A stretch of DNA of 56,827 nt, filler included, from an uncultured virus (IMG/VR IMGVR_UViG_2049941000_000867) (30 parts of one record of this genome joined end to end with filler, not necessarily neighbours in it), one strand, 5' to 3'; positions 1-56,827 are shown, counted from the whole stretch's first letter. Notes: generated by a model from the letters alone, not told the origin. Made by a program: numbers and translations.

Positions 1-312
1 TCATCGATTTATCCCCATACTACTATATTCAGGCGGTTTGGTGCCGGTCCGGTAATACTCCTTCGTATCATGGACGATTGTTCGAATCAGGCTTTCCCGT
101 CCCCCGGCACCCTGCGGCACGGATACATAGTAATACCATTTGCCCGGATACTCCCAGACATCCTCAAAATACGCCTCAACGGGATATCGGTCAAAGACCT
201 TGTCCGCCTTGGGATATGTTTTTCTGACGATCTCCAGGGCCTCTGCGTGGATGATATCCCTGAACTCATTAGCTAATTCCAGGTCTTGTTCACTGTAATC
301 ATGCTGCGGCAT
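1..312 (-). CDS. Hypothetical protein, probably a non-phage fragment
   Basis: Complete 103-aa ORF directly downstream of a hydrolase-like fragment; no phage motif recognised. Confidence 0.5.
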   Translation of the reverse strand: MPQHDYSEQDLELANEFRDIIHAEALEIVRKTYPKADKVFDRYPVEAYFEDVWEYPGKWYYYVSVPQGAGGRESLIRTIVHDTKEYYRTGTKPPEYSSMGINR

Positions 313-336
313 TATCTTACCTCATCAAACTGCGAT

Positions 337-535
337 TTAGCTGTCTAATCCATCAATAAATGCCTTTATGACCTCGCTGCATACCTCCGGCTTTTGCTCA
401 TAGATCATATGATCGCCGCCCAGCAGGACGACTTCACAGTTACCCATTTTCTCGGCATAGGGATAGATGATCTCCTGTCTCAGTTCTTCCATTCGTTCTA
501 CCTGATCCTGTATTTTTTCATCAGGTATTCCGTCA
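337..535 (-). CDS. Alpha/beta hydrolase C-terminal fragment, likely foreign
   Basis: Ends CEVVLLGGDHMIYEQKPEVCSEVIKAFIDGL, the typical catalytic-His C-terminus of alpha/beta hydrolases; cut by the N gap. Confidence 0.55.
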
Positions 536-545
536 NNNNNNNNNN

Positions 546-851
546 CCCAACGAGAAAGAGACGGCTGAGATCTCATCTATCGTCTTCATGGCTCTTGGAC
601 TGGATGCCCGCCTGCTTGGTTCGTCACCAATGGCTTTGGTTGGTAGCAGTGGCGGTACGGACATCCGTGAGCGTTATCTGTTGCGTCTCATCCTGAAGTC
701 GCCCATCCAGAACGTCATGCTGAAGACGCTCGATGTGGTGTCGCATTTCAACGAATGGGACGAAAACCTCTGTTGGGAGATCGACCGCGAGGTGATGACT
801 ACGCTCGACCGTTCTAAATCAGGTGTAACAACTCAGGACAAACCCGAATAA
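546..851 (+). CDS. Putative portal protein, C-terminal fragment
   Basis: ISSIVFMALGLDARLLG...SGGTDIRERYLL...TTLDRSKSG resembles the C-terminus of Bacteroidales prophage portal proteins; the frame is open from the gap. Confidence 0.6.
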   Translation, partial: PNEKETAEISSIVFMALGLDARLLGSSPMALVGSSGGTDIRERYLLRLILKSPIQNVMLKTLDVVSHFNEWDENLCWEIDREVMTTLDRSKSGVTTQDKPE

Positions 852-853
852 CC

Positions 854-1882
854 ATGGCACAAGGATTACTCATACAAGGCGCATCACCGTTGGTTGGCTC
901 TCCAATCACGTTCAAGGTGCAGGCTGCCGTCATCAGTGGCGAGTGTGCTTTCCATCGTGTAAAGCTCACCGTACATGCCGGCATCTATGGTGGCAACTAT
1001 ACAGACCTGACGCTATCCTCACCTGCTGAGAGTGGCGAAAACCTGTACTTCGATGTTTCGTCTGCTCTCCGTGCCGTGGCTGATAGCTATGAGTACACTG
1101 CTACGCCTCCTGCTGCCTATCCCTATATCGTCTATGACCTGTCGGCCTGTGATGAGTATATGCAGAATGGTGAAGTGCATGATAATGTGGGTGTCGTGAC
1201 CAGCAACGGCCACAAAGCCATTTTTGGGGCCTACTCTGACCTGGAGCGCATCCTCAGTGGTGGCAGTAAACTGGCACAGCACTTTACCCGTAAGCCCAAC
1301 ACCACACCCGAAGTGGTGGCCGTAGGCGAGACAATGGTATGCCCTCAGTCGTTTGCAACGGCTATCAGTGAGGGTAGTATCACTACGGGGCCTACGTCAT
1401 CGGTGGTCAGTATTACAACGCCTGGCCTGCAAACCATCAATGGCCGTCAGGTGTATGCTGTGGCCGCCGGACAGACCGACCGCTACCAGTTCCGCTTTGT
1501 CAATGGTTTGGGCTGTCTCGAATCAATCAGTGTGCGCTCATTCAAGACCACTGAGACGAATGTAACGCAAGAGTCATACATTCGTGCCATACAAGAAACC
1601 TTTGGCTCGTTCTCGCGTGGCCTGGTGACAAAGAAAAACGACTATGAGACATGGAAGATGTCTTCTGGTCCTCTCGATGAAGCATGGCATTCGTGGTTTA
1701 TCCATGAGTTCCTGATGGCTAAGTTCGCTTGGATTAAGATAGGAAACAACTGGCTCGGTTGCCATATCGTGCCGGAAGAGACCGTAGAGGGCATCGACCG
1801 TACTAATGGATCTTTCTACGAAGTACAGTTCTCTGTCCGTCTCGACCTCAATGGCTCGCCTCTGGCTGCCCTCGCAATATAA
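854..1882 (+). CDS. Putative virion structural protein (342 aa)
   Basis: Complete ORF 2 nt after the portal stop; beta-rich, with a FRFVNGLGCLES motif seen in Bacteroidetes phage tail-associated proteins. Confidence 0.55.
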   Translation: MAQGLLIQGASPLVGSPITFKVQAAVISGECAFHRVKLTVHAGIYGGNYTDLTLSSPAESGENLYFDVSSALRAVADSYEYTATPPAAYPYIVYDLSACDEYMQNGEVHDNVGVVTSNGHKAIFGAYSDLERILSGGSKLAQHFTRKPNTTPEVVAVGETMVCPQSFATAISEGSITTGPTSSVVSITTPGLQTINGRQVYAVAAGQTDRYQFRFVNGLGCLESISVRSFKTTETNVTQESYIRAIQETFGSFSRGLVTKKNDYETWKMSSGPLDEAWHSWFIHEFLMAKFAWIKIGNNWLGCHIVPEETVEGIDRTNGSFYEVQFSVRLDLNGSPLAALAI

Positions 1883-1894
1883 AACAATGACGCT

Positions 1895-2645
1895 ATGAGT
1901 GAGATTCAGGTTTTCAATCATCCGCAGTTTGGCAATATCAGGATTACTGGCTCTCCTGATGCTCCAGAGTTTTGCGCAATGGATCTGTGCCGTGTGCTCG
2001 GATATGTCAATGGTCGTGATGCTGTGGCAAAGCATGTAGATGCTGATGATGTCGCAAAACGCGACACCACCGATTCTATTGGTCGTATTCAGCAGCTTAC
2101 CTATGTCAACGAGTCAGGCATGTATGCGCTCGTGTTGGGTAGTAAGATGTCAGAGGCTAAACGATTCAAGCATTGGATTACGTCTGAGGTGCTGCCTGCT
2201 ATCCGTCGCACTGGCTCCTATGCCATTGAGCAACTGTCACGAAAGCAGTTGGCTATGATGGTGGTCCAGGCAGAGGAAGAAAAGGAGCGTCTGGCTTTGG
2301 TAAATGAACAGCAAAAGCAGCAGTTGGATGAGCAACGTCCGAAGGTAATCTTTGCCGATGCTGTCATTGGTAGTAAGACGAATATCCTTGTGCGCGATAT
2401 GGCCAAACTCCTTCAGCAGAACGGCTATGACATTGGCGAGAAGCGTTTGTATTGTTGGCTTCGTGATAACAAATATCTCACGCTCTCCAATATGCCTATG
2501 CAGCGGTATTCCGAAATGGGCCTGNNNNNNNNNNTTTGTCGATGAAGGGGTGCATTCTGAGAATGGCGAAATGGCCAGTCATTTCACAACAAAGGTAACA
2601 CCAAAAGGACAACAGTATTTCATCAATAAATTCATCCGTAGTTAA
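1895..2645 (+). CDS. Phage antirepressor (BRO-N plus ANT/KilA-C); frame interrupted by the gap at 2525-2534
   Basis: N-terminal IQVFNHPQFGNIR...VNESGMYALVLGSK...AKRFKHWITSEVLPAIRRTGSY (BRO-N); C-terminal RPKVIFADAV...TTKVTPKGQQYFINKF (ANT). Confidence 0.9.
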
Positions 2646-2666
2646 ATCAAACAAAATAATAACGAT

Positions 2667-3203
2667 ATGAACCAGATTATCTCTTTCTTCCAGAGCTTTT
2701 TCTGCTCTATCCCACGTCTCGTTGCAGTCGCTTTGGGAATTGTATGGGCATGGTTGGAACCAACGCTCCCCTATGCCCTGTTGTGTGTGTTTGCTGTGTT
2801 AATAGACTGTCTGACAGCCTGGCGACTAAACCGACGCATCAAAGCAACATTCCCGAAAAGTAAAGCCGATGGTAAACTGAAATCGGCTCACATGTTCAAG
2901 ATGGTTAGTGACCTGGCGATTGTATGGTTCTGCATTCTGCTTGCTGAAGGTGTGGATAAGCATTTGCTCGCCCACCTCGGAGGCTTACACCTCGGTCAGT
3001 ATGTGGCTGCCATCTTCATCCTCTGTACCATGGTTAGCATCCTCGAAAACGAATCATCCTGTAATGGTTCTGCATGGGCAAGAGCCGTCCAAAAGATTGT
3101 CACCTCTAAGGTTGCACGTCACATTGACATCGACGAAGAGGAACTGGAGGCTGCTATCAAACCTAACAAGGCTAAAAAGCACAAGAAAGCTGTCAAAGAA
3201 TAA
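2667..3203 (+). CDS. Phage holin family protein
   Basis: About three hydrophobic segments, D..TAW and SILEN motifs, and a basic C-tail, typical of phage holin_4_1-like proteins. Confidence 0.75.
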   Translation: MNQIISFFQSFFCSIPRLVAVALGIVWAWLEPTLPYALLCVFAVLIDCLTAWRLNRRIKATFPKSKADGKLKSAHMFKMVSDLAIVWFCILLAEGVDKHLLAHLGGLHLGQYVAAIFILCTMVSILENESSCNGSAWARAVQKIVTSKVARHIDIDEEELEAAIKPNKAKKHKKAVKE

Positions 3204-3249
3204 TGTCACCTATGCCGTGATATCATCACGGCCTTAAAATTTGTTCGCT

Positions 3250-4443
3250 ATGCTTATCTCATCCCCCGAAGAACTGAGGCTTTATTCGCCCTCTAACGCC
3301 ATCGACAACATCGAGACGATGGCAGGTTTTTTTGATTCGTCTGAGCAGGACTTCCTAAAGGATAAACTCGGCGCACAGCTCCATCAGTCGTTGGTGGAAT
3401 ATTATCAGTCATTGCGCGATGGCGAGGGTGCTATTGCGGAGTTTATCGGGCAGATTGTAGCCGGCACTCCCCTACCCCCTTACGCCCGTCTGCTGACACT
3501 GGCACAGCGTATCATCACCTTTGATGCACTTGGTCGTGCCATTGACCAGCAGGCTATCAGTGTCAATGGTGCAGGCATCAATATCGGTGTGGCCGATGAC
3601 TACCAGAAAGTTGACCCCGCCACCATTGCGGCCTATAAGCAGAGCTGCATCAAAGAGTCTCATGCTGCTATCAATGCCTTGCTCGTGACACTCGAAGAGT
3701 GGACGCAGGAGGTNNNNNNNNNNATAGAGCTGCTCATCCTCCGAGAACAGAAAACCGAGGGAATCCGTGCCGGACAGCACGATCTTCATTCCGCTTGCCG
3801 CGTACACGTCAGAAAAGAGCGCTGCGCCGCTGATGAAGTCCTCCATGAGCGTGACTTCATCGAAGAATACGAACCGGAACTCTGCCTCCTCCAGGAATTT
3901 CAGATCCTGGTTCACAGAGGCCAGCGTATCCTTTNNNNNNNNNNAGATGACTACCAGAAAGTCGATCCTGCCACCATCAATGCCTATAAGCAGAGCTGCA
4001 TCAAGGAGTCTCACGCTGCTATCAATGCCTTGCTCGTGACACTCGAAGAGTGGACGCAGGAGGTGAATGCGATCGACCCTGCCACCATTGAGCCAGAAAG
4101 CTCTAACGCTGAGAAAAAGGAGATTACCGATTATTGGCGCACATCCCGCTATTTCTTCCTGGCTGCAAGTCTGGCTATCCCGTCGGCTACCATCCTTCAG
4201 GAATATCTCGACATCTACGGATCGCGTGAGAAGTTTATCCTCATGCTGCCTGACCTGCGTTTTATCCAGGAGGATATTTTGACTCCTATTATCGGCGAGG
4301 ATCTGATGGACTATCTCGTTGAAACAGCAACCAAGGGCACTGATGACCGCCTTTTGAAGCGTATCATCCACCGTTTGCGTAAGGCTATGGCCCGTCATCT
4401 GGAATCGCGCACCATGCAGATAAAAGTGGGCGACCCAAGACGT
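3250..4443 (+). CDS. Conserved Bacteroidales phage protein (DUF6712-like, possibly head-tail joining); fragmented, with a foreign insert at 3724-3934
   Basis: MLISSPEELRLY...FFDSSEQDFLKDKLG; the segment DDYQKVDP... is duplicated on both sides of the insert. Confidence 0.55.
3724..3934 (-). CDS. AAA-ATPase fragment, foreign contig scaffolded into a phage gene
   Basis: FVFFDEVTLMEDF (Walker B-like)...KIVLSGTDS; bounded by 10-N gaps on both sides. Confidence 0.6.
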
Positions 4444-4453
4444 NNNNNNNNNN

Positions 4454-5344
4454 TTCATCCAGACGGTCAAAGGACCAGAACAGTTGCGACACCGTGCAGA
4501 GCAGCTGCGCAAGATGGGTTATTCCATCCTTTTGCCCAGCGAAAACAACTATCTTAACATGGATGGTCCGCGTGAGTCGTGGAGTGACTTTATCGGCGCA
4601 CAACTGCGCTCTGGTGCCTCTGAGAATGGACGCGCACAGCGTAAGTCCATCCCTACCCTCTACTTCAGTAGTGGTAATGAGGTGAAAACGGGCGTTTCCG
4701 ACAAAGGCACAAAGGACTTGGGCTATATTGAGTGGGGATTGGGCAACACACTGCCTAACCTCGTGGCCTTGCTCACAAACATGTTGCCCTACACAGCTGC
4801 TGGTGTTGAGTTCAATCAGATGCTCGTGACGGGTCTCGGTCCCCAGCCGAAATTTGACGTGGCTCAATATGTGGGTGGTAACATCACCACCACGAAGATA
4901 CGCTATAAGGATGCTGGCAAATGGCTCCGTGGCCGTATCATCGACCTCCAGCGTGAGCTTCTGAAACTCCACTCAGAGCATAATGCTACTACTCCCGCTG
5001 GCTCTTCGGCTGGTGATGAGGGTGTTAGTGTGCTCGGTGGTTCTGCCACCGAGGGTGGTGCTCCATCGGCTTCCGCTAACCAGGTGTTTGATAGCCTTTG
5101 TGAATCTATCAGTGAACAGATTGAGGATCTGCAAAAGGCCCTGAAGAAATGGAATGAGACATGGCCAAAGGTAAAGGACTTTCTGGAGCGTAACAACCTT
5201 GCACAGACATGGCTTGCTGTGTCGCTCGATCAGGTGATGTTTAATATTTCATTCCCAGAATTGCAGTTGAACCAGCGACAACTCGATAAAAATAATAAGG
5301 ATGTAGAGACGAAAGATTGGACTCCAGCCATTACGGGATTGTCC
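4454..5344 (+). CDS. Putative portal protein, N-terminal fragment
   Basis: GYIEWGLGNTLPN motif; ends ...AITGLS, which overlaps the start of the minus-strand fragment at 14673 (ITGLSYRSCHTTRLE). Confidence 0.6.
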
Positions 5345-5354
5345 NNNNNNNNNN

Positions 5355-6324
5355 CAAACTGGTGACTCCTGCTTACGCTAAGACGCAATATCTCTCGCGT
5401 ACTCACGATGACACCGCCAATGGCGACATCACCTTCAATAACTCCATACTCGTTAAGGGTGAAACGGTNNNNNNNNNNTAAACTGGTGACACCTGCTTAC
5501 GCTAAGACGCAATATCTCTCGCGTACTCACGATGACACCGCAAATGGCGACATCACCTTCAATAACTCCATACTCGTTAAGGGTGAAACGGTGCTGAAAC
5601 GCTCTGTCACCATTGGCGATTATGAGAAGGATATTCAGGTAGGCATCGGCTCGCGCACCGGCATGAAGATGCTGCCAGACGGCACCATTATTGCCCGCTC
5701 GTTGGAACTGTCGGAATCGCTGTCGGTACCAACCATCAAATACAACCAGATTGAGGTGCTTTCAGGCACCCGCTGGGACTCTGCCGGTAAGGGANNNNNN
5801 NNNNCGTCTTCCATGATGATGATCCCCGCTATGTCTATATCGCCATCCCAAAGAGNNNNNNNNNNTGTCTTCCATGATGATGATCCCCGCTATGTCTATA
5901 TCGCCATCCCAAAGAGCAATGCCGCCGACATTCCCGCACAGGTGGTATGGCCGTCTGAAGAGTTGGATATCTACGGATGTAATGAGGGAGGTACACAGGT
6001 AGGTTCCACCGATTACTACTACATCTGGACGCGAGGCATTATCTCAGCCTCTCGTGTGAATGGTGTGGCACAGGATCGTGTCTGGAGTCAGGTAGTAGAT
6101 ACTGGTACGCTGGCTTCTGATGAAGCGATTGCCAGTGGTGGTGAAGGCACCTGGTGGGAGTATATCGCTACTACCGACATGGTGAAGTTCCTGAAGACTA
6201 TCAGTGAGGCTGTATTTGAGAAACTGACGGCTTCCTGGGCCTCTATCACTCAGCTGGTACTTCACGGCCATACCATCAATGGCGTGGCTAATCCTAAGAC
6301 GGTGGCCGATGCCAATGCCAACGA
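5355..6324 (+). CDS. Large tail/virion protein, several internal fragments
   Basis: YLSRTHDDTANGDITF and PTIKYNQIEVLSG motifs recur in Bacteroidales phage tail proteins; pieces are duplicated across gaps. Confidence 0.55.
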
Positions 6325-6334
6325 NNNNNNNNNN

Positions 6335-6484
6335 TCCCAGCCCGTCGATGCCACGCATGTAGCACATCACCATGCTACCTGACGAACAGTTAGCATGGAT
6401 GTAGTTACGATCACCAGCGGCATTGAGTTGAACAAACAGAGCACTGGATGAAAACCAATAATCGGATGGACGGGCGACTGTCAT
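6335..6484 (-). CDS. N-terminal fragment of a virion protein (MTVARPSDYWFSSSALFVQLNA...)
   Basis: ATG follows an AT-rich leader just downstream of the 6501-7154 gene; truncated by a gap. Confidence 0.45.
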
Positions 6485-6500
6485 ATTGTATATTTATGAG

Positions 6501-7154
6501 TTAGAGGTTATCACCCGAAGCAGGTGCTTCAGGAACGGTAGTTTCACCCGACGGAGAGCCATCGGGCACAGTGGTTTCTTCAGAGACAGGGAGGTGATAC
6601 TTTTCCTTATTGATACAGCCGATGGCAGGGAGCGGCTGGTCCTGGTCAATGGATAGCTCCATCAAGTGCCATTCAGCATACTTGACAGGCAAACTGCCCC
6701 ACTCGCATTTATCGAGCGAGAGGCCACGAAGCGACAGCATCGTAGGCGTGTCGTAGGTCTCGCCAGTGATAGGACAGCGGCCATAGTGTTTCAGATCACG
6801 GAGATACTGAATGAGATCCTGCACCATGTCATCCATCAGCAGCTGCTGGTCAGTGCCCAGCTCATCATCCTGCTTGGCATTCTTAGCCAGCGAGCGCGTC
6901 TTGGCACGGGACATGAAGTATATGGTGTGTCGATAGTTCACCACCTTGGTAGAGTTCATTTCCGCATCTACCAGGACCGAATAGGCCATACATGGCGACT
7001 TTGCCGTGTTCTGATTACGCACAAACTCCGAATCCTGATTGATGGTCTTGATTTCGTAGTATGCCTTATCCTTAGAGCCACGTTTCGGGTCATGCGATAT
7101 GGGCTTGTATAACTGTGCCCACTTTTCGAGGATAGTAGAGAGATTGCTGGTCAT
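6501..7154 (-). CDS. Hypothetical phage protein (217 aa), possibly tail completion
   Basis: Complete ORF in structural context; the C-terminal TTVPDGSPSG is encoded by the dispersed hairpin repeat. Confidence 0.55.
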   Translation of the reverse strand: MTSNLSTILEKWAQLYKPISHDPKRGSKDKAYYEIKTINQDSEFVRNQNTAKSPCMAYSVLVDAEMNSTKVVNYRHTIYFMSRAKTRSLAKNAKQDDELGTDQQLLMDDMVQDLIQYLRDLKHYGRCPITGETYDTPTMLSLRGLSLDKCEWGSLPVKYAEWHLMELSIDQDQPLPAIGCINKEKYHLPVSEETTVPDGSPSGETTVPEAPASGDNL

Positions 7155-7282
7155 AACTAATCGAGGGCAGGGGTTACAAACATGACAGAGCCAGAGNNNN
7201 NNNNNNNNNNNNNNNNNNNNNNNNNNNNNNNNNNNNNNNNNNNNNNNNNNNNNNNNNNNNNNNNNNNNNNNNNNNNNNNNNN

Positions 7283-7405
7283 ACTCGTATCATCACGATT
7301 ACCAACGATGACATGCCCCCGACATGGGGTAGCGGTTCCATCGTGAACTTTATCGTCACTGCCAGCTATGGATCCCTGACGATTGATAACGCGGTACAAA
7401 TGTAA
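7283..7405 (+). CDS. C-terminal fragment of a virion protein (TRIITITNDDMPPTWGSG...AVQM*)
   Basis: Open frame from the gap to TAA; plausibly the end of the 10869-12156 protein (inference). Confidence 0.4.
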   Translation, partial: TRIITITNDDMPPTWGSGSIVNFIVTASYGSLTIDNAVQM

Positions 7406-8017
7406 ATTTCGTGTTCATTACCCCCGCTGCAATTCAGCAGCAAAGCCGTGCTACGAGTNNNNNNNNNNNNNNNNNNNNNNNNNNNNNNNNNNNNNNNNNN
7501 NNNNNNNNNNNNNNNNNNNNNNNNNNNNNNNNNNNNNNNNNNNNNNNNNNNNNNNNNNNNNNNNNNNNNNNNNNNNNNNNNNNNNNNNNNNNNNNNNNNN
7601 NNNNNNNNNNNNNNNNNNNNNNNNNNNNNNNNNNNNNNNNNNNNNNNNNNNNNNNNNNNNNNNNNNNNNNNNNNNNNNNNNNNNNNNNNNNNNNNNNNNN
7701 NNNNNNNNNNNNNNNNNNNNNNNNNNNNNNNNNNNNNNNNNNNNNNNNNNNNNNNNNNNNNNNNNNNNNNNNNNNNNNNNNNNNNNNNNNNNNNNNNNNN
7801 NNNNNNNNNNNNNNNNNNNNNNNNNNNNNNNNNNNNNNNNNNNNNNNNNNNNNNNNNNNNNNNNNNNNNNNNNNNNNNNNNNNNNNNNNNNNNNNNNNNN
7901 NNNNNNNNNNNNNNNNNNNNNNNNNNNNNNNNNNNNNNNNNNNNNNNNNNNNNNNNNNNNNNNNNNNNNNNNNNNNNNNNNNNNNNNNNNNNNNNNNNNN
8001 NNNNNNNNNNNNNNNNN

Positions 8018-8053
8018 TGTCCCTACCTTTTCCCCCGTTTCCCCTATATTTGC
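8018..8053 (+). promoter_or_regulatory. Putative late promoter, TGTCCC / 25-nt spacer / TATATTTGC class
   Basis: tgtccctaccttttcccccgtttcccctatatttgc; Bacteroidetes -7 element TAnnTTTG about 60 nt before the ATG at 8113. Confidence 0.7.
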
Positions 8054-8112
8054 AGTGATAAAAATTTGTTGTTTCATGCTGCTGTCACAGCGGCCCCTAA
8101 AAAATTAAGATT

Positions 8113-8355
8113 ATGACAAGCTCTATTCAAGAACCGTGCTGCATCGAGAACACCCTGCCTCGACTGCTTCGTGAACATGCTCTCGCCACCTGGCAGACCA
8201 ATGGCGATGTAACCTTTGATAAGCTGATGAAGGCTGTCGGCTGTCTCGCTGGTGATGCTATCACCGTCACAGTCATCACACCATCAATCGACATTGCACA
8301 TCTGCGTTACCTCCGTTGGTTGCATCAGCGTGGATGGCTGAAGGAACTGAAAGTG
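8113..8355 (+). CDS. Hypothetical phage protein, N-terminal fragment
   Basis: ATG downstream of the promoter motif with an AT-rich leader; truncated at the linker. Confidence 0.5.
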
Positions 8356-8399
8356 NNNNNNNNNNNNNNNNNNNNNNNNNNNNNNNNNNNNNNNNNNNN

Positions 8400-8411
8400 T
8401 TAATTAATTAA
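8400..8411. other. Artificial scaffold linker TTAATTAATTAA (first of many, each flanked by about 44 N)
   Basis: Identical six-frame-stop 12-mer between N runs throughout the window (e.g. 9273, 10686, 12201, 14718, 18537, 55718). Confidence 0.97.
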
Positions 8412-8455
8412 NNNNNNNNNNNNNNNNNNNNNNNNNNNNNNNNNNNNNNNNNNNN

Positions 8456-8653
8456 CATCGTTGTGGGTGCCCAGGAGGTAGGACTACATGCCTACACGTC
8501 CTTTGACGCACTCGGTGTATTCAGTCGCCGCACCGATGACCCAGCAGCGGCCTCACGCCCCTTTGACGTGTCACGCGATGGACTGGTGCCGTCGGGTGGT
8601 GCAGCAGCTGTCATCCTTGAAAGTGAAGCCCATGCCGCACAGGGCTGTCGCCG
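8456..8653 (+). CDS. Beta-ketoacyl-ACP synthase (FabB/FabF-like), middle fragment
   Basis: GAQEV...SFDALGVFS...ASRPFDVSRDGLVPSGGAAAVILES is the ketosynthase SRPFD..RDG signature. Confidence 0.9.
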
Positions 8654-8663
8654 NNNNNNNNNN

Positions 8664-8800
8664 ACCTCGTAGATCTGATTATGGGCGTAGAGACCGCCTT
8701 TGACATCAAACTCGACATGGCCGATGCAAAGAACACCAAGACCATTCGTGACCTGATAAACTTTATTCGTGAAGTAAAGCCGGAGCTATGCGCACAGTAA
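8664..8800 (+). CDS. Acyl carrier protein, C-terminal half (not in the supplied ORF track)
   Basis: Manual translation DLVDLIMGVETAFDIKLDMADAKNTKTIRDLINFIREVKPELCAQ*; matches ACP helix II-IV; overlaps the ketosynthase ATG by 13 nt. Confidence 0.85.
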
Positions 8801-9228
8801 TCACAGGCATGGGCATCTGGTCGTGCATCGGCGAAGACGTGCATACGGTGGAACAGTCGTTGCGCACTCGTTGTGCCGGCATTGGCACCGACTATCGCCG
8901 TACAGAATACGGCTACCAGTCGCCACTCACGGGTATAGTGCTCCGTCCTGACCTGAAGGCAGAGCATTTGAAACGTGCCCAGCGTACTTGCATGGGAGAG
9001 CCTGCCGAATATGCTTACATGGCGGTAAAGCAGGCCCTCGCTCAGAGTGGCATCACCGACCTGCATCACTGTGGCCTGATAGTCAGCAATGACAGTACGG
9101 CTAATGCCCTGGCAGAGACAGAGGAAATCATGCAACTGCACCATGACAGCCGTCATTTGGGTGCAGGCATGGTGTTCCGTACATTGAACAGCACCGTGTC
9201 GATGTCGCTGGCTTCCATCTTTGGCATC
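8788..9228 (+). CDS. Beta-ketoacyl-ACP synthase, N-terminal fragment
   Basis: MRTVITGMGIWSCIG...GYQSPLTGIV...EYAYMA...NSTVSMSLASIFGI closely resembles Bacteroidales FabB-like enzymes. Confidence 0.9.
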
Positions 9229-9365
9229 NNNNNNNNNNNNNNNNNNNNNNNNNNNNNNNNNNNNNNNNNNNNTTAATTAATTAANNNNNNNNNNNNNNNN
9301 NNNNNNNNNNNNNNNNNNNNNNNNNNNNCAGCAGGTTCTCGTAATAACCAAAAACAATAAGAGTA

Positions 9366-9935
9366 ATGAACATTTTTAAGAAATGGCGTGAATATCGCGC
9401 CGCCAAGAGAAAGAAAAAGGAACTGCGTCAAACCAGCCGAGTATTTGGTCACATTGAACAGTTGACAAAGAGCCACATGCTCATTTGGGAACTGAAAGAC
9501 CGTCGCCTGTTTATTGCACAGCCATTGGCCATGGTCATGCTGTCGCGTGGTGCTGAAGCATGGCGAAACTTCCTGAACAATGTCTATCTGTATCATGTCT
9601 TCTGCTTGCAACAGCAGCAGTGGGATCAGTATGTGCTCGACTTGCAGCGTAAGGCTGTGGCAGAGCGCGTGGCCAGTGGTATCAAGGTGAAGCCAGGCGA
9701 ACTGGACCGTATTCGTCGTGCTGTGCGTGACGGCATCAATAAGGATGGTGTGGCACTGCCTCCCATCGAGGCGTTTGATTTCTATATCATTGCCGACAAT
9801 GCCAGTGGCGACGCACAGGCTGAGATCACCTTCGTTGGTGAGTATAACCCCGAAACCCGATTGTTTGATATGGCATCCTGGGAGGAAGTGAAAGCTGCCG
9901 TTCAAGAGGCCAAAAAGAATACCGAAAAAGAGTAG
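9366..9935 (+). CDS. Hypothetical phage protein (189 aa)
   Basis: Complete ORF immediately upstream of the ACP start; no recognised motif. Confidence 0.6.
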   Translation: MNIFKKWREYRAAKRKKKELRQTSRVFGHIEQLTKSHMLIWELKDRRLFIAQPLAMVMLSRGAEAWRNFLNNVYLYHVFCLQQQQWDQYVLDLQRKAVAERVASGIKVKPGELDRIRRAVRDGINKDGVALPPIEAFDFYIIADNASGDAQAEITFVGEYNPETRLFDMASWEEVKAAVQEAKKNTEKE

Positions 9936-9940
9936 TGTCT

Positions 9941-10065
9941 ATGACTGAAAATGAATTATTCAATAGAATACTTGACGTGATGGAGGCTCGTTTCGACAAC
10001 ATGCCACCGCGTCATTCCGTCACTATCGACGATAACTTTGCCGAAGACCTGGACTTGGAATCGCT
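9941..10065 (+). CDS. Acyl carrier protein, N-terminal half
   Basis: MTENELFNRILDVM...DDNFAEDLDLESL; joined to 8664-8800 it gives DLDLESLDLVDLIM, the phosphopantetheine-Ser motif. Confidence 0.8.
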
Positions 10066-10075
10066 NNNNNNNNNN

Positions 10076-10586
10076 CAATGTGGTGCTCCGTTCCTTTGCC
10101 CGCCAGTCTGTGCAGGCAATGGAACAGGGCTTTCGTACTCAGCACGTCTGGCCTTATGAGATCTATCCTGGCTTTGCCAAGATAAACGCTATCCGTAAGG
10201 CTCGTGCCATGAGAGGTGGTAAGGATTGGTTTGCTACTGGTGAGGGTTTGAAGTCGTTTCAGTATGAAGTGATGTCTGCCGCACAGGGTAACGAGACCAT
10301 CCGTATTGAGTTCAATCACTACCTGCGCTTCGTTGACATGGGTACTGCCGGCGGTAAGCCTATCGAGACGGTGGACCGTGCGCGTAAAGCTCATTACAGC
10401 CGTCGCTATGTCACGATATGGAGCGCAAGGGATGGTGACACACATCGACCATTCTCTATAATGATGGAAGCCCGCCACCTTGAAGGGCGTATGCAACGCT
10501 ATCTCGAAGACTATTACGGACGTGAGGTGAATGCTCAGATCTATCGTACATTTAGTGGCCTCGGTGCCATTGACTTGACCCTGTAG
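10076..10586 (+). CDS. Putative neck/tail morphogenesis protein, 5-prime truncated
   Basis: WFATGEGLKSF...IEFNHYLRFVDMGT motif of conserved Bacteroidales prophage structural-region genes. Confidence 0.5.
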
Positions 10587-10868
10587 TGTGCCTGCTGTTT
10601 CTGCCAGCAGGTACTCATAATAACCAAAAACAATAAGAGTANNNNNNNNNNNNNNNNNNNNNNNNNNNNNNNNNNNNNNNNNNNNTTAATTAATTAANNN
10701 NNNNNNNNNNNNNNNNNNNNNNNNNNNNNNNNNNNNNNNNNTTTTCTATACCTGAGTCCTATACCTTTCTATACCAATCTTTTCATCAGTACATTATTTG
10801 ATGAATTGATGAAATAATGAATTTTTATTTTTCTCCGCTTTTCTATACTTAATGTTTTNNNNNNNNNN

Positions 10869-12156
10869 ATGCTACTACCAACAGCGATGACCGTAAAGGT
10901 AATATCCAACGTGCAGGATTCCAGTCTATCTACTGCCGCGTAACAGCCGTGGCCAACGTCGTTGAGCGTGTCACCAATGATGTTGTTGAGTATATCGCAC
11001 AGGATGCGCAATATGTGGCACAGGAAGGTGATAAGATTCGTGAAAATGGCCTCGTAACGGTGGCCATGCGTCAGTTCAATACGAATCCTGTCACTTGGTC
11101 GCCCGCTCCTGAACAGTGGAGTGTGCTGTCTGTCTCTGGCTTCTTTGGTGTGGATCATCCAGAGCGTCAGAAGTTCTTTATCTATACTACGTCCTATATG
11201 GCCCGCTTCGAGGGTGTAAACACATGGGAATGGGAAGAGCATTGCTTCATGGGTGGCTGGGGTGACTTGACCGGCTTTGCCATGCTGCAACTGGACGAAA
11301 ACCAACAGGTAGTATATCGTAAGGAGTTCAACGGCGAGGGCTTCGTCACCAAGGATGCGCATATCTATGGTGTGCTCGACCAGTTTACGCGATTCTCTGA
11401 CCGTATCGACATCAAACTGTCACGTCCTGATGGCACCATTGCAGACGGCGAACAGCAACGCGCCGACTTCATCCTGAAGGATGTAGAGGGTAACGTCATT
11501 AGCAGTGGCTATACGATGAGCATTACCCGACAAAGCGGCAATGCGGCTGCTGATACGGCATGGAATCAGGCCATGGCTACACAATACCCCAGCGGCATCC
11601 CGTCGGCTCTCTATTTCCAGTTTGCTGATGTGCCTGAAGGTGGTGCTGTCTATGTGGTGGCCGCCACACGTCAGGTAAGCGATGGGCAGGGTGGCTATGA
11701 CACCTATACAACCAGCGCGTCGTTTGTCCTCTCCCGTGCCTATGCCCAGGAGATTTTCTTAGGAGCGTGGGATGCTGCAACGCTCTATGAGCGCACTCCC
11801 CGACTCTACCCCACCGTCACACATAACGGCTGTAAGTGGTATCTCTATGCTGCCAGCAGTCTGAATAACGAGCCACACCCCACATCGACCTACTGGAAGA
11901 TGGTGTATGGTGCCAACGACCTTCAGATATGCTTCTACGACCGTGCAGGGCACCGCATCACATCAGCAGCGCAATATCCTGGTGCCGTTAATCTCTATCT
12001 CGACCCGCATCTGCTGTGTGGCAACTATGACATCACCGACCAGCTGACAGATAGCGATTGGTCATGGGAGCGTTACACCGGCAATTATGGTGAAGAGACC
12101 GATACCCGTAGTGCAGCCGATAAGCAGTCTGATCAGGGGTGGCCTAACGCCCACTG
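10869..12156 (+). CDS. Large tail/virion protein, internal fragment
   Basis: Long open frame rich in Y/W/G/T, with GAWDAATLY and WSWERYTG motifs typical of Bacteroidales phage tail proteins. Confidence 0.6.
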
Positions 12157-12256
12157 NNNNNNNNNNNNNNNNNNNNNNNNNNNNNNNNNNNNNNNNNNNN
12201 TTAATTAATTAANNNNNNNNNNNNNNNNNNNNNNNNNNNNNNNNNNNNNNNNNNNN

Positions 12257-12544
12257 CGATAATGCCGAAGCAGAAGCCATCACCTCTCTCTCGCTCTTTG
12301 CGCCCGTGCCAGCTGGCTCTCCTGCGGGTCCCTACGTCGTAAGTACCAAGTGCTACACAGGCCATGAGTGCTGGATGTCGGGTGTGTCACAGGTGGTTTA
12401 TACGCTGATTCAGATGCAGGAGCGTTTCATTGCGCCTCACATCAATCTCACTCAGCCCGATAAGGCTGCTGAACAGTTACGCATCCCCACTACCCTTGTA
12501 GATAACGTCACCATCCGTCATGCGCTCTGCAATGCCTTTGGCTT
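12257..12544 (+). CDS. Beta-ketoacyl-ACP synthase, C-terminal fragment
   Basis: EAEAI...STKCYTGHECWMSG...IAPHINL...ALCNAFGF: conserved Lys/His (K..TGH) and the N.FGFGG motif; contains a VPAGSPAG insert. Confidence 0.88.
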
Positions 12545-12554
12545 NNNNNNNNNN

Positions 12555-13167
12555 GGAAAGAATAAACCTGCAACTCCCCACCTCTTATAACCGCTGTACG
12601 CCGGCACAGCTCCGTGCTATTGCTGCAATCATGGCCGACCGTGGACTGCACACCTCCCGTCTGCATCCCTACGATCATTTTGAGGTGAAGGTGGCGGTAT
12701 TCTTCCGACTTACGGGCATAGAGGTGGTGGAGCCTGTCAATCCGCGTGTCAACGTAGAAGACCAATACTACACATGCCGACAAACGCCCTGGACGCTCGA
12801 AGAGGAAAACAGTCGTTGGTTCCGTATGCTACGCTGGTATCGTAGCTTTAAGGCATGGTTCCGTCGCTCAGTCCTCGGACATGATGACACTTTTTCGCTC
12901 TATCTCTGGCAAATCAACTACTGGCTGACTCCGCATAAGAATCTCATCAATGGAAAAGACATACCTGGTATGCTCGATTGGCTCGATGCTGACAGCCGCG
13001 ACCACCTCCTGCGCTTCCCGTTCCCGACGGTGTACCGTCGCCGTCACTCCAGTTGGTTCTCTATCGGCAAAAAGGTGGAGTTTCATGGACCGTCACCATT
13101 CATGGACGGCTTCATTTGGCGACGCTACCGTTTTGCCCAGGACTACATGCAGGTGTATGTCAGGCCA
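12555..13167 (+). CDS. Conserved phage structural-region protein, fragment
   Basis: INLQLPTSYNRCTPAQLR... open frame between gaps. Confidence 0.5.
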
Positions 13168-14108
13168 NNNNNNNNNNGCCAGCATCGACGGTTACGGCTT
13201 CAGTACGTCACCGAATATCATCAGTCCGTCGGCTGACAGCATTTTCCGCTCAATGACCAACGCCCTGAAGGATGCGAATCTTNNNNNNNNNNNNNNNNNN
13301 NNNNNNNNNNNNNNNNNNNNNNNNNNNNNNNNNNNNNNNNNNNNNNNNNNNNNNNNNNNNNNNNNNNNNNNNNNNNNNNNNNNNNNNNNNNNNNNNNNNN
13401 NNNNNNNNNNNNNNNNNNNNNNNNNNNNNNNNNNNNNNNNNNNNNNNNNNNNNNNNNNNNNNNNNNNNNNNNNNNNNNNNNNNNNNNNNNNNNNNNNNNN
13501 NNNNNNNNNNNNNNNNNNNNNNNNNNNNNNNNNNNNNNNNNNNNNNNNNNNNNNNNNNNNNNNNNNNNNNNNNNNNNNNNNNNNNNNNNNNNNNNNNNNN
13601 NNNNNNNNNNNNNNNNNNNNNNNNNNNNNNNNNNNNNNNNNNNNNNNNNNNNNNNNNNNNNNNNNNNNNNNNNNNNNNNNNNNNNNNNNNNNNNNNNNNN
13701 NNNNNNNNNNNNNNNNNNNNNNNNNNNNNNNNNNNNNNNNNNNNNNNNNNNNNNNNNNNNNNNNNNNNNNNNNNNNNNNNNNNNNNNNNNNNNNNNNNNN
13801 NNNNNNNNNNNNNNNNNNNNNNNNNNNNNNNNNNNNNNNNNNNNNNNNNNNNNNNNNNNNNNNNNNNNNNNNNNNNNNNNNNNNNNNNNNNNNNNNNNNN
13901 NNNNNNNNNNNNNNNNNNNNNNNNNNNNNNNNNNNNNNNNNNNNNNNNNNNNNNNNNNNNNNNNNNNNNNNNNNNNNNNNNNNNNNNNNNNNNNNNNNNN
14001 NNNNNNNNNNNNNNNNNNNNNNNNNNNNNNNNNNNNNNNNNNNNNNNNNNNNNNNNNNNNNNNNNNNNNNNNNNNNNNNNNNNNNNNNNNNNNNNNNNNN
14101 NNNNNNNN

Positions 14109-14673
14109 AGTAAAGGCTAAGAGCGACTGACCGGCATTGTCACGGTTAGAGAGCCACTGATTGATTTGCGTATAGAGTTTATCGCGTATCTCTGCCTGCT
14201 TCTTTCTATCAGACTGTGCTTTCTTCTGAATGAAGAGTTGCTGCATATAATCGTTGTGCAGGTAGATGATACGGCCAATGATATTGCTATTCTTCTTACG
14301 GTTGTAGCGGTCACTGATAATCGTAGAAAGATACTCATAGATATCACCACCAAAGATGGAATGCCAGGCAGGAGTCGGATAATACGGACGGCCAGCAGTA
14401 GGATTGAACGTAGGCAGCACGAAGCGCGTAGGACGTTTGTTTACCGATACGTTCTTTTCCTTTGCCTCCCAAACCACCTCTTGCAGCGAAGTCAACGGTG
14501 AAGCGGGATTGAGAGCATGAATGGCATTGATAGGCGCGTTCTGGTCGCCTCCCTGGTCGAGCCAGGGCTTATCCAGCCAACGATTCGAGCAGTACACATA
14601 ATTGATACGCCCGTATTGATCCATTCGCTCCAATCTGGTCGTATGGCAACTACGGTATGACAATCCTGTAATG
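14109..14673 (-). CDS. Putative portal protein, middle fragment
   Basis: CHTTRLE...GRPYYPTPAWHSIF...NRDNAGQSLLAF; sequence overlap with the end of 4454-5344. Confidence 0.6.
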
Positions 14674-14773
14674 NNNNNNNNNNNNNNNNNNNNNNNNNNN
14701 NNNNNNNNNNNNNNNNNTTAATTAATTAANNNNNNNNNNNNNNNNNNNNNNNNNNNNNNNNNNNNNNNNNNNN

Positions 14774-15377
14774 GGTTGGTAAACGAGTAGATGGTGGCAT
14801 CGTTGTAGGCCCGAATATCGAGGTGGCCATGGTCATGCACTATGCCACCGTATGCAAGGATGGTGGTGGAGTCATAGCAATGGATGGTGCCACGTCCTGA
14901 TACGGTGGAACGGTCACGAGCTGTAACGGTGCCACGTTCAATGTTACAACGGGCATTACCTGTGAGGGTCACACTGGCAGAGTCGGCAACGATGTGGACG
15001 TTGGCGTTGTCGGTGCAGGTGATGGGGAGGTCGCCCAGGACATAGACACGATGACGGCCAGCAATAGTGAGGGGCACGGGGGCATTGCCGATGAGGATCA
15101 TTGAGGCGGGCGCGTCGATGGGCGGTGCCTCGTTGTAATAGAAGCCGGCACGAAGAATATCATCCCGATAGACGGGATAGAGGGCACCGAAAGCCTTAAT
15201 GACCTGTTCGGGCACCTCATGCAGCACACCGGCCCAGAAGCGTTGCCATGCCGTCACCAGTTCTGGAACAGAGCGAGAGGCACGGAAAAGATCTTGCGAC
15301 TCCTGGCAGTTATCAGACTGAGCCAGGATGTCGATGCAGAGCTTCTGGAAATCGCGGAAGTATTGGTCTTGTTTCAT
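14774..15377 (-). CDS. Hypothetical phage protein with beta-helix-like repeats, 3-prime truncated
   Basis: ORF follows the amidase; repeated short beta motifs (ANVHIV, ASVTLT, STVSG). Confidence 0.5.
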
Positions 15378-15461
15378 TGCTTTATGGGGCTAATGGGTGG
15401 GCTGTTGTGGTACAACAGCATACGGGACATACTTTTTGATGTAGTTCAAGANNNNNNNNNN

Positions 15462-15956
15462 CATACTTTTTGATGTAGTTCAGGATGCCTTCGATATGCA
15501 GACGCTCAATAGCGTGTTGGCCGGCATCAGAGAGCAGATATTGCACATCGCGCTTATTATCCTGGAAAAGATTTTCAGTGAGGACAGCAGGGCAGGATGT
15601 GTGTTTCAGCACATAGAAGGCTGCTTCCAAGTCACGGTCGCCATCTGACTTATCCATGCGGATAGGTGTTTGTTTGTCGGTGTATTCACCACGCAGTTTG
15701 CCTGTGCTGATGATATCCACATACTCACGGAGGTTAGGAATGGCAGCATCGTAGAGACATTCAGCGAGATTGTCAGCCTTTGTCTTACCAGGCGAAGTGT
15801 AGGCACACCATCCACCGGCACCATGCCACTTGCCATCGGCACCAGCAGCATTGAGGTGGACGCTAACGTAGATGCAATCGTAGGTTTTACAGAGGTCGTT
15901 GACCAGTCGCACACGCATAGACAGCTCACGGTTCTGTTCCAGCTTCCAGTCCTTTG
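15462..15956 (-). CDS. Endolysin, N-acetylmuramoyl-L-alanine amidase (Amidase_3), partial
   Basis: YVSVHLNA and PAVLTENLFQDN zinc-amidase motifs. Confidence 0.9.
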
Positions 15957-15971
15957 NNNNNNNNNNGAAAA

Positions 15972-15995
15972 ACCCGCTGGCGAACCAGCGGGCAC
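15972..15995 (-). terminator. Conserved hairpin / probable intrinsic terminator (repeat family)
   Basis: Sense strand GTGCCCGCTGG-TTCG-CCAGCGGGTTTTT, 5 nt after the stop at 16001. Confidence 0.7.
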
Positions 15996-16000
15996 GAAGA

Positions 16001-18492
16001 CTAATAGACGTAGAACTCTACTTCGAGACTGTTCAGGCCGTCTTTTGCTGAGACGTTGTAGGACAGTTTATTGATGAATCCTACCAGTCCATTGATACGG
16101 AAGCGGCGCGTCCAGTGGTTTGGAACGTCGGCCACCTGTGCAGCAGAGCACTCAATCTGGATGCGGTACTTGCGACGTTTCAGGATGAAGTTGCAGTATT
16201 CCGACATGAAGGTGTCGAAGAGTCCACGCGATTTGATTTTCTTTTCGACGACTCCCGTCTGTGCGTTGATGACATCAGGATCCACGAGCGGGCCATCAGC
16301 CCNNNNNNNNNNCCACCACCGATACCAGGCTGCACACCGTTGTAGTCGTACTCATTACCCCACATGTCGATAGAGTCAGACGTGAGGGCATAGAGGCCGG
16401 CGACAGTACGCCACTTTGAGTTACCAAATCCATCGTAATTGAAATCGTAGGTCTGAATGGTCGCATTGGTGCCACCACCACGCATGATAGCGATAGCAAG
16501 GCCCCAATCAATAGACTGTAACGGGCTGTTGCCATCGTCTGTGTCGCTGGGGTCGTAGTTTTCTATCAACTCCATCTGCTCTTCAGCATAGCACTCCACG
16601 AAGTCAGAACCGATGCTTTCCTTGATGATCTGTTTGATGAACTCATGTTCCATGTCTTCGTCGATGTATGCAGCCAGAATTGGCTCCATGCGGTCGGTAT
16701 TCAATGATACCGTGTTTCCGCTACCATCATTATGCGTACCACTGGCCTGTGCAATCTCAGTCTGGTAGTTGACATCGTTAAACTCCATCGGCTGAAAATC
16801 GCTGACGATTTCCTCCACAAAATCCTTATTTAGCTCAGAGCAATCGCCCAGCTCTACACCCTTGAACTGCCCCACCTCAAAGAGAGCCGGTTTCCAATCC
16901 GATGAGCTTGTTGCTTCGCCGTTGACCTTGATACGGTATTTGTTTCCAGTTGCACGGTCAATATAGCACGTCTTATCGCGTTCACCACCAGACTGCTTGG
17001 GCGCACGAAAAATCTCTTCGTAGTGTTTGTTAGTGACAGTCGATTTCTGAGGATAGTCGATATAGTCATAGGATGTATCATAATCCTTCTTACCCTGTTT
17101 CACGTTACTACGCTGCTCCTTTGCATCGCTCTCGCTGCTATACTTCATGCTGACACCCGTAATCTTCTCGGCAATCTTTTTCATGGAGATTACGCGGCCT
17201 GGAAAGTCGATAGGATCCTGCTGATCACGGAACACATCACGGGCAAAGTAAGCACGGACATGTTTCTTCTCGTAGTTATACTCAAACTTGATGCCAAACG
17301 ATGCCCAGAGAGAATCCAGCACCGTCTTCACAGCTTCGTCAGGGAAGTTATCGCTGTTGGCATACATCAGCATGATATCAGCCTTCAGACTCTCACCCGT
17401 CTTTGTCGGTTCAACAGTGATAGACTGCACACCGTCCACACCTACAGTAGCATGGCCATTATACGTTTGACCGTTGAACGGATTGTAATAATGGTATTCG
17501 CAATCGTCGAGCTGCTTGCCCTTTACGTCAGAGATTACAAACTTACCACCACAACCACGACTCTCCAGCCATTCGTTGACCTCATTAACCGTTTGGAAAT
17601 AACCATCCACGTTAGGGTACTTCTTTTCCTCATCGTACTTGCAATGTGTCGTAAAGAAGCACAGGCGGCGCATGTCTTCCACCTTCAGCAGTTCGGTGTT
17701 GTCAAAGCTGACACCCAGGAACGAGAAAAGACAGTCGAGGAAGTAAAGTACATAGAAGCAGATGCCAGACTGAGGACGGTCGGCCTCCAGAACCCAATAC
17801 GGCCAGTGGTCGTTAGGTCCTGTGTGCTTTGTCTTCGGACTGGCCTTAGAGGTTGTCTTACCGTCTTCGTCGATATCATAGTGTGTATAGCAGACACGGG
17901 CATTACAGTATTTCGCCGTCGGATAGGCATCGCTCACATTGATAAACGATGTCTGTACCTGGGGAATGATTACCTTCTTATCATCGCCATAACTCTCTTC
18001 CTTACTCTTTACCGCTTTCTCCTTGGTGCCTGACTGAGTGACACAACGGCCAGGATAAGAGAAACCGAGAGCCTGGGGCGAAAACTCCGCATCACTACTA
18101 CGCTGTGACGTGATGGAATGGATTTCATCAGGTTTCTTACCACTATATGTTATCTTGATTTGGAAATCATAGTCAATATGCGCCTTCACAGCTCCGATTT
18201 TCTCACCAATGAGAATACGATCCTTCAGAGGAATATCACGGCATTGCAGTTCGCCTATGAGGTCATCAATAGAGTGCTCAGAGGCCGTGATATTCATGGT
18301 GAGAGCGGTGTCGATTTCTTCATCTTCGGCAGTTACGAGGGTGCCGGAGCGGAAAGGCTGGTTATCGACTACGATACGCATCTTCGTATGCTCCAAACCA
18401 ACGGGACGGTCGATGTTGGCAGGATCGTCGATGTTACCCAGCAGGAAACGGTTGCCCTCCATAGGCATTCGGCAGGGGTACGAAAACATTTC
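16001..18492 (-). CDS. Large tail-tip/hub-like virion protein (over 800 aa, gap at 16303-16312)
   Basis: Starts MFSYPCRMPMEGNR and ends RFRINGLVGFINKLSYNVS...VEFYVY; this architecture is typical of siphovirus tail proteins in Bacteroidetes phages. Confidence 0.6.
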
Positions 18493-18592
18493 NNNNNNNN
18501 NNNNNNNNNNNNNNNNNNNNNNNNNNNNNNNNNNNNTTAATTAATTAANNNNNNNNNNNNNNNNNNNNNNNNNNNNNNNNNNNNNNNNNNNN

Positions 18593-21500
18593 ACCAGAGA
18601 CTTTTGTGCCATCAGATGTGGTACGACCCAAAATACGCCCCATCATAATACACCTATTTTCCATACCATACGCTTTCTCTGTCATAAAATCGACTCGCTT
18701 TACTACTACCCAACCGTAGAAAGTCGTATCTGTTCCATAACCTACCAACTCTATCATTTCTCTGGAGAAATATAGATTTGAGAAACGTCTTCCGTTTTCA
18801 TAAAAATATTTCCCAGACGGAGCAGTAATCACACCCCAACCACTTGTGGGAAAACTCTTGGAATCCCAGGCATAACTTGATAATCTAATTACTCTTCCAG
18901 ATTGATTAACTTCCCAAGAGAGACTAAACGATGTAACATAACCCCAACCACTTGATTCCGTCATCATAGCCAGATTATCCATATCATAGGTTGAGAAAGA
19001 ATCATAAACGAGCTTAAAAGGATTTCGCACAGAACCCTCTATTCTTCCTACAATATTGGCCTCAGTTGCATAGAGTTTACCTGTGAGTGTTACGCGGAAT
19101 GGAGCGGTGGCACGGTTAGCATAGTCGGCACCCACCCAGAGGGGATAATCATTAGAGCCTCCTTCTGCACCACCCATACCAGCAGCCACATTGCCGGCAG
19201 AGTTATATACCAGGATGCGGTTAGTCTGCTGAAAGTTAATAATGGCGTTTTCGATGAGCGCAAAGTCAGAAGCGAGGAACTTCAAGTATGAAGCCTTTTC
19301 CCAATGCGTTGTATCATTGTAGGGCTGTGTAGTGGAAGTATAGCCACTGGAAGTTGTGCGCTGTTTCATGCGCCAATAGGTCATGGCACNNNNNNNNNNT
19401 AGACATGCTGAATGTCATCAGCCATGCGGTCATTGGTATTCTCTATCCAATCTGTAGCAATGGTATTCTCTTCGAGCTTTGGCATAGAGATCCATCCGTA
19501 ATGCGAATACGAAACCAGACGGAAAAGTACCTTATATTGAGCAGACGTAGAAAGCGAAGACGGTGTTTTGAATGTCACGGAATGACGATAATGGCCAGGA
19601 TTCAACTGCCAATATATATTACCATCATCCGCAAAGCCTACATGTGTACCATTCTGCACATTAGCCGTAGTACCATCATAGAGTGTCACGTTACGTCCAC
19701 CAGTAGGATTAGGAATAACCGTACCAGCTGTATATTTCTTGCCATCCACATACCAAGGAGCCGACGAAGAGTGCTGCACAGCCTGACCACCATCAGAACG
19801 ATAAAGATAAGAAGCCATCTTACAACCACGATCCACACGAATCAATGTGATATAACAGCGGTGGTTGAGATCGGTATAGGTATTCTGTGAATCGTCACTA
19901 CTAAGATANNNNNNNNNNNNNNNNNNNNNNNNNNNNNNNNNNNNNNNNNNNNNNNNNNNNNNNNNNNNNNNNNNNNNNNNNNNNNNNNNNNNNNNNNNNN
20001 NNNNNNNNNNNNNNNNNNNNNNNNNNNNNNNNNNNNNNNNNNNNNNNNNNNNNNNNNNNNNNNNNNNNNNNNNNNNNNNNNNNNNNNNNNNNNNNNNNNN
20101 NNNNNNCATACACCTTTTGCTGGAGTAATTCGGTATATAAGTTTTCCCAAACAGGCGTACCACCGAAAGAATTATGAGAACCAATAGTATTCACACCGAT
20201 ACCGCCATTCTTTGCAGTCCACGCCTCCATCTGACCTTCAGAAAGGAAAGCGGTGTCTTCGAGTAGGTTTTCCTGTACGCCAGTGTCGAATTGTGCCAGA
20301 AGAGATATTTCAATAGTTGGCGTGTCAGAGCGTGTGTAGGAAGTCAACTTCTTTTGCCAAAGGTAACGGTTTTCCTTTGTCAGTCCGGCCTCGGTTGGAT
20401 AAGAGCCACTGGTAGATGCAATCCATCCGCTATCATTCTCAGCAGGAGTCTCGAATGACTGCGTAAACATACGATAGAAATAGATATTGGCGATACCATT
20501 GCCATTATCGCCAGGACCACCCTTTGTACCATCCTTCAGGATGGGGATGGTCTCGCGGTCGAGACGGACGGAGCCGGAAGCACTACGCTGGCCACGCCAC
20601 AGTTCGAGCACTACGCTGGTATGGCTGGCAGCCTCGGAGGTGCCAACAGAACGGCCAGAGGTAGGCAAAGATGTGGAAGGGCTTGCTGCACCATCCCAAC
20701 CATAGTAAATATAGTAACCAGAAAGTGAATCATGGTTAGTGGTTGTAGATCCAACCGTCTTCTGAATCTGACAGGTCAAAGTATAGGAACCTGTGAGGTC
20801 NNNNNNNNNNNNNNNNNNNNNNNNNNNNNNNNNNNNNNNNNNNNTTAATTAATTAANNNNNNNNNNNNNNNNNNNNNNNNNNNNNNNNNNNNNNNNNNNN
20901 GCCATTACCATTGAGATACACCGTCTTGATACACTTCCAGAGGTAGGGCGTTGACTGCGAGTAGCCACAGGAAGCGAGCGATGACCAGGTATTCCATGTA
21001 GTATCGTTGGTAGGAGTAGCAGGAATACTGTTGGTCGTTGTCGCCTTGAAACGAGTGTCCTGCGACTGAATACCACGACCAGTAAGACCTTCAGCACCCT
21101 CGGCAATGACGCGGAGATCGTGACGCTCCACCTCGATATTGCCATATTTCAGTACAAATGTGATAACCGATGTAATGCCGGCAGTAGAGACGTTAGACCC
21201 CAGCGTATAAGACGATGAAGTGTTGTCACGATAGACAATGACGCTGTAGCCCGACGGCACCACTGACTGCGTTTCGGCAGAACCATCAGCATTACGCTTG
21301 ATGANNNNNNNNNNCAGTGTAGCCACTGGCCGTACCTGTTATATCAATGAAAATAGTCTTATTATAGACATGCGACGTGCTACCCATAGTGACAGTTATC
21401 TTTCCCGTCTCAGAGTTGACATCCACAGACACCTCAGAGCCGCATGTCGTACCATCCTCATAGGTTTTCGTCGTTGAATAAGTAGCAGACAGCGGTGTAA

Positions 21501-23225
21501 TACCGTAGAACATCGAGGCAGTAGTCTCACGCGAGACAGAAGCTGCTATCTTACCGTCGGCCTTGNNNNNNNNNNGTTCGTTATCCAGGTCGATGATCAA
21601 TGCAGACTCACCAGGGGCACCATTCAAACCGTCTTTGTTGATGGGGAGCGTTTCACGGTCAAAGATGTTTGACTCGGCCACAGCTGAAGCAGAGTTAGCG
21701 GTAGTCAAGATAAACTCGTAGGCCGTATTCGTGGTGCTGTTGGGGATAACCAAGTAGAAGTTAGACGAAGAGAGGTCTTTCATCCATGCCCAATTACCAG
21801 GGGAGCCATTAGCAGCAATGGCACGATAGAGGATGTTATAAGTACCGTCGATATTCTGAAGGTCTGAAGCCTGGTCTCCGTCATGCTTTACGATAGAGCC
21901 ATTGTAATTCTTGGTGTAACCACAACGGACAGAGATAGAAGCCGGTGTGAGCTGGTTGCTGCTGTTACGCGCAAAAGAAGCATCGTTCTGCGAGAGCAAG
22001 AGCTGATAGATAGCCGGAGAGACACCAGGCGCACCAGACTTCACGACATTGGCCGTGAAGACGGCAGGGTAGGACTTGCTGGCATAGCCGATGGCAATGC
22101 TGGCCGTGAGACGGTCGGCAGACAGCTGTGTATTGACAGCAAACACCCATTCCAGTTTATAGGCACCGTCCTGCTGGGGCGTGATGGTAGGTGTGACAGA
22201 ACCCAACTTGCAGTTGGCAGCCACAGGAGCCGTCAGGCCATCGTTGATGATAGCAGAGCCACGATATAGGCGGGCATAGGTAACGAGNNNNNNNNNNGGT
22301 ATAGCCGCACTTCAATGTAGCCGTAGTCTGATTCAGGTCGCCGTTATTGTCACGTCCGATGGTGACAGCCGTATCAGACGGCAGCAACTCGTACATGACG
22401 GCATCCTGACCCTTACCGCCTGACTTCACGGCAGCAATAGAGAAGACTGTCTGACGGGTGCCATAGTCATTATGCACCACCTGGAAGCGCAGTTCAGTAA
22501 TCTCGGCAGGCTGTGTGTTGGCAGCAATGACGATACGGGGTGTAGTCTTATCCGTTACTACATCGACATTGAATCCAGTGGGCGCAGTACCCACAAGCGA
22601 CACCGTACAGTCGTTGATAACATTGGTAGAGCCATAATAAGCCGCCAGGTGGAAGTCGAGCGTGATCTGAGACTCTACCTTACCATCGGTGCTAATGGGG
22701 ATAGAGGTCATTTCATTGTCGATGTCGATAATGAATGGCGTATCGCCAGGGTCGCCCTGCTGTCCCTTCTGACCCTCCTTATTGATGGGGATGGTCTCGC
22801 GGTCGAGACGCTTTTCCTTCGTGGAGCCGTTCATCTTCCACAGTTCCAGGACCAGCGAGGCATAAGAGGCCGCATTAGAGGCAGAGACGGTAATCGTACC
22901 ACCCACACTGATAAAATTGGATGGTGTGGCTGGATTGCCATAGCCATAGTAGATGCGATAGCCAGAGAGCGAACTAAGGATAGTAGTCTCTTCGTCCACG
23001 ATTTTCTTCACATAGCCCGTAATAACATTGTTNNNNNNNNNNTGAAGACCATGTACCATTACTACGACTCTTACGACGAAAATAGATATTGTAACCATCG
23101 AAAGAGCTGCTGACATCCGAATTTGTTGATGGAGTCTGATTGCCTATGCGCTTAGTATAGCCGCACTTCAATGTTGCCGTAGTCTGATTCAGGTCGCCGT
23201 TATTGTCACGTCCGATGGTGACAGC
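18593..23225 (-). CDS. Very large tail fibre/adhesin-like protein(s), many fragments
   Basis: Repeated modules (LDRETIPI.K.G..G..G, IID.DNE), short collagen-like Gly-X-Y linkers, Ser/Thr-rich beta domains; all on the minus strand between gaps. Confidence 0.65.
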
Positions 23226-23325
23226 NNNNNNNNNNNNNNNNNNNNNNNNNNNNNNNNNNNNNNNNNNNNTTAATTAATTAANNNNNNNNNNNNNNNNNNN
23301 NNNNNNNNNNNNNNNNNNNNNNNNN

Positions 23326-24196
23326 GGAACCATTGAGTGAAATATATAGATACTCAGGATCCTGCGTATCATCAATGGATGCAAAGGCCGTTGTCACACG
23401 GTTGTTATAGCTTGCATCCGTAAAGAAGTCACAGCGGAGAATGAGGTTATCCACGAAGTCTGCACCATAGAACGTGACGGAGTGGTTGTTTCTTGCAGCC
23501 ACATACTCATCACCCGTACCGGCATTGTACCACTTACAGTACCATGTGGCAGGCGACTGGCCATCCTCACCATAGAGCGAGGCCGTGACGGTGACAGCCT
23601 GGTCACCAGAGATTACACAACNNNNNNNNNNGTGCGGTGATAATGGCCGACTCAGGCGACAGCAGGCCCAAGAATCCCTGTGCAGACATCTGAGCAATCT
23701 TGACATCCACCTGACACTGGAACGGCTGCTGCTTACCCAGAATCTCCACCGAACCCTCATAACCGATAGTATCAAGGTCAATGTTGGTAGGCGAAGCCAG
23801 GTTAGCGATGACAGTCAGACAGGGCACCAGGTAGCTGGATCCACCAAGTGACACCGTAGTAGTGCCGACGTGGAAGAGCGGATCATTGTTAGCATCAAGG
23901 AAGTTGGTAGAATCACCACTATTGTCAAAGGTAATCACCACATCGTTATAGAGCCAATGCGTATTGACCAACTGTGAGTTGTTCATATACTGCACACCCT
24001 TACGGATGACGGGATAGACACGCGGCTGGCTGGGATTGGGATCGGCCTGCGTCGCTTTCCAGTTAGGAATAGCCTTTTGGGTATTGTTATTCCAGTTCTG
24101 GGAGAGCGTACCGTCGATGCGCAATGAGCCTTGCACAGTGATACCTTCCTGAAGGGCAGTGATGGCGAAATGATTGGAAATTGTTGGAGCTGGCAT
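23326..24196 (-). CDS. Virion structural protein (MPAPTISNHFAIT...), fragments
   Basis: ATG at 24196 with an A-rich leader; Ig-like beta composition; IDDTQDP motif. Confidence 0.55.
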
Positions 24197-24243
24197 ATTC
24201 TTTTCTTTTTAGGGCCGTGGCGATGCCACAGCATACGAAACAT

Positions 24244-24729
24244 TTATGAGGTGAGAATGGCAGCGATGAGCGTTATGTAACAAAGGACTTCAAGAATGAA
24301 AATCCCTTTACCCTCAAGGATGCGCATAGTAGAAGATGCAATAAGCGGCACCAGGACAAACCAAAGCAAGAGCCACCAGGGACAGATGAGCATGACACAC
24401 AGCTGGGAACCAATGCCGGCAGCAATGGCCAGGATGTTATGCGCTGTGTTCGGGTCATGTCGCACGAGCGGCATTGCTCCCACGAAAGCGAGAGCGGCGA
24501 TGGTCAGGAATCCTACAAACTGGAAGATGGAGCCATCCAGCGCGTCGAGCAATGCAGGACATATACCAAAGGCCATCGACCAGATGAAGAGCGTCCACAC
24601 GAACTGATAACCTTTGGAGAGGTTAAACACCATGTGCGATATAGACGCAGGCAATTCGCGGTGCAGGTAGATAGCCGTCCCCACATAGAGGACAGCTATC
24701 AGCACGGAGAGTAGGAGTAATGCAGTCAT
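24244..24729 (-). CDS. Multi-pass membrane protein
   Basis: Five to six hydrophobic segments, P.SIS motif; complete ORF after the DUF4376-like gene. Confidence 0.7.
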   Translation of the reverse strand: MTALLLLSVLIAVLYVGTAIYLHRELPASISHMVFNLSKGYQFVWTLFIWSMAFGICPALLDALDGSIFQFVGFLTIAALAFVGAMPLVRHDPNTAHNILAIAAGIGSQLCVMLICPWWLLLWFVLVPLIASSTMRILEGKGIFILEVLCYITLIAAILTS

Positions 24730-24742
24730 GGGCACCTATACA

Positions 24743-25405
24743 TTAAAACTCCAAGTGAGCGGGATAGCCCTGTGTGAAGTCGTAGGACTTAATGGCATCC
24801 ACATCATTGAGAGCAGCGATAGCGGCCTTGTGTTCAGCCGTCTTATCGTAGCACTCGCTGGCATAGACTTCGAGGGCCGAAAGCATCTGAAGACCAGCAT
24901 CGGGCGTGATGGTAAACGACTGTGTACCGAGCCAGAGCGTCGATGTAGTCTTACCCACAGCCTTCTCAGCATTCAGACGGGCAATCAGTCCGTTACGGGT
25001 GTCTTTGTCAAGCCACATGGGAACACCGTCATAAGAGAACTGGTTGACAGCATCAGAAGCATCATACTCACTGATACGAGCTATCTGCATCTGACGGGCC
25101 AGTTCCAGCGCGTTACCAGGCAGTAAGCCTGCCTCATTAGCCGTCAGCAGTGCCTCGGCAGCCACGGCCACAGCCTTGAACTCATCGAAGCCCTCTTTCA
25201 GCAATGCCTTGGTGACATTCTCCAGGGTAAACGGATTAGAAACACGGATGACATAAGCCAGATATACCTTACGGGTCTCAGACTCCTGTCCTTCCTCACC
25301 ATTGTTAATCACTTGATCCACTTCCTCAGTGTCGAAGCAGATGCGGAGCACGGTTCCCTCTAACTCCACGGGAGCCGGATTCTCGGTAAACTCTGATTTC
25401 TTCAT
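24743..25405 (-). CDS. DUF4376-like tail fibre-associated protein
   Basis: YDASDAVNQF...MWLDKDTRNGL...ALEVYASECYDKTAEHKAAI...YDFTQGYP. Confidence 0.75.
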   Translation of the reverse strand: MKKSEFTENPAPVELEGTVLRICFDTEEVDQVINNGEEGQESETRKVYLAYVIRVSNPFTLENVTKALLKEGFDEFKAVAVAAEALLTANEAGLLPGNALELARQMQIARISEYDASDAVNQFSYDGVPMWLDKDTRNGLIARLNAEKAVGKTTSTLWLGTQSFTITPDAGLQMLSALEVYASECYDKTAEHKAAIAALNDVDAIKSYDFTQGYPAHLEF

Positions 25406-25606
25406 TGTTTTTTATTTTAAGGGGTTATACGATATTTCTTATCTCGATGCCAACCACAGCCGATAACGGCTGGGAACGGTGGTTATGTTATCTCGTAGTC
25501 GGGAAGACCGGCAGCGTTACAGCGTACAATGGTGCCCGTGAATGGGAATCCATCGTGAGCATTGATGTAGTCGAGCGTCTGAATGAGTTTCTGGTTNNNN
25601 NNNNNN

Positions 25607-25830
25607 GCAGAGCCATCGGTAAGGTAAGTGATATATTTATGCCACAGATACGGAGCCGATGCCGTAGGAACGGGCACCTGCTGACCATCGGGGACCAGTT
25701 GCCAGCGTGAATCGCTGACTGCTGGCATTATGCCAGAAGCCTCGGTGATATAGTAATTGTCGATGTGATCCACCGATATGGTGGGCTTCACTGCTGTAAC
25801 GGCAAATGTCTGTGATATGACTGGATTCAT
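25607..25830 (-). CDS. N-terminal fragment of a tail fibre-like protein
   Basis: MNPVISQTF...PTASAPYLWHKYITYLTDGS; ATG lies downstream of a late-type promoter. Confidence 0.55.
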
Positions 25831-25846
25831 TGCATCTTATTTTTGA

Positions 25847-25913
25847 GCAAAGATAGGGGAAACGGGGGGAAAGGTAGGGACAAAATAAACCCGCTGGGAA
25901 AACCAGCGGGCAC
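25847..25913 (-). promoter_or_regulatory. Hairpin (25889-25913) plus late-type promoter (25847-25884) cassette
   Basis: Sense strand GTGCCCGCTGG-TTTTC-CCAGCGGGTTTATTTTGTCCCTACCTTTCCCCCCGTTTCCCCTATCTTTGC. Confidence 0.72.
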
Positions 25914-26277
25914 GAGAGGGGATAGGGGACAGGCGCACTAAGAGGCGGTGACGATACCGTTGACCTTATAGCCAGACTGAGCCACGAAGTCGTAGGGTAG
26001 CACGATAGTACCACGATTGGAAGAGGTGGTCATTGTCGGGCCACTGGTAATCTCATTCTGCTGGCCGTCGTACAATACACAAGTAAAGTTGGTGTACTGC
26101 GTATTGATAGCCGTTGCATCCTCCATAGTGGCCACCCAAGCCGTGACAGTGCATGACTCACCTGGTGACAGCTGGCCNNNNNNNNNNNNNNNNNNNNNNN
26201 NNNNNNNNNNNNNNNNNNNNNTTAATTAATTAANNNNNNNNNNNNNNNNNNNNNNNNNNNNNNNNNNNNNNNNNNNN

Positions 26278-27197
26278 ATTCTGAGCAATCATATCCCAGA
26301 ACTCTCCGCACTCCATGCTCTTGACGTAAGCACCTGATGCAGACTGTACGGAACAGACAAACTCACGGCCAGTAGCCGTATTGCTCACTTGGTTGCCAGA
26401 ATAGACCACAGCCTTACGGACATCATCATCCATGTAGAAACGGATGCCAGGACGGAACTCCCAGAGCTTGCCCCAAAGATCCTCGAAGCCAAAGAGCTTC
26501 ACGGGGTACTGGTCGCCAATAGTGGTATCAGTATAGTACACATTACCGCTACCGTCGCCCAAATGCTTCAGCAAGCCCATAGGCACGTCACGCGCAGCCT
26601 CCCATGAAGATGTCTGGAAGCCGGCACCGATGACGCTCTGTGAGTTTAGGTTGCCATAGCGGGCCTGGAACAGCGCGTTAATCAAGCAATGGAAGCCGTA
26701 GTTAGCCAATCCCCACTCAGAACCGAGCAACTGAGCGGCAGCCCAGAACTGGCTCATTGTCTGTGAGTGTTTCGGAGCCTTGTCAGGACGGGAGTGTGCC
26801 TTGTTGTTGGCATCGTAGCTGATCTTGTATGCACCTACCCAATGAGGTGAATCGAAGACCTTGCCACCGTCGATAGGCACAGTACCACCGAAATGCAGCG
26901 TCTTACCCTCACCCTTGAAGTGGCAATCAGGTACATGTACCATCGTCTCGCACACCTGTTCAAGTGCAGTAGTAAACGCCGTGCCATCGGCAAACTTCGT
27001 CCAATCAGCACCATTCAGCTTTGCAGCATACACCTTACCATCTTTGATAAAGAAGGCATAGCCACCCATCTGAGACTGATAGAGTTCAGCAGCACCACGA
27101 TTATTGACCACAAAGGCCGGATTAGAGTTTTGCTCCAGTGTGAAGCTGGAAGCAAGCGCACCAACAACAGTAGATGGAATGGCACTGTTGTTCACCT
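26278..27197 (-). CDS. Tail fibre protein with a C-type-lectin/FGE-like domain, fragment
   Basis: WVGAYK...YGNLNSQSVIG...LFGFEDLWGKLWEF pattern typical of CLec-fold phage receptor-binding proteins. Confidence 0.6.
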
Positions 27198-27392
27198 NNN
27201 NNNNNNNNNNNNNNNNNNNNNNNNNNNNNNNNNNNNNNNNNNNNNNNNNNNNNNNNNNNNNNNNNNNNNNNNNNNNNNNNNNNNNNNNNNNNNNNNNNNN
27301 NNNNNNNNNNNNNNNNNNNNNNNNNNNNNNNNNNNNNNNNNNNNNNNNNNNNNNNNNNNNNNNNNNNNNNNNNNNNNNNNNNNNNNNNNNNN

Positions 27393-28039
27393 AGGCGACG
27401 ATGTCCGAGTGTCGGTAAAGCGGCACTCACAATAGATGTTCGCTCCCAGCTGATGTGTGAAGTTCTTACGGACATACAGGATATTACCGGCAATGTAATA
27501 GTCCTGAGTTGAATCGGTGGAAGTCACCTGCACCCCATTGACATACCAGAATATCTGAGGCACGAGTGTATCAGTATTCAGGTTGTTGTCGGGGTCGATG
27601 ATACTGTAAACCGCTTTCAGTCGCAATGCGCCATCTGTCTGTGTGCCGTGCTGGTCNNNNNNNNNNCGGTGATAGCCGTCAGCGTCACATCCTTTGCCTT
27701 GCCAGAGAGTGCCACGTCAGCACACTTCTCTTCGATGACATTCTCAATATCCTCCTTAGTGGTGGTGTCATCAATAATCGTGTCGATATTGATGGCCGTC
27801 GGCTGCTTACTCATGGTAAGACGGAAGAAAAGCGACTTAGACGGTGACAGCACCTTGAATGAGAGATTAAGGTCAACGACCTGGCTTTGGAACACTGACC
27901 AGTTTTCCTGGTCCTTACTGGATTCTACCGTTACGAGGTGGAATCCCTCAGTCGGGAAAGTGCAATCAAGGATAACACTCCCTGCGAAGATGTCTGAGAC
28001 ATACTTCGGGTGCTGGTAGGAGATAGATAACTGTGACAT
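27393..28039 (-). CDS. Virion protein fragments (N-terminus at 28039; internal piece 27393-27656)
   Basis: ATG at 28039 downstream of a late-type promoter; open frames between gaps. Confidence 0.45.
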
Positions 28040-28073
28040 ACTAAATAGGGTTTAGAATTTTATTTATTTTTGA

Positions 28074-28141
28074 GCAAAGATAGGGGGAAAGACGCAGGAG
28101 TTAGGGACAAACTCCCAGCAGGAAAACGCTGGGCACAGTGG
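28074..28141 (-). promoter_or_regulatory. Hairpin (28114-28141) plus late-type promoter (28074-28111) cassette
   Basis: Sense strand CCACTGTGCCCAGC...GCTGGGAGTTTGTCCCTAACTCCTGCGTCTTTCCCCCTATCTTTGC. Confidence 0.7.
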
Positions 28142-28284
28142 AATAGCACACTAATCACCTAATGGAAGGCACATGCCCGACATGNNNNNNNNNNNNNNNN
28201 NNNNNNNNNNNNNNNNNNNNNNNNNNNNTTAATTAATTAANNNNNNNNNNNNNNNNNNNNNNNNNNNNNNNNNNNNNNNNNNNN

Positions 28285-29352
28285 GGCGGCATTCAGCACG
28301 GCCAGGTAAGGCTTTGCCTCTTCCTCGCCAATCAGTTCCACCAAAGCCTGGTAGCGTTGTGTCATGGTCTCAATACGCTTGGGCGTGTTTGGCTTATCCT
28401 TACGCATGAGGTACTTGACGATAGCATCTACCTGCTCTTTCTTCTTTTCCTCTGCTTCACGGAGAGCCTTCTGCTCTGGGTCGTTGGCCTTGATGTCCTC
28501 AATGACCTTGGCCTTGAAAGCATCCTTATCCTCTACCTTATCCCAATAGGGGCGCAGGGTAGTGCGCAGCTGCTGGGGATCCACCTTCTGAGCTTCGATA
28601 CTGGCACGGAAAGCAGTGTCTTCCTTCAGGCGCACATATACCACAGCCAGCTCATTATCAACACGGACATAGATAGCCTCGTAAGCCTCTGTGCATTTGA
28701 TGGCCTCCTGGCTATAAGGCTCTACTTCTGATTCAGGCTTACCGGCTTCTGCAAGCACCTTGGCCGTCGTTGCTGCTTCCTCTGCACGAGAGCGCAAATC
28801 GCGGACAGTCTCTACAGCCTCTTGCAATTCAGGAGAGAAGAGCCACTTCAACTGGTCCAGGTGCAACAGTGTGCCACCATTCAGTGAGCCGGACACTGTG
28901 CCAGGAGCGGCAGCGTCGATGGTAGGAATCTCGGACTTAGGACCGAAAAGCGTTTCTTCTTTTGCCTCTGCCTCCTTGCGGTCATTCTCAGCCTTCAGCG
29001 CACGGGCAGCAGCTTCATCCTTAGTGGGACGGCCAACATGCGGCACCAGCAAGGCAGGATCGGTCAGGTCAACAGTAATGGCCAGTGCAGCCTTTGCATC
29101 AGAAAGTGCTTTGTCAGAATAGTTGCGGAGCAAACGCTTACGGGACGCATAATCACGGAAGCGCAAAGCCTCACGGACAAAAGAGCGGGTAAAGGGGAAC
29201 ACAGCGATCAGGGAAAGACCCTGTTCAAAATCCTTATGGGAGAATTTGCCCGATTCGATGATAGGCAACTTCTCAGCGTACCACGGCTGGAACTCTGCCA
29301 ACCATTCCTTGCGCTCATCAAGCGACATTTCAGTGAAAAGTTTTTTATCCAT
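28285..29352 (-). CDS. Hypothetical helical phage protein, 3-prime truncated
   Basis: Long charged helical ORF starting MDKKLFTEMS, downstream of a late-type promoter. Confidence 0.6.
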
Positions 29353-29412
29353 TGTACTTAAATTTTTAGGGCTGCAACGGTATTGCAGCATACGGAACAA
29401 TTATTGACAGGA

Positions 29413-29500
29413 GCAAATTTAGGGGAAACAGGGGAAAAGGGTGGGACAGAAAACAGGGGATAAAAAAGGCCCGCATCGGGATAACAGCGATGCGGGCGCA
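29413..29500 (-). promoter_or_regulatory. Intrinsic terminator plus late-type promoter (29413-29450)
   Basis: Sense strand GCCCGCATCG...CGATGCGGGCCTTTTTT followed by TGTCCCACCCTTTTCCCCTGTTTCCCCTAAATTTGC. Confidence 0.7.
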
Positions 29501-29544
29501 ATGATAGGGGAATAGTCGGTTAAGAACTTGCAACNNNNNNNNNN

Positions 29545-29995
29545 GGTCGGCACCAGACTTCACACTACGCGGGTCGCCCATCTTCATCCCCTCACGAATA
29601 AGCCAGTCGGACGCATCCTGCACCTTTGCCTTTTCGATGTTGTCAATGGGCGTATCGAAACGTCCGATGATATGATTGAAGAGAGCCACGTCGTTAGATA
29701 TCTCGGTAGGTGTACGCGGAACACCAGGACGCACATTCATAGCGGCTACATACTCCATAGCCTTTGTGTCGCCCTCGCTGGCTCTCTGCAAGAGCACTGG
29801 ATATTCACGGGCAGCAATGCGACGCATCACGTCAGATGGCCGTATCTGTTTGTCCTGAATCCAAATCTGGTATGCCTCGTAAGCCAGCAGCGCACGGAAA
29901 CGCTGATCAGGCGACAGCACCATTTTTTCGATGGTGATGCCACCCAATAACCAGCGTTCTACTTTGTCGAAGTATTTTTCTGAAGGTTTTGACAT
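29545..29995 (-). CDS. Hypothetical protein, candidate terminase small subunit, 3-prime truncated
   Basis: MSKPSEKYFDKVERWLLGG...; helical; function inferred only from the packaging-module context. Confidence 0.4.
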
Positions 29996-30040
29996 TGAGT
30001 GAAGAGTTAAGAGGGCATAAGCCGATGGGAAACCACCGGC

Positions 30041-30529
30041 CTACGCGAAACCTTTTGCAATATGCTTGCGCTTACGTTTGTTGTACTTATCCTTACCAGT
30101 ACGCATCAAATATTCGCCATACTCCTTGGGCGACATTCCATAGCCATTACCATAGTAACGGCCACCACCCATCGGCGCNNNNNNNNNNAGGGTATTCACG
30201 GGCAGCAATGCGACGCATCACATCAGATGGCCGTATCTGTTTGTCCTGAATCCAAATCTGGTAAGCCTCGTAAGCCAGCAGCGCACGGAAACGCTGATCA
30301 GGCGACAGCACCATNNNNNNNNNNGCTGGACGGTCTGGCCAGGCAAACGGTTCTGAGCCTGCTGCTGGCTATTGTTGGTGTAACGCTGGGGAGCCTGTGC
30401 TGTCACCTGCTGACCTTGCGCCTGCGATGCAGCCTGTTCCATAAGTTGCTGACCTGACGGACTCGAAACCAGTCCACCTGCGATAGCAGCTGCACCAGCT
30501 GCCAATGCTGTTAGAATTTTCTTTTTCAT
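30041..30529 (-). CDS. Small exported Gln-rich protein (N-part 30325-30529, probable C-part 30041-30178)
   Basis: MKKKILTALAAGAAAIAGG signal-like N-terminus; C-part APMGGGRYYGNGYGMSPKEYGEYL...KRKRKHIAKGFA*. Joining the two parts is an inference. Confidence 0.5.
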
Positions 30530-30606
30530 TGATTTATGAATTTATGAGTTAATGATTTTATGAAGACACGAAGACGGACCCAGCGGAAAACAGCTGGGCA
30601 CAGTGG

Positions 30607-30701
30607 CTATTTCTTTTTAGCAGATTTCTTTTCGGCCTTGGCTGCTTTCTTGGCGGCGGCTTTCTCAGCTTTCAGAGCTTCAGCAGCGGGAACCACATTC
30701 T
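30607..30701 (-). CDS. Lys/Ala-rich C-terminal fragment (AEKAAAKKAAKAEKKSAKKK*)
   Basis: Open frame from the linker to TAG, followed directly by the hairpin repeat at 30578-30606. Confidence 0.5.
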
Positions 30702-30801
30702 NNNNNNNNNNNNNNNNNNNNNNNNNNNNNNNNNNNNNNNNNNNNTTAATTAATTAANNNNNNNNNNNNNNNNNNNNNNNNNNNNNNNNNNNNNNNNNNN
30801 N

Positions 30802-31565
30802 ATCCTCTGGCACGTCATCCTCCGGCTTAACAGGAGCGACACGCTCAATGGGAGTGGCAGAACCGTTGGCCACCTCAAAGGCACGGGCAACGACCTCTCC
30901 GAGAGTCATCTGGCCATCACAGAGAATGCCTGTGACCTCCTGTGCCTCGAAGAGCGCACCATGGATATGCTTCTCAGTAGCAGCAGGGAAAGACTTTTGG
31001 ATGTCAGCGCGGAACTCTACGCCCGTCTTTTTCAGGTCATCCATCAGCTTCTTATCATTCTTGCTGTTCTCGGCAATGTCACGATACCACTTGTTTTTGT
31101 CGTAAGACTCAGGATCGTACAGCTCATGGTAAGTCTCATTGGTGTACTGATTGGTGGTGCCATTCTTTTCAGTATAGAAAGCGGCCATCACACCGATGGA
31201 GCCAAACATATCCTTTGGGTGCATGTAGTAAACTTCATCACATACGCTGGCCAGGTACATAGCAGCAGAGGCACAGAGGCCATCCACGAAAGCATATACC
31301 TTCTGACCATGCTCATGGGCATAGTCGATAGCCTGCTTGAAGTCATTGATAGCCCATGCAGAACCACCAGGAGAGTTAATAACAAAGATGTGTGCCTGAC
31401 AGAACTCATTATTTGCAGCCTCCATCATCCAGTCGCGCAAATCCATCGAGCCATAGGAGCAAGCACCACCTTCACGAGTGATAGGACCATCCACCGGCAT
31501 GACATTGACAAAAGGAGCATCCATTTCGTCCATCCACCAACGGGAGGTAGTCTTACCGTTTTCTG
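30802..31565 (-). CDS. S49-family (SppA/ClpP-like) prohead protease, fragment
   Basis: INSPGG, CASAAMYLASVCD and GSIGV motifs. Confidence 0.88.
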
Positions 31566-31665
31566 NNNNNNNNNNNNNNNNNNNNNNNNNNNNNNNNNNN
31601 NNNNNNNNNTTAATTAATTAANNNNNNNNNNNNNNNNNNNNNNNNNNNNNNNNNNNNNNNNNNNN

Positions 31666-32136
31666 ACCCTGCATGGCACGGATGTTTACCTCATTAAAGG
31701 CATCCTCGTAAGTCTTGATGCGCATAGTGACGGGAATAGAGGTGTCGATGACCGGCTGCTGGTCTTCACTCGAAGCTGACGCTTCAAGCACAGGGGTTTT
31801 TTCTTCCGTTTCAGGCTCATCGGCAGGTGTCAGACAGGACCAGTCTTCAGCAAAGATATCTTCCCATGTTGGGATGAAGTATGTGGCACTGGCAGGAGTC
31901 TTTTCATCATCGACAAATGTAATGACGATTACCTGGTCATGGTATGAGATTTCACCAGAGCCAACAGTGCTGATTTTGGGTTTGATACTTGCAGGCAATG
32001 AGGTCATCTTAGGCACGATGTCCTTTGAGATACACTGCGGAATTTGACGGATGATTTCGCGGTTATCAGTCCACGAAATACGACGGGCAGAACCACCCTT
32101 TTTCAGACATTCGATTACATCTTGAAATTTTGCCAT
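31666..32136 (-). CDS. DUF2829 / Tad2-like protein with a C-terminal extension, 3-prime truncated
   Basis: F.DVIECLKKG..ARRISW...IVPKMTSLP...YHDQ...FIPTWEDIFAEDW. Confidence 0.7.
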
Positions 32137-32162
32137 AGTTTTTTTGTTTTTANNNNNNNNNN

Positions 32163-32414
32163 ACGGATGCCAAAAAAACGCTCAATGGCGGCAATGGTGC
32201 CAGGAACGGTACGGGTATAGAGCTGTTTTCTGGAGTTTCCCAACCATATATTCGTAGCACGAGGCATAGACTGACTGACGCGATAGATGCGAGGCCCGAT
32301 AGAGCCATCAGTCTTACCGAATCGTCGGCTACCAAGCAAGCGACCGTCTCGTACATTCATCAGGTACATCAGGTACTGCTTGTGGTTCATGTAAACGTCT
32401 CTTCTCTCTGCCAT
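32163..32414 (-). CDS. Terminase large subunit, N-terminal fragment
   Basis: YMNHKQ (Q motif) and the GSRRFGKT Walker A near the N-terminus. Confidence 0.75.
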
Positions 32415-32520
32415 AGACTANNNNNNNNNNNNNNNNNNNNNNNNNNNNNNNNNNNNNNNNNNNNTTAATTAATTAANNNNNNNNNNNNNNNNNNNNNNNN
32501 NNNNNNNNNNNNNNNNNNNN

Positions 32521-32879
32521 CTGCTCGACCTTGCCCTTGGCTTCCTTCTCAGCATTCAGCTGCTCTTCGTGCTGCTGCTTCATGTTGTTAATCTCCTGCT
32601 CGTGAGCGGTCTTCAACTCGCCCATAGCCTTCTCGTGAGAGTCATTCAGTTCCTGCTCCTTGGCATTGACGGCCTCAGTCTTGGCATTCTCTGCCTCAGA
32701 GAGCTGGGTCTGAAGAGTCTGTACCTGCTCATCAGCGGCAGCCTTATCGGAAGCCTGCTGTTCGAGCGTCTGATTGAGCGCATCCAACATGGAGGGCACG
32801 AAGTGGGCACCTTCCTCGTTGACGATAAGCTCTTCTACACCGCAAGCGGTGGCAATCTTTTCGTACTGTTTCATATTCT
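32521..32879 (-). CDS. Coiled-coil scaffold-like segment, probably the C-terminal part of the S49 protease gene
   Basis: YEKIATACGVEEL...EEGAHF followed by a Glu/Gln/Ala heptad region. Confidence 0.5.
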
Positions 32880-32979
32880 NNNNNNNNNNNNNNNNNNNNN
32901 NNNNNNNNNNNNNNNNNNNNNNNTTAATTAATTAANNNNNNNNNNNNNNNNNNNNNNNNNNNNNNNNNNNNNNNNNNNN

Positions 32980-33202
32980 CGCAGATCTCAGTGATGCCAT
33001 ACTCTTCAATGTCCTTTGCCATCTTAGAGTCCACTTTCTTGTCACGGTCATAGAGCACTTCGTTACGCTCTATGCTTACTATTTCCTGGGTGTCCTGATC
33101 CACGAAGTCCTCATGCCAGGTCTTCAATACACGCTCTGCCAGGAACATGCCGATGCCCTCCTTTGGGGCCACCTTCTTTTTGATATAGTCTTTTCTCAAC
33201 AT
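32980..33202 (-). CDS. Phage protein with an RpoB-like segment, 3-prime truncated
   Basis: LAERVLKTWHEDFVDQDTQEIVSIERNEVLYDR resembles, from recall, Bacteroidetes RpoB LAARVLKTW.EDFVDEDTGEVVSIERNE; it has its own ATG at 33202. Confidence 0.65.
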
Positions 33203-33369
33203 AACAGATAATTTTATTACGATGCTTTGTTTCTCTCAGCAACTATTTTAGGTAACACTTCAGCGGCCTTTGCTTTCATTCTGTCAAAGAAAGCCTGGAC
33301 CTGCGGGTTAATGTCTTCCGTTGTAAGCACCTGCATTCCAACAAACAGCTGCATCAGCANNNNNNNNNN

Positions 33370-33773
33370 TACGCTTTATATCGAGCCATGTATAATCTCC
33401 TGTTTCGCCCGTCTCAATATTGCGGCTGCTGCACATACCATGAAAGACACCCTCACGCAAAATGTCTTCATCGGAAATGTCCTGAAGATGCTCTGTGCGT
33501 TTTCCAGTAATTTCTATCTGATAGCGCATCAGTTCAGGACGCACAAAGAGTTTGTTTTCCCATGCAGGTATAATAGATGGATGCTCTACATTCAACACAC
33601 TTCTTAATCTACGCATATAGGCTATTTGCTTATCAGGAATAGCATTCAGCTCACGCCAAATAAAACCGTATGCTTCCGCAAGAGCCACCTTCTCGCCAAC
33701 CTCATATTGTCGGCGGTCAGTTGTCAGCCGGCGCGTCATGTCTTTTTTGCCTTCAATGACTACCTTGCAAAAC
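33370..33773 (-). CDS. ASCH/PUA-like conserved phage protein, fragment
   Basis: GKKDMTRR...YEVGEKVALAE...EHLQDISDEDILREG. Confidence 0.55.
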
Positions 33774-33783
33774 NNNNNNNNNN

Positions 33784-34015
33784 CGGCCATCAGATAAATG
33801 GCATCACAGGTGAATGCGAGTACCAAACAGTCGATGAGCACCTGAAGCCGATAGGGAAACTTCTCAAAGATAAACTGGAACCAGCCAAACATCGTAGATG
33901 GATTGACGGGCTTATAACCTGCATTCCTCACGATGTCGGCTGCTTCAGCAAATCGTTCTTTGAAATCATCACGGCCTGTAATGGGGCCAGATATATACAT
34001 TCGTTGTCGTTTCAT
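33784..34015 (-). CDS. DUF4406 (nucleoside deoxyribosyltransferase-like) protein, fragment
   Basis: YISGPITG...F..A......GY.PVNP...CDAIYLM. Confidence 0.75.
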
Positions 34016-34343
34016 TTACCTTTTTCAATATCTTTTTCGATGATAGTATGAAAGCCGTCGAAATCCTTGTTAGGATCACCAGTAGGCATCACATATAAAT
34101 GTTTCATATTCTCCCGAAGAGTATGCTTAAACAGTTTCCTGAGTTGCTTTGTATGCTTTGCCATAACTATACTTTTTGCAGTCTTTCGTCGATNNNNNNN
34201 NNNNNNNNNNNNNNNNNNNNNNNNNNNNNNNNNNNNNTTAATTAATTAANNNNNNNNNNNNNNNNNNNNNNNNNNNNNNNNNNNNNNNNNNNNTGTCGGC
34301 AACAGATAGCCGTAAACTACTACTATATAAACCAGTTGATCCA

Positions 34344-35393
34344 TCATTCGTGAGATACTTTCTCTTTCATCTGTTTATACTCTTTCAGCATATCAATCAC
34401 CATAGCATTCAGAGCTGCTTCAACTCCCTGCATCATATAAGAGATACCACCAACCATTGTTATCAAATGATTCAAACGGTCGAACTCAGGCTCATCCTCC
34501 TTATACTTCTGCTGACAGATCCGCATACTCTGTATCGTCTGTGCCAGAACACTCTCAGTCATCGGCAACTCTTTTGCTGCCATTGAGAGCGACACACCCC
34601 AAAGAGATTCTTCTACCATATAATCACCCTTCCTGTTCCAACTGTTCACGAATAGCCTGCTGGAGTACCGGCAGGACATACTTTGCATGACGCTTGGCAG
34701 CAGCAGCTACCTTTGTCGGTGCCGTATTCCATTCCACTTCACAGAGCTTGTTGGCAAAGTAGCCGTCGCTAATACCAAGCATAAACTTACGAATACCATC
34801 CTTACCAGGAGCCGCGAAATAATGGAAGAAATTACCCCATTCAGAGTAGGACATATAGACACCATCAGAAGTGAGGAAACAACGGGCCAACCAACTGCCA
34901 TTGTCATCCTTCAGATCATACATGAACACCTGCACACCAGGTTTGTTTGAGAGACAGCAAGTATTACCGATGAGTTCACGCTGGCCATGGAACTTTTCTT
35001 CAGCACCAGGTTCAAGTAAATCTCTATTGTCATNNNNNNNNNNTCAGCCATTTATTCGATATTTTGCAATTATCTAATTTTTATACCTAAATCACACTCT
35101 CCTGTAAACACGCTGGAAAAACTCATGTGAGAGCATTCACTACACATATCTCCAGTATCATCAGGAAAAGGACAGCCGAGGGATGCAAGGTCTTTACGCT
35201 CAATACCAGGGTAGGGGTCAAAGCCCTTGCTGTTGATGCAATGCTGAGTTGCAGGATCATCCGCAATCGTCTTATCAGCACAATGGCTGCACAGCTCATG
35301 GGAATCATCCACCCACCAGCAATTACCGTGCGCCGGATTGTGACACGGATCATTGTCTGTGCATCCACAAATCTTACATACTCCGTAGGGCAT
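34344..35393 (-). CDS. Run of small hypothetical phage genes (34344-34618, 34624-35033, Cys-rich 35070-35393)
   Basis: Tightly packed co-oriented ORFs; the last has CKICGC..DPC...CWW...CSHC, a likely zinc-binding pattern. Confidence 0.5.
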
Positions 35394-35528
35394 AATTACT
35401 CCATTGGTTCTATATGAATAATATCGTAGGCTTCAGAGCCTTCGCCAAAATCAGCATACACACAACGATCTGTGCCAACCCAGAAGACACCAGACTCAGA
35501 AAGAACACCCTCACGACANNNNNNNNNN

Positions 35529-36041
35529 ACGGTCTCAATGATAGCCAACGACATAGCAAAGTCAATGACTGGCTCCATCGAAGCCCAGCACTTGAAATTC
35601 ATGCTCTCCAGCATGATCATTGCCACCTGGCGGTTACTGTTCTTTGGAGCGTTTGGCTCCATATAGTCAAAGCCTGTCAGTGTGAAGCCGATATGCAGAT
35701 AATAGCGGTACGGAAAGAGCTGCTGGATAATCTCAGTATTCTGTACCCACCATGTCGCTTTCGTGAGAATATACACCGGCACATGGTGCTCCATGGCATA
35801 GATAGCACACTTGATGGTCAGTGCATACGTCTCACGAAGCATTGGGTCGGTACTGAAAGAGAAGAAAATGCCACCATCAGCCCTAAACAGCTCATGGTAA
35901 GCATCCACTTCCATACAGAAGCGTCGGTAAGCCTTCTCTTCCGTACCACCCACTTTTTTCTCTATCTCAGGCACAGCACCGCCGAGCTGCTTTGCCATCG
36001 GGCCACGACGGAGATAGCAATAGGTACACTGATGGACGCAT
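35529..36041 (-). CDS. Radical SAM protein (SPL-like), fragment
   Basis: Reading upstream of the listed ORF gives CVHQCTYCY (CxxxCxxC); also FSFSTDP, ILTK and WASMEPVID. Confidence 0.75.
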
Positions 36042-36051
36042 NNNNNNNNNN

Positions 36052-36644
36052 GCCCACTCGCTACACTTCCAGAACGTGCGGGCCATCAGTTTCTTCGTCC
36101 AGTGAGCACAGTTATACCAGTGAGGCAGACAGATGGTGATGCCACCCTTTTTGCCAAAGTTCACATAACGGGTGCTCTGCTCCGCAATGTTGTTAGGCGA
36201 AGTGCGGTTCAGTTCGCGGCTGGTACTGATCTGTGTTGTCACACACACCGTATAACGAACCAGAGCCAATGCCGTGACAAAGTTCAGTTCATTGGCCTTG
36301 CCTACAAACTGCTGGAGTGTCACCTCGTAAGGCACCAGCTGTGACTCGATGCGAGGGTTATCCATGAGATACTGAAGGTTGGTAGAGACAAAGTAGTTGC
36401 GCGTCTTAGCCTTCTTATCCTTGTGATAGACGATGCCCACATAGGGCGAGTTATTCAGAGCCGTAAACATCCACAACGGGAAATGTTCTTTATCGGCTTC
36501 CTCAGAGTGCTGCACGTTAGGCACCACGAAATAGCGTGATCCATGCCGGAACATCGAGAGGTGGTTACGTTTCTTCAGCATTTCGCAGAAGTCCTCGGCA
36601 CTCTTCTGCCCACCTTCAGAGGCATAGCACAGACGGGCAGCACG
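36052..36644 (-). CDS. Hypothetical protein fragment (replication region)
   Basis: Open frame between gaps. Confidence 0.4.
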
Positions 36645-36744
36645 NNNNNNNNNNNNNNNNNNNNNNNNNNNNNNNNNNNNNNNNNNNNTTAATTAATTAA
36701 NNNNNNNNNNNNNNNNNNNNNNNNNNNNNNNNNNNNNNNNNNNN

Positions 36745-37282
36745 TGCCATTGTAATCCTCGCCAAAAAGTAACGTAAGCATTGCCTTCTGGCCGTCCTCG
36801 GTAGAGACATCAGCAGCAAAGACATCCACGATGTGCTCACGGGCTTTCAAAAAAGCCTGTTGCCACAACTGAGAGCGATTATTAACGAAGTTTTGAATGT
36901 CCTCAGACTTACCTTCCTGAGACCATTGCATCAGTTGTTTCGACTGGTTGGAAGTCAGCTCGGCCACGCCCAACTGCTCCATCTGACCCTCATAGTCACG
37001 GTTTACTTTGCCGGTATAGTTCTTTTCCAACAACACCTTTTGGCGGGCCTGGTATGCCGTATTTGCCTGTTTAGCATTGGCCAACTCATTCTCAGTAGCC
37101 TTACGCCATATCTGATCGAGCAATACGGAACCATTCTGCCCCAGCTCCTTAGAGAGCGTTTCAATCATCTTTTTCAGCTGGTCGATGTCATTGTGAATGA
37201 TATTGTCGAGCAACTTCGTTGACTGGTTGGTGCCATCGGCAGAAAGCGGCTCGTAGAGATCATCCATCATCGACTGACGGAA
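36745..37282 (-). CDS. Probable tape measure protein, internal fragment
   Basis: Helical Gln/Lys/Glu-rich frame near other tape measure pieces. Confidence 0.45.
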
Positions 37283-37313
37283 NNNNNNNNNNGGTTTGAT
37301 GAGATACATATTG

Positions 37314-37512
37314 TTAATACCTTAATGTGATTCCTGCTTCCTTGCAACGGGCAAAGAAGTAATTGATTGATATAGTCGTTGGATTACTGTTGTACTCAAA
37401 CTTCTTTTGACAGTCAGAAGCATTGTACTTATTGCTGATGGCCGACACGCGATGAAAGAACTGACTGCCCCAAGGCTCCGGCAGGCAGGCCAGCGACATG
37501 CCTATGCGGATC
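37314..37512 (-). CDS. PriCT-2 domain (primase C-terminal) fragment
   Basis: IRIGMSLA...G..FFHRVSAIS.KYN..DC.KKF...ISINYFF..CKEAGI. Confidence 0.75.
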
Positions 37513-38259
37513 NNNNNNNNNNNNNNNNNNNNNNNNNNNNNNNNNNNNNNNNNNNNNNNNNNNNNNNNNNNNNNNNNNNNNNNNNNNNNNNNNNNNNNNN
37601 NNNNNNNNNNNNNNNNNNNNNNNNNNNNNNNNNNNNNNNNNNNNNNNNNNNNNNNNNNNNNNNNNNNNNNNNNNNNNNNNNNNNNNNNNNNNNNNNNNNN
37701 NNNNNNNNNNNNNNNNNNNNNNNNNNNNNNNNNNNNNNNNNNNNNNNNNNNNNNNNNNNNNNNNNNNNNNNNNNNNNNNNNNNNNNNNNNNNNNNNNNNN
37801 NNNNNNNNNNNNNNNNNNNNNNNNNNNNNNNNNNNNNNNNNNNNNNNNNNNNNNNNNNNNNNNNNNNNNNNNNNNNNNNNNNNNNNNNNNNNNNNNNNNN
37901 NNNNNNNNNNNNNNNNNNNNNNNNNNNNNNNNNNNNNNNNNNNNNNNNNNNNNNNNNNNNNNNNNNNNNNNNNNNNNNNNNNNNNNNNNNNNNNNNNNNN
38001 NNNNNNNNNNNNNNNNNNNNNNNNNNNNNNNNNNNNNNNNNNNNNNNNNNNNNNNNNNNNNNNNNNNNNNNNNNNNNNNNNNNNNNNNNNNNNNNNNNNN
38101 NNNNNNNNNNNNNNNNNNNNNNNNNNNNNNNNNNNNNNNNNNNNNNNNNNNNNNNNNNNNNNNNNNNNNNNNNNNNNNNNNNNNNNNNNNNNNNNNNNNN
38201 NNNNNNNNNNNNNNNNNNNNNNNNNNNNNNNNNNNNNNNNNNNNNNNNNNNNNNNNNNN

Positions 38260-38642
38260 AGTGGCAAAGTCCGACAGGTTGCCATCGTCATAAGTGCGGA
38301 ATCCACGCCCTGAGAAGTTTTTGTCGAACTTCACAATCTCATTGATAAGGTCAGGACGCGCCATTTGCATGGCTGCTGTTGTTTCCCTACCAATCACCAT
38401 TTCAGGACCTTTCTCGCCCACGAGAGACGGCTGGCCATTGACCATGGTAGCGATAGGCTGTGTAACAATGCCCGTCTGAAGTTTACCTACCTGTTTAGCG
38501 TTATACACCTTGCCATCTGTACCGAGGACAGGGCTTGTAGTGTCACCGGATGGAGTGGAACCGCCACCGACAGACTGCACGTTACCACCGTCGTATGTCA
38601 GCATACCCGTGGCCAGCTTCACGTTAGGACCAGAATCAGCAN
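38260..38642 (-). CDS. Tape measure protein, C-terminal region fragment
   Basis: YDGG...LVGEKGPEMVIGRETT motif typical of tape measure C-termini. Confidence 0.7.
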
Positions 38643-38741
38643 NNNNNNNNNNNNNNNNNNNNNNNNNNNNNNNNNNNNNNNNNNNTTAATTAATTAANNN
38701 NNNNNNNNNNNNNNNNNNNNNNNNNNNNNNNNNNNNNNNNN

Positions 38742-38996
38742 GGAAGAGTTGGAAAGATTGTTTGTCACGGTAACAATCTTATCCATGTTGGCCTTACCCT
38801 CCTTCACGGCGATGGAGAGTTCCTTGATTTCGTGAGCCATCTGTTTTGCCCTCTCTGTGCCGGCCTTACCAGCGTCGGAGAGTTGCTTGTATGCAGCCTG
38901 AAGACGTTTCAGCTCCGTTTCCATAGCACGGATAGCGGCCTTTGGCTGTTGGGCGTTACAGGTAATGACTACCTCGGATTTCTTTGTATCTGCCAT
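38742..38996 (-). CDS. Tape measure protein, N-terminal fragment
   Basis: MADTKKSEVVITCNAQQ followed by coiled coil; preceded by a late-type promoter. Confidence 0.6.
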
Positions 38997-39017
38997 ATAA
39001 AATCACGTTTATTTTAG

Positions 39018-39090
39018 GCAAAGATAGTGCAGAAATAGCAGGAGGTAGGGACAAAGAGAAAACCCGCTGGATAACCAGCGGGCACAGTGG
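39018..39090 (-). promoter_or_regulatory. Hairpin/terminator (39062-39090) plus late-type promoter (39018-39055)
   Basis: Sense strand TAG-CCACTGTGCCCGCTGG-TTAT-CCAGCGGGTTTTCTCTTTGTCCCTACCTCCTGCTATTTCTGCACTATCTTTGC. Confidence 0.75.
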
Positions 39091-39120
39091 CTACAAATCG
39101 TACTCTATTANNNNNNNNNN

Positions 39121-40335
39121 ATCGGCAGCACGGACAAATTCGACCATGCCTTCCACACCGTATTTTCCAAATCCCATTTTACCGCCTTGGTACGCCAAAT
39201 CTGACAATTCCTGAATGCTTGTGCGCGTATCAAGTTTTGCTATGCTTTCAGCCAGTTCGTTCACATCCTTAGTGGCCAGTCCAGTCACCTTACGGATGTC
39301 TGCCAACTGGTCGGAGTAAGCCAGGTTACTACGGAGCATTTCTTGGAGCTTCTGCTGTGCCATCGAGAAGAGCTGGAACACTCCGAAGTACATGGAGATA
39401 TTTCTAAACGTCGTACTCCATGCAGAAGCCTGATTATTGATAGAGCGAGTAACACTGTCTATCTCACCACGAATCTTTTGTAGTTGCTTCTGGCGATCCT
39501 TATATTTTGCATCCTCACGATTCAGTTTCACCATTTCCTCTTCCAACTGCTTTGCAGCCTTACGAAGATTCTCCAATGGCTCTTTTTTGAGGTTACGCAT
39601 CACTTTGTCGATGTCAACGGCTTCACGGTCCACACCTTCGAGAGCCGTTTTCAGTTGCTTTGCCCAAGTAACCCACTTCTGACGGTTAGGGTCGTTAGCA
39701 GCCATCTTATCCAGTTGGTTACGGCATTGCTCCAAACCCTTACGGAGCTGTTCAGGAGAGGCGTTAGCCAGACTACCAACCAATTTCGTGATATCCTGCT
39801 CTATCTCCTGCACGGTCGGCTCAATCTGTTTCTCCTTACCGGCAATAACATCCAACTGCTCATCACATTTCTTCAGAGCGACATTACAGGCTTCAATTTC
39901 CCGTGCCACGTCACCACCAACAGGCATAATACCACCTTTACCTAACTGGTCACGGTAAGACGTGATAGAGGCACGAGCGGCACGGAGATCATCAGCAGTA
40001 GCACCACCATTCAATACGGTAGCCATTGCCCTATTCTGCTGTTCGGCCTGAAGCTGATGCAGAATATCCACCTGACGCTGATAGCCACTATTCGTTTTGT
40101 CAGTCTGAGCCACGAGCTGCTTCTGCTGATTGATGGCACGAGAGAGCCATGCGTCAGAAGTCTGGGAGAGATTGCCCATGTGCTTCTGGATGTTGACCAT
40201 TTCACCCTGAAGGATTTTGATTTGGTCGGTGATGGCCTTGTATTTCTGGCGCAGGTCATCGAGTTTAGGCGAATCGGTACTGACACGGCCCATTTCTTTC
40301 TTCACCTGGCGCAAAGCACGTTGCAGCTGTGACAG
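39121..40335 (-). CDS. Phage tail tape measure protein, fragment
   Basis: Long coiled coil then DQLADIRKVTGL...LDTRTSIQELSDLAYQGGKMG (PhageMin_Tail-like). Confidence 0.85.
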
Positions 40336-40435
40336 NNNNNNNNNNNNNNNNNNNNNNNNNNNNNNNNNNNNNNNNNNNNTTAATTAATTAANNNNNNNNN
40401 NNNNNNNNNNNNNNNNNNNNNNNNNNNNNNNNNNN

Positions 40436-41166
40436 GCTGCAACGTCACATTGTCGGTAGAGATATTACCAAGGAGCATCAGCAATGACGAAGCCTTGAAG
40501 CCGATAGCAAAGCCATCGGGGATGGTCAGCGGATTATCCACCTCTGCCAGCACCAGGTTCTCTGATGCCGTCTTCGAGAAGTCGTAGTCTTCAGCCGACA
40601 GGTTTAGGAACATACCCTCCTTGGAGAGCTTCACCATGTTTGACGCATCACTGGCCATCAGTTGCACACGCTTCACAGCACCAGCGAGAGCGGCCACAGG
40701 CAGGGTGGCATGATAGGGGCTGTTCTTTGGAATGACAGAGTTGTAGTTGGGGTACTTCTGTTCAATGTCGCGGATGGTAAAGGTGATATCACCAGCCTTC
40801 AGGCACACATGCTTNNNNNNNNNNCTGTCCTGCAATGGTGTTGGGAATAAGGATAACCACCTTACTGCCAGTCAGGAACGGTGCGCCATGCTGATAGGAA
40901 TACTTATAGAGCGAGTGGCCATCAGAGCCAACGAATACCACACCCTCATCCTGTACGTCAATGGCAACGGCAGACATCTGAGGGCGCAGCGTACTGTCAA
41001 TAGCCGTACAGCCGTTGGCCGCTTTCACAGCAGGGAAGAAAATATTGGCCTCGATGTCGAAAGAAGTCTTTGGCTCCTTTACGTCAGACACACGCGGATA
41101 TTCTGCACTGTCTTCGACAGGCACCGACACCTGGCCACTCTGGTAGATGATCTTAGCAATATGGTT
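40436..41166 (-). CDS. dnaN: DNA polymerase III beta sliding clamp, two fragments
   Basis: RPQMSAV...VGSDGHSL; IEQKYPNYNSVIP; LSAEDYDFSKTASE; IGFKAS.L. Confidence 0.85.
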
Positions 41167-41266
41167 NNNNNNNNNNNNNNNNNNNNNNNNNNNNNNNNNN
41201 NNNNNNNNNNTTAATTAATTAANNNNNNNNNNNNNNNNNNNNNNNNNNNNNNNNNNNNNNNNNNNN

Positions 41267-42131
41267 ATATTATCCGCAAAACGGTGCATCTTATTATAAT
41301 GCACGGGAGAGAACGGCACGGCACCATAGGGGAAACACACATGATACCAACGAGAACCAAACTGCTTGGGGTAGGTATGGCGCAAAGCCTTCATGTGATA
41401 ATAGGTGGCCACGGCATCAGGAGCCGACGGACAATAGATAATCGCCTTTGCCTTGATGTCTTTATCACGAAGCGGCACATCCACCAGCTCCATTTTCACG
41501 TTACCATTCTTATCTGAAGACTCCTGCCACTCCTGTTTTACCTCTGTNNNNNNNNNNCAGGCAGCGTCACCTTACCGACAGCTGAGATCTTAAAGTCGCG
41601 CTGGATGTCGGCAGGATCGAAATGCCAACCAGCATCCTTATTACCCGTCTCGAAACCGTAATGCTCCACACCGTCGTAGTCAAGCCATGTAGTACAGCCG
41701 AGTGCTGCAAGGTCCTGCGGTGTAAAACCAGTCTTCGGTTCAAAGGTAACACGCTCCTGGGGACGGATAGCCGTCTCTCGGTAGTCACGTTTCAGCAGTT
41801 GTGGCCATTTCTCGCCCACCTCTTCCTTGGTGTGACCGGCCAGCATAGCCAGCTGCAAGCAAGCCTGACGCAGATCTTCACCCACACAGATGAATGTCTG
41901 TGCTGAGTGACTATCCTTGCGCCACCAGTACCCCAGCCCCTTCATGGCGGCATAGAGTTCGATGGCACCATAGCCACCTCGCTTTGTCTTGGTGCAGAAC
42001 CAGTGTTCTACGGGTTTGCCGTACAGTCCACCACGCTTACGATTGTAGATAATGAAGTGTGGAGTAGAGCCGGCATTACCCTTACAGAACGGGCACCAAC
42101 ACGCCGTCTGGCCTTCCTCTGTCTGCTGGTC
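41267..42131 (-). CDS. Primase-like replication protein fragments (Zn-finger N-region)
   Basis: LCPFC...TPHFIIY...WFCTKT...GYGAIELYAA, and IIYCPSAPDA (TOPRIM-like) in the adjacent piece. Confidence 0.5.
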
Positions 42132-42231
42132 NNNNNNNNNNNNNNNNNNNNNNNNNNNNNNNNNNNNNNNNNNNNTTAATTAATTAANNNNNNNNNNNNN
42201 NNNNNNNNNNNNNNNNNNNNNNNNNNNNNNN

Positions 42232-42630
42232 GGCCGCCCACTGGTCTAACGTCTTCTGCGGCTTTGCCTGTTCCCATGTCAGGTGCTTCTTTGAGTAGAT
42301 CTTATTCCAGGTATTCGACGGATGGAAACGGTCATCAGGAATCACCAGGATGTCTGCACGGTACATACAGTTAGGCTCATAGAGAGCCGTACCATCCTTT
42401 GCCACCAGTTTCTTACGCCAAACACGCTCATCAGGTGTAGTCTCAAAAATCAGATAGTCAACACCGCCCTCAAAGAACTGGACGGGCTGCTCATAGTTAC
42501 AGGCACCATACTTCTTAGCATAGGCATCGGCACGATAGGCAGCCTGAACGACCTTGCGCCAGAACTTACCAAGGGCACGGCCTACCTTGCTATACTCATC
42601 ACATTTGTAGTAATAATATTGCTTTGCCAT
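42232..42630 (-). CDS. Hypothetical protein, 3-prime truncated
   Basis: ATG at 42630 downstream of a TATCTTTGC element. Confidence 0.55.
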
Positions 42631-42660
42631 TTTTGGGAACAGATTAAAAATCGGATTTCG

Positions 42661-42789
42661 GTTGCAAAGATAATGAATTTTAGGGGAAATCTGATTAAAA
42701 ATCTTGGTAAAAATGCAAAAATTGTTTCTTTTTACTAAATTAACTCTGTTTTAATTTGTCAAATCGGGGTTTTATTCGTATCTTTGCAA
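42661..42789. promoter_or_regulatory. Divergent Bacteroidetes primary-sigma promoters
   Basis: Plus strand TTTG-N20-TATCTTTGC ending near 42788; minus strand TATCTTTGC at about 42664-42672; AT-rich spacer. Confidence 0.65.
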
Positions 42790-42799
42790 NNNNNNNNNN

Positions 42800-43119
42800 C
42801 GCAGCCGGAACCGTGCGCCGAGACCAGTTGCTCAGATCGACATGAGCACACTGGAGGTGATTAAGATTTGGCCCAAGAAAGGTGCTGCTGAGAAAGAGCT
42901 TGGGATTTGGAACATTGACCGTGCCATCCTGAAAGGCCGTCCCGCCGGTGGCTTCTATTGGTGCGATGAGCAAGACATCGACTCTTTTAATCCTGCGGAT
43001 GATATGCGGGGGCGCGGGGCGAAAGCAAACGCGACAGCAAGACCATTGCCAGCGAGAAAGAAGGAGAAACCAAAGGAAAAAGCGGAGAAAGTAAAGAATC
43101 CCAAAGCCGACGCTTCAAA
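42800..43119 (+). CDS. NUMOD1-like DNA-binding domain protein, fragment
   Basis: PVAQID...VIKIWP...AEKELG..NI.RA...AGGFYW. Confidence 0.6.
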
Positions 43120-43689
43120 NNNNNNNNNNNNNNNNNNNNNNNNNNNNNNNNNNNNNNNNNNNNTTAATTAATTAANNNNNNNNNNNNNNNNNNNNNNNNN
43201 NNNNNNNNNNNNNNNNNNNGAATCACTTTACGAGGGTGGTAAAGTGCTGGTAGAGCAGAATGCGAAGCTGACCAGGAAACTCACTGAAATGCAAGATCCA
43301 TTCCGTTACAATCCCATGATTCAGATTAACGGTCAACACGTCCGTATGGAAACCCTCAGAAGTACAATGAAGAGAGAAAAGTCATTNNNNNNNNNNCTGA
43401 GTAAACAGGGATTCAAAGTGAATGAGAACATCAAAGACACGATTGTTGTCAGATGGGACTTTCCAAATCCATACGAAGAAGATCCTATTGAAGAGATAAA
43501 GACAGCCATCCTGCACCTTACGGAAGTTCAATGTAACATGACTAAGGCCATCTGCACAGGTGACGAAGAGGAAAAACGCCTTATCTCAGAAGAAATGGAT
43601 GTTATCATTGGGAATTTGCCAGAGTATTAAAACAACTCATCAGCACCTCTGTCACGCGCTGCTGCCCTACCCCATTTTGATAACCGACA

Positions 43690-44415
43690 ATGAAAAAGAT
43701 AGAACCATTCCCAGGCACCATCACCATGCAGACCGTCCCATCGGGGCGCAACATGGCCGGTATCACCAAAAAGATTGTGCTGGATGAAGCACAGACGGCA
43801 TGGCTACGCAAATGGTTTCCTGAGATAGAAAACTCCTGCATCATGCAGGCCAGCGGACTAAGCCATTCGACGCTCCACCGCTTTGCCCGTGAAATGGGAC
43901 TGCAAAAGAGCGAGAAAGGACTCCAGGGCATCAAGAGGCGACAGGCAGCACAGGTAAAGAAAGTATGCAAACGTAACGGCTACTACGCCTCACTGAAGGG
44001 CAAACAGCCAAGCGATGCCTGCAAGAGAGCAACCGCCCAAATGTGGCAAGAGATACGCGAAGGCAAGCGTGAGCATCCTGCACGGATTATGGCACGGGAG
44101 AATCCCAAGAAATACCGCCAATGGATGCAGCGAAAAAGTCAGTCCAGAAAAGAGGCTCATCGTAAGGAGATACTGAGAGTGACCTACGGACTGGACCGTA
44201 AGACCAAACTACACATCGTCATGTGTAAGTACACTAAGAGTCAGACATCCCACCGCTACAATGCCCTGCGTCGCGGATATATTCTGATGACAGACTGCTC
44301 AGAGCAAGGTGGTGAACGGTATAACATCTATTATGACAAAGATACCGAGCGAGCTGAGATATTCGAGCGTAACCTGATAGCAGACGGGTTTCATATTAAA
44401 GAATGGAAAGAATGA
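43690..44415 (+). CDS. Basic hypothetical protein, possibly DNA-binding
   Basis: Complete 241-aa Lys/Arg-rich ORF with the HTH-like GLSHSTLHRFAREMGL. Confidence 0.6.
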   Translation: MKKIEPFPGTITMQTVPSGRNMAGITKKIVLDEAQTAWLRKWFPEIENSCIMQASGLSHSTLHRFAREMGLQKSEKGLQGIKRRQAAQVKKVCKRNGYYASLKGKQPSDACKRATAQMWQEIREGKREHPARIMARENPKKYRQWMQRKSQSRKEAHRKEILRVTYGLDRKTKLHIVMCKYTKSQTSHRYNALRRGYILMTDCSEQGGERYNIYYDKDTERAEIFERNLIADGFHIKEWKE

Positions 44416-44962
44416 ACCAACTACTGATAGAATCATTCGAGATTAACGGTGCCAGGAAGGTATTGGAAAAGCTGCAACACGATTGGGCTTTTTCCATTAC
44501 CCCTGCCGTTAAACGTGGATGCAAGCCAAAGAATCCGGCACTTGATGACGGCCAGGAGCACTACGACTATTTCCCATTGGAAGCGCANNNNNNNNNNNNN
44601 NNNNNNNNNNNNNNNNNNNNNNNNNNNNNNNTTAATTAATTAANNNNNNNNNNNNNNNNNNNNNNNNNNNNNNNNNNNNNNNNNNNNCAAAGGAAATGTA
44701 AAACGTATCATCATTGAAGCAAAATAAATTTATGACAAACAAAGAAGCTGCACAGATTATCAGGACAGCTGTCCTGTATNNNNNNNNNNTCCCATTGGAA
44801 GCGCAATATCGCAAGTTGGCAGGCTATGCCATGATTCGTTTCCTGCTGGAGAGTAAAGAGAACATGCGCCGATGGCTGTATGAAGAATGCGAACTTACCT
44901 ATCATTGCGAAAAGGACAAAAAAGGAAATGTAAAACGTATCATCATTGAAGCAAAATAGATT

Positions 44963-45376
44963 ATGACAAACAAAGAAGCTGCACAGATTATCAGGACAGC
45001 TGTCCTGTATGAAGACGGAAAGAGTAAATGTAGCGACCAGGACATTAAGATTGCCTTGGAGATAGCTGCTGAATTGCTCGACAATCATCCTGAACACAAG
45101 ATTATCAATCGTGAGGAATACAAGAAACTGGAGCGTGTTGGCATACTGAATACAAGTGTACGGGGTTACAATCGCGGCAACAGTGACTACAGCCAGCATG
45201 TCATTCAGCCCTGGTCTATATGGATTGACTGGAACCTGAACCCCTGGGATGCAGACATCGTGAAGCGTGTACTCCGTACCAAACAAGGCGAGAGCCGTCT
45301 GCTGGACTACGAGAAGATCATCCACATCTGCGAAGAGCGTATCAGACAGATTAACTGCGAAAACGAACAGGAATGA
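44963..45376 (+). CDS. DUF3310-like phage protein
   Basis: GNSDYSQHVIQPW.IW...LNPWDADIVKRVLRTK...DYEKIIH. Confidence 0.6.
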   Translation: MTNKEAAQIIRTAVLYEDGKSKCSDQDIKIALEIAAELLDNHPEHKIINREEYKKLERVGILNTSVRGYNRGNSDYSQHVIQPWSIWIDWNLNPWDADIVKRVLRTKQGESRLLDYEKIIHICEERIRQINCENEQE

Positions 45377-45475
45377 TTGCAATAGACTATTTCCGCTCAA
45401 AGGAATTTGAAATACCTGCTGATTACAGGTACTACCGACATCTAAAAGGTAAAACCAAGTATAAAGTGAAACGAT

Positions 45476-45697
45476 ATGGCAAAGGAAGAAATCATCATAC
45501 CAAAGGAACTGGAAGAGGACGTTGAACATGTCACAAACAGCGAGTGGAATATGATAGAGGCCATCGGCACCAAGAGAGGAAACCAACACAAAGGTTTCCA
45601 TACTGTTTGCCTCATGGAAGAAACAGAGTTCAAAGCCTTCGTGAAAAGGCTCTTATCCACTGGCATCAATGCCGGTATTGAATACAGAAAAAAATAA
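45476..45697 (+). CDS. Hypothetical protein (73 aa)
   Basis: Complete small ORF in a co-oriented run. Confidence 0.5.
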   Translation: MAKEEIIIPKELEEDVEHVTNSEWNMIEAIGTKRGNQHKGFHTVCLMEETEFKAFVKRLLSTGINAGIEYRKK

Positions 45698-46454
45698 ATT
45701 ATGAGCGAANNNNNNNNNNNNNNNNNNNNNNNNNNNNNNNNNNNNNNNNNNNNNNNNNNNNNNNNNNNNNNNNNNNNNNNNNNNNNNNNNNNNNNNNNNN
45801 NNNNNNNNNNNNNNNNNNNNNNNNNNTTATGAGCGAACATAAGGTTTACATAATACCCAGGGAGCAGGTAGTGAAGATTGCCGAGACAAAACGAATGATT
45901 TTGGTGCCGGACAAAATTCCCGACCACATNNNNNNNNNNTCCGTCATGCTGGATGGTCAGCGTCTCAACACCGGCAAAGGGAGCCTGAAGNNNNNNNNNN
46001 TGCAGCAGCTCTGCGCCCGCACCAACAAACGTCCTGGCGGCTTCCACATCATCCATGCAGTCATCTAGCCGTCCGTATCCGAGAGCATAATACCGACTCT
46101 TTTCATGGGGCCTCCTTGACACCATTTTCTGCGAATGATACTATAGTATCATGCAATCGCCGCATATTCAAGGAAATCAGNNNNNNNNNNCAGATTACCA
46201 TAGCGGGCCTGGAACAGCGCGTTAATCAGGCAATGGAAGCCGTAGTTAGCCAATCCCCACTCAGAACCGAGCAACTGAGNNNNNNNNNNTCAGATACAGG
46301 TGCTGGAAAAGACCTGTCCTCAGTGCGGGCATGAGATTGAGATCTTCACCGTGGATACGGAGGCCGTCTGCGAAAACTGCGGNNNNNNNNNNTTCCGATT
46401 CTTAATATATGAGTAGAGGCTTTCATAGTCTCTGCTCTTTCTTTNNNNNNNNNN

Positions 46455-46570
46455 ACCCAGCAGCGTCAGGCGGTAGTACTTTTCCCTGCTGCGCGTCCAT
46501 GCGCTGTCCGGGCAGGCCAGGACGCATTCGCCGCAGCCGATGCACTTTTTATGATCGCGCTCCGGGCGGA
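46455..46570 (-). CDS. 4Fe-4S ferredoxin-domain fragment, likely foreign
   Basis: CIGCGECVLACP; GC-rich 116-nt piece among several unrelated tiny fragments. Confidence 0.55.
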
Positions 46571-46915
46571 NNNNNNNNNNATCATAGAGAAAGGAACCGA
46601 CGGAAGCGAAATGAAAGTGATTAACCATCCAAACAGAGCCTTCAAACAGCGTGTGAAAGAGCTGCTGCGTATGTATGGGGAAAGCAATAATGACAACATC
46701 CACGAAATCAATGCAGCATTAGACCATCTAAAAAGAATGATTTGCCCATGATTGCAATAGACTACTTCCGCTCAAAGGAATTTGAAATACCTGCTGATTA
46801 CAGGTACTACCGACANNNNNNNNNNNNNNNNNNNNNNNNNNNNNNNNNNNNNNNNNNNNTTAATTAATTAANNNNNNNNNNNNNNNNNNNNNNNNNNNNN
46901 NNNNNNNNNNNNNNN

Positions 46916-47891
46916 CCCCATGGAGCACTACGACATTGTGTATATGTCGAAAGTGTTTAACTTTTCCCCAGACGATACTTATATCTACGATGCAGACAAA
47001 ATCATCAAAGGAGGCACCGGCTATGATCCTCTGAGCCAGTTGCCAGACGAAATAGACCGTTTGCAGCCAGACTACTCCATCTATCCTAACATCCCGAAAG
47101 ATACTGCCTACGGATTCCTCACTCGCGGTTGCCCTAACAAATGCCGTTGGTGTGTGGTGCCCAAGAAAGAAGGAGCCATCCGGCCATATATGGATGTGGA
47201 CGAAATAGCCATTGAAGGCCGTCGTAAGTTGGTGCTGATGGATAACAATATTCTGGCTGCTGGCGACTACTGCATACAGCAGCTGCAAAAGATTATNNNN
47301 NNNNNNGGGCTGCTATGATATAGCAACACAAGAAACAGAAAAGCAGTGATTTTTTTCTCATAACTATAATAGGGGTTTGGTTATGGTGCAAATTTAGGGG
47401 TAAAACTCCGTAACGTAGGGACAAAAATACCCCGCGGGAAAAACNNNNNNNNNNATGAGATAGCACAGCTGCTGGCAAAAGTGAAGTGGCTCGATAACAA
47501 CTGCATCCGCTTCGGCTGTGACACACACGGACAGATAGCAGAATGTGAGCGGGCCATGAATATGATCAACCGCTACGGCTTCACAGGGCAATACTTTCTA
47601 TACACCATGCTCACCTCAGACTTCAGGGAGTGCTACGAGCGCATCACCTATTGGTGGCATCGTACACAAGAGACGCGGGCCTCGCATCAAGGCCGCTATG
47701 TCTATCCACATGCCCAACCCTACCGTGATCCTAACAATCCACACCACATCATTCCACAATGGCAAAAGGACATGGCCGGATGGGTCAACAAAAAAGCCCA
47801 TTTCGTAGCCCATTCCTTTGAAGAGTTTGAGCCACGAAAAGGCTTCAGGTGTAGGGAGTATCTTACGACTTACGGCGTTTCCAGCGAATGA
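46916..47891 (+). CDS. Radical SAM protein (parts 46916-47296 and 47455-47891)
   Basis: YMSKVF, GGTGYD, FLTRGCPNKCRWCVVP (CxxxCxxC), MDNNILA; C-part IRFGCD...HAQPYRD...WQKDMAGWVN. Confidence 0.85.
47388..47425 (-). promoter_or_regulatory. Late-type promoter whose spacer contains an iteron-like 22-mer
   Basis: Sense strand TTTGTCCCTACGTTACGGAGTTTTACCCCTAAATTTGC, upstream of the ATG at 47361 (MRKKSLLFCFLCC...). Confidence 0.7.
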
Positions 47892-48125
47892 TAAAGGCGA
47901 AGATAGCAGCAAAGACGATGACATTGACCAAGGTAGTAAAGAAGTCATGCACACGTTGTAGGAACGATGGCGTGTGTGCCGGTTTGATGACCTCTTTGTG
48001 GTAATTGGTTGTGTCGTTTACCTCCAGAGCCGTCTTTTCGAGTAAGAGATTATAGAGCGAGTCTATACGCTCCTGGCACGACTGGATGCGTTGCTCCTGC
48101 TCATTGATGATACGCTGCTGACGCA
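47871..48125 (-). CDS. C-terminal fragment: coiled coil, transmembrane helix, basic tail
   Basis: QQRIINEQEQRIQ...FFTTLVNVIVFAAIFAFIIRWKRRKS*. Confidence 0.5.
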
Positions 48126-48225
48126 NNNNNNNNNNNNNNNNNNNNNNNNNNNNNNNNNNNNNNNNNNNNTTAATTAATTAANNNNNNNNNNNNNNNNNNN
48201 NNNNNNNNNNNNNNNNNNNNNNNNN

Positions 48226-48501
48226 CCATGCCATCCGTGCCATTTCCTCACGCTTTTCCTGTGCGCGAGCTTTCTCATTTCCACCCTCGCCCATGTTGGT
48301 TTTGAAAGCATGAATCTTACATACCAGGTGTGGCGATCGAGTGCTGATGATACACTGGCCAAGGTCATTACGAGCTTGTGGAGCCGTCACGATGAATGGG
48401 CCATGAAACTGCATACCAGTCATAAAGTGCTGACTGTACTGTGATAGTTCACCATCCCATATAGGGAGTGGTCTTACTTGATTTTCTCTGATTTCTGACA
48501 T
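48226..48501 (-). CDS. Hypothetical protein, 3-prime truncated
   Basis: ATG at 48501 after an 8-mer repeat leader. Confidence 0.5.
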
Positions 48502-48584
48502 ATACTATAATTTTATGAATTTATGAATCTATGAATTGATGATTATGCGCGAAGTGTTCCATTGAGCACCGGCANNNNNNNNNN

Positions 48585-49816
48585 ACGCTGGAGAGTGGCC
48601 TCACTGCCCACGCTGGCCTTACGGACGGTACGGCCCATAATGGTGACAGGCTCGAAGTGTACGACGGGAGTACGCTTGCCGGTCTTACCGACAGTAACCT
48701 CAATGCGAGTGCAGCGGGTAATGGTCTTAGCCGGTGCAAACTTATAGGCAATAGAGCCATGAGGATGGTGAGCGGTAGCACCCAGATCCTTGAAGTCGCC
48801 ACGATGGTTTACGCGGATTACCACACCATCAGTCGGGAACTCCAGGGTCTCGCGCTTCTCAGCATCGAAGTAACGCTNNNNNNNNNNCCCGTAACTTCGG
48901 GAGCCTGTTTTTCTGCATCCTCTATAACGCGATAGACAGTCGGACGAACATCGTTAGCAAGTCCTACCTCAATGGTGCTACCCATGACCACACCAAGNNN
49001 NNNNNNNCGCTGCAAAACATCGCCAAAGTGATAACCATCTTCCAGGTCATTCGTAACATAATACACATCCTTGAAGCCTGATGCCTTAGCCATGTCGAGA
49101 CCGATATTAGCCTCTGGGCCATAATTCCAGCGGTCGGCTATAACGTCCCACACACAGAACTGCAACAGTTCACAATCGGGGTCAGGCTCCATCATGTTAC
49201 ACAAGCTGCTGGCAGCACTGCGGCAATCCTTATACTGATTGCGCATCAGTTTCAAGTTGGCCTTCTTACAAACCACCTCGCCACGAACCTCTACCCTACC
49301 CTTCAGGGCATTACTCTTTCGCATGAAGTCGTTGGTAGCCTCCAGCTGCTGTGGCACGTTCTGCATCATGCGCACATGGTCGAGAATATCCTGACCTATC
49401 AGACCATTCTCGCCACGAGTGCTGGCCTCGATGAGTTTACCATCCTGATATACCAGGCTGCATGAGATACCGTCGTACTTCCACATCAGAAGGAAACGGC
49501 CTAAGTCACGACGGATATTCGGGCGAATCTTCACAAGCCACTTATCCACTGCCTCTACTGTCTGGGCCTTCTGGCACGACAGCATCGGTGTACGATGGAT
49601 GATCTGACGGCGACCATTGGCCGACAGGTCAGAACCTACACACTGTGTCGGAGAGTCAGGAACTATCCACTCAGGATGTTCAGACTCAGCCTTCTCGATC
49701 TCAGCCACCAACACGTCAAACTCTGTGTCGCTGATAGTCGGAGCCGACAGGACGTAATACTCATAACTCTTTCTCTGTGCCTGGTTCACCAGTGCAATGT
49801 AATCTTTCTGTGTCAT
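48585..49816 (-). CDS. ligA: NAD-dependent DNA ligase (adenylation and OB domains), three fragments
   Basis: YY...PTISDTEFD, DSPTQ.VG, HRTPMLS, KYDG (adenylated Lys), TRG..G, EVRGEV, DG.VI, IAYKF, VGKTG..TPV. Confidence 0.9.
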
Positions 49817-49872
49817 AATTGTTTTCTGTTTTTTAGTGAAACGGTGAAATAATGAATTGATGAAATAATGAA

Positions 49873-50181
49873 TTAGTGAAGTCTGCCACCAGTAAAGGCA
49901 GCCTTCCAAGCTGCTTGATGCAGACGTGCCAACGACTCAGCTGTCAGATCACTGGCCATGCAGCAGCCGGCACGATTCTCATTGATAGCGTCGAAGTCGC
50001 CACTCTGTACGAACACATCTACAAAGTCCTCATCAGGAGAGAGGTGTGTGGCAGTAATGGTGAAACCACCACCCTTCAGGCAGCACAGTTCTACCGGCAC
50101 CAGAAGTTTGAAGTCGTTAGAATGTACCAGACCTCTGAGATCTTGTAACTGACGCTTGCGAAGAGATTTTTTGTTTGCCAT
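49873..50181 (-). CDS. Hypothetical protein (102 aa)
   Basis: Complete ORF between the canonical promoter and the ligase. Confidence 0.55.
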   Translation of the reverse strand: MANKKSLRKRQLQDLRGLVHSNDFKLLVPVELCCLKGGGFTITATHLSPDEDFVDVFVQSGDFDAINENRAGCCMASDLTAESLARLHQAAWKAAFTGGRLH

Positions 50182-50243
50182 ATTCTTTCTTGTTTTGTGA
50201 GCCTCAGTTGGCTCGGTGAATACTAATAATTAACTTATCTGCT

Positions 50244-50276
50244 GCAAAGGTAAGTATTATTTCTGAAACTACCAAA
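50244..50276 (-). promoter_or_regulatory. Canonical Bacteroidetes -33/-7 promoter
   Basis: Sense strand TTTG-GTAGTTTCAGAAATAATACT-TACCTTTGC (20-nt spacer). Confidence 0.75.
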
Positions 50277-50376
50277 NNNNNNNNNNNNNNNNNNNNNNNN
50301 NNNNNNNNNNNNNNNNNNNNTTAATTAATTAANNNNNNNNNNNNNNNNNNNNNNNNNNNNNNNNNNNNNNNNNNNN

Positions 50377-51065
50377 AGGACAGCACCTCGCCCAAATGAC
50401 GTGACCAGGCACCAGCAGGCGAGAAATTGATGATCTGAGCATCACCATACGTCTTAGCACCATGTTCGTAAATGGTATCGACACGCACAACAGCACCCAT
50501 GATAGACTCTGCACCAAAACCACCATCGTTGACAGCTTCGCGGATCTGTTCCTGAGTGAGCGGTTCAGTAGTATTGATACGAGTGGACTTCATAGGGATG
50601 GTTCCTTCACCACCTCCCCAAAGGTTAATTGCAGCCAGGCCAACAATGATAAAACCGATATGATTACAAGTGATAGCATTCATAACTTTATGATTTAATG
50701 AATTGATAAATACATGAATTTATTATGCAGCCTGTTTGTAGTGACTGGCTGGCATTGAAGCCGTCCACTCTCCAAAGGCATTATTATCGTCGTAGGGATC
50801 GAGACCAGCGAGACGGCAGATGTCCGGCCACTCGCAACAGTGAGAGGAATCAAACAGCATTTCCGACATATCTTCATAGCTGAAAGATTCGGCCCATTTC
50901 TCATAGGAGCCATCATACTTTTCTGGTATCTCATTCTCGTAAAACTGATCTTCCAGATATTCTGCCAGGTTAGCACGATTGATACGGTCATCGTGTTCCT
51001 GCTGGGAATAGACGTAAAACAATTCTACGCGGTCACGGTCAGTCCAGGCAACCATGGTACGGTTG
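50377..51065 (-). CDS. Two hypothetical early proteins (50377-50683; acidic 50723-51065)
   Basis: Co-oriented ORFs separated by the 8-mer repeat spacer. Confidence 0.5.
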
Positions 51066-51151
51066 NNNNNNNNNNGTGAAACGATGAATTGATAAATTTA
51101 TGAAAACTGTAAATTTTCAGATACGTTATAAAGAGGGTAGGAAGGAGACCG

Positions 51152-51421
51152 TCAAGCGGCCTCCTGATCCTTATCAGGCGAAGCAGGAGTAACCATTTCG
51201 GTGATACCTCGTTTCACCAGTTTGCGAGTGAGTCGTGGATCTTCCAGTTGGTCACAAATTGCCAAACGGTAGCCCTTGCGTACCAACTTAGGCAAATAAG
51301 TGTCAAGAGCATGATAAGGGAATGCAGCCATCTTATAACCATCCTTATGAGTGGTCAACGTAATTTCCAGGATGGGGCAGACCTTCTCTGCATCCTCGGC
51401 ATAAAGTTCGTAGAAGTCGCC
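51152..51421 (-). CDS. MutS domain I (mismatch-binding) protein ending directly after the domain
   Basis: [10 protein letters not shown]...LEITLT...[32 protein letters not shown]...[12 protein letters not shown] then a short tail and stop. Confidence 0.85.
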
Positions 51422-51911
51422 NNNNNNNNNNGTTTAAGCACATCGAGGTCATCAACTACGATCCTGAGACGCATTTCGATGAGGACAAAGAGAAACGTAT
51501 GGTAAACTATCAGATAGACTTCATCTATAAGATAACAACCCACGGCGGCTATCCTCGTACTAAATGGTTCTGGAAGGCGTATCGCGTCGTTAAACGACTC
51601 TTAGAAAATGACTACCGGCGCATGACCGCCAGCGCACTCAGAAGCGCAGGTATTCCATCAATTCAATAATTCATCAATTTATGACAAAGAAGTTGATTAT
51701 CACCCAGCTCTACCAAGAGCCGATAAAGACAAACAGTGAGCCACCGATGATAAATATTGCAGAGGTGGAACATACACCGCTCACAGTCGATGATCTGAAG
51801 CCTGGCGATGTNNNNNNNNNNNNNNNNNNNNNNNNNNNNNNNNNNNNNNNNNNNNTTAATTAATTAANNNNNNNNNNNNNNNNNNNNNNNNNNNNNNNNN
51901 NNNNNNNNNNN

Positions 51912-52842
51912 TACGGAAGTCACGCTCTACATACAGCGGTCCTGGAACGATGACAAACTCAATATGCGTAGGATTACCCTTTTTGCGACCATCATTATAA
52001 CGGGCCTCGTAGGTGAAAGAGAAGTCTATTTTCTTCTCAGCAGACAGTTGATCCATTTCCAGGCGTGTAGGTTCCAGGATGAGTTTCTTCACCTTGGAAT
52101 ACTTGTGGAAAGGATTGTCAGTAGGCGAAGCCTCTTTCTTACCTTCAGAATGACTGGCCACATAACTGTCATCATCAATGCCCAGAAACTCGCAGAACTC
52201 AGGATAATCAACCTGCTTACGTCCAATGTCACGGAATGTAGAGAGGTAGATATAAATTCGCGGTGTGCGTTGTTTCTTGGCCATTTGACCTATCTTTGCC
52301 GCATGATCGGTATAGCCGTGATTCATGGATAAGAAGTCATTAACATTCTCCTTATCCATCTTTACACGAATTTTGCCGGTGCGTAGGTCACTGCTGTTTT
52401 TCACCATTTCAAGACGTGAAAAGAGATTAGCAAAATGATACTCAGTCGTACCATTCTTATTCTCCTTCAGATAACCCATGCGTATGGAAATCAAATCGGA
52501 CAAAGCCTGTACCAGTTCTGGATAATGCCCAGGAGTAACACCCAGATCTTTTGCCTCAATGTTGAAGTCGATGCTCGTATTCATTTCATCAGGCGAGAAG
52601 AGCGGTAGCCAAAGCTGGCCATCCTGACGGTTCTCATTGATGGAGTTGGTGATACGGTCCTGCAACTTATCGAGCACACCCAACAGCACCCTTTGGTGCA
52701 TCAGCGAGAAGTCACCAGAGACCTGTGCGAAGACACGAGGATTATAGAGCCACTGCTGATCGCGGAGGTCACGGATAATGCTGTTATCGCTCTTGATGAG
52801 TGCCTGCATCTTATCATTTTTCTTTTTCTTTGCCATAGTCAT
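51912..52842 (-). CDS. Plasmid-type replication initiator (Rep_3-like), 3-prime truncated
   Basis: YNPRVFAQVSGDFSLMHQRVL; YT...TPRIYIYLS.F; EFCEFLG; YSKVKKLILEP...DFSFTY...IEFVI winged-helix Rep pattern. Confidence 0.7.
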
Positions 52843-52875
52843 TTCTTTATACTACGTTTACGACGCTATTTACTA

Positions 52876-52987
52876 CGTTACCAAGTTTTACCCCTAAATC
52901 GGGGAGGGCTTCAGACGTTACCTGTTTTTTCNNNNNNNNNNTGGGCACAAAGATAGAGGGGAAATCGTTACGGAGTTTTACCCCTAA
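52876..52987. repeat. Iteron-like 22-bp direct repeats next to the rep gene
   Basis: CGTTACCAAGTTTTACCCCTAA (52876) and CGTTACGGAGTTTTACCCCTAA (52966); an exact inverted copy of the second lies at 47394-47415. Confidence 0.65.
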
Positions 52988-53514
52988 GTGGTGGTTTGCT
53001 TTGGAACACGATAGTTCAGTTTCCAGTGACCAGGAAAGAACTTACGCAGGATGGCAGCCAGAACTTTTACGTTATCCGGCAGTTCCATGCGCTCATAGAG
53101 CGCGTTTTCAGACACCCAGAGCACAAGCGACAGTTGGCCGGCATCATTCTTACCAAACGACTCAAAGCCAATGTTACGATAGGTGAGCCACGGCAGCTGC
53201 TCAGACAGTTCAGCCAGACAGTCACGCCATACGCCACGCCACTTTTCCTGTTCCTGCTTCTGGAATAACTCATATTGACGCTGATCCTCAATTTCTTTGC
53301 GACGGGCTTCCAGCTGTTTATTCTTCAGCCAATCGGCAAAGAGAGCAAGAATATACTCAGCCACATGGTCAGGCTGTTTACGCTCCACGGCCTTGGGGAT
53401 ATCATCGTAAGCATAGGACTTGAAATCATCAAACCAAGAATCCTGTACGTCACGCAGCACCTCAACGATGTCGTATGGTTTCAGGTCGCTATACTTCAAT
53501 GTAAGAGAGTTGAT
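52984..53514 (-). CDS. C-terminal fragment, possibly of the initiator protein
   Basis: Open from the linker to the stop; helical region then a DnaA_N-like beta segment. Confidence 0.4.
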   Translation of the reverse strand: MNSLTLKYSDLKPYDIVEVLRDVQDSWFDDFKSYAYDDIPKAVERKQPDHVAEYILALFADWLKNKQLEARRKEIEDQRQYELFQKQEQEKWRGVWRDCLAELSEQLPWLTYRNIGFESFGKNDAGQLSLVLWVSENALYERMELPDNVKVLAAILRKFFPGHWKLNYRVPKQTTT

Positions 53515-53614
53515 NNNNNNNNNNNNNNNNNNNNNNNNNNNNNNNNNNNNNNNNNNNNTTAATTAATTAANNNNNNNNNNNNNNNNNNNNNNNNNNNNNN
53601 NNNNNNNNNNNNNN

Positions 53615-54016
53615 AAGAGCCACGCAAAGAGTAGTTACGGCAGCCAGAATCTTATGCTTACCGTTAGGAGCAGCAACAGAGCCACCAGGCGACTGCTGGC
53701 CATCATCCTCACTGACAGGAACGGAAGCAGGCTCCACTACTGGAGGCGTAGGTGCCTCGTGAAGTACCTGCGTCTCAGGATAGAGATCTGCAAACGACGG
53801 AGCCAACCAAGGCTCTTCGGGCTGTTCCTCTTCAGAGGCAGCAACAATGTTGCTACATACAGGACTCTCTTCACCAGGGAAGTCGATACCCTCTAAGGGG
53901 TCATTTTCCGTAACTTCGGGAGCATGATTTTCTGCATCCTCTATAACACGATAGACAGTCGGACGGACATCGTTAGCAAGTCCTACCTCAATGGTGCTAC
54001 CCATGACCACACCAAG
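53615..54016 (-). CDS. Continuation of the DNA ligase gene: end of OB fold, acidic Pro-rich linker, start of a hydrophobic segment
   Basis: The first ~110 nt are nearly identical to 48888-48997. Confidence 0.65.
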
Positions 54017-54116
54017 NNNNNNNNNNNNNNNNNNNNNNNNNNNNNNNNNNNNNNNNNNNNTTAATTAATTAANNNNNNNNNNNNNNNNNNNNNNNNNNNN
54101 NNNNNNNNNNNNNNNN

Positions 54117-54867
54117 CTCATTCCTTTATTCTCATAATTGCCGATCTGCTTATGCAGCCAGTCATCAAAGGCGAGGATATCAAGACACAGACAGCCAAAG
54201 AACGGCGACATGTTATCATAGAACTGTTTGAAACCAGTATGAAACAGACTCTCAAAGAGTGTCTTTACTTTGCTAAGTTCAGAAAATTTGTAAGCCATAA
54301 TCGTATAGTTTTTATTCAGAGATATAATAATCATAAAGCGTCTGGCCCATAATCTTAGCAGCTTCCACAATTTCTTGCGGTGTAAGCGTATCTTCCAGTA
54401 GTATGCCATTATAATCATCACCTTCGGCATAGCGAGAATCAGCACAGTTCAAATCATCCTCACAAAGAGCTATCACACCCTCCAGAGTCAACTCATTCCC
54501 ATCTTCATCATAAAGACTATCTGACGGGTCAACCATATTATGCAGCGTCGTACCATTGTCATCAACAAGGTGCCACTCATAATAACCAGGAACAAAACGG
54601 AAATGTCTCATAGCTTAATGAATTTATGAATTGATGAAATCATGCGGCGGCCAAATTGACTGCCTGGATGTTGTCTCGGTAGGTGATAGCACCACTCTCA
54701 GAGTTACAATAATAGCCCATGCGTACAGGGATATTATGATAGGAACCATTCAGGCCATAGTGACGAACCACACGACGAACTGCATCCAGTTCTGTTTCGT
54801 AGGTCTCACGATCCCAACAACCATAACCATAATCAATGCAATAGCGATAGCCTTCAGGCTCTTCCAG
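54117..54867 (-). CDS. Three small hypothetical early genes (54117-54298, 54312-54611, 54640-54867)
   Basis: Co-oriented short acidic/aromatic ORFs with AT-rich spacers. Confidence 0.5.
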
Positions 54868-54922
54868 NNNNNNNNNNTGTTTTGTGTGGCTCGGTGCCAC
54901 GGTTAAACTTCAATTTGTCGGT

Positions 54923-54955
54923 GCAAAGATAAGCATAATTTATGATATAACCAAA
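54923..54955 (-). promoter_or_regulatory. Canonical Bacteroidetes -33/-7 promoter
   Basis: Sense strand TTTG-GTTATATCATAAATTATGCT-TATCTTTGC (20-nt spacer). Confidence 0.75.
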
Positions 54956-55027
54956 TATTTTAGCGATTATTTTCAAGAAAAAGCGAAAAAAGTTTGTTTT
55001 AACTCACATTTTACTCAATCAAAGAGG

Positions 55028-55054
55028 AAAAGGAGGCCATTATGCGGCCTCCTT
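55028..55054 (-). terminator. Intrinsic terminator overlapping the stop of the DUF4942 gene
   Basis: Sense strand AAGGAGGCC-GCATAAT-GGCCTCCTT followed by TTCCTCTTT. Confidence 0.65.
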
Positions 55055-55674
55055 AACAGTTTTCTTAGGCAATGACCATCCCTTCAGTTTGGCCACCTCA
55101 TAATTGAACTTAAACCAAACATCTTCGTCCAGAAACTCGAAGTGCATAGTGCCCTTCTTGAAAGCCTTACAGCGGAAGAATCCCCAGACAAACCACTGAC
55201 CCCATTCCTCGCCATCGTTAGACCAGCTGCTTCTGGCACCATGATTAGATAACGGTTCTATACAATCATAGTTCCTGCCAGTCAGGTGGCACAATGCTTT
55301 GCAGACATCTTCCAGGTCAGAACGGTGGGAATCGTGATAACCAAAATACAGGGTAGGGTAGGCTCGCTTACAATTACGACCGTATTTGTCAGTNNNNNNN
55401 NNNTTCACCAGCTGTACTATTCTCAGCCGATAGGCTACAAATCAGGTCAAAGGCTTCCTCCATAGCTTTGTTCATACGCTGGCCATTGGTCTGAATCACC
55501 ATATCAATGACACGATAGATATTGTGCATAGTAAATGGCACATGAATCTGAGTCTCGATAAACTTGTTGATCTGCTCACGCAGCTGCTTAGTAGCGTATT
55601 TCTCCATGTGCAGTTTTTTGAAGATAATACGCCAGTAGTATTTCTGGAGAGCTTTCTTATACTGTTGGTGAGAN
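55040..55674 (-). CDS. DUF4942 domain protein (usually fused to a DNA methyltransferase), C-terminal fragments
   Basis: VPFTMHNIYRVIDMV...AFDLIC; DLEDVCKALCHLTG; WGFFRCKAFKKGTMHFEFLDEDVW.KFN..VAK.KGW.LP. Confidence 0.8.
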
Positions 55675-55773
55675 NNNNNNNNNNNNNNNNNNNNNNNNNN
55701 NNNNNNNNNNNNNNNNNTTAATTAATTAANNNNNNNNNNNNNNNNNNNNNNNNNNNNNNNNNNNNNNNNNNNN

Positions 55774-56343
55774 ACGACGTGGATAGTTGTCAGGGTCTGG
55801 CGTTACGGGAGTCTCAGGAGCCACGAAATAGCTTGTAGCGCAAAACTCTTTCCATGCCTCGCGGTCGGCATCGTAACCGGCAGCCTCGTGTTTCTTTACA
55901 AGCTCGGCACGTTTTTCGTTACTCCAGTTACGGTGTGTGTCGATCTCTGCTGCATGATCACCCATGTACTTATGGGCAAAGTCGGTGTGCTCGTAGTCGG
56001 TTGTATAGGCATAATCTTCCATGCCGTTAAAACGGTCGCCATAGGTGGCAAACAGTTCCAGGTCGGTGGCCTCGCTGAACTCTTCAGACGTGGGGCCGTC
56101 CTGCCATGACAGATCCCAATCGGCACCCCATCCGTTATCCTTTTTCAGTGAGACAGACAGGCCAGGGAAAGCTGCTGCAACCATAGCCAGAATATTGCGA
56201 CGGCGGCAGTTATTGAGCTTCATTTGTGCGCTCTTGTATGCCTTTTGCTCCTTGCTACCCTTCTGCTGGCGGTAGGGGATGGCATTGAGAGCGGCGGCAG
56301 CCTCTTTCTCAGCCTTCTCGTAGGGAGCCACAGGCTCCATGAT
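55774..56343 (-). CDS. LPD29 (large polyvalent protein-associated domain) protein, fragment
   Basis: RNI..M...AFPG.SVS....SWQDGPT...F....FNGMEDY pattern. Confidence 0.65.
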
Positions 56344-56353
56344 NNNNNNNNNN

Positions 56354-56827
56354 ACTCATTGGCAGAGAGTCAACGGTAATTATTTTCTCAATACAGCACA
56401 GGCGGGGGCCGTGCTCGTGCTGGTCGCCTCCATACTCCACCAGGGCACGGAGTTCTCTACTGAAGCCACCCTCACCCTTCAAGCACGAAGAAACAGCCCA
56501 AACAAACTGCCCTTCGTGAGTAGGTGCTGGCTGTCCGGCAGCCTTGTGCTCGTCGGCCTCCAGTTCGTGACGGTGGAAAGCTGTTGCAGCGTATTCTTCA
56601 GCCTTTTTCTGGATGATCTTGCGGGCCTCCATTTCAGCCAGCAAAACGGCATCGAGTCCGAAGTCTTCAATAAAGGCCACACGGGTAAGCGGCGACATAA
56701 CGCCACACCAACCACAAACGCCCTCGCGTGTATTGCTATCCTGGTTATACTCGGCAGTCAGTTCCTCGTTGCTCAATACTACTGCCAGACGGTTCACGAT
56801 CTCGAAAAATGCTACATTGTGTTTCAT
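56354..56827 (-). CDS. Hypothetical protein, N-terminal fragment
   Basis: Open frame from the window end to the gap. Confidence 0.45.

Follow-up and report, generated by a model that had tools for sequence, protein, structure and literature searches.

Does an uncultured tailed phage carry an acyl carrier protein (ACP) along with a beta-ketoacyl synthase (KS) that could work together among its late genes, and what would such a pair be for? These questions were raised by a locus in the window, a stretch of 56,827 nucleotides (filler included) that was analysed as a whole.

Anatomy of the ACP-KS locus

The window consists of 30 scaffolds joined by linkers (N44-TTAATTAATTAA-N44), with 10-N gaps within scaffolds. 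Mapping to contig C37 of the MAG G001 revealed that it is a jumbled draft of a circular tailed phage of approximately 104 kb. C37, a contiguous copy of 104,257 bp, was used as the reference for the locus. The phage origin proposed earlier was borne out by its 99-bp terminal repeat and by its genes for a tape-measure-like protein, a protease, tail proteins, an endolysin and a holin. Each N-free piece of the locus was mapped on C37 (97.9-99.5% identity), which gave the following features, in window coordinates.

10076..10586, + strand: p181, C-terminal 169 of 181 aa; C37 23784-24293; upstream of the unit
10588..10614, + strand: hairpin directly 3' of the p181 stop, without a U-tract; one stem base changed relative to C37
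9366..9935, + strand: p189, conserved phage protein; stop 5 nt upstream of the ACP ATG
9941..10065, + strand: ACP N-terminal part by C37 mapping, ending ...DLDLES (Ser, putative phosphopantetheine site)
8664..8800, + strand: ACP C-terminal part, stop at 8798-8800; PF00550 17.6 bits on this piece alone
8788..9228, + strand: KS aa 1-147 (PF00109); C37 25175-25615; 13-nt overlap between its ATG and the ACP 3' end
8456..8653, + strand: KS aa 181-246 (SRPFD..RDGLVPSGG; PF00109); C37 25715-25911
13178..13282, + strand: KS aa 249-283 (ASIDGYGFSTS...); C37 25919-26022, 99% identity
12257..12544, + strand: KS aa 302-397 (K332, TGHE with His337, NAFG; PF02801); C37 26078-26364
12555..13167, + strand: p375, N-terminal approximately 200 aa; C37 26400-27005; in C37, 13-nt overlap between its ATG and the KS stop

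The mapping reproduced the order into which the original prediction had placed the shuffled pieces. The piece at 10076-10641 (C37 23784-24348) is followed, with a 37-nt overlap whose two window copies differ at 2 positions, by 9329-10065 (C37 24312-25048) and then by 8664-9228 (C37 25051-25615). The KS pieces named at that time were confirmed; the piece at 13178-13282 and the start of p375 had been overlooked. All four KS pieces are open in frame, and they cover 344 of the 411 residues. In C37 the same-strand run comprises p181, the hairpin, p189, ACP (87-89 aa), KS (411 aa), p375 and p105. As had been proposed, the ACP and KS genes adjoin each other within this tail-module run, with a 13-nt overlap between the stop of the former and the ATG of the latter; both genes are intact. 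Across the join the ACP of C37 reads DLDLESLDLVDLIM; an alternative GTG start is present at 9935, and relatives align from the ATG. The gene order from p358 to HTH was also found in two independent viral contigs, L012 and L013 (98-100% protein identity). The nearest virus record, G002, gave no match to KS, p189 or p375, but its contig stops at C37 position 23594, just short of the locus, so that this result is no evidence of absence.

The C37 copy of the hairpin behind p181 had a folding energy of -22.3 kcal/mol (z = -4.06), and none of 200 shuffles folded as well. Two long hairpins flank the unit in the sigma-70/terminator scan, the totals of which were not above those of shuffles (9 vs 7.2 and 5 vs 6.3, respectively). 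Contigs from four RNA-labelled runs of four studies covered the whole 9-kb stretch at a depth of 1-25, DNA possibly included; single assembled contigs from such runs, in which DNA is likewise possible, bridged p189-ACP-KS and KS-p375-p105. From the common strand, the coupling and the flanking terminator-like hairpins, we infer that the ACP and KS genes may be co-expressed with the late genes.

Identity and ancestry of the two proteins

The KS of C37 scored 90.3 bits against PF00109 and 74.3 bits against PF02801 (Pfam cut-off 20.8); the window pieces scored 23.1, 27.9 and 28.1 bits against these models. It aligned over its full length (E 1e-57) with 4xox_A, a solved chain of a 3-oxoacyl-ACP synthase; the positions of the Cys, His, Lys, His and GFGG matched, and the next-best solved chains were named synthase I. 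Cys158 and His294 had been placed within gaps of the window; they do fall there, and both are present in C37 together with K332, H337 and F395-G399. The Cys-His-His triad (C158, H294, H337), the Lys and the GFGG did not vary in any of the 17 members of the clade that were aligned, the most distant of them at 34% identity. On its domains and catalytic residues, the KS is classed as a predicted KAS I/II-type beta-ketoacyl-ACP synthase of the thiolase superfamily.

The whole ACP of C37 scored 37.1 bits against PF00550 (cut-off 20.8) and matched PHROG 5934, ‘acyl carrier protein’, which is filed as ‘moron, auxiliary metabolic gene’. Like AcpP it is a small acidic carrier with a serine at the start of helix II, and this serine was kept in 42/42 unique relatives within the motif L-(E/D)-S-(I/L)-D. 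Unlike AcpP, most members have L-E-S in place of the usual D-S-L; with Glu rather than Asp before the serine, AcpS-type priming is assumed.

The pair thus resembles KAS I/II (FabB/FabF) and AcpP in its two KS Pfam domains, its full-length KAS I-type alignment and its retained Cys-His-His, Lys and GFGG, but differs from them in that the KS is only 31% identical to the fabF product of the MAG and all NCBIfam equivalog cut-offs were missed. The KS scored 255.3 bits against the FabB model NF005935 (cut-off 630) and 212.4 bits against the fabF model TIGR03150 (cut-off 493.75); the ACP scored 51.3 bits against TIGR00517 (cut-off 70.45) and 63.7 bits against NF002150 (cut-off 66). The earlier assignment of the KS to FabB/F did not stand, since it falls far under these cut-offs and its nearest cellular relatives are KS of flexirubin/aryl-polyene-like clusters. 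By its equivalog scores and its distance from the MAG fabF the KS is placed outside housekeeping FabB/FabF, and by the curated NCBIfam cut-offs the ACP is placed outside housekeeping AcpP.

These cellular relatives, at 46-50% identity, belong to Bacteroidales. In 73 of 75 non-phage genome loci with 40-50% identity, the KS lay beside at least one of an upstream short-chain dehydrogenase, an aromatic amino-acid lyase, an O-methyltransferase, an ACP and an LpxL-like acyltransferase. This cluster type matches the published flexirubin gene set, in which a tyrosine ammonia-lyase and an acyltransferase accompany several KS, reductases and dehydratases (PMC3992019). In a quick-search tree, the phage KS formed a separate and itself diverse clade of 29 rows (SH-aLRT 97), 11 of them representatives of unknown origin, that was sister (91) to the flexirubin/aryl-polyene-like clade and away from fabF. 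Consistent with this result, that cluster's ACP is the closest type to the phage ACPs (mean 40-41 bits, vs 14.6 bits against host AcpP), and some of the clusters have the KS followed directly by the ACP, as do most of the phages. Unlike those clusters, the phage keeps only the KS and ACP; the lyase, ketoreductase, dehydratase, methyltransferase and LpxL-like transferase were not found. By gene content the locus is not classed as a flexirubin/aryl-polyene-type cluster, the ancestry of the KS and ACP being all that points there. The cassette was probably captured from a Bacteroidales specialised-lipid cluster of the flexirubin/aryl-polyene type, not from housekeeping acpP-fabF.

The best matches among the KS of G001 itself were 41% and 31% identical and on contigs other than C37, and its fabF adjoins an RNase III gene. 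No flexirubin-type KS or cluster was seen in this bin, which is 86% complete and in which binning is weak host evidence; a simple plug-in to such a host pathway is therefore unsupported for this bin. A PF01648 PPTase was found on one host contig of G001 and in neither C37 nor G003-G006. Pfam scans detected no other fatty-acid-synthase enzymes in C37 (98 of 129 ORFs scanned) or G007 (101 of 106 ORFs of at least 90 aa scanned), and no lyase or aryl-activating enzyme, ketoreductase, dehydratase or acyltransferase in either; PF03279, the LpxL-like transferase, was absent from G007-G011. The phage differs from type II fatty-acid synthesis in that FabD, FabG, FabZ, FabI and AcpS were not found, in agreement with the earlier observation that the window held no reductase, dehydratase or PPTase.

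Distribution of the cassette and its neighbours

A KS relative was encoded by 346 viral stretches and by 27 of the 32 family records of at least 85 kb, the other 5 giving no KS match. The original prediction had expected the same pair in related phages; of 80 viral loci, 74 had an ACP coding sequence no more than 500 nt away from the KS (63 KS-then-ACP, 11 ACP-then-KS), and three of the six loci without an adjoining ACP were at contig ends. The cassette occupied at least three positions, in both gene orders and mostly among or beside tail genes: between p879 and p342 homologues, directly after a tape-measure-like protein, and between p189 and p375. L129 and L146 were exceptions to the tail-module placement.

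In four genomes without a KS (G026, G031, G036 and G037), the p879 and p342 homologues directly abutted, leaving an empty site; in G030 this junction was occupied. Three of the four are complete, with terminal repeats, which argues that the cassette is accessory and not required for virion building. A large family of uncultured tailed phages of 85-110 kb thus carries the cassette as an accessory, moron-like module. MAG records suggest that the hosts are Prevotella and other Bacteroidales, of the rumen Prevotella type for the phage of approximately 104 kb. No relatives of the family were found among 50,697 GenBank phage records, and an INPHARED tblastn search with the KS gave a best match of 46% identity on a 6.8-kb faecal contig, all others being at most 33.5%. 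Many of the latter were records that resemble bacterial DNA filed as phage. A literature search returned no paper that describes this family or in which an ACP-KS pair of a phage is characterised.

No neighbour gene was constant beside the cassette across the family. PADLOC gave no match for nine locus proteins, and p181 had no Pfam, PHROG or PADLOC match. Homologues of p189 were present in G003-G006 (50-55% identity); the one in G005 lies immediately upstream of the gene for the tape-measure-like protein. The p189 model (pLDDT 88.6) had no clear fold match (lowest Foldseek E 0.43; highest VIA-align Z 6.1, over 47 residues), and an ESM Atlas search gave none. The p375 family comprises 260 proteins without a Pfam domain; its model (pLDDT 89.5) had no PDB fold match (lowest Foldseek E 0.088), and its highest VIA-align Z, 5.6, came from 54 residues that form a helical hairpin. 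In BFVD its matches were confined to uncharacterised proteins of phages and a ‘tail assembly chaperone’ row, the latter weak (E 6.6e-3). Neither confident model resembled a known acyltransferase, a role that p375 or p189 may still hold. Small GNATs were rejected as partners, as those of C37 (118 aa) and G007 (130 and 189 aa) are all distant from the cassette. No convincing acyltransferase able to use acyl-ACP was found in the phage.

Possible roles of the pair

The reading we favour, with a probability of about 0.6, sees in the pair a functional ‘carrier plus condensing enzyme’ cassette, private to the phage, accessory and captured, that would feed a putative acyl-ACP pool. Anatomy, intact catalytic residues, family-wide linkage, ancestry and dispensability are direct results, from which we infer all of the biochemical steps. 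A host phosphopantetheinyl transferase would prime the phage ACP on its conserved serine, host FabD would load it with malonate, and the phage KS, through its Cys-His-His triad, would condense a primer with malonyl-ACP; any reduction or dehydration would fall to host enzymes. The outcome would be a dedicated acyl-ACP pool, made alongside the tail genes, that may serve as acyl donor for a product at the cell envelope.

What this donor might supply was considered in several ways. By analogy, the private acyl-ACP could acylate a phage tail, tape-measure or ejection protein and so aid entry into the Bacteroidales envelope, a possibility that we regard as doubtful. Most contexts place the cassette within the tail module or next to it, with L129 and L146 excepted, the KS-less relatives fit a non-essential role, and a precedent exists in IacP, a dedicated ACP of Salmonella SPI-1. 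IacP interacts directly with the translocon protein SipB, and SipB acylation is non-essential and promotes membrane insertion (PMC5279801). The likeness, a private ACP encoded beside membrane-penetrating machinery, is one of analogy; IacP, unlike the phage pair, works without a KS of its own, and transfer of a host-made acyl chain alone needs none. Against lipidation, moreover, neither acceptor nor transferase was found, the neighbours vary between lineages, and morons are often located among late genes without serving the virion.

It is unlikely that the two are instead auxiliary metabolic genes that raise or redirect fatty-acid, pigment or outer-membrane lipid synthesis of the host. PHROG 5934 files phage ACPs in that category, the source cluster includes an LpxL-like acyltransferase, and flexirubin pigment is stated to sit in the outer membrane (PMC3992019). 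Another report counts acpP, fabF and fabG among the auxiliary metabolic genes of predicted prophages of Rhodobacteraceae, where an ACP and KS on phage-like DNA are likewise read as lipid-related (PMC8224337). As described there, however, those prophages include fabG and keep the host order fabG-acpP-fabF, whereas the present cassette is family-wide, of distinct ancestry and among tail genes. In addition, the KS (31% identity) and ACP (mean 14.6 bits) are distant from the housekeeping genes, both are under all NCBIfam cut-offs, the diverged carrier suggests insulation from bulk fatty-acid synthesis, and G001 has no visible flexirubin-type cluster.

That the proteins serve as decoys or inhibitors, which would occupy ACP-dependent enzymes of the host without catalysis, an idea raised in general terms by the original prediction, is very improbable: the ACP is acidic and ACP-like, but the invariance of the Cys, both His, the Lys and the GFGG (17/17 KS) and of the serine (42/42 ACPs) is the pattern expected from selection for catalysis. 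Mis-binning or mis-scaffolding of host lipid genes into a phage draft can in practice be dismissed, even though the window scaffolds are jumbled and the contiguous copy belongs to a bacterial MAG. The locus is unbroken in C37, which measures 104,257 bp and has a terminal repeat of 99 bp, and also in two further viral contigs; 27 long viral records have the KS; and the host's own KS genes, 41% and 31% identical, are located on contigs other than C37.

Until now, phage ACP and fabF-like genes have been annotation-level ‘auxiliary metabolic genes’ (PMC8224337; PHROG 5934). The private carrier-KS cassette described here is a conserved two-gene mobile unit with intact catalytic residues, found in hundreds of contigs of a phage family with genomes of approximately 100 kb, with its ancestry in a specialised-lipid cluster and not in bulk fatty-acid synthesis. 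Since KS-positive and KS-negative relatives share the same flanking genes, the purpose of a phage's own acyl carrier is directly testable. In a speculative and improbable extension, this Bacteroidales phage family would use its pigment-pathway-derived kit to make an unusual acyl chain late in infection, for a tail-tip, tape-measure or ejection protein or for the outer membrane at the site of exit or entry. If that were true, lipidation would be an optional tool with which gut and rumen phages cross the Bacteroidales envelope; were the product to modify virion or envelope, this would amount to a novel type of chemistry at the interface of phage and host in the gut and rumen.

Reconstruction of the locus

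The window was made up of 30 scaffolds, with joiners of the form N44-TTAATTAATTAA-N44 and many 10-N gaps within scaffolds. Most of its pieces aligned at 94-100% identity to a 104,257-bp contig (C37) of the nearest genome, the metagenome-assembled genome G001, and the share mapped to C37 was 41.3 kb of 50.6 kb of N-free sequence. The same 99 bases were found at both ends of C37, which is therefore a circularly assembled element. From its gene content, C37 is a tailed phage.

Genes of C37
1879-aa protein with a minor-tail/tape-measure domain (PF10145)
head-maturation protease; tail proteins
amidase endolysin; holin-family protein
reverse transcriptase, DGR-type
ParA, beta-clamp, dUTPase, ThyX and several DNA methyltransferases

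The original prediction had placed an acyl carrier protein (ACP) gene beside a FabB/F-type ketosynthase (KS) gene in a late gene run. Mapping on C37 reproduced its order of pieces for this run, and the overlap between two of them (37 nt, 2 mismatches) was visible directly in the window sequence. Three KS pieces had been placed correctly, but a fourth and the start of the following gene, p375 (C37 proteins are named by their length in aa), had been overlooked.

Pieces of the window at the ACP-KS locus and their positions in C37
Window 10076-10641: C37 23784-24348
Window 9329-10065: C37 24312-25048
Window 8664-9228: C37 25051-25615
Window 8456-8653: C37 25715-25911
Window 12257-12544: C37 26078-26364
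Window 13178-13282: C37 25919-26022, the overlooked fourth KS piece
Window 12555-13167: N-terminal half of the gene after KS (p375), also overlooked

The scaffold at window 12257-14673 was jumbled relative to C37, running from KS aa 302-397 through the p375 N-terminus, KS aa 249-283 and an 826-N gap to a reversed copy of C37 16096-16659; the draft scaffolding was therefore unreliable as well as fragmented. Mis-assembly as the source of the ACP-KS pair was excluded: p205, p181, a hairpin, p189, ACP, KS, p375 and p105 follow one another on one strand of C37, and two further viral contigs had an identical gene order, with 98-100% protein identity.

The 12-bp hairpin between p181 and p189 had a predicted energy of -22.3 kcal/mol (z = -4.06). 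The ACP is 89 aa long when counted from a GTG and 87 aa from an ATG, the start used by its relatives; KS is 411 aa. KS overlaps both of its neighbours by 13 nt, its ATG with the stop of ACP and its own stop with the ATG of p375. The p205-to-p105 block is bounded by two long terminator-like hairpins with T-runs (C37 23004-23032 and 27858-27881; 3004-3032 and 7858-7881 of the fetched stretch L004), although the promoter and terminator scan of the locus, taken overall, revealed no excess of sites over shuffles.

Several other genes were observed in C37.

Other genes of C37, with positions in fetched stretches
C37 796-2142 (L003:796-2139): phage DGR-kind reverse transcriptase (phrog_1423, E 3e-68)
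C37 30917-34375 (L004:10917-14372): 'large polyvalent protein' (1152 aa; domains LPD5 and LPD1), roughly 3 kb downstream of the unit that holds the cassette
C37 42650-43513 (L005:2650-3510): ParA-like partition ATPase, conserved in the relative G007
C37 57155-58867, minus strand (L005:17158-18867): 570-aa protein whose N-terminal domain resembles the HicA toxin (PF07927, 27.3 bits)
C37 88930-89958 (L007:8930-9955): 342-aa protein containing a domain similar to Tad2 (Thoeris anti-defence 2; PF11195, E 1.5e-6); window 31666-32152 maps within it

Only the last ~110 nt of the reverse transcriptase gene lie in the mapped window piece (23632-25596); downstream are a DUF4376 protein and then a 2036-aa protein, and the region probably represents a diversity-generating retroelement whose target is a tail protein. 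No integrase was detected in a PHROG scan of C37, and the phage may be maintained episomally, like a plasmid.

The ketosynthase, its carrier and their predicted role

Both ketoacyl-synthase domains were detected in the C37 KS by Pfam, and the protein aligned end to end with the solved 3-oxoacyl-ACP synthase chain 4xox_A (E 1e-57), with the active-site Cys, two His, Lys and GFGG loop all in place. The Cys and first His do fall in gaps of the window, as had been noted; both are present in C37. Residues C158, H294, K332, H337 and F395-G399 were invariant in 17 aligned KS proteins of the clade, down to 34% identity. The ACP scored above the Pfam cut-off and matched the PHROG named acyl carrier protein; its serine was kept in all 42 unique family ACPs, mostly within L-E-S-I/L-D, with L-D-S in some members. 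Neither protein reached an NCBIfam equivalog cut-off (KS, 255 bits for the FabB model with a cut-off of 630; ACP, 51 bits for the acyl_carrier model with a cut-off of 70). At the sequence level, condensing enzyme and carrier were shown to be intact and kept together under selection in this phage family. A decoy role, in which the pair would interfere with host ACP-dependent processes, is unlikely because the catalytic residues are invariant.

Searches for a PPTase of family PF01648 in C37 and the compared records G003-G006, and for an LpxL-like protein (PF03279) in G007-G011, gave no match. Pfam searches detected no FabD, FabG, FabZ or FabI in C37 (98 of 129 ORFs scanned) or in G007 (101 of 106 ORFs of at least 90 aa scanned). 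The only acyltransferase-like matches in these two genomes were small GNATs, far from the cassette. The models of the coupled neighbours p375 and p189 were confident (pLDDT 89.5 and 88.6, respectively) and matched no recognisable fold; none of nine locus proteins matched a PADLOC family.

By reference to type II fatty-acid and polyketide synthesis, the ACP would be primed by a host PPTase and loaded with malonate by host FabD, the phage KS would elongate a primer, and any reduction would be carried out by host enzymes. The resulting private acyl-ACP would give a product acting at the envelope; the acyl chain might be accepted by a phage protein, by analogy with IacP (PMC5279801), or by a host lipid. 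The observation behind the original prediction was confirmed, and its interpretation was partly supported.

RNA-labelled runs, one from each of four studies, yielded contigs that covered the locus stretch and bridged gene junctions, although contigs are no proof of transcription. Several RNA-library contigs (runs X7 and X4) diverged from C37 precisely at the boundary between ACP and KS (L004:5183-5218 and 5328) and continued into unrelated flanks, as expected if relatives carrying KS in another context co-occurred.

A movable accessory cassette in the phage family

A word-indexed search with KS returned hundreds of proteins at 67-71% identity; among the clusters listed, the longest contig was 97-108 kb in 26 of 120. 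KS relatives were encoded by 346 IMG/VR stretches, and most of the best 80 of these lay on 85-110 kb contigs. Of these 80 loci, 74 had ACP coding sequence at most 500 nt from KS (KS then ACP in 63, ACP then KS in 11); in three of the remaining six KS lay at the end of a contig, and the other three had a distant KS (31-34% identity). G007 (105,587 bp, 100%-complete) had 38 of its 106 ORFs (at least 90 aa) in common with C37, at 21-54% identity; the KS-bearing contigs are true relatives of C37.

Context of the cassette
C37: between p189 and p375
Loci L127 and L128: after a tape-measure-like protein and p375
All six flanked loci at 67-71% identity: directly after a tape-measure-like protein, then a 127-aa gene, primase and ThyX
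Distant group: between homologues of C37 p879 and p342

The genes p189 and p375, conserved in the family, usually do not adjoin the pair, and p879 had no match among 50,697 GenBank phage records.

The family was also sampled without regard to KS, using a 663-aa marker protein encoded far from the cassette. This search returned 178 relatives; the 80 best matches were retained, 32 of them on contigs of at least 85 kb. KS was present in 27 of these 32 records, and in 24 of the 29 at least 90% complete. Of the five without KS, G012 agrees in record name and length with the nearest virus record, G002, and its contig breaks at the locus; G026, G031 and G037 have direct terminal repeats and are rated 100% complete, and G036 is rated 94% complete. 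In the latter four the p342 homologue begins at most ~40 nt after the p879 homologue, whereas in the KS-positive G030 KS follows p879; the pair thus forms a discrete cassette of 1.5 kb that a genome may have or lack. Judged by these comparisons, the cassette is not required for building the virion, and the pair was shown, on gene order, to be a movable accessory cassette, usually among or beside tail genes.

Ancestry and significance

Apart from the phage gene, G001 encodes two KS. The first (31% identity to the phage KS) adjoins an RNase III gene, with AcpP upstream, and is the housekeeping fabF. The second (41% identity) lies in a cluster (L010, host contig C18 95746-99948) whose products are an AraC regulator, a GNAT-domain protein of 377 aa, KS, ACP and a protein of 138 aa. 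The KS of this cluster falls with the flexirubin-type clade, and the cluster may be dedicated to an N-acyl lipid.

When one genome per species was searched, 306 stretches matched the phage KS and the best 80 were kept. Five were phage-type loci in records titled as MAGs of uncultured Prevotellaceae, Prevotella or Bacteroidaceae, most of them of ruminant origin. In 66, KS (46-50% identity) lay beside an aromatic amino-acid lyase, O-methyltransferase or LpxL-like acyltransferase; seven had only a short-chain dehydrogenase (SDR) gene upstream of KS, and two had none of these genes. The gene set around these relatives is of the flexirubin/aryl-polyene kind; the published flexirubin cluster (PMC3992019) includes a tyrosine ammonia-lyase and an acyltransferase together with several KS, reductases and dehydratases. 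In some bacterial clusters of this kind ACP directly follows KS, as in the commonest phage order. Four Bacteroidales-type flexirubin KS loci (L065, L072, L076 and L077) came from bins titled Acidaminococcaceae, Lachnospiraceae, Staphylococcus or Dysosmobacter, and these contigs were probably mis-binned.

For a quick maximum-likelihood KS tree of 83 rows, 22 of the 66 cluster-type KS were sampled randomly, and an exhaustive search supplied 33 representatives. The phage loci formed one clade of 29 rows (SH-aLRT 97), 11 of which were representatives of unknown origin; it was sister to the Bacteroidales cluster-type KS (SH-aLRT 91), with fabF outside. Phage ACPs scored a mean of 40-41 bits against the cluster ACP, compared to 14.6 bits against AcpP of the MAG.

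Only annotation-level reports of phage ACP-KS pairs were found in the literature; acpP, fabF and fabG are reported in predicted Rhodobacteraceae prophages (PMC8224337). The ACP-KS cassette belongs with the phage auxiliary lipid genes, a kind already known, and the KS-negative relatives provide a clear experimental handle on it.
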